A DNA stretch of 64,000 nt, from contig MU057809.1 in NCBI GenBank assembly GCA_013265495.1, positions 1,353,062 to 1,417,061 of the forward strand. The letters run 5' to 3'. Below the pieces are notes generated by a model. That model saw nothing but the letters and a program-made list of their open reading frames with translations. It ran no database searches and was not told where the DNA came from. Numbering within the stretch: position 1 is the first letter of the stretch; each line of letters begins with the position of its first letter. Source of the DNA: Vicugna vicugna. Its lineage: Eukaryota. Of this stretch, positions 1 through 64,000 are shown piece by piece. The position numbers were made by a program, and so were the translations under genes.

Positions 1-400
1 GTCTGGGGCGCGGGGTTCAGGGGCCCGCCGACCCCGGCCTTGCCGCCCGCATAGCCCGCGCGCTCCTGGGCCCAGCCCGGCCCGGCTCGGCCCGGCTCGG
101 CCCGGCTCGGCTCCGCCCGGCTCCGCTCGGCCGCCCGCACCCGCCGCCTCTTTGTTCGCCGCCGCTGCCAGCCGCCATTGGCACGCGGTCGAGGCTCCGC
201 CCACCCGGACCCCTTCCCTACCCGGACGAGGGCCGCTGGCGGGGGATGGCTGGGAGGGCCTGCAATCCTGGCAGCGGTCTCTCCATCCGCAAATGGGCCT
301 GGGGGCCCGAACCCTGGCTGGAGGTGTAGATGTGCTTCTCCTGGGCGCGCCCGTTGGTTAGCCTATTGCACGTTCACCGAGCTTCTGCGGGGACGGCCTG
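1..400 (-). promoter_or_regulatory. TTYH3: CpG island with probable promoter and 5'UTR of TTYH3 (coding start lies left of the window)
   Basis: Very CpG-dense. Contains a GCCGCCAT YY1-type motif at 171-178 and a decamer repeat. Gene identity is inferred only from the conserved order TTYH3-IQCE-BRAT1; no TTYH3 coding sequence is in the window. Confidence 0.6.
71..130. repeat. GC-rich decamer tandem repeat (CCCGGCTCGG)x3 plus degenerate flanking units
   Basis: Three exact copies at 81-110, with related units at 71-80 and 111-130. Confidence 0.9.
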
Positions 401-504
401 GAGGGGCTGGGCTGGACCCCAGCATGCAGCCGCGGCTCACACACAGCCCATGTGTTGTCCCGCAAAGAACTCAGTGAACTGTCTGTAAAACAAGGATGAT
501 TTGG

Positions 505-650
505 AGGCAGAGCCTGACTTGGTGACCTAGAACTGTGTGGTCTTGGGCAAGTCACTTAACCTCTCTGAGCATCAATGTCCTCGTGTGTAGTAGGAAAATA
601 CGACTGTAAAGTACTCAGAATATCAGAGTGTGACTCAGTACAAGTAAGTG
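505..650 (+). mobile_element. MIR SINE fragment
   Basis: MIR core-like sequence tgtgtggtcttgggcaagtcacttaacctctctgagc. Confidence 0.75.
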
Positions 651-1522
651 GCCTGGGGGGGCGGAGAGGTAAATTCAGTTCCTACCCAGCCTTCCCTTTG
701 CGGCAGGTTGGGTCTTTTGTCAGGACCTAAGAGAGAGACAGTGTCCTATCCTGGCTCCTCTGGGCCTGGAAATGCAGGCAGCTGCCGGGGAGGGCTGAGC
801 ATGGACTTTGAAGTCACACAGCTGCACTTCCTAGTGGGGCATCTTCGTGCTTGTTACGCAAGATGGAGACCGCACAAACAGGGGCAGCTGGAGGCGCTGT
901 GGGCACCCCAGGGGTAGAAGTGTGTGCTCTGGACTTCCTGCATTCTGAGAAACAGGTTTCCACACCTGGGGCTCTGCTGTCTGCCATGCGTGGGCTCGGC
1001 CAGCTCTGTGGCTGGGCTAGACTCTTGCAGGCAGGGACAGCTCTGGGCAGTGGCTTCCCAAGAGGACCGTCCATCTGCTCATCTGACTGCCCTGACGCAC
1101 CTGTTTTCCTGTGATAAGTCCAGTGGGCCCCAGTGGACCCTCCCACAAGCAGATGAGAAAGGGATATGTGGGGAAAAAGGCCTTTGCGATGCTGTGGTTT
1201 CCACTTTCCGGGTAATTCACAGACACCACCCAGCGGGGAATAACAGCCAGGCAGGCGAAGGGAGGTCACATTCTCCATCCCTAAAGGGGAGAGGTTCTGG
1301 TCCCTGATGTTGGCCACAGATCACACAGCCATAGACCCTGGCTTTGTTCGCTGTGATTCGCATGCCCCCAGCACCAGCATGGCAGGCCTACCAGGGTCCC
1401 TAGGTGGAGGCATGGGGTCCCTGAGCTCCTTTCCACCTTCCCAGAAACCTCACAGAGTTGTGCATTTTCCTCTGGCAGGGCAGAAAGCCAGAGCCAAACA
1501 TCACGTGAAATGAGAACTCAGG

Positions 1523-1948
1523 TGTGCCAGGTTGACTTCTGTCCTCCCAAAAGATGAGTCCAAGTCCAAACTCGTGGTGCCTGTGACTGTGATCTTGTTT
1601 GGGAACAGGGTCCCTGCAGATGTGGTCGAAGTCGCACTAGATTACGGAGGGCCCTAGTCCAAAGACAGTGGCCTTGTACGAGGGAAGCCTGAAAACAGTG
1701 ATGCAGAGATACAGAGACACGCAGAGAGCTCCATATGAGCACAGAGGCAGAGCGGGGGTGATGGAACCCCAAGGACTGCTGAGCCACCGGTAGCTGGGAG
1801 AGAGGCCGGATCCTCACAGCCTCAGAAGAAACCAACCCTGCTGACACCGCGACCTTGGACTTCAGCCTTCAGAACTGAGATAATACGTTTCTGTTGATTA
1901 AGCTGCCCACTGTGTGGTCCTGTTATAAGCTGCCACAGGAAACATACA
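1523..1948 (+). mobile_element. MLT1 (ERVL-MaLR) solo LTR
   Basis: Starts TG and ends ...aggaaacataCA. Internal motifs tttgggaacagggtc..gcagatgt and agccaaccctgctgacacc..ttggacttc are MLT1-like. Flanks tcagg/gcagg resemble a 5-bp target-site duplication (4/5). Confidence 0.8.
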
Positions 1949-3334
1949 GCAGGCTGTCCCGAGCTTTCATTTGGCTGGCGTTCTGTGTCTCTGATTGGCA
2001 CAAAATGGCAAAGGAGCTCGTCTTTGATTGCCACTTGCAATATATTTGGTGGGTGAAACCTTTTCTTAATGGGACCCACAGAGGAAGAATGACAAAGGAG
2101 GTCCAGGAAGGAGAAAAGGAGGACCCACAACATCCAGCTCTGGAAAAGCACCTCCGGGGCCTCGACTGGGGAGCGTGAGCCCAGAACCTGCTCCCACCTG
2201 AGGTCTGGGTACTGGGGACAAAATCCCCATAGATCTGAAAAGCCCTTGAAAAATCGTGGTTTCCTGGGAACAAGTAGGGGCCAGGGGCTCTGGTGTCCCA
2301 CGCCTGCAGCTGTGTGATCTCAGGGTCTTTACTTCTGTCCCTAATCTGCACAACACGGTTCCTGTGGCTCCAGGGGGGTGAGGGTTAGAGAATGCCAGGT
2401 GACGGGGCAGGACTCAAGGAGGGCCCACCCCAACCCCACCGCCCTCCTGCTTGCGGCGTTCCCTGGCTGGAGCTGCAGTGGTTCTTCCTGCCTGTCCCGG
2501 GACCTCTGTGGCTGGAGGCTGACTTGAGCCCCATTTGACAGATGGAGCAACTGAAGCCTGGGTCCTGCTGTTGCTCAGGGGGCACGAGATCCACATGCGC
2601 CCGGGCAGGCAGCCAGGATCCAGCCTCATCCAGGCCAGACGGCCTGAAACAGGGCTCCAGTGGCTGGAGAAGTCAGAGAGGATTTGGTCTGCAGTGCTGG
2701 CCACCAAGCAGGATGCCAAGGGACACACCTTCATTGACCTGGCAGTGACTCAGGACAAGGCAGCTGATGGGGAAACAGCTAGTCTTCCCCCAACTGAGGA
2801 AGCCGTTCAGGCAGCAGTAAGAAGCTGCAGCCTCCCATCCCCTCCACCATGGGGGCCCGGAAGGACCCAGCAGGGCTGGGCTCACGGGGGCAGGAAGGAC
2901 CAGCTGAGCTGCCCTGAGCACCTACTTCCACAATCTCCTCTGGCCCCCAGCCGGGTTCCTACGTCACAGAGCCAGTGACGAGGGGGTTTTCGAGGTTCAG
3001 AAATGAAGAAACTTGCTCCTAATGCACACATTCATGTGGAAAGCAGATGGGTCTCAGCTTCCTTTATTTGCAGTGGATCCCACCCACTGTGGAGGCCGTG
3101 CAGTCCAGGCTGTGTGTGGAAGGCCAGGCTGCGTGCCCAGCTCCCGGAATGCTCCATCTTTGGGCATCATTCTTTCTTTGCTCTCACCCAGGACTTCTCG
3201 GCTCCAAAGCCCGGGAGTTTCCCTTTCCTTTCTTTTCAAATTAACTACCTTCTTTTCCAAGTCACAGGTCTTCTGGGCCCCAGCCTTTTGATGTCTAAAA
3301 TGGGTAGAGTCCTACTTAAATGTGAGATGTATGT

Positions 3335-3790
3335 AAGACAACATGACACAGCGGCACTATTCGTGACAGACAAAAGGCCACAACAGCCCAAATGTCCATC
3401 AGCTGATGAACCAATAGACAGAATGCAGTACCGCCACATGGTGGAATATTACTCAGCCACGAAAAGGGATGAGGCACTGAAACACAGTACAACACGGATG
3501 AACCTCGAAAACATGATGCTCAGTGAGAGAAGCCAGACACAAGAGGCCACATACTGTCTGATTCCATTCACAGGAAATGCCCAGAAGAGAGGAATCCATG
3601 GAGACAGAAAGTGGATTAGCTGTTGCCAGGGGCTGGGAGAGGGGGATGGGAAGTGACTGCTTAATGGGTCAGGTGGGGTTCTTTTTCAGATGATAAAACG
3701 TTTTGGAAATAGTGATAATTGCACAACAGTATGAACAAACTTAATGCCACTGAATCTACCTTAAAAAACGGTTTCATATATTTTATCACA
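3335..3790 (+). mobile_element. L1MB-type LINE 3' end
   Basis: Typical old L1 3' region: cccaaatgtccatcagctgatgaa, atggaatattactcagcc, atgaacctcgaaaacatgatgctcagtgagagaagccagacaca. Confidence 0.85.
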
Positions 3791-5179
3791 TGCACAAATG
3801 ATTCTGTGTAAAAGGGGCTCACTCAGCGTCTCCCTGTCTGCCTGCCTGACTGCCTTCCTGGAAGTAGATTTTGTGAGTGAAGGACAGGGATGAGAAAATC
3901 TGCAGAGAGTGAACTGAGGGCTGAACTGCTTGGAAGCACCTGGTAGAAGCATCTGGAATGGAGGAGGAGGCAGGCCAGGCCAGGAGCTCCCCAGGGTCTG
4001 TCTCCTGAGCCAGGAAGGTGGCTGGATTGAAGCTTCTGAATGGTTTGTCCCAAGACCTGTAGGCGCCGCGAGAAAGGCCAGGCAGGGGCTGGGTACCCCG
4101 TCGCTGGGGCGGAAGCCAGAACAATGGAATCCCCTGCGTTTGGACCGTGTCCAGCGAGGTTCACATTTTCCGTGGAGACAGAGCTTGTGAGAACTGTCAG
4201 GGAGAGGAGCGGGCTGGAGGCCGGGTTTCCCCCGGTCCCACTGAGATGCACAGCCAGCCCAGCGCCCAGTCCCCATGGACACCTGGCTATAACAAAGCCA
4301 CAGGAGTGCTGCTTTCAAGTTGGCCGTGATGGAATTGCCCCGTGGCTCTGGGGCCTGGGAGAGATGCCAGCCAGTGTGGTCCCCAAGTGGGCCACACGAG
4401 CCAGCCAAACAGACCCAGCCAGAATGGTGATGTGCACACCTCTGGCTTGCCTGGAGTCACCTAGCCAGCAGCCTTGCCTACCCACAGAGCTCCAGGGAAC
4501 CAGGAACTCGGCAGGGATGGCCTCCAAGCTGCCAAGGATGCTCAAACCCCAGCACGCACCACTGATCTCTCGCTTGGAGCCTCCTTACTCTTGTTTCACA
4601 CACAGTGCTGACAAGACTGGTCTCCGTGTCCCAAGCCCAACACAGAGCAGCAGCAGCACCCGGGGGTAGGTATCATGGAGGGAGACTGGCACTGGATGAA
4701 AAGGTGCACCCTCCCCGTGCGGGTCCCTGGTCCCTGCCCACCTACCCAGCCCCACCTAGCAGCTGTGGTCAGCGCCGTGCCGAGAGTCACGGGACCTGGG
4801 CTCGTGCCAGGTTGTGCCTGCCAGCTGTGAGCCCTGTGGGAACCTGCGTCCCCTTCAGGGACCTCAGTGCTCACCAAGCCCATCTCCCCACGTTATAGCA
4901 GAGGAAGCTGAGGCTCCAAACCACAGCCCAGGAAGAAATCAGGAGGCTGTATTCGGGAGAGAGGGTGACTGTGCGTGCACACACACACTTGCACAAACGC
5001 CTTTCACGCCCAGAGTCTCACTTCATCCTTGCACGAGGCAGACGACCGCCATCCCCATTTTAAGAGAAGGAAACAGGCTTTGAGAAGTGGGTGCAGAGGG
5101 AAGATGGAAACCCCTTTCTTTTCTGGTTTAATTCCCTCTCCAGTGCAGCCCGCTGAGTGTTGTATTTTTAAAAGGCCGA

Positions 5180-5560
5180 TGTGTTGGTTGCCTGCTGCAT
5201 AAAGGAACCACCTCAAAATTCAGTGTTTTAAAACCACCACCACGATGCTCGTTCACAAGTCCGGGGGGTCAGCAGCCTGGCCCCATCTGGGTTCTTACGC
5301 TGTCACCTGGAGTTGCTCATGTGGCAGATCCACTGGGGCTGGATGGTCTCTGATGGCCTCGTTCATGGCTGGTGGCTGGTGCTGACTCAACAGACCGCGT
5401 GGCTCCAGCTGGCTGCCTTGGGCTTCTTGACCTGGTGTCTCAGGGAGACAGGAATGTGCAAGCTGGAGGCCTGAGGGCTAGTCTGCTCGGGTCCCATTTA
5501 CTCATGCTCCTCTGGCCAAAGCCCATCACAGCCGACCCCAGGCCAAGTTCCTGCAAGGGG
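5180..5560 (-). mobile_element. MLT1-family LTR fragment
   Basis: aaccacctcaaaattcagtgttttaaaac...tcacaagtc..ggggtcagc resembles a reverse-oriented MLT1 end. Subfamily not resolved. Confidence 0.6.
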
Positions 5561-8349
5561 CAGATGGGCCAGAGCAAGGCAGGACCCGAGGCTGTGGACG
5601 CAGGGCCAGGACTGTGACCGCCTTGACTCAGTGGCCCCCCAGATGGGGAGAGACTTCCCCGCGCTGCAGTGCACTGCGGGATGCCCCCTGGGCAGCCAGT
5701 CAGTTCGTTCCACCCTGGTGGGCACAGGAGAGGGGCCGGGCTGGGCAGCTGGGAGAGGCAGGTCAGGGAGGCTAAGGGGCCTCTGGGCTCCTCCTGGCAG
5801 CCTCATGGACCTCCACGCTGTCTCCAGGAGCAGTGGGCGGGGATCTCCGGCCCTTTGTGGGCTGGGATCTGAGTTGGAGACGAAGGCTGACTGGGCAGCC
5901 GTTGGGAAGGCAGGCTGCCTTTGTGCTACCCTGCGCCTGGGGAGAGAAGACGCCTTTCCGGGACGTAGGGAGCAGCCCAGCAGCGCCGGGGAGGAGCTCC
6001 TCCCCCAGCCCCCACCCCACCCCTGGCTGCACTTCCCTCTCCGCAGCCCCACCAGCCGCTCTCCAGCCTGGGCTCCCTGGTGACAGTGTCCTCCAAAGGC
6101 AGGGGCCCTCCACCAGGCAGCTTCCCAAAGAAAGAGGGTGTCTACAGCAGTAGCCTGGCTTCCTTCCCTCATTGGTGGTAACCTGTCCCCCACGTGACCC
6201 GCTCAAGTTGTCTGTCACTCACCCACAGCCAGGAAGTCTCCACCTTGCCTGGGAGAGGCTGGGCCACAGCTCCCATCTGGGAGGCCCTGGGTCCCCAGGT
6301 TCAAGCCGGGGCTGGACAGACCTTGCTCCCTCACACACAGGGTGCCCTGTCCCAGGGCCAGGGCCAGGGCCAGGGAGTCAGCGTGGGCCAGGGCCCCCCC
6401 ATGTCCCCAGGGTGGGCTGCCTCGTCCGGGGAGCCTTGAGGACCTCCCGCTGCCCAGGGAAGTGTGCCCAGCCTGTGCTCAGAGGAGGAGGCCCCTGGCC
6501 CATGTCGCCCAGAGCTGCTCCTCCTCACCACCCAGTCTCTGTGAAGGACTCTGACCACGCTGCTCTCCTGCTGGCTCCTCCCTGGCTCCCAGGGCCTCAG
6601 GATCAAGTCCAAAGTCACCAGCACCTGCTCCTGCTGACCCCGCCTCCGTCTCCTGGGGGTGCAGGGTGGGCAGGGTCAGGAGAGGGGCAAGGTAGAGGCA
6701 TCCGGAAGTGAGGCCATGATGACAACATATCACGGCCGGGTCCTTGGTCGGTGCTTCACACGTGTTTCTGGAACGGACATCATCACCATGCTCTCAGAGA
6801 GCTCCCCTGGCTGGCACAGGCCCGCCCCGACCACCGGCTCACCGCCTCCCAGAGACACGGACGGATCCTGTCATTCCCTTGTTTACAGAGAGGGAGGCTG
6901 AGGCTCACCCAGGTCCCCGGCCAGGATGGCTGGGGCCCTTCGCCTGGCTCCCTCTGCCTGTGGGCACAGGGACCCTTTCCTCCCCAGACATCCCAGCTGG
7001 ATCTGCGGCGTGGGCGGGAGACATCAGGGAGCAAGAGGTCCCACCGGGCTCCCCTCCCTGATGCCCAGGGCTGAGGCCCTGGCTGCGTGGGCCCTGCTGC
7101 ACTAACGGCCTGGGAGTGCATGGAGATCCTGAGGAGGGACGGGAGGCTGGAAATATGCTCCCCATCTGAGGCTGCTCCCCCTCCATTGGCCGGCCCCTCC
7201 TCCAGGGGCCCTGGGATGCCCTGAGCCCTCTCCTTTCTGCAGGGGTGGCTGGGAGAGGGCCGGCTTCACTGGGCTCTGACGGGCACTGGGGTGGGGGCAG
7301 CGTTCAGAGGGTCCCTCACCAGCCCTGGGGCCACTGTGTGCCCTCCCAGCTGCCAGCGGGCCTTCCACCTTCTGAAATGCAAATCGCTCCTGTCATCCTC
7401 CTGCCAGCAGCCCTTCCCTGTTCCCACGGCTCCCAGCGTGAGGGCCAAACTCCTTGGGCAGAATGTGCAACCCCCCTCGGCCTCTGCTTCCCTCCTGAGC
7501 TCCGTGGCCCCCACCGCCCCTGGCCCACCAGGCCCCAGCCACCTGGTGCCATTTTTGCCTGGGGTGGGGGTGGGGCAGACGGTTCCCTCTGCAGAAAGAC
7601 CCCCTCCCTCCCTGGTCAGCCCCAGCCCCTCATCCCCTCCTCTGCGTGTGTCTGTGGGGGGTCAGGGGGAGTTCCTGACCCCATGGCTGCTGCCCCCCTG
7701 CAGGCCATGTCCCTGGGCCCCTCCCGCCAGGGACCTCACCGCCGTGGTGAGGAGAACTTGGCTGGAGTTCTGCCCACTTGGTCCCCAGCACCTGTGCAGG
7801 TGAACGTTGGGCGGTGAAGGAATTTACTCCAGTCCCACCAAGCTCAGCCTGGGTGAGAGACAGACTTGCAAACAGATGAAACACACCTTGATGGCATGCA
7901 CAGAGTCCCTCCCTCCCTCAGTGCGTGGCAGGCTGCGAACGTGCAGGAAATCTTAAAACATACAAAATGAACTCATTTTGTGAGAACACAAAGAAAGGAG
8001 GGGCTGATTCCAAAGAGCTGCTCAGCAGCCGTTGTGGCAGGCGGGCAGGCTTGGGGGAAAGGACGCTCCTGGCTGGGAAACAGCTCATCCTGGGGCCAGC
8101 TGGAGGCGGGGAAGGGCCTCGTGGGGAAAGGGCAGCTGTGTGTGGCTGGACAGGGGATGGTGGACCAAGCAGGGTGCCACGCGGAATCTAAATGAGTCTG
8201 CTGGGTGAGGGGCTGGTGTGTGTTCACACTGGTTCTTAACCAAGGGCCCAGGGGCCTGACCGTGGAGGGAGATGAGGAGCAGGGAGGAGAGCGCTGGCCT
8301 TCCCACCGGACCCATCCTCTTCCTCCGTAGCAACAGTGCCTCACACTTT

Positions 8350-8710
8350 CGTTGTCTATGGCCTTCTAGAATAAAAGACATTTCCAGGCTCCCTTGTAGC
8401 TGGATGTGCAACAATGTTCTGACCTATGGGATATGAGTGCGAAGTGTTCTCAAGTGAGGGGACACCGCCTGCTTCCTTCCAGCTGCCTGGAATTCTTGTG
8501 TTGTGGCTGGAGCTCAGGCAGCCAGTTCAGACCATGAAGCCTTGTGCTCAGGAGAGGGAAGCCACAGAAGAGTACAGGACTTTGAAAACTGTGCAGCCTT
8601 CATACCTCACCTGCGCTGCTCTCCTCGGACTTTGGAAACTCCTGACTTGTTTGGGTTACTGTTACTTGGGGTGTTCTCAGACTCCAGTCAGACCTAAGTC
8701 TAGGAAGGGG
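8350..8710 (+). mobile_element. MLT1I/J-like LTR fragment
   Basis: ttccaggctcccttgtagctggatgtg, tggctggagctcaggcagcca..gaccatga and tgttacttgg motifs. Confidence 0.6.
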
Positions 8711-9029
8711 GAGGACGGACAGGAGGGCTCAGATCCTGAGGACTCGCCTGGGACACAATGGACAGAACTTGGTTGCTAATTGGAGGCGGGCTCCAGGGAG
8801 TGAGAAGGGAGTGCCAAGGCTCCCCCCCGAGATCCCGTCTTGGGAGGCCGGGAGAACGGTTCACTCCACGTGCGCTAAGCACTTTTTGTGTGCCATGTAC
8901 CACAAGAGCATGCAGGCGACTCACAGCATCCCCTGCTGCAAGGTGCTCTCGGTCCAGGGGGCACGGACGGCACGACAGCAGAGCCCCGACGGAGGGAGGG
9001 GAGTCCCTCCCCCAGGAGCTGCTGGGCCC

Positions 9030-9830
9030 TTCATTTATTCACTCCGCACAGGCCCTGAGCACCTACTATGTACCAGGCACCGTGTGAGGGCTTGGGAACA
9101 GCAACGAGCACCCCCTACCCAGAGAGGAGCTTATCTTAGGGGGTCTGATGGGGGAGTCAATCACCAAATAATCGTGGCTTTAAGTGGAAACATGACTGCT
9201 GAGTGAACCCCTGCCACGAGTGATTATGCCAGGGCCACGGGAGGGGCCACGGAGGCTCCGAGGGGATGTGTGATGCACCAGCTGCATGTGGTTGGGAGAC
9301 TCCCGGGTGCAAGGGGTGCGGGCTCCCACAGGCAAGTCCCCGACCCATCTCTCACGTGTTCCTGACCCCTGACCTCATACAGCAGTGGACAGCTCACGGG
9401 GCCTGGCCAGAGTGAGTCTGGGCCAACTGGTGCAGGAGGGGGGCTGTTCAGGAGAGGCTGAGGTGGGAGCTGGGCTGCTGTGGGCAGGCAGGGACATGGA
9501 GAGGAGAAGACAGCCTTGGGCCGTATTTAGCAGGTGAAGTCAATAGGATTTTTTGTTGCAGGAAAGGGTGGAGGGCATGGCTCAAGCAGTAGAGCGCATG
9601 CTTAGCACGGACGAGGTTGTGGGTTCAATCCCCAGTATCCTCCTCTAAAAAAATTAATAAACGCAATTACCTCCTCCTCCCAAAACAAAAAAGAATTAAA
9701 AAATAATAGAATAATTAATTTTAAAAAAAGGATTTTTTGTTAAAGGATTGGAGATGGCTAGGAGGGCGTCACGGGAGTCACCCCCGACCCAGGCGTCTGA
9801 CCTGTGTGATAATGATGGTCGGGTGAGGAG
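9030..9830 (-). mobile_element. L2 LINE remnant, interrupted by a younger SINE
   Basis: atttattcactc..gagcacctactatgtaccaggcaccgtg is the L2 3' terminus in reverse. L2-like sequence appears to resume after the SINE. Confidence 0.6.
9558..9728 (+). mobile_element. Camelid tRNA-Ala-derived SINE (Vic-1 type) with 13-bp target-site duplication
   Basis: tRNA-Ala-like head (gctcaagcagtagagcgcatgcttagc...gggttcaatccccag), then aattacctcctcctcccaaaa and an A-rich tail. aggattttttgtt is repeated exactly at 9545-9557 and 9729-9741. Confidence 0.9.
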
Positions 9831-10307
9831 GCCTAAAGGCGAGCCTGCCTGGGAGGGGAGAACCGTGTCATCTGAAAATTTTTAAGTGGGGTGAGATACC
9901 TACAACATATGGTCCCGGTTCAGGGGTTGGGTTTTGTCCTGGAGTCCGTGGGACACTGTTGGGGTCACCCAGCCTCACTGCAGATGTTGAGCGCTCTGCG
10001 CAGGAGTGCCAGGGCCCGGGGACTGACTGTGGTGGGTGAGGAGGACCGTGCCTGGCTCAGGCCTGGACACAGGGAGGCTGTGGTGCACTGAGATGGGACC
10101 ACTGGCCGGGGGCAGGTTAGGGGCAGAGGTAAGTCCAAGCTGGGCTCGGCCGAGTCTGAGGCATCTAAGATGTGTCTGTGCAGACCCTGACACCAACATT
10201 TAGGGTCTGGGTGTTGGCGTCAGAGCCCTGGGGACACCCACGTCTAACAGGCATCAGAGGAAGGGCTGGTAGAGGCCAGAGGGGTGGGGGGGAAGACGCG
10301 TCAGTGG

Positions 10308-10467
10308 NNNNNNNNNNNNNNNNNNNNNNNNNNNNNNNNNNNNNNNNNNNNNNNNNNNNNNNNNNNNNNNNNNNNNNNNNNNNNNNNNNNNNNNNNNNNN
10401 NNNNNNNNNNNNNNNNNNNNNNNNNNNNNNNNNNNNNNNNNNNNNNNNNNNNNNNNNNNNNNNNNNN
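10308..10467. other. Assembly gap (160 N)
   Basis: Run of N in the sequence. Confidence 1.
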
Positions 10468-11680
10468 GTCAGTGGGGAGGGGGGTGGGGGAGAGGCCACT
10501 GCGTCCCAAACTGCAGAGAGCGTGGCCATCACCGCGCTGAGCCTGGGGGAGGCCCTCTGAGATGGGATGGCAGTGGACGGGGCTGCGACTAGCAGGGGCA
10601 GCGACTCTCTCTGTGAGCTGTGCCCCCAGCCCACCTACCCCCGGGCTTCCTGGCTTCCATTCCTTCAGAGTGGGGCGGAAGGGAGGGGCTGGGAGGCAGC
10701 CTGAATGGTGGCCCCGGGGAGCCTTGGCACACATCGGACCCTCTGCCTTGAATCCCCGGCAGTTCTGGCCTTAATTAACGAATAGCTCAGGGGCACCCCC
10801 TCTCCCTATTCAGAAAGGACACGGCACCATGGAAACGTCCCCCAGATTCCCTAGGCAGGCGCTGTCTGATGGGGCCGCCCTCTGGGCCTGAGCTGCCAGG
10901 GCGGGGGCTCCCGGGAGAAGGGAAGGTGCCGGCGTCCGGCCGAGCAGCCCAGGCCCATCCCCACCCGCAGCTCTCCTGTGCTCAATCCAGCCGCAGCGAA
11001 AGGAGCCGGGGACCTGGATTCTGACTTTTTTTCCTATGTTCCCCTGCAATTTTGAGGAATCTCATATTTAAAACCATCTGGGCAGGGCCCTGGGGGACAC
11101 TCAGTTACCAGCCTTTAGGAGGCTCACAGGCCTTTCCTGTAACATGAAGACTTGCCGAGAGCACCAGGCCAGTGGCAGGAACAGGGGAGAGGGATTCTGT
11201 TTGCGCACGTGTGGATGTGTGTGTACGTGTTTATGTTCACACCTTCCCGCCAGCTTTCCTTCACCAGTGGTGGGGAGGCCCAGGGGTGGACCTTACTCCG
11301 TTATCCTCTCACCGGCTCCAGCTGAGATCCAGCCTCCGCCCCTGCCCCTCAAGGCTGCCTCTCTGCTGGCAGCCCCAGCCTCACGGCAGAGCAGTGGCAG
11401 CAGGCTTGCGGCTGGGCCAAGTGTCTGATGAACCCAGCCTTGCCCTGTCCCAGCCTCCTCAAGGCCCGGCCAGCTCCTCTGAAAGCGCCAAGTCCCCCAG
11501 ATGAGTCATTTGCCGACAAGACACATGGTGATCGGGTGCAAAGACGGCCTCGGGCAAGGGCTGGAGCCAACCAGCCAGTGGCTTTAGACAAATTCAAAGC
11601 CGGTGGCTTCAGACAAAGCCACAGGTGCACGCGTGCTGTGCAACAAAATACTGGCAAACCGTGCTTTCCCACAAGTCAGC

Positions 11681-11686
11681 TTTATT
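11681..11686 (-). terminator. IQCE: Candidate IQCE polyadenylation signal AATAAA
   Basis: tttatt on the plus strand, about 2.4 kb past the stop codon, with a U/GU-rich tract (tattttgttg) downstream on the minus strand. Not confirmed by transcript data. Confidence 0.45.
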
Positions 11687-14082
11687 GGGGGGGGTCACTG
11701 GCATCTATTTGATGCCAAGTAAGTTATTCCACCCCTGCTCCTAAAGAAAAAGTTAAATAGAATTGCGGGAAATACCCCCCACCGCGTTTCTTGATTGATG
11801 TCTAAGTCCTCGTGCGTGAACCAGGAAGAGAAGCTTCAGACAGATGCACGAGGCCAAGCGGGGAGGGGAGCAGGCTGCGGGGTCCCCTCCCTCCAGTTGC
11901 CTCTTCACTCCCAAGCCGGTGCTGTGACCAGAGCAAAAGCCGGAAGCCCAGAAAAACGGGGTTTCTGCAGCATGAGCTGCAGCAGTTGGAGGAAACGGAA
12001 AGTCTCAGGTTTGCAGGGCGACCAAGACAAGGGCCTGCAAAGCAGCCGACAGCGACGGGCAGCACGGAGAGAAATGCTCGCCCTGCCGAAGAGTCACAGG
12101 TAAACCACGCGTGAGGCCAGGACGCTGCCCGGGACAAATGTGGGACCGCGGGTCCACCAGCGCCACCCGGGGCCACCCGGCGCGCTCGCACGTCAGCTCC
12201 CAGATGCGAGTTCGGGGGCGCTGGCAGACCCGGGGGGCTTGGCAAGGCTCCGCCTGGAGAGGCAGGTGGCAGGTCTGTGTGGCAGCGTCCTCTCCTCAGA
12301 ACTTCCGAGCCACCCGGGAGCAGGCACTGCTTCCAAAACCACAGAAGGGGTCTGAATGGGCTGAGACAGGGTCTAAGGGAATTTAGATTTTATCCAGATC
12401 TTGCGGGTGAATGAGGCTTTCGGCAGAGGGTATTTCTTTCTTGAAACTGAGGCAAAGCTCTGTGGCACCCATGCTAGGAGAGCTGAGCTCGGGGGCCAGG
12501 CTTCTCCTAGTGCCACTGGTCTTCTTGTTGGGACGGTCTTCCTGAAGGGCCGTGGGGCCCGTCCAGCGGGGCAGCACCGGAGGCCAGCACAGGGGCAGGT
12601 GGGCCCTCTAGGCCCCAGGCCCGTCTCCTGCCCCTCCCTGTGCGGCTCCCACAGCCCTAAAACCCCAGCCCTAGGCCCCGGGCCCTGTAAGCACCCTGGG
12701 CACCTGGCATTCTCCAGGGGACAGCTCTGCGCAGTGTCTGAGGGTCACAGAGCCACAGTGAAGGGCGCCAACCACTGGACATCCGCTGAGGTCACGGCCC
12801 TGAGCTACGGCTTCAAGACTGCTTACTTTTTCTAGATCAACACCCGAGGAGCAGAGGCAGACCCATGTCTATATTTACAACGCTCTGGGGCATTTTCTTA
12901 GAAAACTCAGGTCCACGGGCAGACCTTGCCTTTCTCAGCTCTGCTGACGGCCAGGCCCCTGCAGTGACGCCAGACCTGGGGTGTACAGTGGTCTAGATGC
13001 CCTGAAGCTTGCACCCAGGCCTGAGGCTTTTCCTCTTCGTCCATCAGCAAAGCCTAATCTCACAAAGAACCAGAGCCCAGCTTCTGAAAAGACCTGTGTG
13101 CCACACCCCTGGGGCTGTGGCCCCTGGGAGCCGAGCCAGGGTCTGCACATGGCGAGGGGCAGCGGTGGGGGCAGTGTGTGTGTGTGCCGGCGGGACACTT
13201 CTCCGCCCTCCCTCCCTCCCTCCCTCTCCCCTGGCAGCCCCGTGGAGGCTGCCACACCTGCCTCTGGTCTTGGGGAACAGCTTTCCCTCTGCAGGTTTCA
13301 AAATCAGATGTGATGCTACTTCTGTGATTATAATTTGGTGGTTTTTTAATCCACCCAGTGACAAAACCTACCACCCAACTCCTTCCCAGGAACAGCAGCT
13401 CTTGGGGACGGGGTCCCAAGGGGATAGGGAAGATGACAGAAGACAGGTCCGTGTGGTGAGGGGCGGGAGTGGGGAGCCCGAGGAACAAGAACCCATTTGG
13501 GGACCCTGATGTCATCCAAGTCTCAGAAACTTCTGACATGGCAGCGTTTCGTCACAGGGATGAGGGGAACCCACCCCCTACCGCGGGCCTGCCTCCTCGC
13601 ACACTCCTCCAAAAGGTTCGGCATGGCGTGTCCAGCCTGACCTGCTGCACTGAAGGCGGGGCAGATTCTGGCCGGCGGGGACGTCGAGGAGGATGAGGGG
13701 GGCGGTGTCAGCGTCAGCTCCACGTGGAGCAGCTCTTCCCAGTTGCGGCCAAAGCTGGCCAGTGAGGTGCCAGGAAGGCGTCTTTCCGGGGCTCCCTGGC
13801 TGCCCATCGATAGGGGGAGGTGCATCTGTCTGGCACTTAAGGCCACCATGTGAGCTGCCCCTGGGGAGGCGGGAACGAGGCAACCACCCCCAAGGGCACA
13901 ATAAAGGCACCTGGGATCCTTAAACCCGCGAGGCAACAGGCAGAACAAGAGAGACCGGGAAGGCGTGCAGGCGCCAAGCAGGCACTGTTCTTTTCCTAAC
14001 AAGACACACTACTTTCCAGTTTTAGGTATCCTGTCCTGTAGAACACGCCTGGTCCTCTCAACCTAACCTTCCCCTCAGAGCA

Positions 14083-14219
14083 TCACCACGTGAGGGGCGG
14101 GGAGGCAGTTTTCCTCGTGGGCAGAGCTGGTGCCAAGACGACCTCGTCCGAGTCGTCTGAGTTCACTTCCTCTGCGGGTGGAGGCATGGCGGGCTGCAGC
14201 CCCGAGGGAGAGTGCTCCG
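14083..14219 (-). CDS. IQCE: IQCE exon 22 (last; ..EHSPSGLQPAMPPPAEEVNSDDSDEVVLAPALPTRKTASPPLTW*)
   Basis: Acceptor cttcctttcag. Conserved VNSDDSD motif. TGA at 14085-14083. Confidence 0.92.
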
Positions 14220-16514
14220 CTGAAAGGAAGCAGAGACAGGAAGGGGGTCACCCCAGCGCTCAGGGCCGCCAGTCCAGGGCACAGACGTCCCGGATCAACT
14301 TCACGCCACGCCACCACGCCACCCTCACTGTATGCACCCACACCACCTCCACCGATAAGCTCAGCTGCAACATTTTGGTCATTTCCAAAAAGCAAAACAC
14401 CTGCGAAAGGTGAAGACTGGGGCGGCTCAAGTCTTTGGCAGGAATTTTCCACGAGCCACCCTGGCAGCAGCGTCCAGGAGCCTGGGGCCCTGGGCGGCTG
14501 GCTGTGACTCGCGGGCAGATGCGGCCAGTGGCCGCCAGCTTCCTTGGGAGGACATGGGGGCTCGTGCACTGCACGCCCCCGCAGGTGGGGGAGGCGGGAC
14601 AGACGAGCCAGCGCCCGGTGACACCCCCACTTCCACTCCTGCCATCACACACATCCAAACCCTTCAAATCCCGTGACAGATGCTGGACGGGGAGGCTGCC
14701 TGCAGATCACCGCCACCCTGAGTGCCACCTGGACGGCATGTGAGGAGGGGCAGGGCCCTGCCGGGCCATCGCTCCCAGCCCCAGGAGGGGGCCTTGCCCT
14801 TACTGCTTCATAGAGTGAAAAAATAACCAGCCACTGATCTGCGATTAAAAGGGAAGGAAATTGGGACTCAGCCGTGCTGCGGCTGCTCTGGGTCAGCTCT
14901 TCTTCTGTAACTTTCACGAAAATTATTAAAGTGGAAGCTTATGAAATTAAAAACATCAGTTTTCCAGGTTATTTTCTTTTTTCCTTAAAAGCACTTCCAC
15001 AGTCAGGCCACACCAGGGCTTGATGTCCACTTTTCAGAGATGGTTTCTTTGGGTGAATGAGAGCTGGACGCTGGAGCCTGGTCTGAGGTGGATCTTTCTG
15101 GGCAGAGGCCGAGTGGCCGCTTTAAAATGACACACATTTAACAAGAGGAGAGAAAGGTGGCATGAACGACACTCTAGCCCCAATCAGAGTCTAGAGGTCA
15201 TCAAACGTAGGTTCTGGTGACATCAGTGTGAAACAGGCTTTTGGAGGACAATGTGCAGCTATGGGGGCTGGAAGGTTCTGGGGCAGCCCCCTAGCTCTGT
15301 GAACTCCCTTATCTTCCCTGCACACCCTCTGCTGCCGATCTGTCTGCAAACAGAGGCTCTGGGGAGACCGTCCAGATTCAAAGTTACCAGCTCTCCCAGA
15401 GCTGGGGCAATGGGGTGAAGAGCCGGGGGCTTCTCCCAGACACGGAAGGGTGATGCCTTGGGACGCCTGCACTCACCGGGGCCGGGTGGCGGGGCTGCCG
15501 GCTTTCCTGGGCCCCTGGGTGCTTCGTGCTCGGGAGCTGGCCCCTCCGCCGGCTCCCCGCTGCTCCCCTCACTGTCTTCCTGACCTGAAATGACACACAC
15601 AAGAAACTCCCATCTGCACGGAGACTCACCATACCCCCCGCCTTCCTATCCTCACATTTTTGGCCCAGAAAAACTGCTTCCTTCTGTAGTCTGTCGTTGG
15701 CATGAAGCGCCGTTCCCTCCCTGCACCTGTCCTCCTCCGATCTCATCTCTGCCACCCCAGACTCGGCCCTGGAAGCCCTTCATGGAAAGGTTCCCACGGG
15801 AGCCACGTGTGACGGCGGCCCACTGGCCGCCAATCACAGAGGAGACTCGGGCCTACGCTGCTCTGTCTGTGACAGACCTCAGAATGCCACCTGTGTGCCG
15901 TCTCTGGCCTTACAGAGATGGCCCAGAGCTTCCCAGTTACAGTGCGAGGCAGCAGCACCGAGGGACAGTCAGACTCGCAGGATGTGGGTCCTGAAAGTGG
16001 CTTCCAAGCGGCCTCACACACGAGGAGTGGAGGCCCCGAGGGGCCCGCATGTCCGGGGAGTGACGGAGCGGGGCCCAGGCCCCCGAGGGCGGCGGCGCCC
16101 CCGTCAGTGCCAGGACTTCTGCGCTGACGGGTTTCAGGTTGCAGCGAAGCAGGAAAGGAAGCACAAGTGAGCCTCACTTAAAACAACCACCAGGAGAAAC
16201 ACCGGCCCAGGGAGGAGCTGCCTCGCTCCGGTTAGACTGAGATAAAAATCAAAGCCACGAAGCTCCACCCGCGTGGCCCGTGGTGGTGGGAGCACCACTG
16301 TCACCGACCAGGAACCGGCTCCAGGTCAGGCTCCGGGGAGTCCCGTGGGGGCTGTCCCTTCCCGCTACAACCCGAGGCACCAGGGACGAAGCTGTGATGG
16401 GGAGACATCACTCGGCCTGCAGGTGGCTGCGCAGGCATGCCCCTTCACGCGTCCAGCTTCAGGGACGGTGGCAGCACTTTTGGCTTAAACCTCAGAAGGT
16501 CCGCAGCTCCTTAC

Positions 16515-16642
16515 ACGAAATCCGAAATGAAATGAAATCATCAGGAGAAGCTGCAGGGAGGGGTGAGGACAGGGGTTCGCTGTGCGGGGCCCAGGCAGAT
16601 CTGTCCGCGCATGCTGCAGCAGTGGCTCTCTGACCGGCGGCA
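16515..16642 (-). CDS. IQCE: IQCE exon 21 (AAGQRATAAACADRSAWAPHSEPLSSPLPAASP..); 3' boundary uncertain (16542 expected, 16515 usable)
   Basis: Acceptor ttccccag. The position expected for the donor is followed by AT. The next good donor (GT|gtaagg) is 27 nt further and keeps the phase. Confidence 0.7.
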
Positions 16643-17295
16643 CTGGGGAAAGCAGAGAAACCAGCTGAATCTGACGTCAGAGCAGGCCGGCCTCGTCTGC
16701 GGCCTGCTGCCAGGCGCACCCCCCGCCGGAGGCCCCTGCCGCACAGAGGTGCCCAGCATCCCTGCCCGAGCCCCGGGCCGCGTGCTCTCAGCCTCGCTGT
16801 AAATCCCGCTCCTTGGCCGGGTCGGCGTACACGGGGGTCCGAGCTGCTGCGGCTGGACAGTCCTGGCTGGACCCTGGTGGCCCAGCAGGCACGGTGCCGT
16901 GGACGAGGAGTGCGGGATGCGGCGGGAAGGCCCCTGACAACACCCACGTCTCCCTGAGCACAGGTCACGCCACACTTCCTTCAGGAAGGGGCAGGGCATC
17001 GGGACAGGGGGCCGCCCAGCTGCGAACTGATGGTACCAGGACCACAAGGTACCCACGCCTTCCCTCCGTCTCTCCCAGCAGGAGGAAATGCTCCTAGAAA
17101 GGCCTCTTCCCGAGGCCCAGAATTGGCGGCCCACCCCTCCCCGGGAGCTGCGGGAGGAGCCTTCCACAAGGTGAGCTAGGTCCCAGGCCCGGCCCCACCC
17201 CCGTGCCTGGGCGCGATGTGCCTGGGCGGGTGGACAGCCCCTGTGCGCGCCCAGCACCGCCCTCAGGACAGAGGTGGCCTGCCGGGCGGACTTAC

Positions 17296-17417
17296 CTGTG
17301 CCTGGCCCGTGCCAGGTGTGCCCGGAAGACGGACTGGATGGTGGTGATGGCCTCCTCTTGCCCCGGGTCACCCTCGGCCTGGACGACGGGGCTCAGAACG
17401 TGGGGCGGGGGGGAGTC
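17296..17417 (-). CDS. IQCE: IQCE exon 20 (IQ-like motif EEAITTIQSVFRAHLARARH)
   Basis: 122 nt, bounded by cag and gtaagt. Confidence 0.95.
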
Positions 17418-17902
17418 CTGCGGCAGTGACAGTGAGGAAGGCGCCGCTGGAGACCTCTGCCACCTTCCTCCTCCAGGCCCTCAGCGCCAGGTGAGAGCAC
17501 AGCTCCGAGTCAGGTGGTTCCCCTCGTTCCTAACTACTTCGGCGGAGTTTCCCGATTGCAGGTTAATTCTTAGACTCCAGAGATTCTTAAAGTGCATGTC
17601 TGGGTGTTTTCACGGGGGGGGGAGGGCTGCTACAGAACGCTCCTGTCTTTGCTGTGTTTTCAGCTTATGTCTCAACTGCGAGGCGGACGCGCTGCTGCTG
17701 CTCCTGCACTCAGAGCGGTCTGCAGCCTGAAGCCCAGGCCAGCTGTGACCCCTCGGGCAGCTCAGGCCGCACGCGCCTTGGGGCGGGGGGCGAGGCGGGA
17801 CGCGAGGACCGCAGGGTGCCTGCCCTGTCTCGTGGGGATGTGTGAAGAGAAACGGGGGCAGAGCTCAGAAGGCGGGGTCTGTGTGCAGCCCCCGAGGGTT
17901 AC

Positions 17903-18013
17903 CTGGCTGGGAGGGCTTGGCACGCTGGGGGGACGCGAGCCGCACGCTCTGCTCGATAGCAGCTTCGCCCGCGCTAGGTGCCCCCGGAAAGCCGCCTGCA
18001 GCACGGTAGCCGC
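17903..18013 (-). CDS. IQCE: IQCE exon 19 (IQ motif AATVLQAAFRGHLARAKL)
   Basis: 111 nt, bounded by cag and gtaacc. Confidence 0.95.
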
Positions 18014-20100
18014 CTGGCAGGAGAGGAGGGAGAGGTGGAGTCAGCTTCCCCGGAAGACGGCAGGCGCAGCTCACGGGAGGTTCCAGAGGGAAGACGCCTT
18101 CCCTTCCTCCTGCGTGATCACGGGCATACCCGAAGGAGCCCCCGTCTCCTCTGCTCACCCAGGATCTCCTACAGCGAGAAACACCAACCCTCCGGGGAGA
18201 GAAAGGCCCAGACGCCCGAGCCCACCGTAAACGATCTTGGAGGGTGAATGCATCACCCATTGAACGCGATTAGGCGGCTGCTAACGTTAACCCGCATCTC
18301 ACACTCAGTTTGGTTCCCACGTAGAGACGGTTATTCCGTGTGGGAGCAGACTCTCCTGCTTCTGCTTTAGAAGGTGGACACCTTCTAGATCAAGCAGGGA
18401 GGAGCACGATCGCAAACTGTCGCCAAGGGGTTACTCATCCTTCGACCTTAATCTTGAATGTTTTCTTTAGAAATACACATGGATGCTGAGCAAGATCAAT
18501 GCTCTGGATTTTCAATGATCCTGCCTCCAGCCCCGGTTAAAACTACCCCTGACGGGGGCCACTGGGGAGAACGGCCCTCTACCAGCACGCTGAGTCCCGG
18601 CACTCGGGCTTGCGTTCAGCGGCTCAGACGCTTCCACCATCACAGTCCCCCAAAGAAAACACCTTTGTTTTTCTTGAAGGCAAGTTGGGGGAAACGCCAC
18701 AGCCTTGGGGGTGGGAAACAACAAAGGGAGGTGAAAGAACGTGGTTCATTAAGGACAAAGCAACCCGCTAAAAGCAGCTGAGTACTGCAACTAATGCACA
18801 ACACCTGGCTGCCAGGGCAGCTTCTGCCTCCGCTGGCAGGCGAGGCTCACTGACCAGAGACCAACAAGCAAGACAGAAAGGGGACAGAGTGTCCACCTGG
18901 GTCACAGATGCTCCACACAGCCCTCTGAGGAACTCCCAACCATTCCCGCATTCAAACACTGAAGGTACCACGCTGGGAAAGGGACAGAGTGGTGGCAGAA
19001 AGATAGAGAGTGTCCCCAAGTCCACGGAACTTAATGTTCTCACGCGAGAGACAAGCAATTTTAAAAAAAAGGTCAAGTATCAGGCGGGGGTAAACGCCCT
19101 GAAGAGAAACAAGGCAGGGCGAGGGGCTGGAGAGTGACAGGGTGCGGGGCCCAGAGAAGGCCACGTCTCAGAGGAGACCTGGACACAGTGAGGGAGCAGG
19201 GCCAGCGAACATCGGGAGAAAGGGCCTTCTAGGCAGAGGGGGCAGCAAGCGCAAAGGCCCTGTGGCAGGAACAGCCTGGGTATTTTCAAGGACGCCAGAG
19301 ATGCCTCCGGACCGAGCAGGGCTGGAGGGCTGGCCAGAGAGGGTCGCAGGTAGGACTTCAGGGAACAGCTCGGGTCTGCTCCAGGTGTGAGAGGAAGTTG
19401 CTGTGGAGTGATGTGATTTACCACTTACAAACGCGGCCCTGGTGTCTGCATGGGGAACGGGCCGTGGAGGTGGGGCAGAAGCAAAAGCAGGGCGGAGAGG
19501 GGGTGGTGAGACGGTCCCGGGGCTTATATCTGCGCCGCCCACAGCAGACCCCGCCGTCCGCTTCGAGTTCCAGTCACACCCCTGTTCTCTCTTCCTGAGC
19601 AAGACACACCCTGACGCTCACTGGGGCTTTGCTGGAGCGAATTCTTCCACCCAGGAGGCCCGTCCTCTGACTTCCCAGTCCAGTGAGTCCCTGCTGGTCT
19701 CCAGGGCCCCCTGCAGGGACGGTCCAGCGTGGGCAAGCAGCCCCTCGGCCGTGGGTGCGGCCCTGAGCCCACCTTCTGCCCTGGACTGGAGCTGCCTGTT
19801 TGTCTCAATGTCTCTCTGTGTCCTGAGGGCCCCCGGCTTGCTGGACACAGAACTGATGATCAGTAAAAGTGTGTTTAGAGAGTGAATGAGTGACTGCATT
19901 CTGAAAGTGTGAAATTATCCAAGTATTTATTCGGTGTTAATGTCACTCATGTGTTTTAACTCAATGTTGGGGTCTGCCCCGACCTCGTGAAAACAAGCAC
20001 GTAAGGATGTTTCTTGAGGCCCGCCCCCACCACCCCACGATCACCTGAAACAAAGTAAAAATACGCATTTTTTGAAATTGGTGAAATAAAACTTGCTTAC

Positions 20101-20124
20101 CTCACTCAGAACAGCCTTATTTTT
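20101..20124 (-). CDS. IQCE: IQCE exon 18 micro-exon (KNKAVLSE)
   Basis: 24 nt, acceptor ctctttatttcag, donor gtaagc. Human equivalent KKKAVLDE. Confidence 0.9.
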
Positions 20125-21489
20125 CTGAAATAAAGAGATAAGTTATGAATTAACACGATGAATTTTTTTTTATAATACAGTGCTCATTTCTTGATTCTGT
20201 CCCTGCCACAGCCAACAGTGATGGAAAAGCAGAGTCGGGGGCCCCTCCCCACCTCCCACAGCCGAGGGGCTCCGTGCCTCCCTGACGCCTGTTCCGCAGC
20301 TGACGGAGCTGAGGGAGCCAGACACGCCTGCGACAGCGAGGAGGCAGTGGCCGTGATTAGGAAGGAGAGTCACAGTCGAAGACGAGGGTGTGTTGGGGGC
20401 GTCTGCGCTGCTCGGCCAGCTGTGTGGCAAACAAGTGACTCACGGGGACCAACTATGATGTGGGCGTCCTGGGCTCCAGATGAGGAAGCCGCTTCCCTCA
20501 GCTTGAGCTGCCCTAACCCGGGGTGACCTCTCTGGGTGCTCACAGAGCGGCTGGGCGCTGCCGGCTGGTGATGTTACGCAGGGGATCCGCAGGCAGGGGT
20601 CTGGGTCGCCGGCTCCCAAGCCTGAGCAGCCATCAAGACCGGCAGGGGATGTGAGAAGAAAGACCCAGCCGCACCCCCGACACACTGAAGCAGCACCACC
20701 AGGGTGGGCTCCGAGGATGTGTGCTCTTAGGGATGTGCGTGGAGCCCAGTCCTCCCGACGTGCAAGCCCCGAGCACAGGAGTCAGGAGGTCCCCAGGCTC
20801 CAGCCTGGAGGCCAGTGGGGGGAAAGGCCTTGGCGGTCTGATGGGAGCCGTGGGCTGGGGCAGGGCTCTTACGCGGAGCAGAAGGATGGCATTTGCGGAG
20901 GTCACACGTCCTGCCCGCCCCCACCCTGACCCCCGACGTTGTCTGAAGTGACCGAGTGAGGTAAGACCAGTGAAGGAGGCAGCGCTGGCAGCCACGACGC
21001 TACCCAGAGACCGAAGTTAGAGACACAGCAGGGGACCCCTGGTTTCACGTGAGTCTTACAGCGAGGCATCACCTACGAGTTCTTCCCCCAGATCGTTTTC
21101 GACCTGAATTGAGTCAAGCCTGTGGACCTAACTTCCCATTTACGGGGAGGGCAGGGGACAGGGAAGCACTGAAAGGGCACCAGGAGCCGTCTGATCCCAG
21201 GTGGGGGACAGGCTCCAGGACATCCTTAAAAGGGTAAGGGTAAACGACACTGAGGAGACCTCAGCAACTGAGTGTAGTGCTTTCAGCGGATTCGGGCCCG
21301 AGTCCAACCTTGGTTGGACCCTGGTTTGGAAATGACAGTTACGAATGGCGCCTTTGGACAGGTGGGAACTGGGACCACAAAGAGGATGCTAGATGGGACT
21401 GTGAAACTGTTCAGCCTCTCAGCTGCAGTCATGGCTCTGTGGTTAAGCAGCACACCTCATTTTCAGAAGATACACGCTGGCCTCATAAC

Positions 21490-21680
21490 GCCTAAAACTT
21501 ACTTTCGAATGGTTCTGGAAAAAATAGTCCGTATCGAGAAGAAACACGGCTAAGTGAACTGTTGCTGACTGGAGGTAGCAGACAGGAACTAGTACACGGC
21601 GGGAGGGTGTGTGTGTGTGAAGACACTGAGCTCTTTCAAAACTTTTCTGCATTTTGTAAGTTTGCTTAATAAAAGTCAGG
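21490..21680 (+). mobile_element. L1ME-type 3' end remnant
   Basis: gaatggttctggaaaaaa...caaaacttttctgcattttgtaagtttg..aataaaagt resembles an old L1 terminus. Confidence 0.55.
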
Positions 21681-22583
21681 AGGAAACAATGATTAAAACC
21701 CTCCACCGGCAGCCTTTGGAGCTAAGATCTTATAAAATCCAGACGAACAGAGAAGTCCAGTTCCTGTCTGTTTGATCAGCTGGGGAACAGGGCTGTGCTG
21801 TGCTTTACAGAACTGGGGAGCTCGTCCACAGCGTTCAGTCATCGCAGAGCAGGACGGTCATCAGCGAGCCGCCCCGGAGCTGAGAAAGGAAACCGCGCCT
21901 CCCTCCATGAGAGGACACCGGCCGTCCCCCTCCTGGCCTATTGCCCGACGTCGCCCCAGGCACACAGGGAACCCAGTGCAAGCCCACAGCCCCTGCTGCC
22001 CCCTGCCCAAAGGTCCAAGACTCACGAGCGCAGCCCTCCTGTCCTGTCACCCACGTCATCCATGCCACCCACGCCATGGACCTCTGAGGAGCAGCCCCGA
22101 GGCCTGCAGTGCCAGGAAAACCCCTCAGCTCGGTCCCACGGTCCAGTGGGCTGCACCCGGAGCCGGTGTCCCCGGACTCAGCTCACTACGTGTGTGCCCA
22201 GCAGGGAGGGGACAGAGGCCTCCGGACAAGCCACTGCCTAGTCCCATCCAGCAAACGGAGCAGGCTGCTTCTCCAGGAGAGGGGAAGGGACCCCTTGGCT
22301 CCCCCTCCCCGGCTCAGCCCCCCTCCCCAGCTCCGCCTTCACTCCCCCCCCCTCCCCCGCAAGGCTCCAGGTGTGGCTTCCTCGCTCCCCTCCGCCTAGG
22401 TCCGGTCCCTTCTCTGCGAACATTCTGCTCCCCTACATTTCCCCACATGTCAACCGCGTCTGGCACGGAGCCCGCCCAGGGAAGGGGCCCAGTAGGTATG
22501 GGCACATCAGCACGTGAACTACAAAGGCGCGGCCGCGGCTGGCAAAGCCAGCAGGGTCGCGTGGGCGCGGGCAGCTCGCTCAC

Positions 22584-22766
22584 CTGGTACACCTGCCACC
22601 GGCTCTGCAGGAGCCGGGCGGCGGCGTCTCTCCTCCCTGCAGAGCAGGCGGAGGGCGGTCGGGAGGGGCCGCCCTCTCTCCAGTCACTGTCGGGCCCCGG
22701 CTCCGGCTCCGAGTCTGGCTGGGAGGGGCTGACGGCGGGGCTGGGGGGCCGGGGTTCTTCCTGGGT
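22584..22766 (-). CDS. IQCE: IQCE exon 17 (TQEEPRPPSP...GRRDAAARLLQSRWQVYQ)
   Basis: 183 nt, phase 0-0, bounded by cag and gtgagc. Contains the first IQ-like motif. Confidence 0.93.
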
Positions 22767-25700
22767 CTGCAGAAAAGCCAAGGTGTGACAGGCGTCAGAG
22801 CGGCAGCGGGGAGGGCCCCGGGCGGGGCGGCAGGACATCAGGGCCGCGCTTGACCTGACGCGGGGAAGCTTATCAGACTAGACTTTCTGATTTACAGGAA
22901 AACCTGTGTCCTCACCGCTCAGCGTGTCAGACGACAAAGAAGTCTCTGGAGAAACAACATGTTCGCTAGTGAACAGGGTGACGCTGGGTTTGGTCAGCCC
23001 GGGGGCTCCATCCGGCAGGGCTCCCCGCGGGAGGAGGGCGGTCGCCCGCCAAGTGTCCGGGAGGCGGCTGGCTCCCACAGCCGAAGCGCACTTCCCCAGC
23101 TCAGCACATCTGTGCGCTAGCGCAAGAATGACCTGCTTCTCCGGGGTCCTTTTTCGGTCTTTTATAGCCCAATGCTGGACTACACGAACGGGACTTCTGA
23201 GATGAAAGGCTTGGATTTTAAGGCAGAAAGAAGCAAGAACTGCTGCTGTGGCCATCAGGACATTACTGACTTCTGCCACTGAAGGGGCCAGATTCATTAC
23301 CTACAGAGCACCTTCCCATAAGCATAAACACTTGGACGTGTCCTCACGTGGAGGGTGGAAGGCCAGCTCAGCGCAGACGCCCTTCTCAGTGGAGGAGGCC
23401 CCGTGAAGAGATGCCGTTGCAAGCGCTCTGAGTCCGTGCCCTGTGAGGCCGCGAAGCTGCAACCCCACGCCCGGCCCAGGAGGCCTGCCCTCCGACTAGG
23501 CACCGTGCCCCGAGCCAATCAGCCGCTGTCATCACTCTCCAGGCTGCTCCAAGTTACTTCTGCCAAGGTTCCCCACACAGCCTCTAAGACAAGCCTCGTC
23601 TCCCCTCCTCCCCGACCCAGCACAGCTCCAGCCCTCTGCTCCATGGAGGAGTCCGTTCCGCGTGGCCTGTGCTGCTGTGAGCAAGAAGGCAAAACCCGTG
23701 ACTTAGAAGATAAAGAAAGACAAATTTACTCAAAGAACTCCTGCCAGACAGCTGGAAGGATTTCAACTTTGATACATACAAAAATTCCTCGAAGCGCTAT
23801 TAAAAACGGACCCATGTCACCTTGTTTAAACCTCTGATTACTCATCCACAGCCGAATGCTGGGAGCTGGTTCCCCTGTCTGGAGGAACACAGAATCTTCC
23901 CAATTAATTCCATTCTCTTTCCTTGAAATGGAAATGCTTTCCAAGCAGGGAAAAAACTCAAAACTAAACTTTGAAAATAAATATTGAGGGTAATTTTGAC
24001 ACCCAGCAAATCTCCTAACCCCGCCCCCAAACAGGGGAAAGGCAGACACTAAGGCTGCAGCCCCTTGAGGAAAAGGACTCTCATCGGGGTCTCTGCCGGC
24101 CCGGCCCCCGGCTCCCATGAGCCAGGGGTAACGGAGCTCAGGGAAAGGAGGGGAGCCTGCTGCACGGGCTGGACCCTGTCCAGTCGGTCAGCGCCGGAGG
24201 CCCTCAGGACAAGAGGCTACACCCGGCTCCTCTCCCGGGCGGGATCTGTGTCCAGTGGATGCATAGGGAGGAGGTCAGGGCTGAGATGACCTTTCCTCCG
24301 TCTCCAGGTCAGCACCTTGATAAGACACCAGGACACACTTGTTTTCCTTCTGTTCTTGGTGTCTGCGGAAGGCCTGAGCGGCAGGAGGGAGGAGTCCGCG
24401 AGAGCCAGAGGGATTCCTCAGACAAAGCTGTTATGTCACTTCCGGGGGACGTGGAGAATATTTTTCTCCCTAAGGGAAACATAACTTTTGGGGGTGTGAG
24501 CCTGATAAATGAGCACAGCCATCCACGTTCCCTGGTGTTGGGTGCCTCCCAGGGGTCAGGGCTGCCTGAGGCGGACAAGTCATAAGTCGGTCAGCACCAG
24601 GAGCACCTCACTTGGAAAGGAGATTTTCACAGCACCCGGACAGGGACACGGCACCTCCAGAAGACACACAGTGCAGCTCCGCCCACGACACGCCCCGGCC
24701 GTCAGCGGGTCCCCTCAGCCTCCCGGCATCCCCCTGGGGCCACCAGCGCAGGCATTCGGGGAAGCAGGCGTCTCCTGAAAACGGACCATGGTGCAGAGTG
24801 GCCCGGTTCCTGGACGCAGGGACAGTGGTTCTATGGCACCCAGAACGTTATCCAGAGCACTGGAAGCTCCACCATGGAAATGCGCCCACGTGGATAACAC
24901 AAGAAGTCTGCTTTAGCAAACGACAGCTTCAGAAGGGATGGAGGCGGACTCACACTGTCCAGTCCACCCTGGCCAGCAGGACACGCGGGATCGCGGGCAC
25001 GGCACGAGCGCCGGGGGCTCCTGCTAGCACGCGCCAAGAGAGCCACCTTCTTTGGCCTATCGGTGGCGCTGTGGTGCTCCTCAGCGTCCCCAGATCCCCT
25101 GTCAGCTCTTCCTGAGCCGGAGATGCAGCACCTGCAGCGTCTTCGGCTAGAAGATTCCAGCTAAACAAGAAAGCCTTGGAAGGGGGGGCCAGTCCAGAGT
25201 AAAAAAAAAAAAAAACCCTTCTGTTTTCAGCTCTCAGCAGATAACTCCATGCTGAGCCTGGGACGCCTTCCTTCTGGTGGCCAGAGACAGTCCGGTCAGG
25301 ATCCTGGCTCCCGAAGCAACAGAACTCTTGGCTAAAAGGTGTCCTAGGTGAAGCCCCGCCGCCCAAGGGGACTTGGCGTGTCACTCGAACCTTCAGTTGG
25401 GGCCGCAGAAGAGGGACGGCAGAGGGGCTGCGGCACTGACTGTCCCTCCCCGCGTGCCCCGGGCGGGCCGCCCCGCCAGCTGGCTCTCCCATTGCGCACG
25501 CACGCCCCACGGCTCTCCTGGAGCAGGCTGCAGCCGCGGGTTCCAATCCCTCAGTTACTGGTTTTCTGTATTAACAGATACAGGATCATACCTGCCATCT
25601 GGAGAATCCACTAATTGGGAAAAAAGGATTTGTGAGGAGGCACATTCTAGCCACCAGAAGTCTGAGTGCAGGTAGCACTGGGCCAGCGGGAACCAAAGGG

Positions 25701-26303
25701 CCCCCCGGGACCCGCTCGCCTTCGTGTCCGGAGAAGTGGAGGGAGCAAGGGGCCAGGGATGGGGGGAGGGGCTGCCCAGACCGACCGCCTACCTGCCCAC
25801 AGGTCCTGCCGAGGGAACCACCACTCAGCAGTCCTTCAGTACCCAGAGCAGGTGCGGGGACGGGAGAAGCCACGCTCTCCCCGCCCGGCCTGTGTCAAAG
25901 GCAGACGCTGAAACCATCACTAAACACGCAGGGTTCCTCACTGAGGGTTCATGCCTCCCCTCCAGCCCTTCTCAAACTCTTTCTCACTTTCTAACGGACA
26001 ACCCTTGTTGGATGTTTAAACTTTTCATACATTTCAAGTTTTGGTTAAGATCTTCACTCACCAACTTAACCATCTAAGACGCAAATACTCATTTGAAAAG
26101 TCCATTAATGGGCAATCAGTTAGTCCAGAACTCCAGGATTCAAGACACAATTGATAGAAATCGACGGTGATGATAAAAGGAAACTGGACTGTCAGTGCTG
26201 GAGTCAGGAAAAACTCTGGGTACGGAAACAGCCAGAACCGTCACGCGTCAGCTTAGAGTCCCACCATGCCTGGACAGGAGCTCAAACCGCAGCCACACCA
26301 TAC

Positions 26304-26394
26304 CTCAGGAGTCATTTCCACGCGGCCATCTTCCTCTTCATTCTTCATTTCTTCCAATTCTCGAAATTTCTTGGTGAGTGCTCGAATTTCTTCT
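26304..26394 (-). CDS. IQCE: IQCE exon 16 (EEIRALTKKFRELEEMKNEEEDGRVEMTPE)
   Basis: 91 nt, bounded by tag and gtatgg. Confidence 0.93.
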
Positions 26395-26854
26395 CTAAAG
26401 TGGGACGGGAAAAAAGGACTCCTTACTGGTCGCCATGCTGTGTAAGACGGCTGTACGTGACAGGAGGGGTGGCAGCCTGTGATGTGGGCACCGGCCAGCA
26501 CCCGACTGCCCTGGGGACCGCACCGGAGACCCCACTGGGCCCCACGCCTGGCACAAGTAGGTAGGAGCGGAACAAGCACCAATTGCTTGAATGATGAGTA
26601 AGAGTCACTGGGGGTCTTTAATGGAAGGAAACACGACTCTTGTCCTCGCCACAGATTTTAAAGGCAAAGCGAAGATAATTCTGTGCTGTGACCTGCCCCT
26701 ACTGATTTACCTGAATTCTAGCCTTCTGACAAAATCTAGTCACATTTATTCTGAAAATAAAGTCTTTACTTCATCTCAGTAATTTGTTTCTCACTAACTA
26801 CTCTGAGTGCTAAGTATTTCTGCTTAGATTTCTAATCTGCTGGTTTTGGGTGAT

Positions 26855-27270
26855 TGAGATAAAATCCGTGTAACACAAAATTCATTACTTTAAAGTATGC
26901 AATTAAGTGGCTTTTAGTGTGGCCACAGTGTTGTTCAGCTATCAGTGGTATCTGATTCTAGAACATTTCCGTCATCCCGGAAGAAGCCCCTCACCCGTCA
27001 CCCACTCCCTCCCCTCGCCTCCCCCGCAACCACTTGTCTGTCTCTACAAACGTGCCCCCTTTGGAAACTTGCGAATCACACAACATTCGGGCTTTCCTGT
27101 CTGATTCTCTCATTGAGCCTCATGTTTCTGAGGTTCGTTCACATTGTAGCAGGTGTTCAACTTCATTCCTCTGGATGGATACACTTGTTTCTTTATCTAC
27201 TCCTCAGCTGACGGACATTTGGGCTGTTCCCACTTTTTGGCTGCCATAAACAGTGATAAACACAGGAGGG
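26855..27270 (-). mobile_element. L1M 3' end fragment
   Basis: aaattcattactttaaagtatgcaatt..gtggcttttagt, ttctagaacatttccgtcatccc, ggacatttgggctgttcccacttttt. Confidence 0.8.
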
Positions 27271-27606
27271 TGGGAGCTGACTGACAGCCGGGTGGAGCCC
27301 TGACCGGGGTATGGAACCTGGGCACGCTGAGCCTGCCCATGATGGACATGCAGGAGGATGTGGGCAGGGGAGTTGGCCGTGATGCCAAGGGGGCAAACGC
27401 TGGCCCAACCATGAGGAGCCTTTCCCCAAAGTCTGGATCTTTACTCTGGAGGGAACAGCAAACCACTGAGAGACGTCAGAGGAGGAGCAACGTGATGGGG
27501 CCTAGGCTTTGGAAGTCGCCCTTGGGGCTGGGCTCAGAGCAGATGGAGGGGCGGGGCAAGGGGCAGGGAGGGCCTGGAACTGTGTCTTCTGACTTAGTCC
27601 ACTCAC

Positions 27607-27711
27607 CTCAAAGCCTCCTCTCTCTCTTTTCTCTCCTTCTCAACCTCCTTCATGTTTTCCAGCTCCTTCTGCAGATCCGCCTTTGTCTGCAGGAGCTGCT
27701 TCACTTCCAAA
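27607..27711 (-). CDS. IQCE: IQCE exon 15 (LEVKQLLQTKADLQKELENMKEVEKERKEREEALR)
   Basis: 105 nt, bounded by cag and gtgagt. Confidence 0.95.
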
Positions 27712-28509
27712 CTGAACAAGGAACCAGAGACATTTCAGCACCATTAAAACCTCTGCTCACCATTACCCAGGTCATCACAGAGCAGGAAAAGCTTTCAAGA
27801 AAATACGTGTGTAACCTCCGTACTCATGATGGGAGGGTGGAGAAAAGCCCTTCTTGGTAATGGCAGGGAGCCGGGAGCAGACCCGACTCCTGATGCCAGC
27901 TCATTCAGGTGTTTACTGGGCACCTGCTGTGTGCCAGCAACTGTCAGGTGCGGAGCCACTGGGTAGGTGCTGGCCCTGCTCTCACAGGCCTCACTGTCCT
28001 GGGGGAGAGGCATTCACCCAGCGGTCTCACAATTAGTGCCTACCTGTCCCTGAGATGAGTGCTGCCATAGGCCCGCCACCGACTGGGTGGTGGCACAGCC
28101 TGAGCTGAGGCTGGAGGACAAGGGGTACCAGGCGCCTCCAACCAAATGGCTTAGATGGGCTTCCTGAGCCGCAAGGGTGACACGTGGCTTTAAGACAGCC
28201 ACTGCTTACTGTGGTGCTGACGTCAGTCAGCGCTCCATGAACAGGAGCTGTTCAAGCGACGGGCTAAGAGGTCAGAGATGCTAGCTACCGTTCAAAATGA
28301 CAGCCTGTTTCTACAAGACCCCATCATTGCGTGGATGTTACACTTGGACTGGAGGTGAAAAAGCAGGTGGGGTGTGACACACTGTTCTGCTGTGACCAGA
28401 AGGCAGCAGAGACAGGTCCTTTTCAGATCTAACCGTGTGAACTAGTCACCAGGGGGTCTCACTGTGAGCAGAGCTGGAGTCAGGAGATCTGGGCCAGGCT
28501 GACATAACC

Positions 28510-28740
28510 AGCCCCAAGGTGGGCGGGGCCCGAGGGAGCACATCTCTCCAGCCCCCAGGTGGGTGGGGCCTGCCTCTGCCCAGCCCCCAGGTGGGTGGGG
28601 CCTGCATCTCTCCAGCCCCAGGTGAGTGGGGCCTGACAGCCTGCATCTCTCACAGCCCCTGGTGGGTGGGGCCTGCATCTCACAGCCCCTAGGTGGGCGG
28701 AGCCCGAGGACCCCCATCTCTCCAGCCCCAGGTGGGCGGG
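28510..28740. repeat. Minisatellite, ~31-bp unit CATCTCTCCAGCCCCAGGTGGGTGGGGCCTG, about 7 degenerate copies
   Basis: Recurring ccc[ca]ggtg[ga]g[tc]gg core with catctc/cagccc spacers. Confidence 0.9.
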
Positions 28741-28796
28741 AGCAGGCCCTCTCCCCGAGGCCAGGCACCAGCGGTGCCGCACAACGGACAACGTAC

Positions 28797-29005
28797 TCCT
28801 TTTCCTGCAGCTGGGTGTGCAGGGCATTCCGCTCGCCTTTCAGACTCTTCACCGCCCCCCGCAGACGCTCGCTCTCCTCCTGCCGGTCCTGCCGGTCTGG
28901 GCGCATCTGCCGGGGCCCCACGGAGCTGGACGTGGAGTGAGCAGGAGGGTTGGACCTGACCACCTCTGAGGCGTGGGATTTGAGGCTTTCCATCGAACTT
29001 ATTTT
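28797..29005 (-). CDS. IQCE: IQCE exon 14 (KISSMESLKSH...ERLRGAVKSLKGERNALHTQLQEK)
   Basis: 209 nt, bounded by cag and gtacgt. It is 9 nt longer than the human exon as recalled, with a visible DRQDRQ duplication. Confidence 0.93.
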
Positions 29006-30167
29006 CTGGAGGCAACAGACATCTGTTAGACGTTATTTCTTATTTCACTCTCCCAGAAAGGAGACCGTGGCCATCCCGAGCAAGGGACTGGGAAGAGCTC
29101 TGCGCAGGGCCTGAGGGCCTGGGACGCTGGCCGGGGGCAGCTCTGCTCCGCCAGAGTCCCGGGGGCAGAGGGCAGGGCGCCCACCAGCACTCCCTCCCGC
29201 CCCCGGAGGGGAGCGGGGAGCGCAGACCCGGCCTTAGAGAGCGAGGGCGAAGGGAGGTGAATCCATAAACCGCTTTTCTTTGCGCTCATCGATCCTCTTA
29301 TCTCCCTAAACGTCTGGAACTTTCAGCCCTTCTGCTCTCCCGTCAGCCCTGCTCTGCCGGCCGTGGACACCAGCAGCTTCAGGTTCCCGCCGGGCAGCAT
29401 CTCCGGGTGTGTGGAAAGGCGCTGCCCTGCCCGCTCCAGGACCTCTGGGGGCCTTTCTTTCCTAACAGGCTTTATTTTTAAACTACCCTCAACTAAACTT
29501 CTTAAGTCTTCTGCTTTGTAAACACGTGAAATTGTTATTTTTTATGTTCCTCTCTCTGTTTATTCTGCTCAGCCAGACAACTGACAGCTCTAACTTGATA
29601 TCTGACCAGTACTCGAAAGACATCGGCCGTTCTGATCAACTTCAACAGCATCGCCCTGATTACACGTGCAAATTCACGGGGTCGGGGGCTGCGAGGAAAT
29701 GTTAACTTCCTAACTTTTCTGGATGGCAAAGTGTGGATGCACAGTTTTCTGTGAGTTCAGACAGTAAACAAGTGGTGAGCGAAACCATCTGGTAAGTGAC
29801 GGGCAGTAAAAAGCCCCCGGGGCAGGTGGATGTACGTCGGGCTGGGTTTCTGACAGGCTCTGGGATTCCATGCACCCACTACGGTTGCACACGGAAGTTG
29901 GAAATGGTGTGTGGGGTGAGCACACCTTGACACCTGTGACGCGAGGGACAGGAGTGACACGGCCGTTAGGTCTTGCCTGGACCCTAGGAGCCTCCTCTCG
30001 CCAGCGCATCCCGTGTGCCGTCCGGAGACAGACAGCCACTGTTTACACGCTCCATGAGACCTGTCTCCCTCCATAAGACCCCCATCTGTCCCCCGCATTC
30101 TGATGCCCCAGCACTCTCGCAGGGCGGCCCTGAGCAGGGAAGGTGACGTGACACGCCCACCACTCAC

Positions 30168-30223
30168 TTTCTCCAGCTCTGCGATCCGCCGGAGCAGCCG
30201 GGGCTTACTCCACTCCACGTAAC
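30168..30223 (-). CDS. IQCE: IQCE exon 13 (GYVEWSKPRLLRRIAELEK)
   Basis: 56 nt, bounded by cag and gtgagt. Confidence 0.96.
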
Positions 30224-31792
30224 CTGAAGGCAAACGGGGTTGGACGGTCACTCTTCGTACAGCCCTCCCGAGGGGCCCCTTCACGAGGACCCCCCAACCC
30301 CCTGTCTGGAGCGCAGCCTGACAGCTCCCCTCCACTGGCTGGCCCCTGCAAGGCGGGAGCTCCACACCCAGCAGATCTGTGGCAAAGGGCGGCTCCAGGG
30401 TGACACAGCCATCCCCTTCCCTGCAGTCATGGGCACTAATGGTCTCCCGATGCTCAGAGTGACCCCTCCCCTGACTCTGTCCCCAGCAGGCTAGGGCCCC
30501 ACCAGCCCATCAAGATGGTCCTTCTGAAGCTCACTGGTGGGGTCACTCTGCCAAATCCAAAGCTCCAGTCTCAACCCTCATCCTCCTGGGCTCATCAGCA
30601 CATCTTCCCCCCAACACTTCCTTCCCCTGGCCTTCCAGACGCCCCCAGCACCTCTGCCCTCTGGGCACCACTGTGTGATCCCTCCCCTCCGCTCTGCCCA
30701 CTCACTACGGGGTCTGACTCTCACCAGGCCCTCTGGCCCCTGACGACCCGCAGCTTTCTCTCTCCTGCCGAGGCCCTGCCCTGACTCACTGATGCGTCTG
30801 ACCCCCCTGGGCCCTGGAAGAGGACACCCGCAGACCCTCCCCGTTCCCCCTCGCTGCAGTCAAGGGCACCTCTGTCCTCTCAGGAGCTCAGACAAAAACT
30901 GCAGAGAGACTCCCCGTCTCACAGGCCACACCCAATCTCCGAATGCATGGAGCACCTGGCCATCTCTCAGCCCTCAGCGCCACCTGGTCTGGGCCACAGC
31001 AGCCCCTACAAGGACCATGAGGAAGCTTTTGTCTTCCCGGTCCCCCCTCCCCCACACAGCGTCCACCCAGCTCAGAAGAGGGGGTCCTTGAGAGACAAGT
31101 CAGACACTTCTCACCTCTGCTCAAACCCTCTGTCCTTTGAGTGACCATCAAGGCCCTGTTTCTCGCCTGCCCCCACTTCTGTCTTCATTGCCACGACTCC
31201 CACCGCTACCTGGCTGGGCACGGGGCCGCCTCACTGGCCTGCAAACCTGCCAGGCACACTCAGGGCCTCTGTGCCCGCTGCTCCCCAGCCTGGAGTGCCC
31301 TTCCCCCGCTGTGGGCGTGGCTGTCCCTCCCCACCAGGCCTGTGCTCAGCTGTTGCTGTGTCATGGGGCCTTCCCGGACCCCATCACAGGTGCACACCAC
31401 AGCCCCTGACCCGCTGCCTCCTTCCCCTGTTACTATGCTTCACAGCACTATTCCCAGCTGATGCACGCGCATTTGACCTGCTGGCTTCTCCTCTGTCCGC
31501 TAGGACGCACCTCCTCGGGGATCCGCGCATGTTCCTTCTACTCTACCTCCAGTGTCTAGAACAGTGCCTGGCACAAAGCACCACGTTTTGGAATACACTT
31601 TGAAGCAGTGTGGCCCAGTGGTCTGCATCTGCAGACAGTGAAACAGGCCTTGGTGGCTGGGAGGGAAGGAGGGAGGGAGGGCCAGGACCCTCTGGCAGGC
31701 ACCACATCTTCCCGCTGGGGGCATGGGACATGGACCCTCTGCTGGCATCTACTCCCCCCGCCCCCACCTTGGTGGTTCTGGGAAGCAGGTAC

Positions 31793-31956
31793 CCTTTATC
31801 TTGGAGATGGTGGGGGAGTTGCTCAGCATGCGGTCCAGGTCTTCCTTCAGGCTCTGGTTCTCCTCTGTGAGCTCCTGGACGCTGCGGGACAAGCTCAGGA
31901 AGGCACTGCTCATTTTTTTCTGCTTTTTAAGGCCGATTTTCTTCTCCACTGGAGGC
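31793..31956 (-). CDS. IQCE: IQCE exon 12 (PPVEKKIGLKKQKKMSSAFLSLSRSVQELTEENQSLKEDLDRMLSNSPTISKIK)
   Basis: 164 nt, bounded by tag and gtacct. Confidence 0.96.
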
Positions 31957-32302
31957 CTAGGAGCAACAAGACCAAGTGGCCAAGGCTGAGTTCCTCAACT
32001 GGCTCAATCCACGTCCAGACTGAGGGGTAGGCGTGTGATGTCCTGGGGGCTCAGAGCAGTTTCTGCAGACTAATGTTTGCAGCTTAACAGGGAACACTAA
32101 CTTTGAACTCCAGACGGGAAGCTGTTATCCCCCCCAACCCTCCTCATTAGCAAACCCGTGTAGCAAAATACTGCATCCAGCCATTAGTAGTCGGTTTTAA
32201 ATAGTGCCACTAAAAAATGCATGGAAATTTCTTGTCTCTATTGTTCCAAACGTACCGAGATACTAGTTTTGATTTTGTCTCTTATTCCACAAAGTCTAAA
32301 AT

Positions 32303-32791
32303 AGTCGCTCCCCATTATTCATAGATTCCAAATCTGCAAATTCGCCTTCTCGCTAACATGTATTCGTAACCCCCAAATCGACAGCTGTGTGCCTCTGTGG
32401 TCACTCTGAGGCACGGGCAGAGGGGAGGTGTGTCTGAGCCCTGGGCGGGCACCTCTGGTCTCAGATCTTGTGCTGTCAGTAGGGTGGTTTTCGTGGTCTA
32501 CCTGGTGCCTCACGTTTGTGCTCTCTGTTGGCGGTTTCACCATTTTAAATGGTCCTTGCAGTGCAGTTTGCAGTCACTAAAAGTAAGTGACTCAGGAGGA
32601 ACCACACATGTGTGTTAGACCAGCTTTGTTCAGCCCGAGTCACAGTGCAGCTGGTCGTGCATGCAGCGTTGATGAACCAACAATGTACACGAAATACGGT
32701 GTCCGTCAACAGGAACACACACAACGGCAGGTTTCATGCTGCCTGGCTGACGGAAATGCTGTGACCACTCCGGGAGCAACGGGAATCGACT
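32303..32791 (+). mobile_element. Tigger4 (MER46/Zombi-type) DNA transposon remnant
   Basis: Degenerate terminal inverted repeats agtcgctccccattattc and gcaacgggaatcgactg. Internal gtaacccccaaatc and tgtgtgttagaccagctttgttcag motifs. Confidence 0.75.
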
Positions 32792-33381
32792 GTGACTCCT
32801 GCCTGGCCCTTTACAGAGTTTGCCAACCCCCATTCTAAACGACTAGGGGGAAACAGAAAAAGGGGAGAGCGTGCCTGGCAGTGTCCGTGCTCAGCAGTGT
32901 CAGCGACTCACTGCAGGGGCCGGGGCCACAACCAAATCTATGACAGTGGCCACTCCATCCTGAGTCTGTTAAAAGCGCAATGTCGTCTCGGAAAGGGCCA
33001 AGGGGTACAGGAAATCGACCAGATAAGGAAACTCTGCTGTCTCTCCTAGGAAACCTGCGTGGCAAGGTGAACTCATACTTGGTACTAAGTGCCTTCCTGG
33101 AAGGAAGGTCTGCTTTGAAATTAGGTCTGTTTCCTAATGCTCTGCTGGAAACGTTAAGCAGTTTGAGCGCGGAACACGCTGTCCGGCGTCAGCGCGTGGC
33201 TGTAGCGAGGCCACAGCTGCACCGTCCCAGGGGGAAGCATCGGCTCTAGCCATGAACACAGCAGGGCGCTGCTCCTAAGTTTTGGGCAGTGTCTGCGGTC
33301 TCCACGCAAGGCCTGCACCACTGAGGGCAGCTGACCGGGAAGGCAACCCACAAAACATGGCTCCCAAAGAGAGGCTCATAC

Positions 33382-33431
33382 GTCTTCCCTGTCGTTTCAG
33401 AACTTGCCAGGAGAGTCTGGAGACGACGAGT
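33382..33431 (-). CDS. IQCE: IQCE exon 11 (TRRLQTLLASSETTGK)
   Basis: 50 nt, acceptor tttacag, donor gtatga. Confidence 0.92.
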
Positions 33432-33655
33432 CTGTAAACATCAAGGTAAAGTGCAGTAAATACAACACGAGACCAGCAGAGACCTTCCTCTGAGAACCCG
33501 GGGCTCAGTCCCAGCTTCTGCCCGGGCAGCAGGTAAGCGCTGTGTTCAAGCTGAGATGGACCAGAGGAGGTTCCCACGGCGCACGCAGCCAGGCCAGCAC
33601 GCACCCTCCCGCACTCTCCCAGCCCGCACCCTGCTCTGGGCGAGAGGGCACACAC

Positions 33656-33728
33656 CTCCTCGTAATACGTCTCCATGGCGACCCTCATCTCCTCCAAGTT
33701 GGTAGTCTTCATGTCAGTCTGCAGTTTG
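33656..33728 (-). CDS. IQCE: IQCE exon 10 (KLQTDMKTTNLEEMRVAMETYYEE)
   Basis: 73 nt, acceptor ttttcag, donor gtgtgt. It starts in phase 2, so it needs an upstream exon ending in phase 2. Confidence 0.95.
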
Positions 33729-35980
33729 CTGAAAACCCAAGTTCAGAGTTAACGTGGCAGACTGCCAGCACTCCCAGGCACAGCAGGAGGAAGTGTGTTT
33801 CCCAGAACACCGGACAAGGACGGGCTTTGGAAGAGAGCCGGCTGGGTGGGTGGGGGGAGCCTGGGCCGGCCCTCAGCTGGCAGGAGGCCTTGCACAAGAC
33901 GGATGAGGAGAGAACTCCCGCCCCCACAGGGCCCTTCCATGTGGGACCAGCCACTTTCCAGGCTGAGGTAACAGACTCCCAGGGGACAGTCTCTGCTTTA
34001 AGAGGCTGTCTTTAAAAACTGGAGTAACTATGGAGAAAGACCTCAGGGTTAGACAGGACAAGTCATCTTTGGGGAAGGTGGGGAGATGTTCTTGTCCTCA
34101 ACTTTTCACAGACTTTAGGCACAAGGCTCTAACAGAGAAAGGAAAGTCAAGTCACCGAGTGCAGCAATCTGAACCAGAAAAGCCCAGCCAACAATAAATG
34201 CTTAAAGCCGACAATTTCAGCAGAGACAAAAGGGAGGGAGAGCTAGTGTATAAGAGGGTACACGGGGCAGTAGAAAGTGAAAACGTAGATTTCCTTAGAT
34301 AAACTCAGACACAGCGGGGAAAGACTCTCCCTTGGTGACCCAACAGCAGGAAAGGAGTCTGTGTAGCAGCACTAGAAACAGCGCCAGGGTAGGTGGGGCA
34401 CCGCACAGCAAAGACAGGCAGCCGGCGAGCGCGTGGCCGAGCGCTCACGGCTCGCATCGAGGTCCCTAAAGTTCACGCCGGAGTAAAACGTGGTCACAGA
34501 AGACGACGGAGGGAAAGCGTTTCTCCAGCGTAACAGGACAAGGAAGGATTAGGGAGAAGGAACACTGTTCCTTGGTGACGTCTGGAAGAGGGAGCAGAAA
34601 GGTGAAGCTGGGACAGGGACGTGGGCGGAGGATGGACGTGGGAAGCGCAGCTGCAGCTGCGGAGACGGCGAACGCGGGTGGTGAGAGCCGCAGGATGCGC
34701 GTGCACGTGCGTGTGCGCATGCGTGCAGCCAATCACCTGCCAACGGGACACCACCGCGTCAAGCTGACCGTCCCTGCGGTCCCCCCCAACGCCCCCAAGA
34801 CGCAGACCGCCCTGTCCGCAGGCTGGGTTGGGTGTCCCCTGCCGGCGGACAGGGCAGCATCCCCAGTCCTGCCCGTTCACTCGCCGGCGTCTCTTCCAGG
34901 CTCCAGGTGCAGCCAGGAGAGAGGGGGCCAGCCGTCCCGCCCACCAGAGCAGAGTGGAGAGTAAGCGGAGGTACGGGGGTGCCCCCACAAAGCTGCAGCC
35001 TTCCCCCTCCAGCCCACTCCACACTCGCACTGCGGACGGGGGACAGCACCTACACTGGGGTTTAGATACAAAACCCAGGAGCCGAGGCCCGTGACAACTC
35101 GGTCCACAGCACCGCGCGGGGAGGGAGCAGGGCTGGAGGCGGCCGGGCCTCCGGGCCCAGGCCAGGGCGGCCCTGAGGGCCCTCCCGCCCGGCTGCTTCC
35201 TGCTCCGTTAGTGCAGGCTCTGGGAGATAACACCCGTATATTCCCCAAAGAACACCCCGTTTTTTCTTCTTCAGCAGTCAAACAACTTTTTAATTGGATT
35301 TTAAGGTCGTTTTTCGTTATCCTAGTAATACTTGAATATATTTTCTTGTAAAAAGAATTATAGATGAAACTACAGCCTTTGACCTCACCCCTCTCAACTA
35401 AATGTCATTATCAACTTTGTGTATAGACCTTAGCTTACGCATGCACACACGTGTGCACAACCACAGAGATTCTGGCATTTGTACATCTGTTTACATAAGT
35501 GGGATCCTCCCACACATATCTTTCTGCAACCTGCATTTTTTTTTCCACTCAACAAACTGTCTTGCTACTCTGCCCAGCCAGTTCCTGCGGACTTATGTCC
35601 TCCTTCCAGGACAGGAACATACACGGTCCAGTTCCCCACCCTGCTGACAGATACTGATACGTTACCAGTTTGTGCTACTACAAGCCCCTTCAATGGAAAC
35701 TCCCTGTGCGCACACGCAAGTGCTTCTCCAGGGCAGATGAGGACGAGCACAAGCGTTCCGTCACAGGGCAGAGGTCTGGCAAAGGGCAGCAGAGGGAAAA
35801 CTGCCCCCACCCTTGCGATCTACAATGTCTACTTTTAACCCACTTTAATTTAAAAAAAAACACAGCATCAGAACAAAAATGCAAAAAGCCTTTTCTCTGT
35901 ACAAGCATTCATTATTTATAGAATTCTACATCCTCACCAAATTAATCATATAGACATTTCTAAACGTAGCTGTGCTATTT

Positions 35981-36017
<37 letters not shown>
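35981..36017. repeat. (TA)n microsatellite
   Basis: Direct reading; one interrupting C. Confidence 0.95.
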
Positions 36018-36020
<3 letters not shown>

Positions 36021-37168
36021 AAAATGTCTTTCGGAACATGTTTTGATACAGCGGTATTCCAATGTGACTGGCTTCACCTCAAGTTTCCCCCTAAACTGGA
36101 CAGCTATAAATATCCTTGTGCAGATGGCTTCTTGTACTGGATTTCTTTCTTGAGACATAGTCCTAAAAAGAGCATTATTCAACCACCAGCAGGCACAGTG
36201 TCACAGATCGTCACTGCACACGGTCACATCGTCCCGGCCTTCACAGAGCTAACGGTCACTCACTGTGAGCCGTTTGGGTAAAGCTCTCAACCTCAGCTTC
36301 CTGATTTTAAAAATGGGAATTGACGTCCCCATGACAAAAAGTCCAATGTGCAAACTGTACAACTCTACAGCGTTTAAGAGTTCTGTTATTTAAAAACTAC
36401 TTATTGTGGAAATACATCGATTGGTTCGCAAGCACTTAAGCATTTACTTTGTGCTGTTTCAGCAGAGAGCTAGGCTGTAATCCTTTATTCAGAGTAGACC
36501 GCTTTTATTCCTTATCGATTTGCAGGGATTCGTTGCATATTCTGGAGAAAAACTCCGCTGTGTTCATCAGCAGTGCCCGCCCTCTGCCCCCTCCCCCTTA
36601 CACTGACCCACTTTCCTTTGTAGTCTTATGGGTTTTATTGTAAATTTTAAATTTATGTTCTCAAACCCATTAATCACATCATTAATGTGATTTTGTGTTC
36701 AACGATCTCAACGTTGAATCCCTGCCGGTTTTCTTTTAGCATTTTTGATTTCTTATAAACATGTGTTTCCTTGACTCATACGAGATTTATTGCGATACGT
36801 TTTTCTCCAACTGCTATAGTTTATTGCCACGGCATTATGGTACAGTGGTTCCACTTTCCATAATTTTGTTCCATTCAATCTGTGATGTATTATTACACAA
36901 CACACAAGAGGGGTTCGTATGTGTTTTAAGGCCCTAATTATATTCCTGCTTTGTTTCCCTGTTTTAAATCAGTGTCATCTGTTAAGTCTGATGTGTTTTT
37001 TTTCAGTCCCCCTCTGTGATGACCCTTTCCTACAGCAGCCTTTGGGCCAATGGTAAGCCTACTAGCCTCCCCCCTGAGCCCCTCCTGAAACCTGCCACTC
37101 CTCTAAAGGCTGCTTCTAACACCAGATTTCAGAGGACAGGTTACCTGTTCTGCTGAGATTATACTCAC

Positions 37169-37219
37169 CCAGCCAGTGTCAGGCCTTTTCTCTGCCAGAG
37201 TCCGAACAAAATCCGGGCC
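37169..37219 (-). CDS. IQCE: IQCE exon 8 (GPDFVRTLAEKRPDTGW)
   Basis: 51 nt, bounded by cag and gtgagt; ends in phase 0. Confidence 0.95.
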
Positions 37220-37350
37220 CTGCAGTGAGCAGATGGAGAAATGAAGACAAGGTGTGGTTTAGCGCCCCCTCGTGAGTCGGCCGAGGGCCCTGCATCCCCC
37301 CCACCCCCCCCACCAGCATCTGGACACCGCCGCGGAGGCCAGGAACCTAC

Positions 37351-37464
37351 CCGGGACGGATCCAAGAGCTGTTCTATCTGCCGGTCCTTTCGGCTGTTTT
37401 CCTCTTCTAAGCGCCGAAGCTTTGTTCTCATCAGATCCACATCACTCTTCTGCATGTGTAATGA
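37351..37464 (-). CDS. IQCE: IQCE exon 7 (SLHMQKSDVDLMRTKLRRLEEENSRKDRQIEQLLDPSR)
   Basis: 114 nt, bounded by cag and gtaggt. Confidence 0.97.
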
Positions 37465-38989
37465 CTGAAGGACAGAAGGACCACACGTACGGACACACAC
37501 ACCGTGCACACAGACACCCAGTGAGACACTGAGTTGAGAGGCGTTTTAAAAGCCGTCTAGTTCCCAATCAGGGCACTGTGTGTGCGGGGGCGGGGGGGGT
37601 GAGGGAGGTCTGGATGTCACCTGCCTCATTAGGGGCAGGACCACCCACACAGCTAGGAACTGCCACCCAAAGCGCCAACAGCACCCACCCCCGCCAGCCG
37701 CAAACGCTGCTCCACAAATCAGTCCTGTCAGCAGCGAGTCTGGAAGGTGCCAACACGACGTGTTCTCCACGTCCGCGTGGGAAAGCCCATGTTTCTGACA
37801 CCACACCTCATCATAGTCTAATGTCCTTTTAAAATTCTTCTCAACTAAGGCTCAGTTAGTCCGAGCTATGGTTCCCGAACGCTTATCTGTGGATGAATTT
37901 TTCACCAGCCCGTGGTGAGTTTAGAAGAAAGACTATCAATTTTTCACAAAACGAAGTTTATTTAATGTTTACAACTCTCCTGTATTTTGAAATTGTGTCC
38001 TTCCTACTGTTTTGGACACATACAGTCCTTTTATGAAATGGTGATGGAAGGGTTAGGGTATTCCAAAGTTTTGTTTTCAATGTCCTCACTTGAAAAAGCC
38101 TTTTCCTTGTCTGTGAAGCCACACAACCTGAAAGTGTACGGTTAAGACCGTGCTCAGAAGCCTCATGGGGAAACGGCCGCACAGGTCGGCCAGTGCTACA
38201 GTTACCCCACTTCCAGCATCGGCCCGCACCCGAATTAGCCAGTTATCTTGGAGGCGTCCTTCTCCTTTCAAGGGGCTTGTGGTGCTCAGAAGAGTCTGAA
38301 TGTCTGAACAAACCCAGCTGCCACCACTGAAAAGACAATTCAAAGTGTGCGTCCCACTGAGGGATGCCTGGAAAGCCAGCCACATGCCCACAGTTGGCAG
38401 GAGAGATGCCTGGCTCTTGATGAGTGTTCAGTGAGTAAGTCAGTTAATACACAGTCATTAGGAAAGAGAAGAAATCCGGTCATGGGAATTCTGCTTCCAG
38501 AAATACGGAGTACACTCACTTTTCCCTATTCCTCCTGCTCAGTACAGCTAAAAACCTCGGTCACTGCATGTAAAGCAAACACAAGAAGACTCGGAAAGGT
38601 GGAGAGGAGGAGGAAGACTAGCCGGGACCTCAGGATCCAGACAACGACAAGCAGGGGGCTCCTCCAGTTCTCCTTTGCCTCGCATGCCCTGGCCTGGCTG
38701 CTGCAGGGGCCCACGCTGGACAAGGCAGTGGGCAGGGACAGGAAAAGCCTCTGCTCTCTGGCAAAAAGGGGCAGCCTAACAAGGCAGAAAATGCACGTAC
38801 AGTAACTGCTCCGGCCCAGGGAAAGAGCGCAGGAAACACTGCTGGGGAGCCTGGACCCCAGCCTGCCAGGCTGCAGCAAGGTGCCCACCCCTCCTCACTG
38901 GGGCTGGGGGTGGGGGAAGGTGTGTCAGAGGAGGCCAACTGGAGGGCCAGGACTCTCACCATCCAGTGGTGACCAGGTCACACACAAAG

Positions 38990-39740
38990 CAAGATTGGCG
39001 AGTTAGATACTAACATACCAATAATTACATTAAATGTAAACGATCCAAACAAACCAATCAGAAGACGGAGACTAGCAAAGCGGATGAAAAAGCGTGACCC
39101 ATCCACATGCTGTCTGTAAGAAACTCGAAAGTAAAAGGATAGAGAGAGATGCCATTGAAACATTCATCAAAAAACATTCATCAAATCGTTAATCTGAACT
39201 AACATCAGACAAAGCAGAGAAGGGAAACTGACCGAACAGAATGGGACATTACGTAATGATTGTAAGGGTCCGGCCCCCAACAAGACAGCAGTCCTAAATG
39301 TGTGTCCACCAAGCAGAGCTGGAAAACACGTGAGGTGACACCCGACAGAGCTGACAGGGGAAACCAAGAAACCCACAATTACATTGGAGACATCAACACC
39401 CTTCTCCCAACAACTGATGGAGCAGCGGGACAGAAGGTCAGCAGGGGCACGAAAGAACTCAGACCACCAACAACCGACAGGCGCCAAGGGACATTCGTGG
39501 AACGCTCCACCCGGCCTCAGAATGCCCGTCTCTCCAAATGTCCACGGAGCCCACGTGTAGACAGACCACATCGTGGGCCACACAGCAAACCTCAACAAAC
39601 GTCCAAGAAATGAGGTTATTGAGTGCATTCTGTGGAGTCAAACTAGAGGTCGACAACAAAAACGGGAAAATCTTTAACTCTTAGAAACCAAACAACACGA
39701 TTCCAAACAATCACGGGTCCAAAAAATGCATTAAAAATGC
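38990..39740 (+). mobile_element. Old L1M ORF2 endonuclease-region remnant (frameshifted)
   Basis: ataattacattaaatgtaaacg (IITLNVNG-like), catccacatgctgtctgtaagaaactc and ttggagacatcaacacc (GDxNTP-like) motifs. No intact ORF. Confidence 0.8.
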
Positions 39741-39789
39741 ATTAAAAAATACAACATATCACAGTGGGCAGTAGGCAGTAACACAGTCT

Positions 39790-40250
39790 GAGGGGGAGGA
39801 ACTACAGACACAAGCGACAGCCAGGATGGACCTCACGAGAAAGAACGGAAGGAGACAAGCCCGAGGTCACACACCACACGACTCCATTTACATGACACTG
39901 TCAAGATGCCAACATTCCAGAGATGGAGGAAAATCAGTGGTTTCCAGGAGTGAGGGGTGGTGGGTGGGGAGGGAGGTGGGCGTGACATCAAGGGGCAGGA
40001 TGAGGACATCTCTGGGGTGTCAGGGCCATCATGTGTCTTGACTGCAATGCTGGTTACACAGGTCTACACATGAGATGATGTGACCCAGAACTACATATGC
40101 ACCCTGCACCCCGACATCAGTCTCCTGGTTTCGATATTGCACAATTGTCACGTGAGGCGTAACCACTGGAGGAGACGGGGTGAGGGTGCCAGGGCCTCTC
40201 TGCCCTAGCATCGTGACTTCCTGGGAGGCTGCCATTGTGTCACAGCGAGC
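39790..40250 (+). mobile_element. L1MC-type 3' end remnant
   Basis: gactccatttacatgac, agagatggaggaaaatcagtggtttccagg, gtcttgactgcaatgctggttacacaggtctacaca. Confidence 0.7.
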
Positions 40251-40309
40251 GTATGACAGGCTGACCTCGGACTGCATGTTAGGCAGGGCACTACCGCCCT
40301 TTCGTGGGC

Positions 40310-40400
40310 TAGTCTACGAACCCTCACAACAACCCTGAGAAATGGTACTGTTATTATCATCCCTGTTTTTCAACAGGAAACCGACGCATCACTTGCTTGA
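40310..40400 (-). mobile_element. MIR fragment
   Basis: cctcacaacaaccctgagaaatggtactgttattatcatccctgttttt. Confidence 0.7.
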
Positions 40401-41622
40401 GGAAAGCTACCCTGGACGCTCCAGATCCTGGAGCAACAGTGTTGAAAGTAAAACTCTCTTCTGTCGGGACTGAGAAGCTCAGGCTGACTTCGTTTGAATA
40501 AAGTCAGTACGATGCTACCCAGAGACTTGTTTCTGCCCCAGGAAAGCTCCTTCCGAGAGTGCTGCTGTGGGGATTAGTCGCAGTTTCAGGGACTCTGAGC
40601 TCACGCAGTACAGTCTCCGAACCCAGATAAGAATTCTCCTGTGGCACCCTGGGGAAAGTCACCCCACGTTCGCTGAACACCTCCCCAGACGGGGCTGCAG
40701 TGACCCCTTGGGCAAGACTTCCACTGCTACACATCCCTGGGCATGCTTGGACCCAGGAGAGGGCAGTGTCCCGCTGCTCAGGCGCGACGGTTGCCAGGCT
40801 CCTCACCGGGCCCTGGGCACGCTGGCCGCCAGCACCCTGCCGAACCCCTGCCGCCCAGACTGATCGCAGCCCTCGAGGTCCAGCTCGCCTGGTGGGGAAG
40901 GCAGGTCTGTGCACAGACCAGCGTGGCGGTGGGGGGAGCCCCAGCCGCTCCCCCAGCGGCACATGAGTATGTGCAGATATTAAAGAGCAGGCGGCAATCC
41001 TGGCGGTGGTGAAGGTGACGAGGGTGGTGATCATGAACTGCAGTGCCACGGGTGCTTCAGGGAGGGCAGCAGCAAGGGTCAGCGAGAAGAGCCTCAGCCC
41101 CGGGTGGCAGAGGGCCTCGCCAGAAAGCCCGGTTCTGCTACTGGTTGAACTCGGCTGGACGCCTAACCTCGCCGAGTCTCCGGGTCATCACCAGATGACA
41201 GCTGTAAGCTATCCAGGGGCTCCTGCAGAGCCCCACTGAGGTCGGGCGTGCGCAGTGCCGTTAACACCAAAGAATTACACACACGGGAGGTTTCTGGTAA
41301 CAGCACCCCCAGTGACCTTATCACAACGCCAAGCCTCAGGGCGCACAAGGACTACCCCAGTCCTCTCCACCGTGCCGGACAGGCCGGGCGCAGGTGGGCT
41401 CCAACCACCGTCGGCCCCTCATGCCCGCCGCTGGTGCGAGGCCTTCCTCTAGCCAGTGTCGCCCAGCTCCTCAGACCCCAGGCCAGGCGTCAGACCCAGG
41501 TGTCCCTCCAAACCGCGTGTTCTTTCCCCACAGATAATCCCAGCACGGATGCTGACTTCCCAGCCACTGTCATTAGCAGGCTTTCCTGCTTAAAATCAAC
41601 AAAGAAAAGCTGGAAACACTAC

Positions 41623-41693
41623 CTTCTTCAGCTCGATGATCTCATCATACATGTCCTCCTTCTCTCTGTGGATGGGGGTCCCAGGAACGGAGC
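41623..41693 (-). CDS. IQCE: IQCE exon 6 (GSVPGTPIHREKEDMYDEIIELKK)
   Basis: 71 nt, bounded by cag and gtagtg. Confidence 0.96.
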
Positions 41694-42573
41694 CTGCAGG
41701 GAGAAACACAGCCCTCTTACAGGGCCGTCTGAAAGGCAAGAGTTCTGGGCTATACCTTAACGAAAACCTGCAAGTTAATAACATTATCCCTTTTTTTTTT
41801 TTAAAGGAGAATAAAAAAGAAAAGCAAAAGTATTTCCACATTTTTAAACTGATCGTGCTCTTTCCCCAAAAGTGAGGAAATCCAGAAAGATGAAGGAAGA
41901 GAAAATGAAACATGTGAACTCGGGGCTTAATTATAGTAAAGGAGTAAAGACGGGAGTCTAACGGGGAAGTGATATGATAAACAGCAAACATAATAAAAAA
42001 ACAAACACACATGCGCTCACACTGACGAGCACGCCCGCGTCTAACGGACGGTGTGCGGGGCGCTCCGCGCCGTGTGATCCCTGAAGGGCCAGGACTCTGA
42101 CACACAAGCCCAAAATGGCCCTGCCAGCGGCCGGTGCAGCAAGGGGATGTTGCGGGCACTGGGACACACTGTCTCCACACTTCCCACGGGGCGGACAGGA
42201 AAAGCAGTGCCAGCCGAGGGAGGAAACACCCAGCTTAACACCAGACAGGAGGACAGAAACATGAAAACTAACCAACTCTTTCTGGTGAGATTTGGGCTTT
42301 TTAGTACTCTTTACAGTTTTTATCTCTAAGACTGCTTATCCAGTAAATTGAAATAGGACCCCAAGTGTCAGGAGGCAGGCACACTGAAGCCCCGGAAGAT
42401 GTCCCCGCCCACATCAGGGGCGGGACGGACCTTCAGGGGCTACCGTCCTCAGCACACCCGCAGACTCCTACAGATGGAACCCCAGATCTCACTGTCACAG
42501 CTCACCCCCAAGCCCCAGAGCCCTTCCTCTCGCTCTTCCTCAGTGGCGGCCATGTCACCATCAACATGCTCAC

Positions 42574-42708
42574 CGTGGCTGGCAGAACGCCTGAGATTTG
42601 ACCTCCTCATTCTTATGGCTTCTGTCAGATAGTCGGGGGTGCTGCTGGGGGGGGTGGTCCACGCACGCTCCAAGGTGAGGTCTGATCTCAGGGCTTGGGT
42701 CAGACTTC
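42574..42708 (-). CDS. IQCE: IQCE exon 5 (GSLTQALRSDLTLERAW...LRRSASH)
   Basis: 135 nt, bounded by cag and gtgagc. Confidence 0.95.
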
Positions 42709-43193
42709 CTGGTTTGAATGTGCACGGATTTAACAGAACAGGTACAAGCAGGTACAATAGGAGGCGTGGTCTCTATAATCAGTCTTCCGGATGAAGAACA
42801 CTCAGGGCCACCAGCAGCGTGTGGCACACGTTCGACCACCAGCTCTCAAGACAGATAAAGCCCCGATCGGTCGCATCTGCCCATCTCGGTGGTCTGAATA
42901 TTCCCTCCGCCCCCAGCTGAGCAGCCGGCTCCTGCAAGCCAGGAGGGGCGCCGTGGCACTCCCCGGGGCCCCACCCCGGGCGGGCGGCGGTGCCGGGCCA
43001 GCTGAGGCCCTCGCACGCAGACCACATGCGGACTACACTCTGCGCTGCGTGAAAGCAGAGGCACTGTGTCTCTGAGAACGTTCAGAACACTGTCATTCAG
43101 GCGAGCGGTATTTAGAGCTCTATCTCAAGTCCCCACCCGCCATTCTTAGCACTCCTCTCTGGGGCACGAAGGGCTTCTGCGGGGACCACATAC

Positions 43194-43322
43194 CTTGCCT
43201 GGAGCTTCCCAGCCACAGCTTCTGGGGGGTCAAGGACACTCTGCTGCCGAGGGGCATGCTCGCTGCTGTCCTCAGAGCTCTCCAGGAGGCCACTTTGCTC
43301 GGCTTAGCATGATAAGGTGATT
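43194..43322 (-). CDS. IQCE: IQCE exon 4 (KSPYHAKPSKVASWRALRTAASMPLGSRVSLTPQKLWLGSSRQ)
   Basis: 129 nt, bounded by tag and gtatgt. Confidence 0.96.
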
Positions 43323-43583
43323 CTAAAAAGCCAACACATGGTTTTAGAGGCGCAAAGTATCGATCCCCCTTGACATACATGCTTTAGAAAGACAAAAATG
43401 GCAAAGCAAAACATTCGCAAGGACATAGTAACAAGCCCAGAAGAACACGTTCTGACAAAAATAAAAAACATGTTATAACACGTTATAAAGTGCAGCTCTG
43501 CTGCATATGTGTACTTACATCTGTTTTTAAAATCCTATTGTAAAGAAATAACATAGGGGAAATTTATTTTAAAATATGAATCC

Positions 43584-43729
43584 GGGGGAGGGGGAGGGTA
43601 TAGGTCAGTGGTAGAGTGTGTGTTTAGCAGGCACCAGGTCCTGGGCTCCATCCCCAGCCCAAATAAATAACTAAACACATAAACCTAATTACCTCCCCCC
43701 AAAACAGAGACAAAAACAGAAAACAAAAT
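43584..43729 (+). mobile_element. Camelid tRNA-Ala-derived SINE (Vic-1 type), degenerate 13-bp target-site duplication
   Basis: ggggagggtataggtcagtggtagag head and aacctaattacctcccccc plus A-rich tail. Flanks aaaatatgaatcc (43571-43583) and aaaacatggatcc (43730-43742) match at 11/13. Confidence 0.88.
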
Positions 43730-45937
43730 AAAACATGGATCCAAAATTCTACCAATATTACATTACTTAATTTCCCATTCAACTTTTTCAGATATGTATG
43801 TATTTTTACAGAGTCGCAGTCATAGCGAACACACAATTTTATATCCTTTATACTTAACACTGTAAATACTTCTTTCATGTTGCCACAGAATATGCAAGTA
43901 ATATTATTTAGAACTTAATATGTAAAATAGAAGAAATGAGAAAAAAGTATACTTTTCCAAGTCATTTTTTATTTTGTCATCAAAATGAGGGAGAGATTTT
44001 AAAATTATATTTTAATCTGGGATTTTACTCTTTAATTATGTAAAGTAGGGAAATTACGCAAATTTATGCATAACCAAGTTGTTCATAAAATGTACTTGTA
44101 TTTCTTAAATACCAAAGAAATTTGTATCTGTAGAAGGTCCTGAGATTCTAAGTCTAATATATTTAATTTCTTGAAATTTCAAAGATTTTTCCACGGTTTC
44201 AGGATTTATGGAACGTTTTCCATTATTGTTCAGGACGAGGGAGTAAAGGCACATTGGACCCTGAGGCCCCTCCAGCCCCAGGACCACTGTGCTCCATTTC
44301 CAGGGTATTTGGAAGGCCTTCCAAACTTTAAACATGCATGTAAGTGCTCATTCATGAAAGCCAGTGATCAGAAAAAAGCCCACAAACGACATTTCCCTCC
44401 TAAATGGCTGGGATTCACCAATAAATAGTAAGAACCCTTCAGCGAAAGGTGGCCTATGGAGAAAGCCGGGAAGAGGGAAGAGGGGACGCAGCAGGAGGTG
44501 GACATCGGTGGTGGCTGACACGCCTGAGCACCAGTGAACCCGGGAAGCCCGGAAACATGGCCGCCGGCCCGCCCTCCTCAGGGGGCTCTGCCCACTGAAA
44601 ATCGCAGAACAGCGGGAGCTACAGACCCACAGGGACCGAGATTGGGAATTAAAGTAAAACACTAATTAAGTGAACAGGACAGACATGGCTCTGCTGCTCT
44701 GGCCCGGAAATCAGACAGGAGCACACCTACTGAGAGAGGATAGGGAAGGGGGCGGCGGGGGCCCGGGACAGGGCGGCCTGAGACCTGGGGAGCATGGCAG
44801 GGCCCTGAGAGAAGAGGCAGCTCAGCGGAGGGGACACAGTGCGTCGTGTCAGGTGAGCACTGTGCTGGGGGCCAGAACTTGTGCAGGGACGAGAGGTGCC
44901 CGGCGTGGCTGGGGTGAGCACGGCGAGGCCACTGAGTTACAGCACACCCCCTCCAGTTTTTAATGCTTTGGGGGGTCTGGCCACTCTAAATTACGTGAAA
45001 ACACAATTCTGACATTCACAGAAATCAAGATAAAATTTGATTGTTAGTATTTTCAACGCTTGAAATGTTTGACTTCCAGGAAGAATAATGAAAGATGGTC
45101 TAACCTTAGGTACTTTCTCGACAAAAAAGACTTAAACAAAATGGTCTGAAACGAGGAGGTCTAACACACAACACCCACACTGTCACTTCACATCTGCTCT
45201 CAGTTTTCTCCAGGGAAGGAGAGCAAGACACCCAAAGCCCAAACTGCTGGATGATTTCTTCCCAATGTTCATATTTACTTGTAATAATAAGACACGCTTG
45301 CTTTCCTTTGCAGGAATTTATCTTCCTAATTATGTTTTCTGGGGCTAATATGAAAGCTCATTTGTGTTCTCTGAGTGTCATGCTTAGGACAGTACGCTGG
45401 AAATACATGTGTACATAAGAGACATACAGACACACGCACACACGCACTTAACAAGGTCGGGCCAGGCTGCAGGACTGCGGGCAGCAAGGGGAAGCCAACC
45501 CAGGGCCTGGTCTGTCCCAAAGACAGCGGGAAGCAGAGAACTCAGCCCAGCACCCGATGAGCTGCTCTGGGTCTCAGGGAACAAGTCCTGCCTTTCCTTC
45601 ACTTTGGTGGCCTTGGGAAGAGCGAGGCGACTCCAAAAAGAGCACACAAAAGGCTGGAAGCACTGCGTCTTGTGGAGGGGCTCCCTGGGACAGTGACAAC
45701 TCCGGACCTCAGCCCCTGCTGGGCCTCCTCCCACTGGGACACCTGGGGAAGGCGCTGACCCAGGAGCGTGCCCCCAAGGTCCCAACACAAAACGGAGCAA
45801 ACCGGCAGGAAGGTCCTAAGTATTCAGAGAAGAAAACATTCCTGACCCTTCTCGCAGGACACCAGGAAGGACAGCTCCCGAGAACCAGCCTCTGAGTTAA
45901 ACTGGGAATTCGAAAGGTGGGCCCTGGTCATACTCAC

Positions 45938-45983
45938 TCAGGGATGTGGGCGGAGGCTTGTGGAAACTTCTCCTCCTTGCTTT
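45938..45983 (-). CDS. IQCE: IQCE exon 3 (KARRRSFHKPPPTSL)
   Basis: 46 nt, acceptor ctttcag, donor gtgagt. Confidence 0.95.
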
Positions 45984-47151
45984 CTGAAAGAAAGCAGAGA
46001 CCGCGTAAAGCAGGCGGAGGCTTCCCCAGCAGCCAGCATGTCCCCGCCAGGGAGCACCGGCGTCCCCGGTGTGCTCAGAAGCGCCGGGCTGGTAGGCTAA
46101 CCCGCCCAGACTAGGCAGAGCCTGAGCAAAGGGAGACAGAGTGCAGGGAGGCCCCGACACGGGCAGCGCAGCCCCAGCACAGACAGGTGTACCGACTGAG
46201 ACCCGCACTGAGGGCGCCCACCGGCCGTCCCCACGCCGGGGCGGGACTTGGGGGTGAGGCAGAGGGCAGGGGCGGCAGGACTGGCCTGTCTGGGAGAGCG
46301 CTCCCCCGACAGCCGGGGTGCCCCTTCCATGCCTCCTTCCCCCATCCGTGTCGCACTGGACAGAGAGCCCTCTCACCCCCTGCCAGTGGGCGCACTGGAC
46401 TGCTGCATGCAGGCCGAGCTTCCCCTGGGAGACTGGTTCGCATCCCTGCTCCTCCCGGGAGCATCGCGGGCCCCCGTCCTCAGTGGCGTGGAGGGAGGAC
46501 TGAGCTCTGCAGAGCCCCTCATCTCAGCCAGCAGGCCCAGGAAGCCGCCCTGGAGTCCTGGGAGCAAGGGGAGGCTTGCTGGCGGATTTCCGCTGTGCTG
46601 CGCTGTGCGCTGGGGTGAGGCTAGAATTCCACCTGCTCCTGCTTCACTGCCCAGCACAGCTTTCCAAACAAACCCCAGGAGGCCGGGTTGGGGCACCAGT
46701 GTGCCTGTGACCCGGGCCCTGCCCACGCCCGCTGCCCAATCTCCGTCAGGCTGGCTCCCAGCCCCGGGGCCGTCGGCCAGGACTGGGCACAGTTCTGAGC
46801 CGCAGCTGCAAGGTCTCCTTTCTCACACCTCGGTCACTTCCACCTACGACACTGCCTACGTCACCGAGCTCTGCTCCGACCCCTGGCATGTCAGGGTTTG
46901 GGGGCTGGGGGTTGCAGGCCAAAGCCAAATGCAGGACAGGAACTTTCATTAGCTTCAGATGTACTCTGCTCATAACATTTTAAATTATAATCCCAGTTAT
47001 TCAGATCCAGCTGAGGCCTTGGGACTTTTCAAACGCCGAGCAGCATTTGGAATTGGGGATCTGGCCCTCAGCGCAGCGTTTGTGGGGGAACCGTGTGTAA
47101 GGGGAAGTGGCCAGCCCTGCCCGGCGGCCACTGCCACCCCTGCGCACTCAC

Positions 47152-47208
47152 CGCACTCAGCTTCTCAGGGTCAGAGTCAAAGGTGATCGCAGACAGACTG
47201 TCATCTCC
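47152..47208 (-). CDS. IQCE: IQCE exon 2 (GDDSLSAITFDSDPEK+LSA), extended 9 nt by donor shift
   Basis: Acceptor ttcctccag. The 48-nt homologous core ends at 47161 and is followed by CT. The first GT donor (gtgagt) follows 47152. Confidence 0.85.
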
Positions 47209-47467
47209 CTGGAGGAACAGATCAGACAGTGAAACCTTCAGGCACCAGTTGGCTCCACAGTCACGCTCAGAGCAGAATCAGCCCCGCCGTGCTGCTGACG
47301 CAGGACCCCAAAACTCAGCTCAAGGAGACAGCATATTCAGAGCAGGCAGCGGCCAGTGTGTTCCATCGCGCCTGAAGGAACGAGTGGGGACACAAAACCA
47401 GACTGTGGGCCGGGCTGCTCCAGGCCTGTCAATCTAGCAACATCATTCCACACATGACAAAATATCC

Positions 47468-47695
47468 TTTTTAAAAATTTTTTAAATTAAGGTATAGTTG
47501 GTTTACAATATTGTGTTAGTTTCAGGTGAACAGCAAAGTGATTCAGTTACATGTTCATCTTCAGGTTCTCTTCCACTATAGGTTCTTCCACTACACTGAA
47601 TGCAGTTCCCTGTGTGCTACGGGAGGACCTTGCTGATTATCTGTTTGTGTATCTGCTAACTCTTAATTGACCCCTCCCCCTCCATTTCATCTTTG
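47468..47695 (-). mobile_element. L1 3' terminus, cetartiodactyl-type
   Basis: T-rich tail followed by aaggtatagttggtttacaatattgtgttagtttcaggtgaacagcaaagtgattcagtta. Confidence 0.85.
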
Positions 47696-48376
47696 CGTCA
47701 AAGCACAGGAATCTGCGACTGCACCCTGGTGAGGACAAATCGAAGTCCCACGCACACCCACCCACGCGGGCGCTGTCTGGGCATCCAGAGGGTCCTGCCT
47801 TCTGGCTCCAGGGAGCTGCCCTGGCCCGGTGAGCAAAATGGAATCTGCACTGTCTGACGTCAGTACTTGTGTGTCAGCGAGGGAAGGGAACCTTCCCAGG
47901 AGAGTCGTGTGTCTGTGTTAGGCCGCACTGTGACACGGACAGGGGCGGCCGTAATGTCGGACACCCTCCAGCATGCCTCCCAAACAAGGAGGGTCCAGAT
48001 AAAGGTGCGGAGTGACTGCATTTGGGTTACGAGGGGACGGCAGTCCATTCCAAATAAACAAGACTCTAAAAAAACCAGCCACTGAATTAGATTTTTGACA
48101 TCATTAAATAGGTGGTATTTTAAGGTATAAATAGGCAATGACAATTACAGAGAGCAGTTTTCATTTAACGAAGTACATGAGAACGGTGTGCAAAATCCAG
48201 GAAGCAAGGCAGGGAACTGCGAACAGATCACGTGGGAGACGAGGGAAGCAAGGTGGTAACTGAGCGCAGGCCCCTGGCCTCACAAAGGACGTGCCCGCCG
48301 GCCATGGAGGCCAACTGTTGAAACCACACAGAAAAGTAGCAAAACTTTCTTTTGTGAAGGCTTGTCACTATTTCTT

Positions 48377-48504
48377 TTTTGGGAGGAGGGGGTGTTAATT
48401 AACTTTATTTATTTTCTTCGAGTGGCGGTACTGGGGATTGAACCCAGGACCTCGTGCCTGCTAAGCATGTGCTCTACTGCTGAGCTACAACCACCCCTCC
48501 CCAT
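48377..48504 (-). mobile_element. Camelid tRNA-Ala-derived SINE (Vic-1 type) with perfect 10-bp target-site duplication
   Basis: Reverse complement of the tRNA-Ala-like head (gtactggggattgaacccaggacctcgtgcctgctaagcatgtgctctac). actatttctt occurs at 48367-48376 and 48505-48514. Confidence 0.9.
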
Positions 48505-50459
48505 ACTATTTCTTGTTCTGAATAAAGTCCTGATAACTTCCAGAAGGAACCAAGGAAGTAAAATATAGTCAGTATCTGAAATCACAGAACAACCCAAGAC
48601 CTACCCCTTCAGTCAGCAGAGTGAAAGAGGCCATACACAGTATGAAAAAAGCAAAGAAACACATTAAGGGCCAATTCATTCTCCCTTCTCCAAGCACCAT
48701 CCGGCACCACCCCCTCCACCGTGGGACCTGCGCAGGCGTGTCACTCCAGGGAAACGGTGCTGCCCCTGCTGTGCAGTGGCCCAGACGTCCTCCCCAGGGG
48801 AAGAGGCGGGCGGACAGCTGTGCCTAGGGGACTGGCTATGTACCAGGGACTGGAGCGCTCCGCCCCTCCCTGATTCCACTGCCAGGTCGCAGACACCGTG
48901 AGCAGCCATCACGCGCCCCCGACCCCGCTCCATGACCACAGCAGCAGGAACGCCCACCGGCAGAGCTACCAAGAGCTTAAGAGCCGAAAGAGCAGAGGCG
49001 CCTTCCCAAGGTCGCGGTGGGCCCTGCCTATCAGGGAGGTGCCTGCGGGCACTGGGGTGCCCCCACTTGGAACGGGCTTGGGCAGACTCAGAAACAGCCC
49101 CCACGCTGCACCCAGATCAACCGGAGGGCACGAGCCCTGTGGCGCTGGGGCTGCCCAGACCCTGGCTGAATGACAAGCCACCCCGACCCAAGAGCAGGTC
49201 CCAGGAAGCCAGGCTTACAAGCACGGCGACACACATCCCAGGAGGTCCGGAGGACGCCGCTCAGGTCCAAGGCTGCGCTCTCGGGAGAGATGCGAGGGGG
49301 AAACCATGCACTAGTCCCTGGTTGCACGGGGCAAAAAGGTAACCCCTGAACCATGATAGTGTCCTCCACAACACAGACGCACACACATGCACACAGTGGT
49401 TCAGGGCAAAAGTCTGACTGGCCCAGGGGCCGAAACACCACCTCTGGCCAAAAAGTGGCTTCTGCTAACCCAAGAGTAACCCCTAAGTAGTCGGGCTAAA
49501 AGATTTAAAGAAAAAATCTGAGTGGGGAATCAGAGGCCGCACCAACACACGATGCGGGGAAATCGACTTCACAGGGTTAGCTCAGCCATGTCACTCGCCA
49601 AGTGAACGAACCCCCCAGCAAACCACACCAACTCCCCAGGGAGGCGCTGCTGTAACGTACGACCTAAATGTCCAGTCAACAAACAGCCGAGACACACAGA
49701 GAAACGGGCAAGCGTGATGACTACGTGGGGGAAGGGCAGGCAACGGAAGCCACTTCTGAAGCCTCAGACGATGGGCTTGGCGCACAAAGGCTTTAGAGCA
49801 GTGTCATTGTGAGGCTGGAGGAGGACTCAGGAGGCAGGAGGGCACGGTGGCTATAAGCAGGAGGTCCAGAGGGGGACCTGAGCAGCAGAGCAGGTGACAC
49901 AGAACCCTAGAAGCTTTTATTATATTATATTATATTGCTCTAGAAACTGTGAGCCCTGTCGTAAGTGCTGGCTCACAAATACTGGTGACAGTGCCCAGGC
50001 TCCACGTAACGCCTGTGGGCCAGTAAGGCCAGCTTACAGCCATGGCATAGCGGGCTCCCCGGCACCACGGAAAGTGCTCCATGAAGTTCACGAGCAAGCC
50101 CAGAGGTGACTCTGTGCCAAGGGACTTGTGGGACTGGACAGACTGGACAGTGCCTGCCCTCAGGCGGTTCCTGCCTGCTTTAGAAAAGCTCTGAACTTAG
50201 CAGAGAAACCACCAGTTAGCCTGGGCCAAGGGCTGCGAGTCTCCTAAATGCCCAGAGAGCCCTGCACCAGTCTCTTCCACAAGACTGAACTCGAGACCAT
50301 GGCACGGGTGCTCAGCTTTTCCTTGCGTCCTCAGAGCCTAGCACATTTAACTAGAGCTTACATTGCATATTGACAGCAGCATTACTTCCAGCACAACCTG
50401 GAAAACAAAAGAGTAAAAGCAGGGAAGTGGACAGAAAAAAGAGGAGTATCCAGAGCTTA

Positions 50460-50715
50460 GAGTTTTAAAAATCATGTTTTTGAAAATACATGGGTATGGG
50501 AGGATGCCAACAATGAATTAAACGGCAAAGGTCACTAAACAATATAAATACGATCTCAGTTATTGAAAAGCACGTGGGAAAAAGAAGGAGGTATTGAAAA
50601 AAGACTGGAAGGAAATGCACCGAACAGTAACTGTGGTTTTCTGTAGGGAGTTAGATGGTGGGTAACTGATTTTCCAAATCTTCTCTAACGGGCATGAGTA
50701 ACTTTCACAATCACT
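50460..50715 (+). mobile_element. L1ME-type 3' end remnant
   Basis: aaaaagactggaaggaaatgcaccgaacagtaactgtggtt and ccaaatcttctctaacgggcatgagtaactttcacaat. Confidence 0.6.
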
Positions 50716-50934
50716 ACGTGAGAGGTTACTTTTCAAAGATGAAGGAGCAGTAACTGAGGCCAGCGCAGACAGGCGGGCCTTCTAGATGAGGCAGGACTTG
50801 GCGCCCTGAGGGACAAGTAGGCAGAGTCAGCAGCTCTGGGTGGCCAGCAGCACTGAGCCTCTACTAGGGGTGAGCTTTGCGCAGCCCTGCTGGGTACTGC
50901 CATCTCCCGGAGAAGGAAGCAAAGCGAGCCAGTT

Positions 50935-51425
50935 CCCTCTGTCTGGAGCCCTCCAAAAGCTTCCCACTGTGGCCAGAATAAATTCAAACTCCAAGCGTGG
51001 CCTGCAGCTCTCACAGTCAGGCCCATGCCTCCCTTCCACTCACGTACTGTCCCCACAACGAGATCTCAACAAGCGTTCTTTCAGGCCTTGGAACCACTTC
51101 ACTTTTCCACCTCAGGACCTTTGCACTTGCTGGTCCCGCTGCTCTGAGATCTTCTCAGATGGGAAGACTGCCTCCTTCTCATCAGTGACATTCAGGGTCA
51201 GAGTGGCTGTCCCCAGCACCCAATCTGGAGCAGCCTCCCCGACCCACCCCGGTTACATGCCTGCTTTATTTTCTCCAGGGCACTCTCCACTTTCCCACTT
51301 GATCTACATGATCTGCTTTTTGTCGTACTTTCCCCCTCAACCCCGCCCCCCGCCAGTGGAATGTAGTATACTCATCCAGTGATAGCTCCAGCAGATGGTT
51401 TGCGCGCCAGAAACACTTGATAAAG
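50935..51425 (+). mobile_element. L2 LINE remnant
   Basis: ctccaaaagcttcccactg..agaataaattcaaactcc, cctcaggacctttgcacttgctggtccc, ctgctttattttctcca. Confidence 0.75.
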
Positions 51426-51917
51426 GAAGAGCTAAGAGCCGGCTTGCCCGGACCCGGGGGATGTAAGCCTGGGGGGCACCTCCTCCGGAAGGACTTCTCT
51501 GATCAGTGCTGGTCAGGGCCCTGCTCCCGGAGCCTGGGGCTTCCTCCCTCACACCCGGCACGGCTCGGGCCGGTCGCCCCGTCCGACGTCCCCTGCCCTG
51601 GAGGCACGGGGGGTGGGGCGGGCACTTACACAGTGAGCTCCGTCACCCCGCGGGCCGCGATCGCAGGCTCGGCACAGGCCCGGCCTCGCAGGCGCCGAGC
51701 GGCGAGGGCGCAGCGTCCGGGAGGGCTTCCTGGAAGTGGCGGCCAGTGCCAGGGCGAGCGGGGACTAGAGGCGGCTGGAGGCTGGGCGAGGGGCGGCGGC
51801 GCCGGACCAGCCGCACGCGGGCGGGGGCCGGAGGTCCGCTCTTGTGCGGTAACAATAATGGCAGCTGTCACCCGGCGAGGGGAGGCAGCGAGGGGCCCGC
51901 CCGCCCGCCGCGCTTAC

Positions 51918-51953
51918 CGTCTCCGAGGCCGGCTCCCCGGTGCCCAGCGACAT
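51918..51953 (-). CDS. IQCE: IQCE exon 1 coding part (MSLGTGEPASET)
   Basis: 36 nt, Kozak gccgccATG, donor gtaagc. Human equivalent MFLGTGEPALDT. Confidence 0.95.
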
Positions 51954-52071
51954 GGCGGCGGCGCTGCCCGATCGCCCCCGGCCGCTGCGGCGCGGCCGTC
52001 CGTTTCCCGGGCTCCGCCGGCCGCCCGCCTGCCGCAGCCTCCGGGCCAGCCCGCGCGCCCGCCGCGCCCCC

Positions 52072-52085
52072 GCTGCCATGGCAAC
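52072..52085. promoter_or_regulatory. RFX X-box GCTGCCATGGCAAC
   Basis: 13/14 match to the palindromic X-box GTTGCCATGGCAAC, 119 bp upstream of the IQCE ATG. X-boxes are characteristic of ciliary gene promoters. Confidence 0.75.
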
Positions 52086-52479
52086 CGCGCCGGCCGCCGA
52101 GTCCCGGATGTGGCCGCGTCGGGCCGACCGTGCGCGTGCGACGCGACCCCCGCGGGCCGACAGACCGCGCGCGCGGAGAGCGGGGCGGGGCTGGCGCGGC
52201 GCCGCCGGCTCCAACGCTGCCCTGCGAGGCCGTGTGTCACCGGAGTCGGACACTAAAAACAAGTATTTATTAGGCTAACATTGAAAGGGACAAGGGGCTT
52301 GTGCAGTGTGCACAGGCTACGAGCTCTGAATGCCTGGCGTTCAGAAAACCATCTTAGGCCCAAGGGTTCTGATATAGCCACAGGACAATAAAAAATAATT
52401 GTTTGCTTTCACTGCACTCAGTGTGCATCATGACCATCTTTAGGAACGTTAAGCTGCAAAGTTCACTTAAGTTATTAGC

Positions 52480-53190
52480 AAGCATAATCTGCCCTTTGTC
52501 TTCAGAATGGCCTCCAAGGGCATCGACTCTGTCCTCTTACCCTGCTTTATTTTTCCCGCCCCTGACCTTTATTATCTACAAGAACATCCCACGACTAGAA
52601 TGGAAGCTCTCTGGGTCAGGGTTTTGTTTCGTTCTCGGCTGTATCTCCGTCCCTTGGAACAAGGTCTGACACATAGCAAGTGCTCAGTCAATAGATATTT
52701 GGCACCTGGCAAGTCATATAACTTCTCTGTGCCTGTGTCCTCAGATATAAAATGGAGAAAAGGGTTGTTGTGGGGCGCAAGCGAGTTGATATCTCTGAAG
52801 TGCTTAGTGCGGTTGCCCGGTCCAGAGTGAGCGCAGCGTGACAGTGTGCATACTGTTACTTGGTGAATGAGTCTGTACGTGGGGTAGCAAGGTGTAGAGG
52901 GAGGAACGCCTGGGAGGTTATTACTGTGCTACTTTTAGCACTACGATTACCTTCCATGTCCCTCTTTTCCTCAGTTTCCTCATCTGTACAACAAAGGGGG
53001 TGAACCAGATTGTAGCCCAAGGCTGTCTCCCTGCAAGCAGGGAAGACTGAGCTGGTGAGTGGTCAGCAGCCCAGGCTTAGCCTCACCGTCGTCACCTTGT
53101 CTGCAAAGTGGACAGTTTTCAGGGCTTTTGTTGGCACTGGAGGAGATAACAGAGATGAAATTCAGCATGGTGCCTGGCACATGATAGCAC
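52480..53190 (+). mobile_element. Cluster of L2 and MIR fragments between the IQCE and BRAT1 promoters
   Basis: ccctgctttatttttccc..gactagaatggaagctc..acacatagcaagtgctcagtcaata (L2). ggcaagtcatataacttctctgtgcctgtgtcctc and ctcagtttcctcatctgtacaa (MIR). Confidence 0.7.
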
Positions 53191-53679
53191 CTCAGAAAAC
53201 AGAAGCTGCCGGGTGACGCTTTGCCACCGGTCCAATTACCTGAATGGTATTTAAAACAGTAAAATTTTATTTGTTCTGAAATTATCCACTTCGCTCACTG
53301 GCGCTCCTCTGCTCTGAGAAGCCGTGTCTCCTGAGCCGGGTCAGGTAGAGTCTGACCCCCAAGTTCTGGTTCCTCATTTTTCATCTTCTGTGATGCACCC
53401 TAAGAGAAAAGGACTCCCGTGCCCTCCTTTGAGCTCCCACCAGAATTGTTTCTAAGAGATGAGTGTTATCCGCCTCTCACCTGCTTAACAAATCCCATTC
53501 ACTTCCCCAGGTCTTGTCCACGTGGCACAGGAGTGCTTTCACCACCGGAACTGCCTGTTTAGAAGTACCTCTTGCTCCTCTCCCACTCCCGGGGGCTCCT
53601 CAAAGTCCCTACCTCTCCTGCTTCTGTTGTTTCACTTACTTTCTCTTCTTTAATTACACATAGTTTTGGTTTCTGAATG

Positions 53680-54123
53680 TCCATGGTCCACTTACAATTT
53701 TTTGACTTTACGATGGTGCAAGAGTAATACACATTCAGTAGAAAGTGTACTTGGAATTTTGAAGTTTGGTTTTTTTCCCAGGCTGGCAGTGCGTGGTAGG
53801 TTACTCCCTCGTGATGCTAGCAGCGGCGTGACGGTGGGCAGTGGCGGGGAGCCGCAGATCCCAGTCCGCCGTGCAGTCATGAGGGGAAACAACTGTACAC
53901 TCACAGCCATTCCGCTTTTCCCTTTCAGTACAGTAGTCCATCAGTTACACGACATATTCAACATTTTATTGTAAAGCAGGCTTTGAGTCAGATGATTTTG
54001 CCCAGCTGAGGGCTAATGTAATTGTTCTGAGCAAGTATAAGGTAGACTAAGCTAAGCTATGATGTTCAGTGGGTTAGGTGCATTAAATGGGATGAGACCC
54101 CACGGTAAGCCGAGGAAGACCTG
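53680..54123 (-). mobile_element. MER47/Tigger5-type DNA transposon remnant
   Basis: acttacaattttttgactttacgatggtgc, gatgattttgcccagctgagggctaatgtaattgttctgagca, gctaagctatgatgttc, and terminal ccccacggtaagccgaggaagacctg. Confidence 0.75.
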
Positions 54124-54179
54124 TTCAGACAGAACACGTGTTCCACCCCGCAGGAACTTTCCTTCGCTGGCTCTAGTAG

Positions 54180-54720
54180 CCTTGGCGAGCTGGCTACGCC
54201 CCTTCGCGCACGGCCACGCCTTCCACCGGAAGCCCCGCCTTGGGCCGCAAAGCCTGCCGGACGCCCAAGCACGTACCATGAGCGTCCCGGTGGGGGTGAT
54301 GGGTCCGGGCGACGGGCTTGGCGCTGGTCTGTCCCCCTCAGCCTGAGCTCGTTCCCCGCGCCTGGGCCCTCTGGGCTCCCAGACTGGCCTCTAGGGGCGC
54401 GTTCGCCGTTCCCCCGCCCGCCGTGTCCGTCCTCGCCCCGTCAGGCTCGGCAGGTGGCGCGGCCCGGGGCGGGGCGTGCGGCGGCTGACGAACGCGAGGC
54501 GGGTGAGGCGCGCGCGGGGGGAGGGGTTGTGGTCTCTGTGGCCAGGCCGGGGTTGGGGGTCGGGGTCAGGGCCGGGGAGCACGAGGACCCCGCGTGCGCG
54601 GCCTGGGCGCGACCTGGTGGGGGGCGGTCCGCAGGGAGGGCGCCCTCCTCCGCAAGGGCTCAGCCTGGCCGGAGATGGACAGACGGACGACCCAGCCCGG
54701 GCAGGCCTGCTCCTGACTCC
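54180..54720 (+). promoter_or_regulatory. BRAT1: BRAT1 CpG island/promoter with probable non-coding exon 1 (donor cgg|gtgagg after 54502)
   Basis: CpG-rich, with an ETS site accggaag (54225-54232) next to GC boxes. The transcription start cannot be fixed from sequence. Confidence 0.7.
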
Positions 54721-55346
54721 GGCACACAGACTCCCTGGCCAGCCCCACTCTCGCGAGAGCCCCTCTGACCACAGGACAGACGGGCTCCCGGGTCCCCTCC
54801 CAGGCCGGACACAAGTGACTTGCCGGCCGGGAGGCACCGGCAGTGAGTGGGCAGAGAGCCTTCTCCGCGCAGACTGCTGGCGGCAGGGTTTCACACCGAC
54901 CCTTGCGTGGGGGAGGGGGCGGACGACAGACAGACACTTCCGGTCTGGACTGAGACGTCTGCCCCTCTACACGTGGCCGGCCCCAGAGCGTGCACGCACC
55001 GCTCCCTCTGGCCCACCTGCAGCCTACCCAGGCCAGCTTCATGCTGTCCTCCCTCCAGAGTCCAAGGCTGGCCGGCTTGGAGCTCCTGAGACCTCACGGT
55101 TTACTCCAGGCTCCCATCTCCGGCACCCTCACTGAGGGCTCTTGCTTGTTTTTGACAACCTCCAGTCCCACCTAAGCTGAGGCTTTACATCCATCCCAGC
55201 AGCTTGGAGTTTCTGTCTGAGAATCTCAGTCATCTGGCCTGAGGTGAAAGTTCTGGGGCCCAGGCAGGCATGGGGGCTGCCGCCGGTGACTAGGGCCTGT
55301 CAGTTCTGGCCCTGACATTTCCTTTGCAGAAACCCCCAGCCTCATC

Positions 55347-55473
55347 ATGGACCCAGAGTGCTCCCGCCTCCTCCCGGCTCTCTGTGCTGTCCTGGTAGAC
55401 CCCAGGCAGCCCGTGGCAGATGACACTTGTTTGGAGAAGCTGCTGGACTGGTTTAAAACAGTAACTGAAGCAG
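55347..55473 (+). CDS. BRAT1: BRAT1 exon 2 coding part (exon starts 55330)
   Basis: Acceptor cctttgcag, catcATGg start, 127 coding nt, donor gtatgg. Confidence 0.97.
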
Positions 55474-55759
55474 GTATGGGTGAGGGTGTCACTGTTGACT
55501 TTCCACAGAGGCCAGACAGTGCAGGGCTGCCCTGTCCTGGGGAAGGGCCGTCCATCTGGTGTCTTTCCTTCTTATCTTCAAGATTCCCCCTGGCTTTGGG
55601 GACATGGCAAACTGAGCCTGATGGGGCTTGGGCTGTAGGCCTCCTGTTTCTCTGGTCACGCTATGCGGCTGCCAAGGGCATGGACAAGCATATTTTGTTG
55701 TTTGCATTGCACTTTTTGTTTGTTTTAAGAAATCAGTTTTTCTTTCTGATTACGTAAGT

Positions 55760-57800
55760 AGTATGTATTCTTGAAGTAAAGTTTGGACAGCACAGAGGAG
55801 TAAAGATGAAAATTAAACCACCCCAAACATCTTTTATTTCCTTCCAGCATTTTTTCTTAGCACATCATAGAGAGATATTTTTCTTGTAAAAATGAGGTTG
55901 CACCGTAAGTACACCTTGCTGTCTTGCTTTTTCTTACCGTCGTGTGGGTATTTTCCCCGCGGACACATTGGCTTTATTGACTATGTCATTCGCTCTGTGA
56001 ATGGATCTAAATTTTATAATCACTCCACTGCTGTTGACGTTTACGTTTCTAGTGGGACGGCATGGCTTTCCTTATATATTTGCTCGTGTAGTGTTCTCTC
56101 GGCTGATGATTGCCGTAGGATAGATTACATGTCGTTAACTTCTGCTGCTTTTGGCTTTGGTTTACCCAGTTCTTTACTCCCGTTTTAGTTGAATAGCAGA
56201 GTCTGTCGTGTTTTCTAATAGACGCATTTGAGGCTACACATTTCTCTGAAAGTATCACTTTAGCTGCACCCTGCAAGTCTTACTGTGCAATGCTTTTGTT
56301 GTAATTTACTTTCAAATATATTTCATGCTTTTCACTGTGATATCTCTTCACCCACAAATTGCTTAAGAGAACATCTTTTAGATTTATGATATGGAGGTCA
56401 TTATTGATTTCTAATTTATTTCATTAGAGTTAAAAAAATCTGTATTTTGATTCTTTTGTATCTGTTGAAGCTCTTCTTGTGGCATGGTGCGCAGACCATG
56501 TTTCACATGTTTTGTAGATTTCGCCATAGGATATTGCTTTTTGGTATTTAGTCTTCAGTTGTGGCCAGTTAGCCACATTTTAAAAATTATTTTTAAACAG
56601 CTTTCTCTGAGGAACGATTTATGTACCGTAGAACTGATCCGTTTAAAATGTGTAACTCAGCTGTTTTTAGTAAATTCACTCTGGATCCACCACCATCCCA
56701 CAAACCAATTTTGTAACATTGTCGTCCCCCTTGGGAGAAACCTGGTACCCATTCACAGTGGTCTCTTTTCCTGTATCTGTTCCCCTCAGTGTTCTGCGTG
56801 ATGAGAACGTCGTCTCCATCCTTGTTCCCGTTGTTAAAGCCTGCAATGTTCTTGCTAATTTGTTTGCTTCATTGTATTTGGGAGGTGTGTGGAAATCTTA
56901 TACTAAGATTGCAAACTCAACAATTTTTCTTTGAAATTCTTTCCCCCCCTTTATATATTTTGAAGTTAGGTTGGGTATGTGTAGGCTTAGACTGTTATTT
57001 CTCTGGGGTTTGTTTCTGTGAGCAGCGACTTTCTTCCTAAAGCTCTGATAGTGTTTCTGTTTAAAAGTCAGTTTTGTCTGACATTCTTCTTGCTGTTCCC
57101 AGCTGTATCTTTTCACCCTTTACTCTGGCTTTCTGTGTTGTCAAGCTTCATTGTTTCTTATCAGCCTTATGTTGCCAGCCTTTGGTTTTTAATGTAATCT
57201 GAGCAGCTCTTTATTTTAACAGACAACTTGATCTGTTTCATTTGTTGAACTTACTGGTATGTTTGAACCTGTTTTCATGATATTCTTTTTTTTTTAAGTG
57301 ATAGCAAATTTATTTAGAGAGATACACATTCCATAGGCAGAATGTGGACTATCTCAAAAAGTGAGAGCAGCTTCTTTTGTATTTTTAAAACCTTTCCCGT
57401 TCATTATTGTTGCTCCTTTTACCTCCTTTTCTGCCCTCCATTGGATCAATAAAACTTTTGTTGTTTCAGTCTTTCTTCCTCTGGTTTTAAAGTTATGCAT
57501 TCCACTTAAGTTCTTTAGTGGTTACTCTTACACACAAACTGTATTTAGAAAGTCGAAAGTTAGTTAGAATCTCTATCCTCTGTTCCAACAACACAAGGGT
57601 CCCGAGCACTGTAACTCCAGTCCAGACAGTCTTCCATGGCTCGTTGTCTTTATTTTGATTCTGTCTTGTTCTAAGCTTCTTCAGAGTTACTTATTTTTAA
57701 TTTTTAAAGTCAGTGCTTTTTTAGATTTGCCCACATGTTTACTGGTTTCTTTGCTCCTTGCTTTTTTCTTTTTCACTGTTCTTTTTCCTTCTTACTGAGC
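55760..57800 (-). mobile_element. AT-rich degenerate L1M remnants in BRAT1 intron 2
   Basis: Long T-rich tract with old-L1 motifs (gcatttgaggctacacatttctctgaaagtatcactttagctgcaccc, cactctggatccaccaccatccca). Boundaries approximate. Confidence 0.6.
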
Positions 57801-58295
57801 CATAGTCCTTTCTAAGGGCCTCTCTGTGGAAGCGCTCGGAGCCCTGCCCCGGGTCGCCGGCTCCCGCCGGCCCGTCTGTGGTTGCGCGCGGACGTGTCAG
57901 GTGCCGGGTCTGGAATCAGGGCCTGCTTGCTGTGCCCGTTGCTTTGGAGCTCAGTGTAAGAGAGAGGCGTCCATCGGAGAGGTGAAGCCTGCCTTCTGCT
58001 TTAATTTGCGTCTCTTTTACATGATGTGCAAGGCAGAGCGTCTTCGCAGGTTTCTGGTCATTTGTATTTCCTGTCCACGTCCCTTGCTTGTCGTTGAGGT
58101 GTCGGCTTGCGAGTTTGTCCCCTCGTTGAATTAAAGTCACCGTCCTTTGTTGCAGTTTTGCAAACATTTTCTCCCAGTTGGACTGCTCAGTTGAACCTGA
58201 GAGAAAGGGTGTCTGGGAGGTGACAGGAGAATGGTCCCCCAGGGAGGCAGGCACTGCGCCCCGGTGACACGCTGCCTGGCTGCGCCTGCCTCCAG

Positions 58296-58450
58296 GGCCC
58301 AGTCTCCTGTTGCTGCAGGAGAACCCTTGCCTGGTGGAGCTGCTGTTCCGCGTGCTGAAAGCCCACGACCCGCATCCCAGAGTCCTCTCCTTCTCACTCC
58401 GCCTCGCAGGGCTGTTTGCAGCCCAGGAAGACTGCTTCCAGTATCTTCAG
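58296..58450 (+). CDS. BRAT1: BRAT1 exon 3
   Basis: 155 nt, ..[39 protein letters not shown]; bounded by cag and gtgagc. Confidence 0.96.
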
Positions 58451-59335
58451 GTGAGCCTGAGTCGTCCCTCTCAAGGCCTGCTGTGGCTTTAGAGGCTTGA
58501 CAGGCTGCAGGCTGCCCTTCAGTCTGGCGGTTGGCCCCCTGTGTGCGGGGACGAGGGACACCTGCAGGTTCAGGCTCTGCGGGGCAGTGGGAGGGTGCCC
58601 TCCCATCCTGCATCCGTGGTGCTGGCTTGGCCTCCTGCCCCTTCACAGACTCCCGGGGGATCTGGCAGCCCCCGGGTTTGCTACTCACTGTTTTGAGACC
58701 TCTGTGGTGAACAAGAATCTTGGGCACATGACGGGAAATGAGGACAGTGCATGACTGTACCATGGATGTCCATAAGCCAGGGGGGGTTGACTGAAGAGTT
58801 AGTCACTGCCAGCTAGGGGTCAGCTTCATGGGGGCGGTGGGCTCATAGCTGGGTCGTAAGGGGTTTGAGCAGTGGTAAGTGCAGGGCAAGCCTGATACAT
58901 GGGGCGTGTTGGGGAATCTGGGGTGGGGGACACCTGGAGGAGGGCAGGGGCCCTGGAAGACCCCACTTCCCAAGTGTAAGAGCCCAGTAGGCTGTGGGGA
59001 CCTTTGGGGGTCCTTGAGCACAGGATGTCCTGGTGAGAGGGGGGCCTTTGGCACCGTAGTTGGTGGACCATTTGGAGGAGGGGTTTTTGAAGTGAACTGT
59101 GACAGTTGGTGAGCCTTTCTGTAAAACCCAATTCTCCAGAAGCTCTTTTCCCATCAGTTGGTTCTGGTGGCCACCTGACACCTCCCAGAAGCACAGCTGC
59201 CCACAGGCACTTTGTGTGGGCAGCTCACGAGAAAGGTCCCCCAGAGAAGTGCTCTGAACCAGCTCTGAACAACAGAAAAGCCATCTCTGATCTGCGGAAC
59301 TTCCCCAGGTTACCCCTTCCTCCTCTGTTTCCCAG

Positions 59336-59483
59336 CAGGGGGAGTTGCTGCCCATGCTCTTCGGGGAGGCGGGGCCCCTCGGAGGGGCCGCCTGGACCGC
59401 CCCCACAGTGCGCAGTGGCTGGCTGCAGGGCCTGCGCTCCCTGGCCCAGCACCCCAGTGCCCTGCTCTTCCTTGCTGACTGTG
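59336..59483 (+). CDS. BRAT1: BRAT1 exon 4
   Basis: 148 nt, [42 protein letters not shown]; cagCAG acceptor, donor gtgagt. Confidence 0.95.
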
Positions 59484-59980
59484 GTGAGTGCCCCATCTGC
59501 CCCTCCTTCAGCCTCTGTCCTCACTCTGCCTGATGCTGTGTGACTTCAGGGAAATCGCTGCACCTTTCTGGGCCTCGTGCTCTAAACGTGAAAATGGCTG
59601 TGATATCACAGGGCCGTTGTGAGGAACATTCAGGGTAACCAGGGGTTGGAGGCCCCTCAAGGGTGTGTGGTGCCCTGTGGCTCATTGGTCGGACCCAGCA
59701 GCTGGGGTGGCTTTGGAACTGACTGGAAAGAATCAAAAGTGGCCAGACTTCTAAAGCCCCTCGCACATGAACCCTCCGTTCTGGTTCCTTTGCCTCTGAG
59801 CAGAGGGGAGGCTGGGCCTCTCTCGGAGCCTCCGTGGTGCGTGGCATTTGAGCTCTGGCCGTGAGGTTCTGAAATCCAGTGCTTAAAGCCGCTCAGTGGT
59901 TTCAGCGTCCCTGCTGTCCACTGTGGACTCACTTCCAGCTGAACCTTGTTTCTTTCCCTGCCCCTTGTCCCCTCCCCCAG

Positions 59981-60353
59981 GTGCTGTTGACACCATCTTC
60001 TCCCTGCAGGGAGATTCCAGCCTGTTTGTGGCCTCAGCAGCTGGACAGCTCCTGGTGCACATCCTTGCCTTGGCGATGCAAAGCCCAGCCGAGGGACATC
60101 CCAGCCCCCAGGGGTGTGACTGGCCAGCGTGTGCCCAGAAGATTGTGTGTCACGTCGAAGACTCCCTGCACTCCACAGCCACCCCGCAGGTCACGCAGGC
60201 CCTGAACGTCCTGACCACCACGTTTGGGCACTGCCACGGCCCATGGACACAGGGCCTCTGGGTGCGGCTGAGCCCCCTCGTGGCCTGTCTGCTCGAGAAA
60301 GACCCCATCCCAGCCTCACACTCGCTCATGGATCTCCTCCTCAGTGTGGCCCG
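59981..60353 (+). CDS. BRAT1: BRAT1 exon 5
   Basis: 373 nt, [20 protein letters not shown]...DLLLSVAR; bounded by cag and gtcagg. Confidence 0.96.
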
Positions 60354-60631
60354 GTCAGGCCCCCGGGGTGCAGCTTTGGGGGGGGGTGCGGGCAGGACTG
60401 GGGGGGCTTGTTTTCCTCGGGAAGTTTTACACCTGGGGCCATGTCTCATCAGCTCCCCAAGAACGCTGCCTTGAGTAGAGGGAATGCCAGAGGATTTCAA
60501 AGCCTGCACAGCTGGGGTGGGCCTCCCGTCTCAGCCAAGCACGCCGGGCCGCAGCAGTCCCGCTGGGCACCGGTGGGCTTTGGCGGGCTGGATGGAGGAA
60601 TAACATTTTCTTCCTGGGTCCTCTCCTGCAG

Positions 60632-60748
60632 TTCTCCTGTGGGGAGTTCTGACTGTGGCCTGTGGGAGACTTTGGCACAGACTCTGAGCCATCTGAGCCC
60701 CATACAAGCAGGGCCTCTGGCTTTAGGGATCCTGAAACTGCAGGACTG
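60632..60748 (+). CDS. BRAT1: BRAT1 exon 6
   Basis: 117 nt, SPVGSSDCGLWETLAQTLSHLSPIQAGPLALGILKLQD; bounded by cag and gtaagg. Confidence 0.95.
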
Positions 60749-61781
60749 GTAAGGATTGGGGTTCACCTTCCGTGAGGCAGGCAGAGAGGTCAGAGAACTT
60801 CAGGGGAGCTCCTGGAACCAGGGCTCAGTCAGGCGGCTGTCCAGGGCATGGCCAGGCAGTGCGTGGATGGTCACCAAGGCACTGGCACACATTGTGTCTT
60901 CTGTACTCTTAGTGGCAGAATAACTTTTTCATTGGCTCCGCAGAGATAGAAGGGACTCTTGGAGCAGCCCTGCTCAGTGTAGGGCTGGGTTCGTACCCAG
61001 GATCTGCTTAGCTGTCTTCTGACCCCTCCCTGGTGGCCTCAGCTTGTGGATCCTGGGCCTCCCAGGGCTGTGGGACAGCGGAGGGGGGCCCAGCAGGCAG
61101 GAGTGGTGGGACAGCTTCCCAGAGGGCAGGGTGTGTGTGCCCTTCCTGGAAGAGGGTGCGGGGTCCAGAGGGGTGAGAAGGGAGAGGGAGTCATTCCAGG
61201 GCTCCGTGTAGAGGACAGCCGGTCCTGTCGGCCCGGGCCAGGTGGCGTGGCCACGGGACCCGCTCGCTGGCGTGCTGCGGGTGTGGGGCAAGCCCGGATC
61301 TGGGCTCCAGGGTCTCCTGATGTTCAGTGAGAGGGAGTGGTCCGAAGGGGAAGGGAAGGGTTGGGCAGCCGACTTGGGAGGAGAGTTCTGGGCCAGCTTA
61401 GCCTCCCAGCCACCCCAGGCCCAAGCACGGCGGCGAGAGCGTGTTCCAGAGTCTAGGAAGGGATATCAGCCCTGGGGGTACTCCCGGGAGGTGGGGCAGC
61501 CCGACCCCTTGGCCAGGGCAGGCGCTGCCCATTGGAGTGGGTGTGGCCGGGCCTTACCGGGGCTCCTCCTGGGACCTGGGCCGTGCTTTCTAGCAGCTCC
61601 TGTGGAGTCCCTGTGCCAGTGATGTGAGTGCTGGTCAAGGTGCTTACAAGGAAACTGTTTCTCAGGGGAGTGTCCAGAGCCCCAGCCCCAGCCCCTTTGC
61701 CCCAGACCTGCTGGGGCTGTTAGGAGGGCAGCCAGGTCACCTGCAGGTGGGGGCAGCACTCACCATGTCCTCTGTTGCCAG

Positions 61782-61873
61782 TCCACAGGCACTGAAGACC
61801 CAGGCCTTTGGTGTCCTCCTCCAGCCCCTGGCCTGTGTCCTGAAAGCTGCTGCTCAGTCCCCTGGACCTCCAG
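61782..61873 (+). CDS. BRAT1: BRAT1 exon 7
   Basis: 92 nt, [30 protein letters not shown]; bounded by cag and gtaggc. Confidence 0.95.
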
Positions 61874-62552
61874 GTAGGCTGCTTGGGGGAAGGGTGGGCA
61901 GGCACAGGAGGGCAGGACCCTGGAGTCCTGAGCACGTCCGTGGGGCCGGGGCAGGCTGATGGGCAGTGGGGTACCTGGCTCGCTGCCTCACGTAAGAATG
62001 AAGGTGGCGGAGGTGTAGGCTGTCGTTCCAGGTGTGAATGCCGCTCATGTCTTCATGGCCTGGAGTTACTGGGGCATCATCTGAGGTGGCTCCCAGAGAG
62101 GTCAACCTTTGTCCCCTACCCCAGGCCCTGGCAGTCGGTGGTGGTTCTCAACCCAGAACGGGCTCATGGGCCTGCCACTCGTCCTCCCAGACTGTCTGGG
62201 TTCTGTGCAGGGGGCTGGGTGTCCTCTCTTGTGCCTTGTCTCGCTTCACGAGGGTGGAGGAGTAGAGAAGGGACCCGGCTGTGCCTGGTGGCCCCGTGTG
62301 AGCATGGAGGCAGGCCTCCTAGCCAGTGGGAGCTGGCCTGGGAACACAAAGGACAGGACTCCGTTCACGAGCCTTGCAGACAGGTTCAGACTGCAGCTCC
62401 AGCCAGCTGGACGTCATCCTGGACGAGCCACCTGCTCGGAATCTCTGGTCCTGGTCCCAATCTCTGGTGTGGATCAGTGGCCGGTGGTTAGGCCTGCAGC
62501 AGCCACACAGGAGGTGCCCACTAACCAGGAGCTGTTTCTGGTCGGCCTCCAG

Positions 62553-62671
62553 GTTTTCCAGAAGGGGCCACAGGCGACTCGATGACAGTGGACACGTTTC
62601 TCTCCTCCAAGTCGGCTTGTGTGGGTCTCCTGTGCCAGGCCCTGGCCCACCTGGAGCTGCTGCAACTGCTG
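62553..62671 (+). CDS. BRAT1: BRAT1 exon 8
   Basis: 119 nt, [39 protein letters not shown]; bounded by cag and gtgggt. Confidence 0.94.
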
Positions 62672-62745
62672 GTGGGTGTGGCCCTGGCCTGCGTCCACCC
62701 CGGCAGTGGGACTTGCGGCCGCACTGACTCTCCCTCCCCTCCCAG

Positions 62746-62932
62746 CCCCAGCGCCCCTCGCCCTGGCCCCAGGCGCCCCTGCTTCGGGCTGCGGTGGCAA
62801 TACTGCGCTTCTGCAATGGCTCAGCAGCCCCCACCAGTGACGTGGGGGGCCACCTGTGTGCGGTCCTGGCGGGCTGTGTCCGGGTCCAGCGAGCGGCCCT
62901 GGATTTCCTGGGGACGCTGTCTCAGGGGACGG
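62746..62932 (+). CDS. BRAT1: BRAT1 exon 9
   Basis: 187 nt, [13 protein letters not shown]...[20 protein letters not shown]; bounded by cag and gtaagt. Confidence 0.96.
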
Positions 62933-63155
62933 GTAAGTGAGGCTGCCTTCTCTTGTACAGCTCAGTCGGGTAAGCCCTACAGCTGCTCAGAGACGTTCCT
63001 GAGGCTGCTGTCCTCTCCTGTCTCCTTGGGGGCGGGGCTGGCATTCAGCTGACCACTGGCTCCTGTCCCCTGCTTTCCTTGGATTGACATGCTCCTGGAC
63101 TGAGGAGGCCCCAGAGTGGGAGGTTGGGTGCTTCATCCATCCACGTCTGTCTCAG

Positions 63156-63229
63156 GCCCCCAAGAGCTGGTGACGCAGGTGTTTGCCGTCCTCCTGGAGT
63201 ACCTCACAAGCCCTGACTCCAGCCCCACG
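63156..63229 (+). CDS. BRAT1: BRAT1 exon 10
   Basis: 74 nt, PQELVTQVFAVLLEYLTSPDSSPT; bounded by cag and gtacag. Confidence 0.95.
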
Positions 63230-63873
63230 GTACAGGTGCAGGGTTCAGGGTGGAGGGTGGGGGACTTGGGGCCAGGATTGCTTCTTAAAGTGAGTTTGGA
63301 CAGGCTGGTGGCCCTGGGCCTGGCATTGGTGGAGATGGAGTGAGGGGGTGCTGGGCCATGGAGAGCAGGGAGGGGGTCCAGTCTTACAGGGAATTCTCCA
63401 TGAGAGATGGAAACTAGAGCCAGGCGGGCCCTACACTTAGGGTCCAAACTCTCATTGACGTTTGCTGCGAGTTATCCATTTTCATGACACTGCGGTTGAG
63501 TTGTGCTCTGTGGGTGCAGAATTAGCACCATGTGCACTGAACAGCAGTGTGGAGGTTTGGACGACAGGCCTGGCGGATTCCTGGGACTTTAAGGAAAAGG
63601 TGCCCTGAGCAGTTTCTTGTGTTCTGGTGCAGAAATTTCATCTCACTGACAGTGGGAGGTCCTGACGGGAGCCACCCTCCTCCTCTCTCTCTTGGTCTTG
63701 GATCCTAGTCCTGCTGCTTCTAGAGGCTTCTGTCTCATCAGAACGAAGCCCAGCATTCCTCTCCCCACACCCCACTTTACCCCCAGGGCAGGGGCAGGAG
63801 CGCGGGGAGGTGGGCAGGGTGAGCAGGCCAGCTCAGCCCTCCTAGCCCTGCAGCCCTGCTCTGCCCGCTCCAG

Positions 63874-63976
63874 GTTCTGAAGAAGGCCTTCCAGGCCACA
63901 CTCAGGTGGCTCCTGGGCTCCCCCAAGGCCCCTAGCTGCTGCGACCTGGACCCCCACACCCAGTTGTTCCTCAGAG
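63874..63976 (+). CDS. BRAT1: BRAT1 exon 11
   Basis: 103 nt, [34 protein letters not shown]; bounded by cag and gtaacc. Confidence 0.95.
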
Positions 63977-64000
63977 GTAACCCTGGCCCCTCCAGGGTAA

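Follow-up and report, generated by a model that had tools for sequence, protein, structure and literature searches.

The stretch of DNA analyzed here (the window: 64,000 nucleotides of the Vicugna vicugna assembly GCA_013265495.1, contig MU057809.1, positions 1,353,062 to 1,417,061 of the forward strand) carries a gene for IQCE from which the ninth exon is missing, and the question raised by this locus is whether the animal or only its assembly lacks the exon. The sequence-only reading of the window had left a recent loss, a polymorphism and an assembly deletion standing side by side. The analysis described below favors the last of these: rather than a gene loss, the absence of exon 9 is most probably a dropout that arose locally during assembly, at a G-quadruplex tract of very high GC content. 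A loss that is fixed or shared by the lineage is contradicted by an alpaca genome (locus L004) in which the exon is intact, by six RefSeq isoforms and by an index of sequencing runs.

IQCE in the window and its missing exon

The gene was identified by searching a 70-residue exon (28796–29005) against protein representatives, which led to IQCE of Camelus ferus (P0001), and a follow-up protein search with IQCE led to the mammalian family. By tblastn with P0001, P0027, P0029, P0030 and P0149, the whole IQCE orthologue was placed on the minus strand as a series of collinear exons from 52079 to 14086. Isoform X2 of Vicugna pacos (P0027) matches the window with 100% identity within exons (e.g., 54/54 residues in exon 1), and the Camelus IQCE proteins match it more weakly than P0027, which points to alpaca or a South American camelid nearly identical to it as the origin of the window. 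The IQ calmodulin-binding motif PF00612 is a precomputed domain of P0027, whose residues 597–720 map to 18016–16507, a placement carried over from the protein and not from a rescan of the window translation. Apart from exon 9, every exon is intact and translates to the alpaca protein without a difference, and signs of relaxed constraint (stops, frameshifts or lost splice sites) are lacking. The features around the missing exon are collected in Table 1.

Table 1. Features of IQCE between exons 7 and 11 in the window
Feature	Positions	Strand	Remarks
IQCE exon 7	37351..37467	minus	ends ...SLHMQKSDVDLMRTKLRRLEEENSRKDRQIEQLLDPSR; approximate boundaries, from tblastn
IQCE exon 8	37169..37219	minus	51 nt, encodes GPDFVRTLAEKRPDTGW; AG acceptor, GTGAGT donor, ends in phase 0
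Intron 8	34739..37168	minus	collinear with alpaca (99.8%), dromedary and oryx
Exon 9 relic	34732..34738	minus	acceptor AG at 34738–34737, exon bases 1–5 at 34736–34732
Junction	34727..34731	minus	T at 34731 in place of 128 nt; mismatch at 34727
Rest of intron 9	33730..34726	minus	99.9% identical to alpaca L004 from 17980
IQCE exon 10	33657..33729	minus	73 nt; first base completes the codon begun in exon 9
IQCE exon 11, short form	33384..33433	minus	TRRLQTLLASSETTGK; longer form reaches about 33351

With camelid IQCE as the tblastn query, the residues up to ...RPDTGW lie at 37222–37169 and those of ...KLQTDM... at 33730–33657, with a hole between them. From the phase 0 end of exon 8 and the two codon bases lacking at exon 10, it had been deduced that an exon of 3n + 2 nt is needed here; the boundaries agree with this deduction, and the expected length of 71 nt is exactly that of exon 9 in Vicugna pacos. 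The frame arithmetic also holds: splicing of exon 8 to exon 10 breaks the frame and leads to an early stop, while splicing of exon 8 to exon 11 stays in frame and removes 48 residues (71 + 73 = 144 nt = 48 codons). The assembly gap reported elsewhere in the window is indeed there, and this run of 160 N at 10308–10467, the sole one in the window, lies downstream of IQCE.

The 23 residues between exons 8 and 10, VINGLKQRILKLEQQCKEKDSTI, gave no match in the window (tblastn, E ≤ 10), and a scan of the 3.4-kb interval for an open 3n + 2 exon with an AG/GT pair yielded no usable exon. A 32-nt open candidate at 35842–35811 was weak, and its peptide is unrelated to that of exon 9. A peptide of the form VING... 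at about 36698–36570 is like the start of the exon 9 peptide; it was rejected as a chance match because it has no acceptor, lies within an AT-rich repeat common to oryx, and is far from the orthologous site. The 237-aa open reading frame that runs across the junction (34497–35207) had no homologues in the protein collection. In the whole 2.03-Gb assembly, a query covering exons 8–10 recovered exons 8 and 10 (E values of 5.7e-4 and 3.7e-7, respectively) and not exon 9, and neither the exon 9 peptide alone, a search proposed in the sequence-only reading, nor the missing 128 nt as DNA returned any candidate; exon 8, which is shorter than exon 9, was found in the whole-assembly search and provides the positive control. 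Thus, the earlier statement that the interval holds no exon 9 stands as far as a coding match is concerned, although it overlooked that the acceptor and the first five bases of the exon are kept at 34738–34732. Compared with the IQCE proteins of Vicugna pacos (XP_072799519–XP_072799527), with which the window shares the order and strand of all other exons, the window cannot encode VINGLKQRILKLEQQCKEKDSTI(N) because exon 9 is truncated to five bases.

Several other features of the gene were observed along the way. In the first coding exon (51918–52079, minus), a start that opens MAAGARRARG... precedes the one at MSLGTGEP by 42 codons. This exon is 100% identical to alpaca and just 78% identical to Camelus ferus, suggesting that the N-terminal extension evolves fast. 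The longer form of exon 11 (33351–33383, minus) adds YEPLFGSHVL; dromedary models use it, as do the alpaca isoforms X1, X3 and X6, whereas alpaca isoform X4 (P0038) skips both exon 10 and exon 11. The C-terminus of Camelus ferus isoform X6 (P0001) matches the window at 91% in 22917–23300 and 22687–22770 (minus), unspliced, after the exon at 26396–26301; a transcript with this alternative 3′ end would be without the IQ motifs, and the model has the look of intron retention. Finally, intron 8 contains a (TA)n microsatellite at 35977–36025, which produced an additional megablast hit when the window was aligned with the newer alpaca assembly.

Exon 9 in other genomes and the nature of the lost piece

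The IQCE locus was compared with those of Oryx dammah (L003), Vicugna pacos (GCA_048564905.1, chromosome CM108737.1; L004) and Camelus dromedarius (GCA_000803125.3; L005), with window positions 33717–33752 left out of these alignments. The interval between exons 8 and 10 is collinear with that of oryx throughout, the old AT-rich repeat block of intron 8 included, placing the expected site of exon 9 at about 34736. In alpaca, L004 15351–17847 corresponds to window 37230–34732 with 99.8% identity and L004 17976–18946 to window 34730–33760 with 99.9% identity, and the 128 nt in between (L004 17848–17975) are replaced in the window by the single T, exact identity resuming at 34726. Relative to L004, the lost piece takes in bases 6–71 of exon 9 and, donor included, reaches 62 nt into intron 9. 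Exon 9 itself is intact in L004 (17843–17913, 71 nt, encoding VINGLKQRILKLEQQCKEKDSTI, with an AG acceptor and a GTACGG donor) and is present at the collinear place in dromedary and oryx as well, so that the comparison with other camelid genomes proposed earlier gives an intact exon 9 both in alpaca GCA_048564905.1 and in dromedary. Along the 39-kb gene as a whole, the identity between the window and L004 is 99.88%, with 46 substitutions among 38,967 aligned bases and small gaps that add up to 11 bases; apart from the 128-nt piece no large difference separates them, and no other indel exceeds a few bases. A low-complexity stretch of about 56 nt at the exon 9 site had been considered as foreign sequence in place of the exon, but it is genuine camelid intron 9, present in both L004 and L005.

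The composition of the lost piece is distinctive. Its GC content is 72% overall and 89% in the intron part, which consists of a (GGGGC)n run directly after the exon 9 donor in L004. No G-quadruplex motif in the 39-kb locus is longer than the one in this intron part (45 nt, 35 of them G), which also has one of the two most GC-rich 60-nt windows of the locus, only the promoter CpG island being higher. A G-run-rich tract follows the exon 9 donor immediately in all three genomes (L004 17914–17962, L005 about 17947–17985, and L003 18545–18580). Close to 5′ splice sites, G-runs often serve as intronic enhancers of splicing, and the conservation of this tract in alpaca, dromedary and oryx may be functional.

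At the protein level, all six current RefSeq isoforms of alpaca (X1–X6, XP_072799519–XP_072799527; P0148, P0027, P0146, P0038, P0028 and P0147) contain exon 9, and the exon 9 peptide occurs in essentially all of the 141 fetched IQCE proteins that bear the exon 8 motif, the three misses of the regular expression being a faulty model (P0149), a fragmentary protein and one variant spelling. The faulty model is the older RefSeq alpaca protein XP_031532595.1, which lacks exon 9 and instead reads 21 codons into intron 8 (window 37168–37106, 38/39 residues identical) together with a few codons upstream of exon 10. These intron-derived residues are spurious and caused by the missing exon. Gene predictors behave in this manner when their input assembly lacks an exon, and the patched frame shows that exon 9 was already unavailable to an earlier annotation; the match does not fix the assembly from which P0149 was derived, as the flanking intron sequence is the same in any alpaca assembly.

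A probable assembly dropout and its alternatives

Fourteen DNA sequencing runs contain 92–97% of the sampled words of 33300–37600, indicating that this interval as a whole is genuine camelid sequence. For the stretch across the junction (34640–34750), at least 20 runs, belonging to seven studies and five organisms (coded A, B, E, F and G), each hold six of the nine sampled words (0.67), and no run holds more. Since 57 of the 81 31-mers of this stretch (0.70) are common with the intact allele, the other 24 all spanning the junction, the observed share of 0.67 against the predicted 0.70 is what carriers of the intact allele would show. The junction of the window was thus seen in no indexed run, as judged from only nine sampled words and an index built on contigs. 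Run X1, a possible source of the assembled DNA, likewise has at most 0.67 of the sampled junction words, as it would have ranked first had it held the junction words. These shares are to be read with the properties of the index in mind: besides the small number of sampled words, the missing words are not named, contigs drop rare variants, and one private base difference alone could remove three sampled words.

We favor the following course of events for the origin of the junction. About 128 nt at the boundary of exon 9 and intron 9 would have been dropped when the scaffold-level assembly was built, and the two sides then joined with a spurious base. The 89%-GC (GGGGC)n tract just after the exon 9 donor may have been poorly covered or poorly resolved by the sequencing chemistry, and exon 9 would have been lost along with it from the sixth base on, in which case the animal and its species would possess a normal IQCE including exon 9. 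A failure of coverage or of consensus in the assembly is the presumable cause. Errors of this class, in which older assemblies falsely lose exons where the sequence is GC-rich, have been documented by Kim et al. (2022, Genome Biol 23:204, PMC9516821), who attribute them to the poor coverage that Sanger and Illumina platforms give there. As in the cases described there, a conserved exon of IQCE is absent in a scaffold-level assembly and present in a newer chromosome-level assembly, the two assemblies being of the same or a nearly identical species; what is missing is repetitive and has a strongly elevated GC content, and an older annotation (P0149) gave a distorted model. In contrast to the 5′ exons, promoters and losses marked by N gaps stressed in that study, the exon missing from IQCE is internal and the join is seamless, without N, so that nothing in the sequence flags the error.

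Two observations speak against such a dropout. Elsewhere in the 39-kb locus no assembly error is seen, not even in the promoter CpG island, which is equally GC-rich, so that a high GC content does not as a rule defeat this assembly, and the junction is not a clean collapse of a repeat but shows a filler base and a nearby mismatch, a form also taken by real end-joining deletions at G-quadruplex tracts. The same observations fit a real deletion, private to the sequenced animal or rare, and heterozygous or homozygous in it: replication would stall at the (GGGGC)n tract, and error-prone end joining would remove 128 nt and insert the filler base, leaving either a frameshifted transcript with an early stop (exon 8 to exon 10) or an in-frame one without 48 coiled-coil residues (exon 8 to exon 11). 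In agreement with such an event, the lost piece, which begins inside exon 9, includes the G4 motif that is strongest in the locus; the junction shows an untemplated base with a mismatch close by, as is often seen in real end-joining deletions; and the assembly of the remaining locus is essentially flawless. Deletions are known to cluster at G4 tracts, and G-quadruplex-associated deletions repaired by end joining are known from FANCJ/dog-1-deficient C. elegans; those deletions resemble the present one in size (roughly 100–300 nt), in covering the G4 tract and in their small junction filler, but the IQCE deletion is known from an assembly alone, its junction words occurring in no indexed sequencing run. 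In particular, no indexed run, X1 included, rises above the six of nine words expected of the intact allele, whereas a homozygous source would give a share of 1.0, and one would expect beforehand that sequence of 89% GC drops out of an assembly far more often than the single reference animal turns out to have a conserved ciliary gene with an exon destroyed by deletion. We therefore regard a real deletion in the sequenced animal as unlikely, although it is the main rival of the dropout.

A loss of exon 9 that is fixed or common in South American camelids has in its favor only the absence of the exon from this assembly and from the older RefSeq alpaca model, and it is highly improbable, as the exon is intact in GCA_048564905.1 between flanks that are 99.8–99.9% identical to the window, all current alpaca isoforms X1–X6 contain it, the junction words are absent from at least 20 runs of five organisms, and the exon is conserved across mammals and intact in dromedary. 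Equally hard to credit is that exon 9 has diverged or been overlooked within the interval, or lies on another scaffold of the same assembly. Short chance resemblances such as VING... might suggest it, but the collinear alignment with three genomes pins the site to 34736, where five exon bases are left, and nothing else emerged from tblastn at E ≤ 10, from the search for a usable 3n + 2 exon, or from the whole assembly.

Implications for camelid IQCE

Human loss of IQCE results in postaxial polydactyly; IQCE is reportedly listed among the polydactyly genes in one review, and polydactyly is a recognised congenital defect in camelids. The role assigned to the protein in the sequence-only reading, that IQCE and EFCAB7 tether EVC–EVC2, is as published: according to PMC10413113, citing Pusapati et al. 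2014, Hedgehog signalling relies on IQCE and EFCAB7 to recruit EVC–EVC2 to the EvC zone, at the base of the cilium. The polydactyly link in humans does not itself appear in that review.

Taken at face value, the window would describe a camelid in which a conserved gene of cilia and Hedgehog signalling no longer functions; the evidence speaks against this, and nothing here indicates that camelid IQCE differs from its known ciliary role. With no N gap to mark the error, this assembly will mislead annotation pipelines and screens for gene loss into reporting a broken or distorted IQCE, as was the case with XP_031532595.1, and for studies of limb defects in camelids the newer alpaca assembly is advisable for IQCE. 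If the deletion were true, a 127-bp G-quadruplex-associated deletion would exist on at least one chromosome, as a natural loss-of-function allele or as an in-frame allele lacking 48 residues, and on this less likely reading the sequenced animal would carry an allele to be considered as a candidate for polydactyly in camelids.
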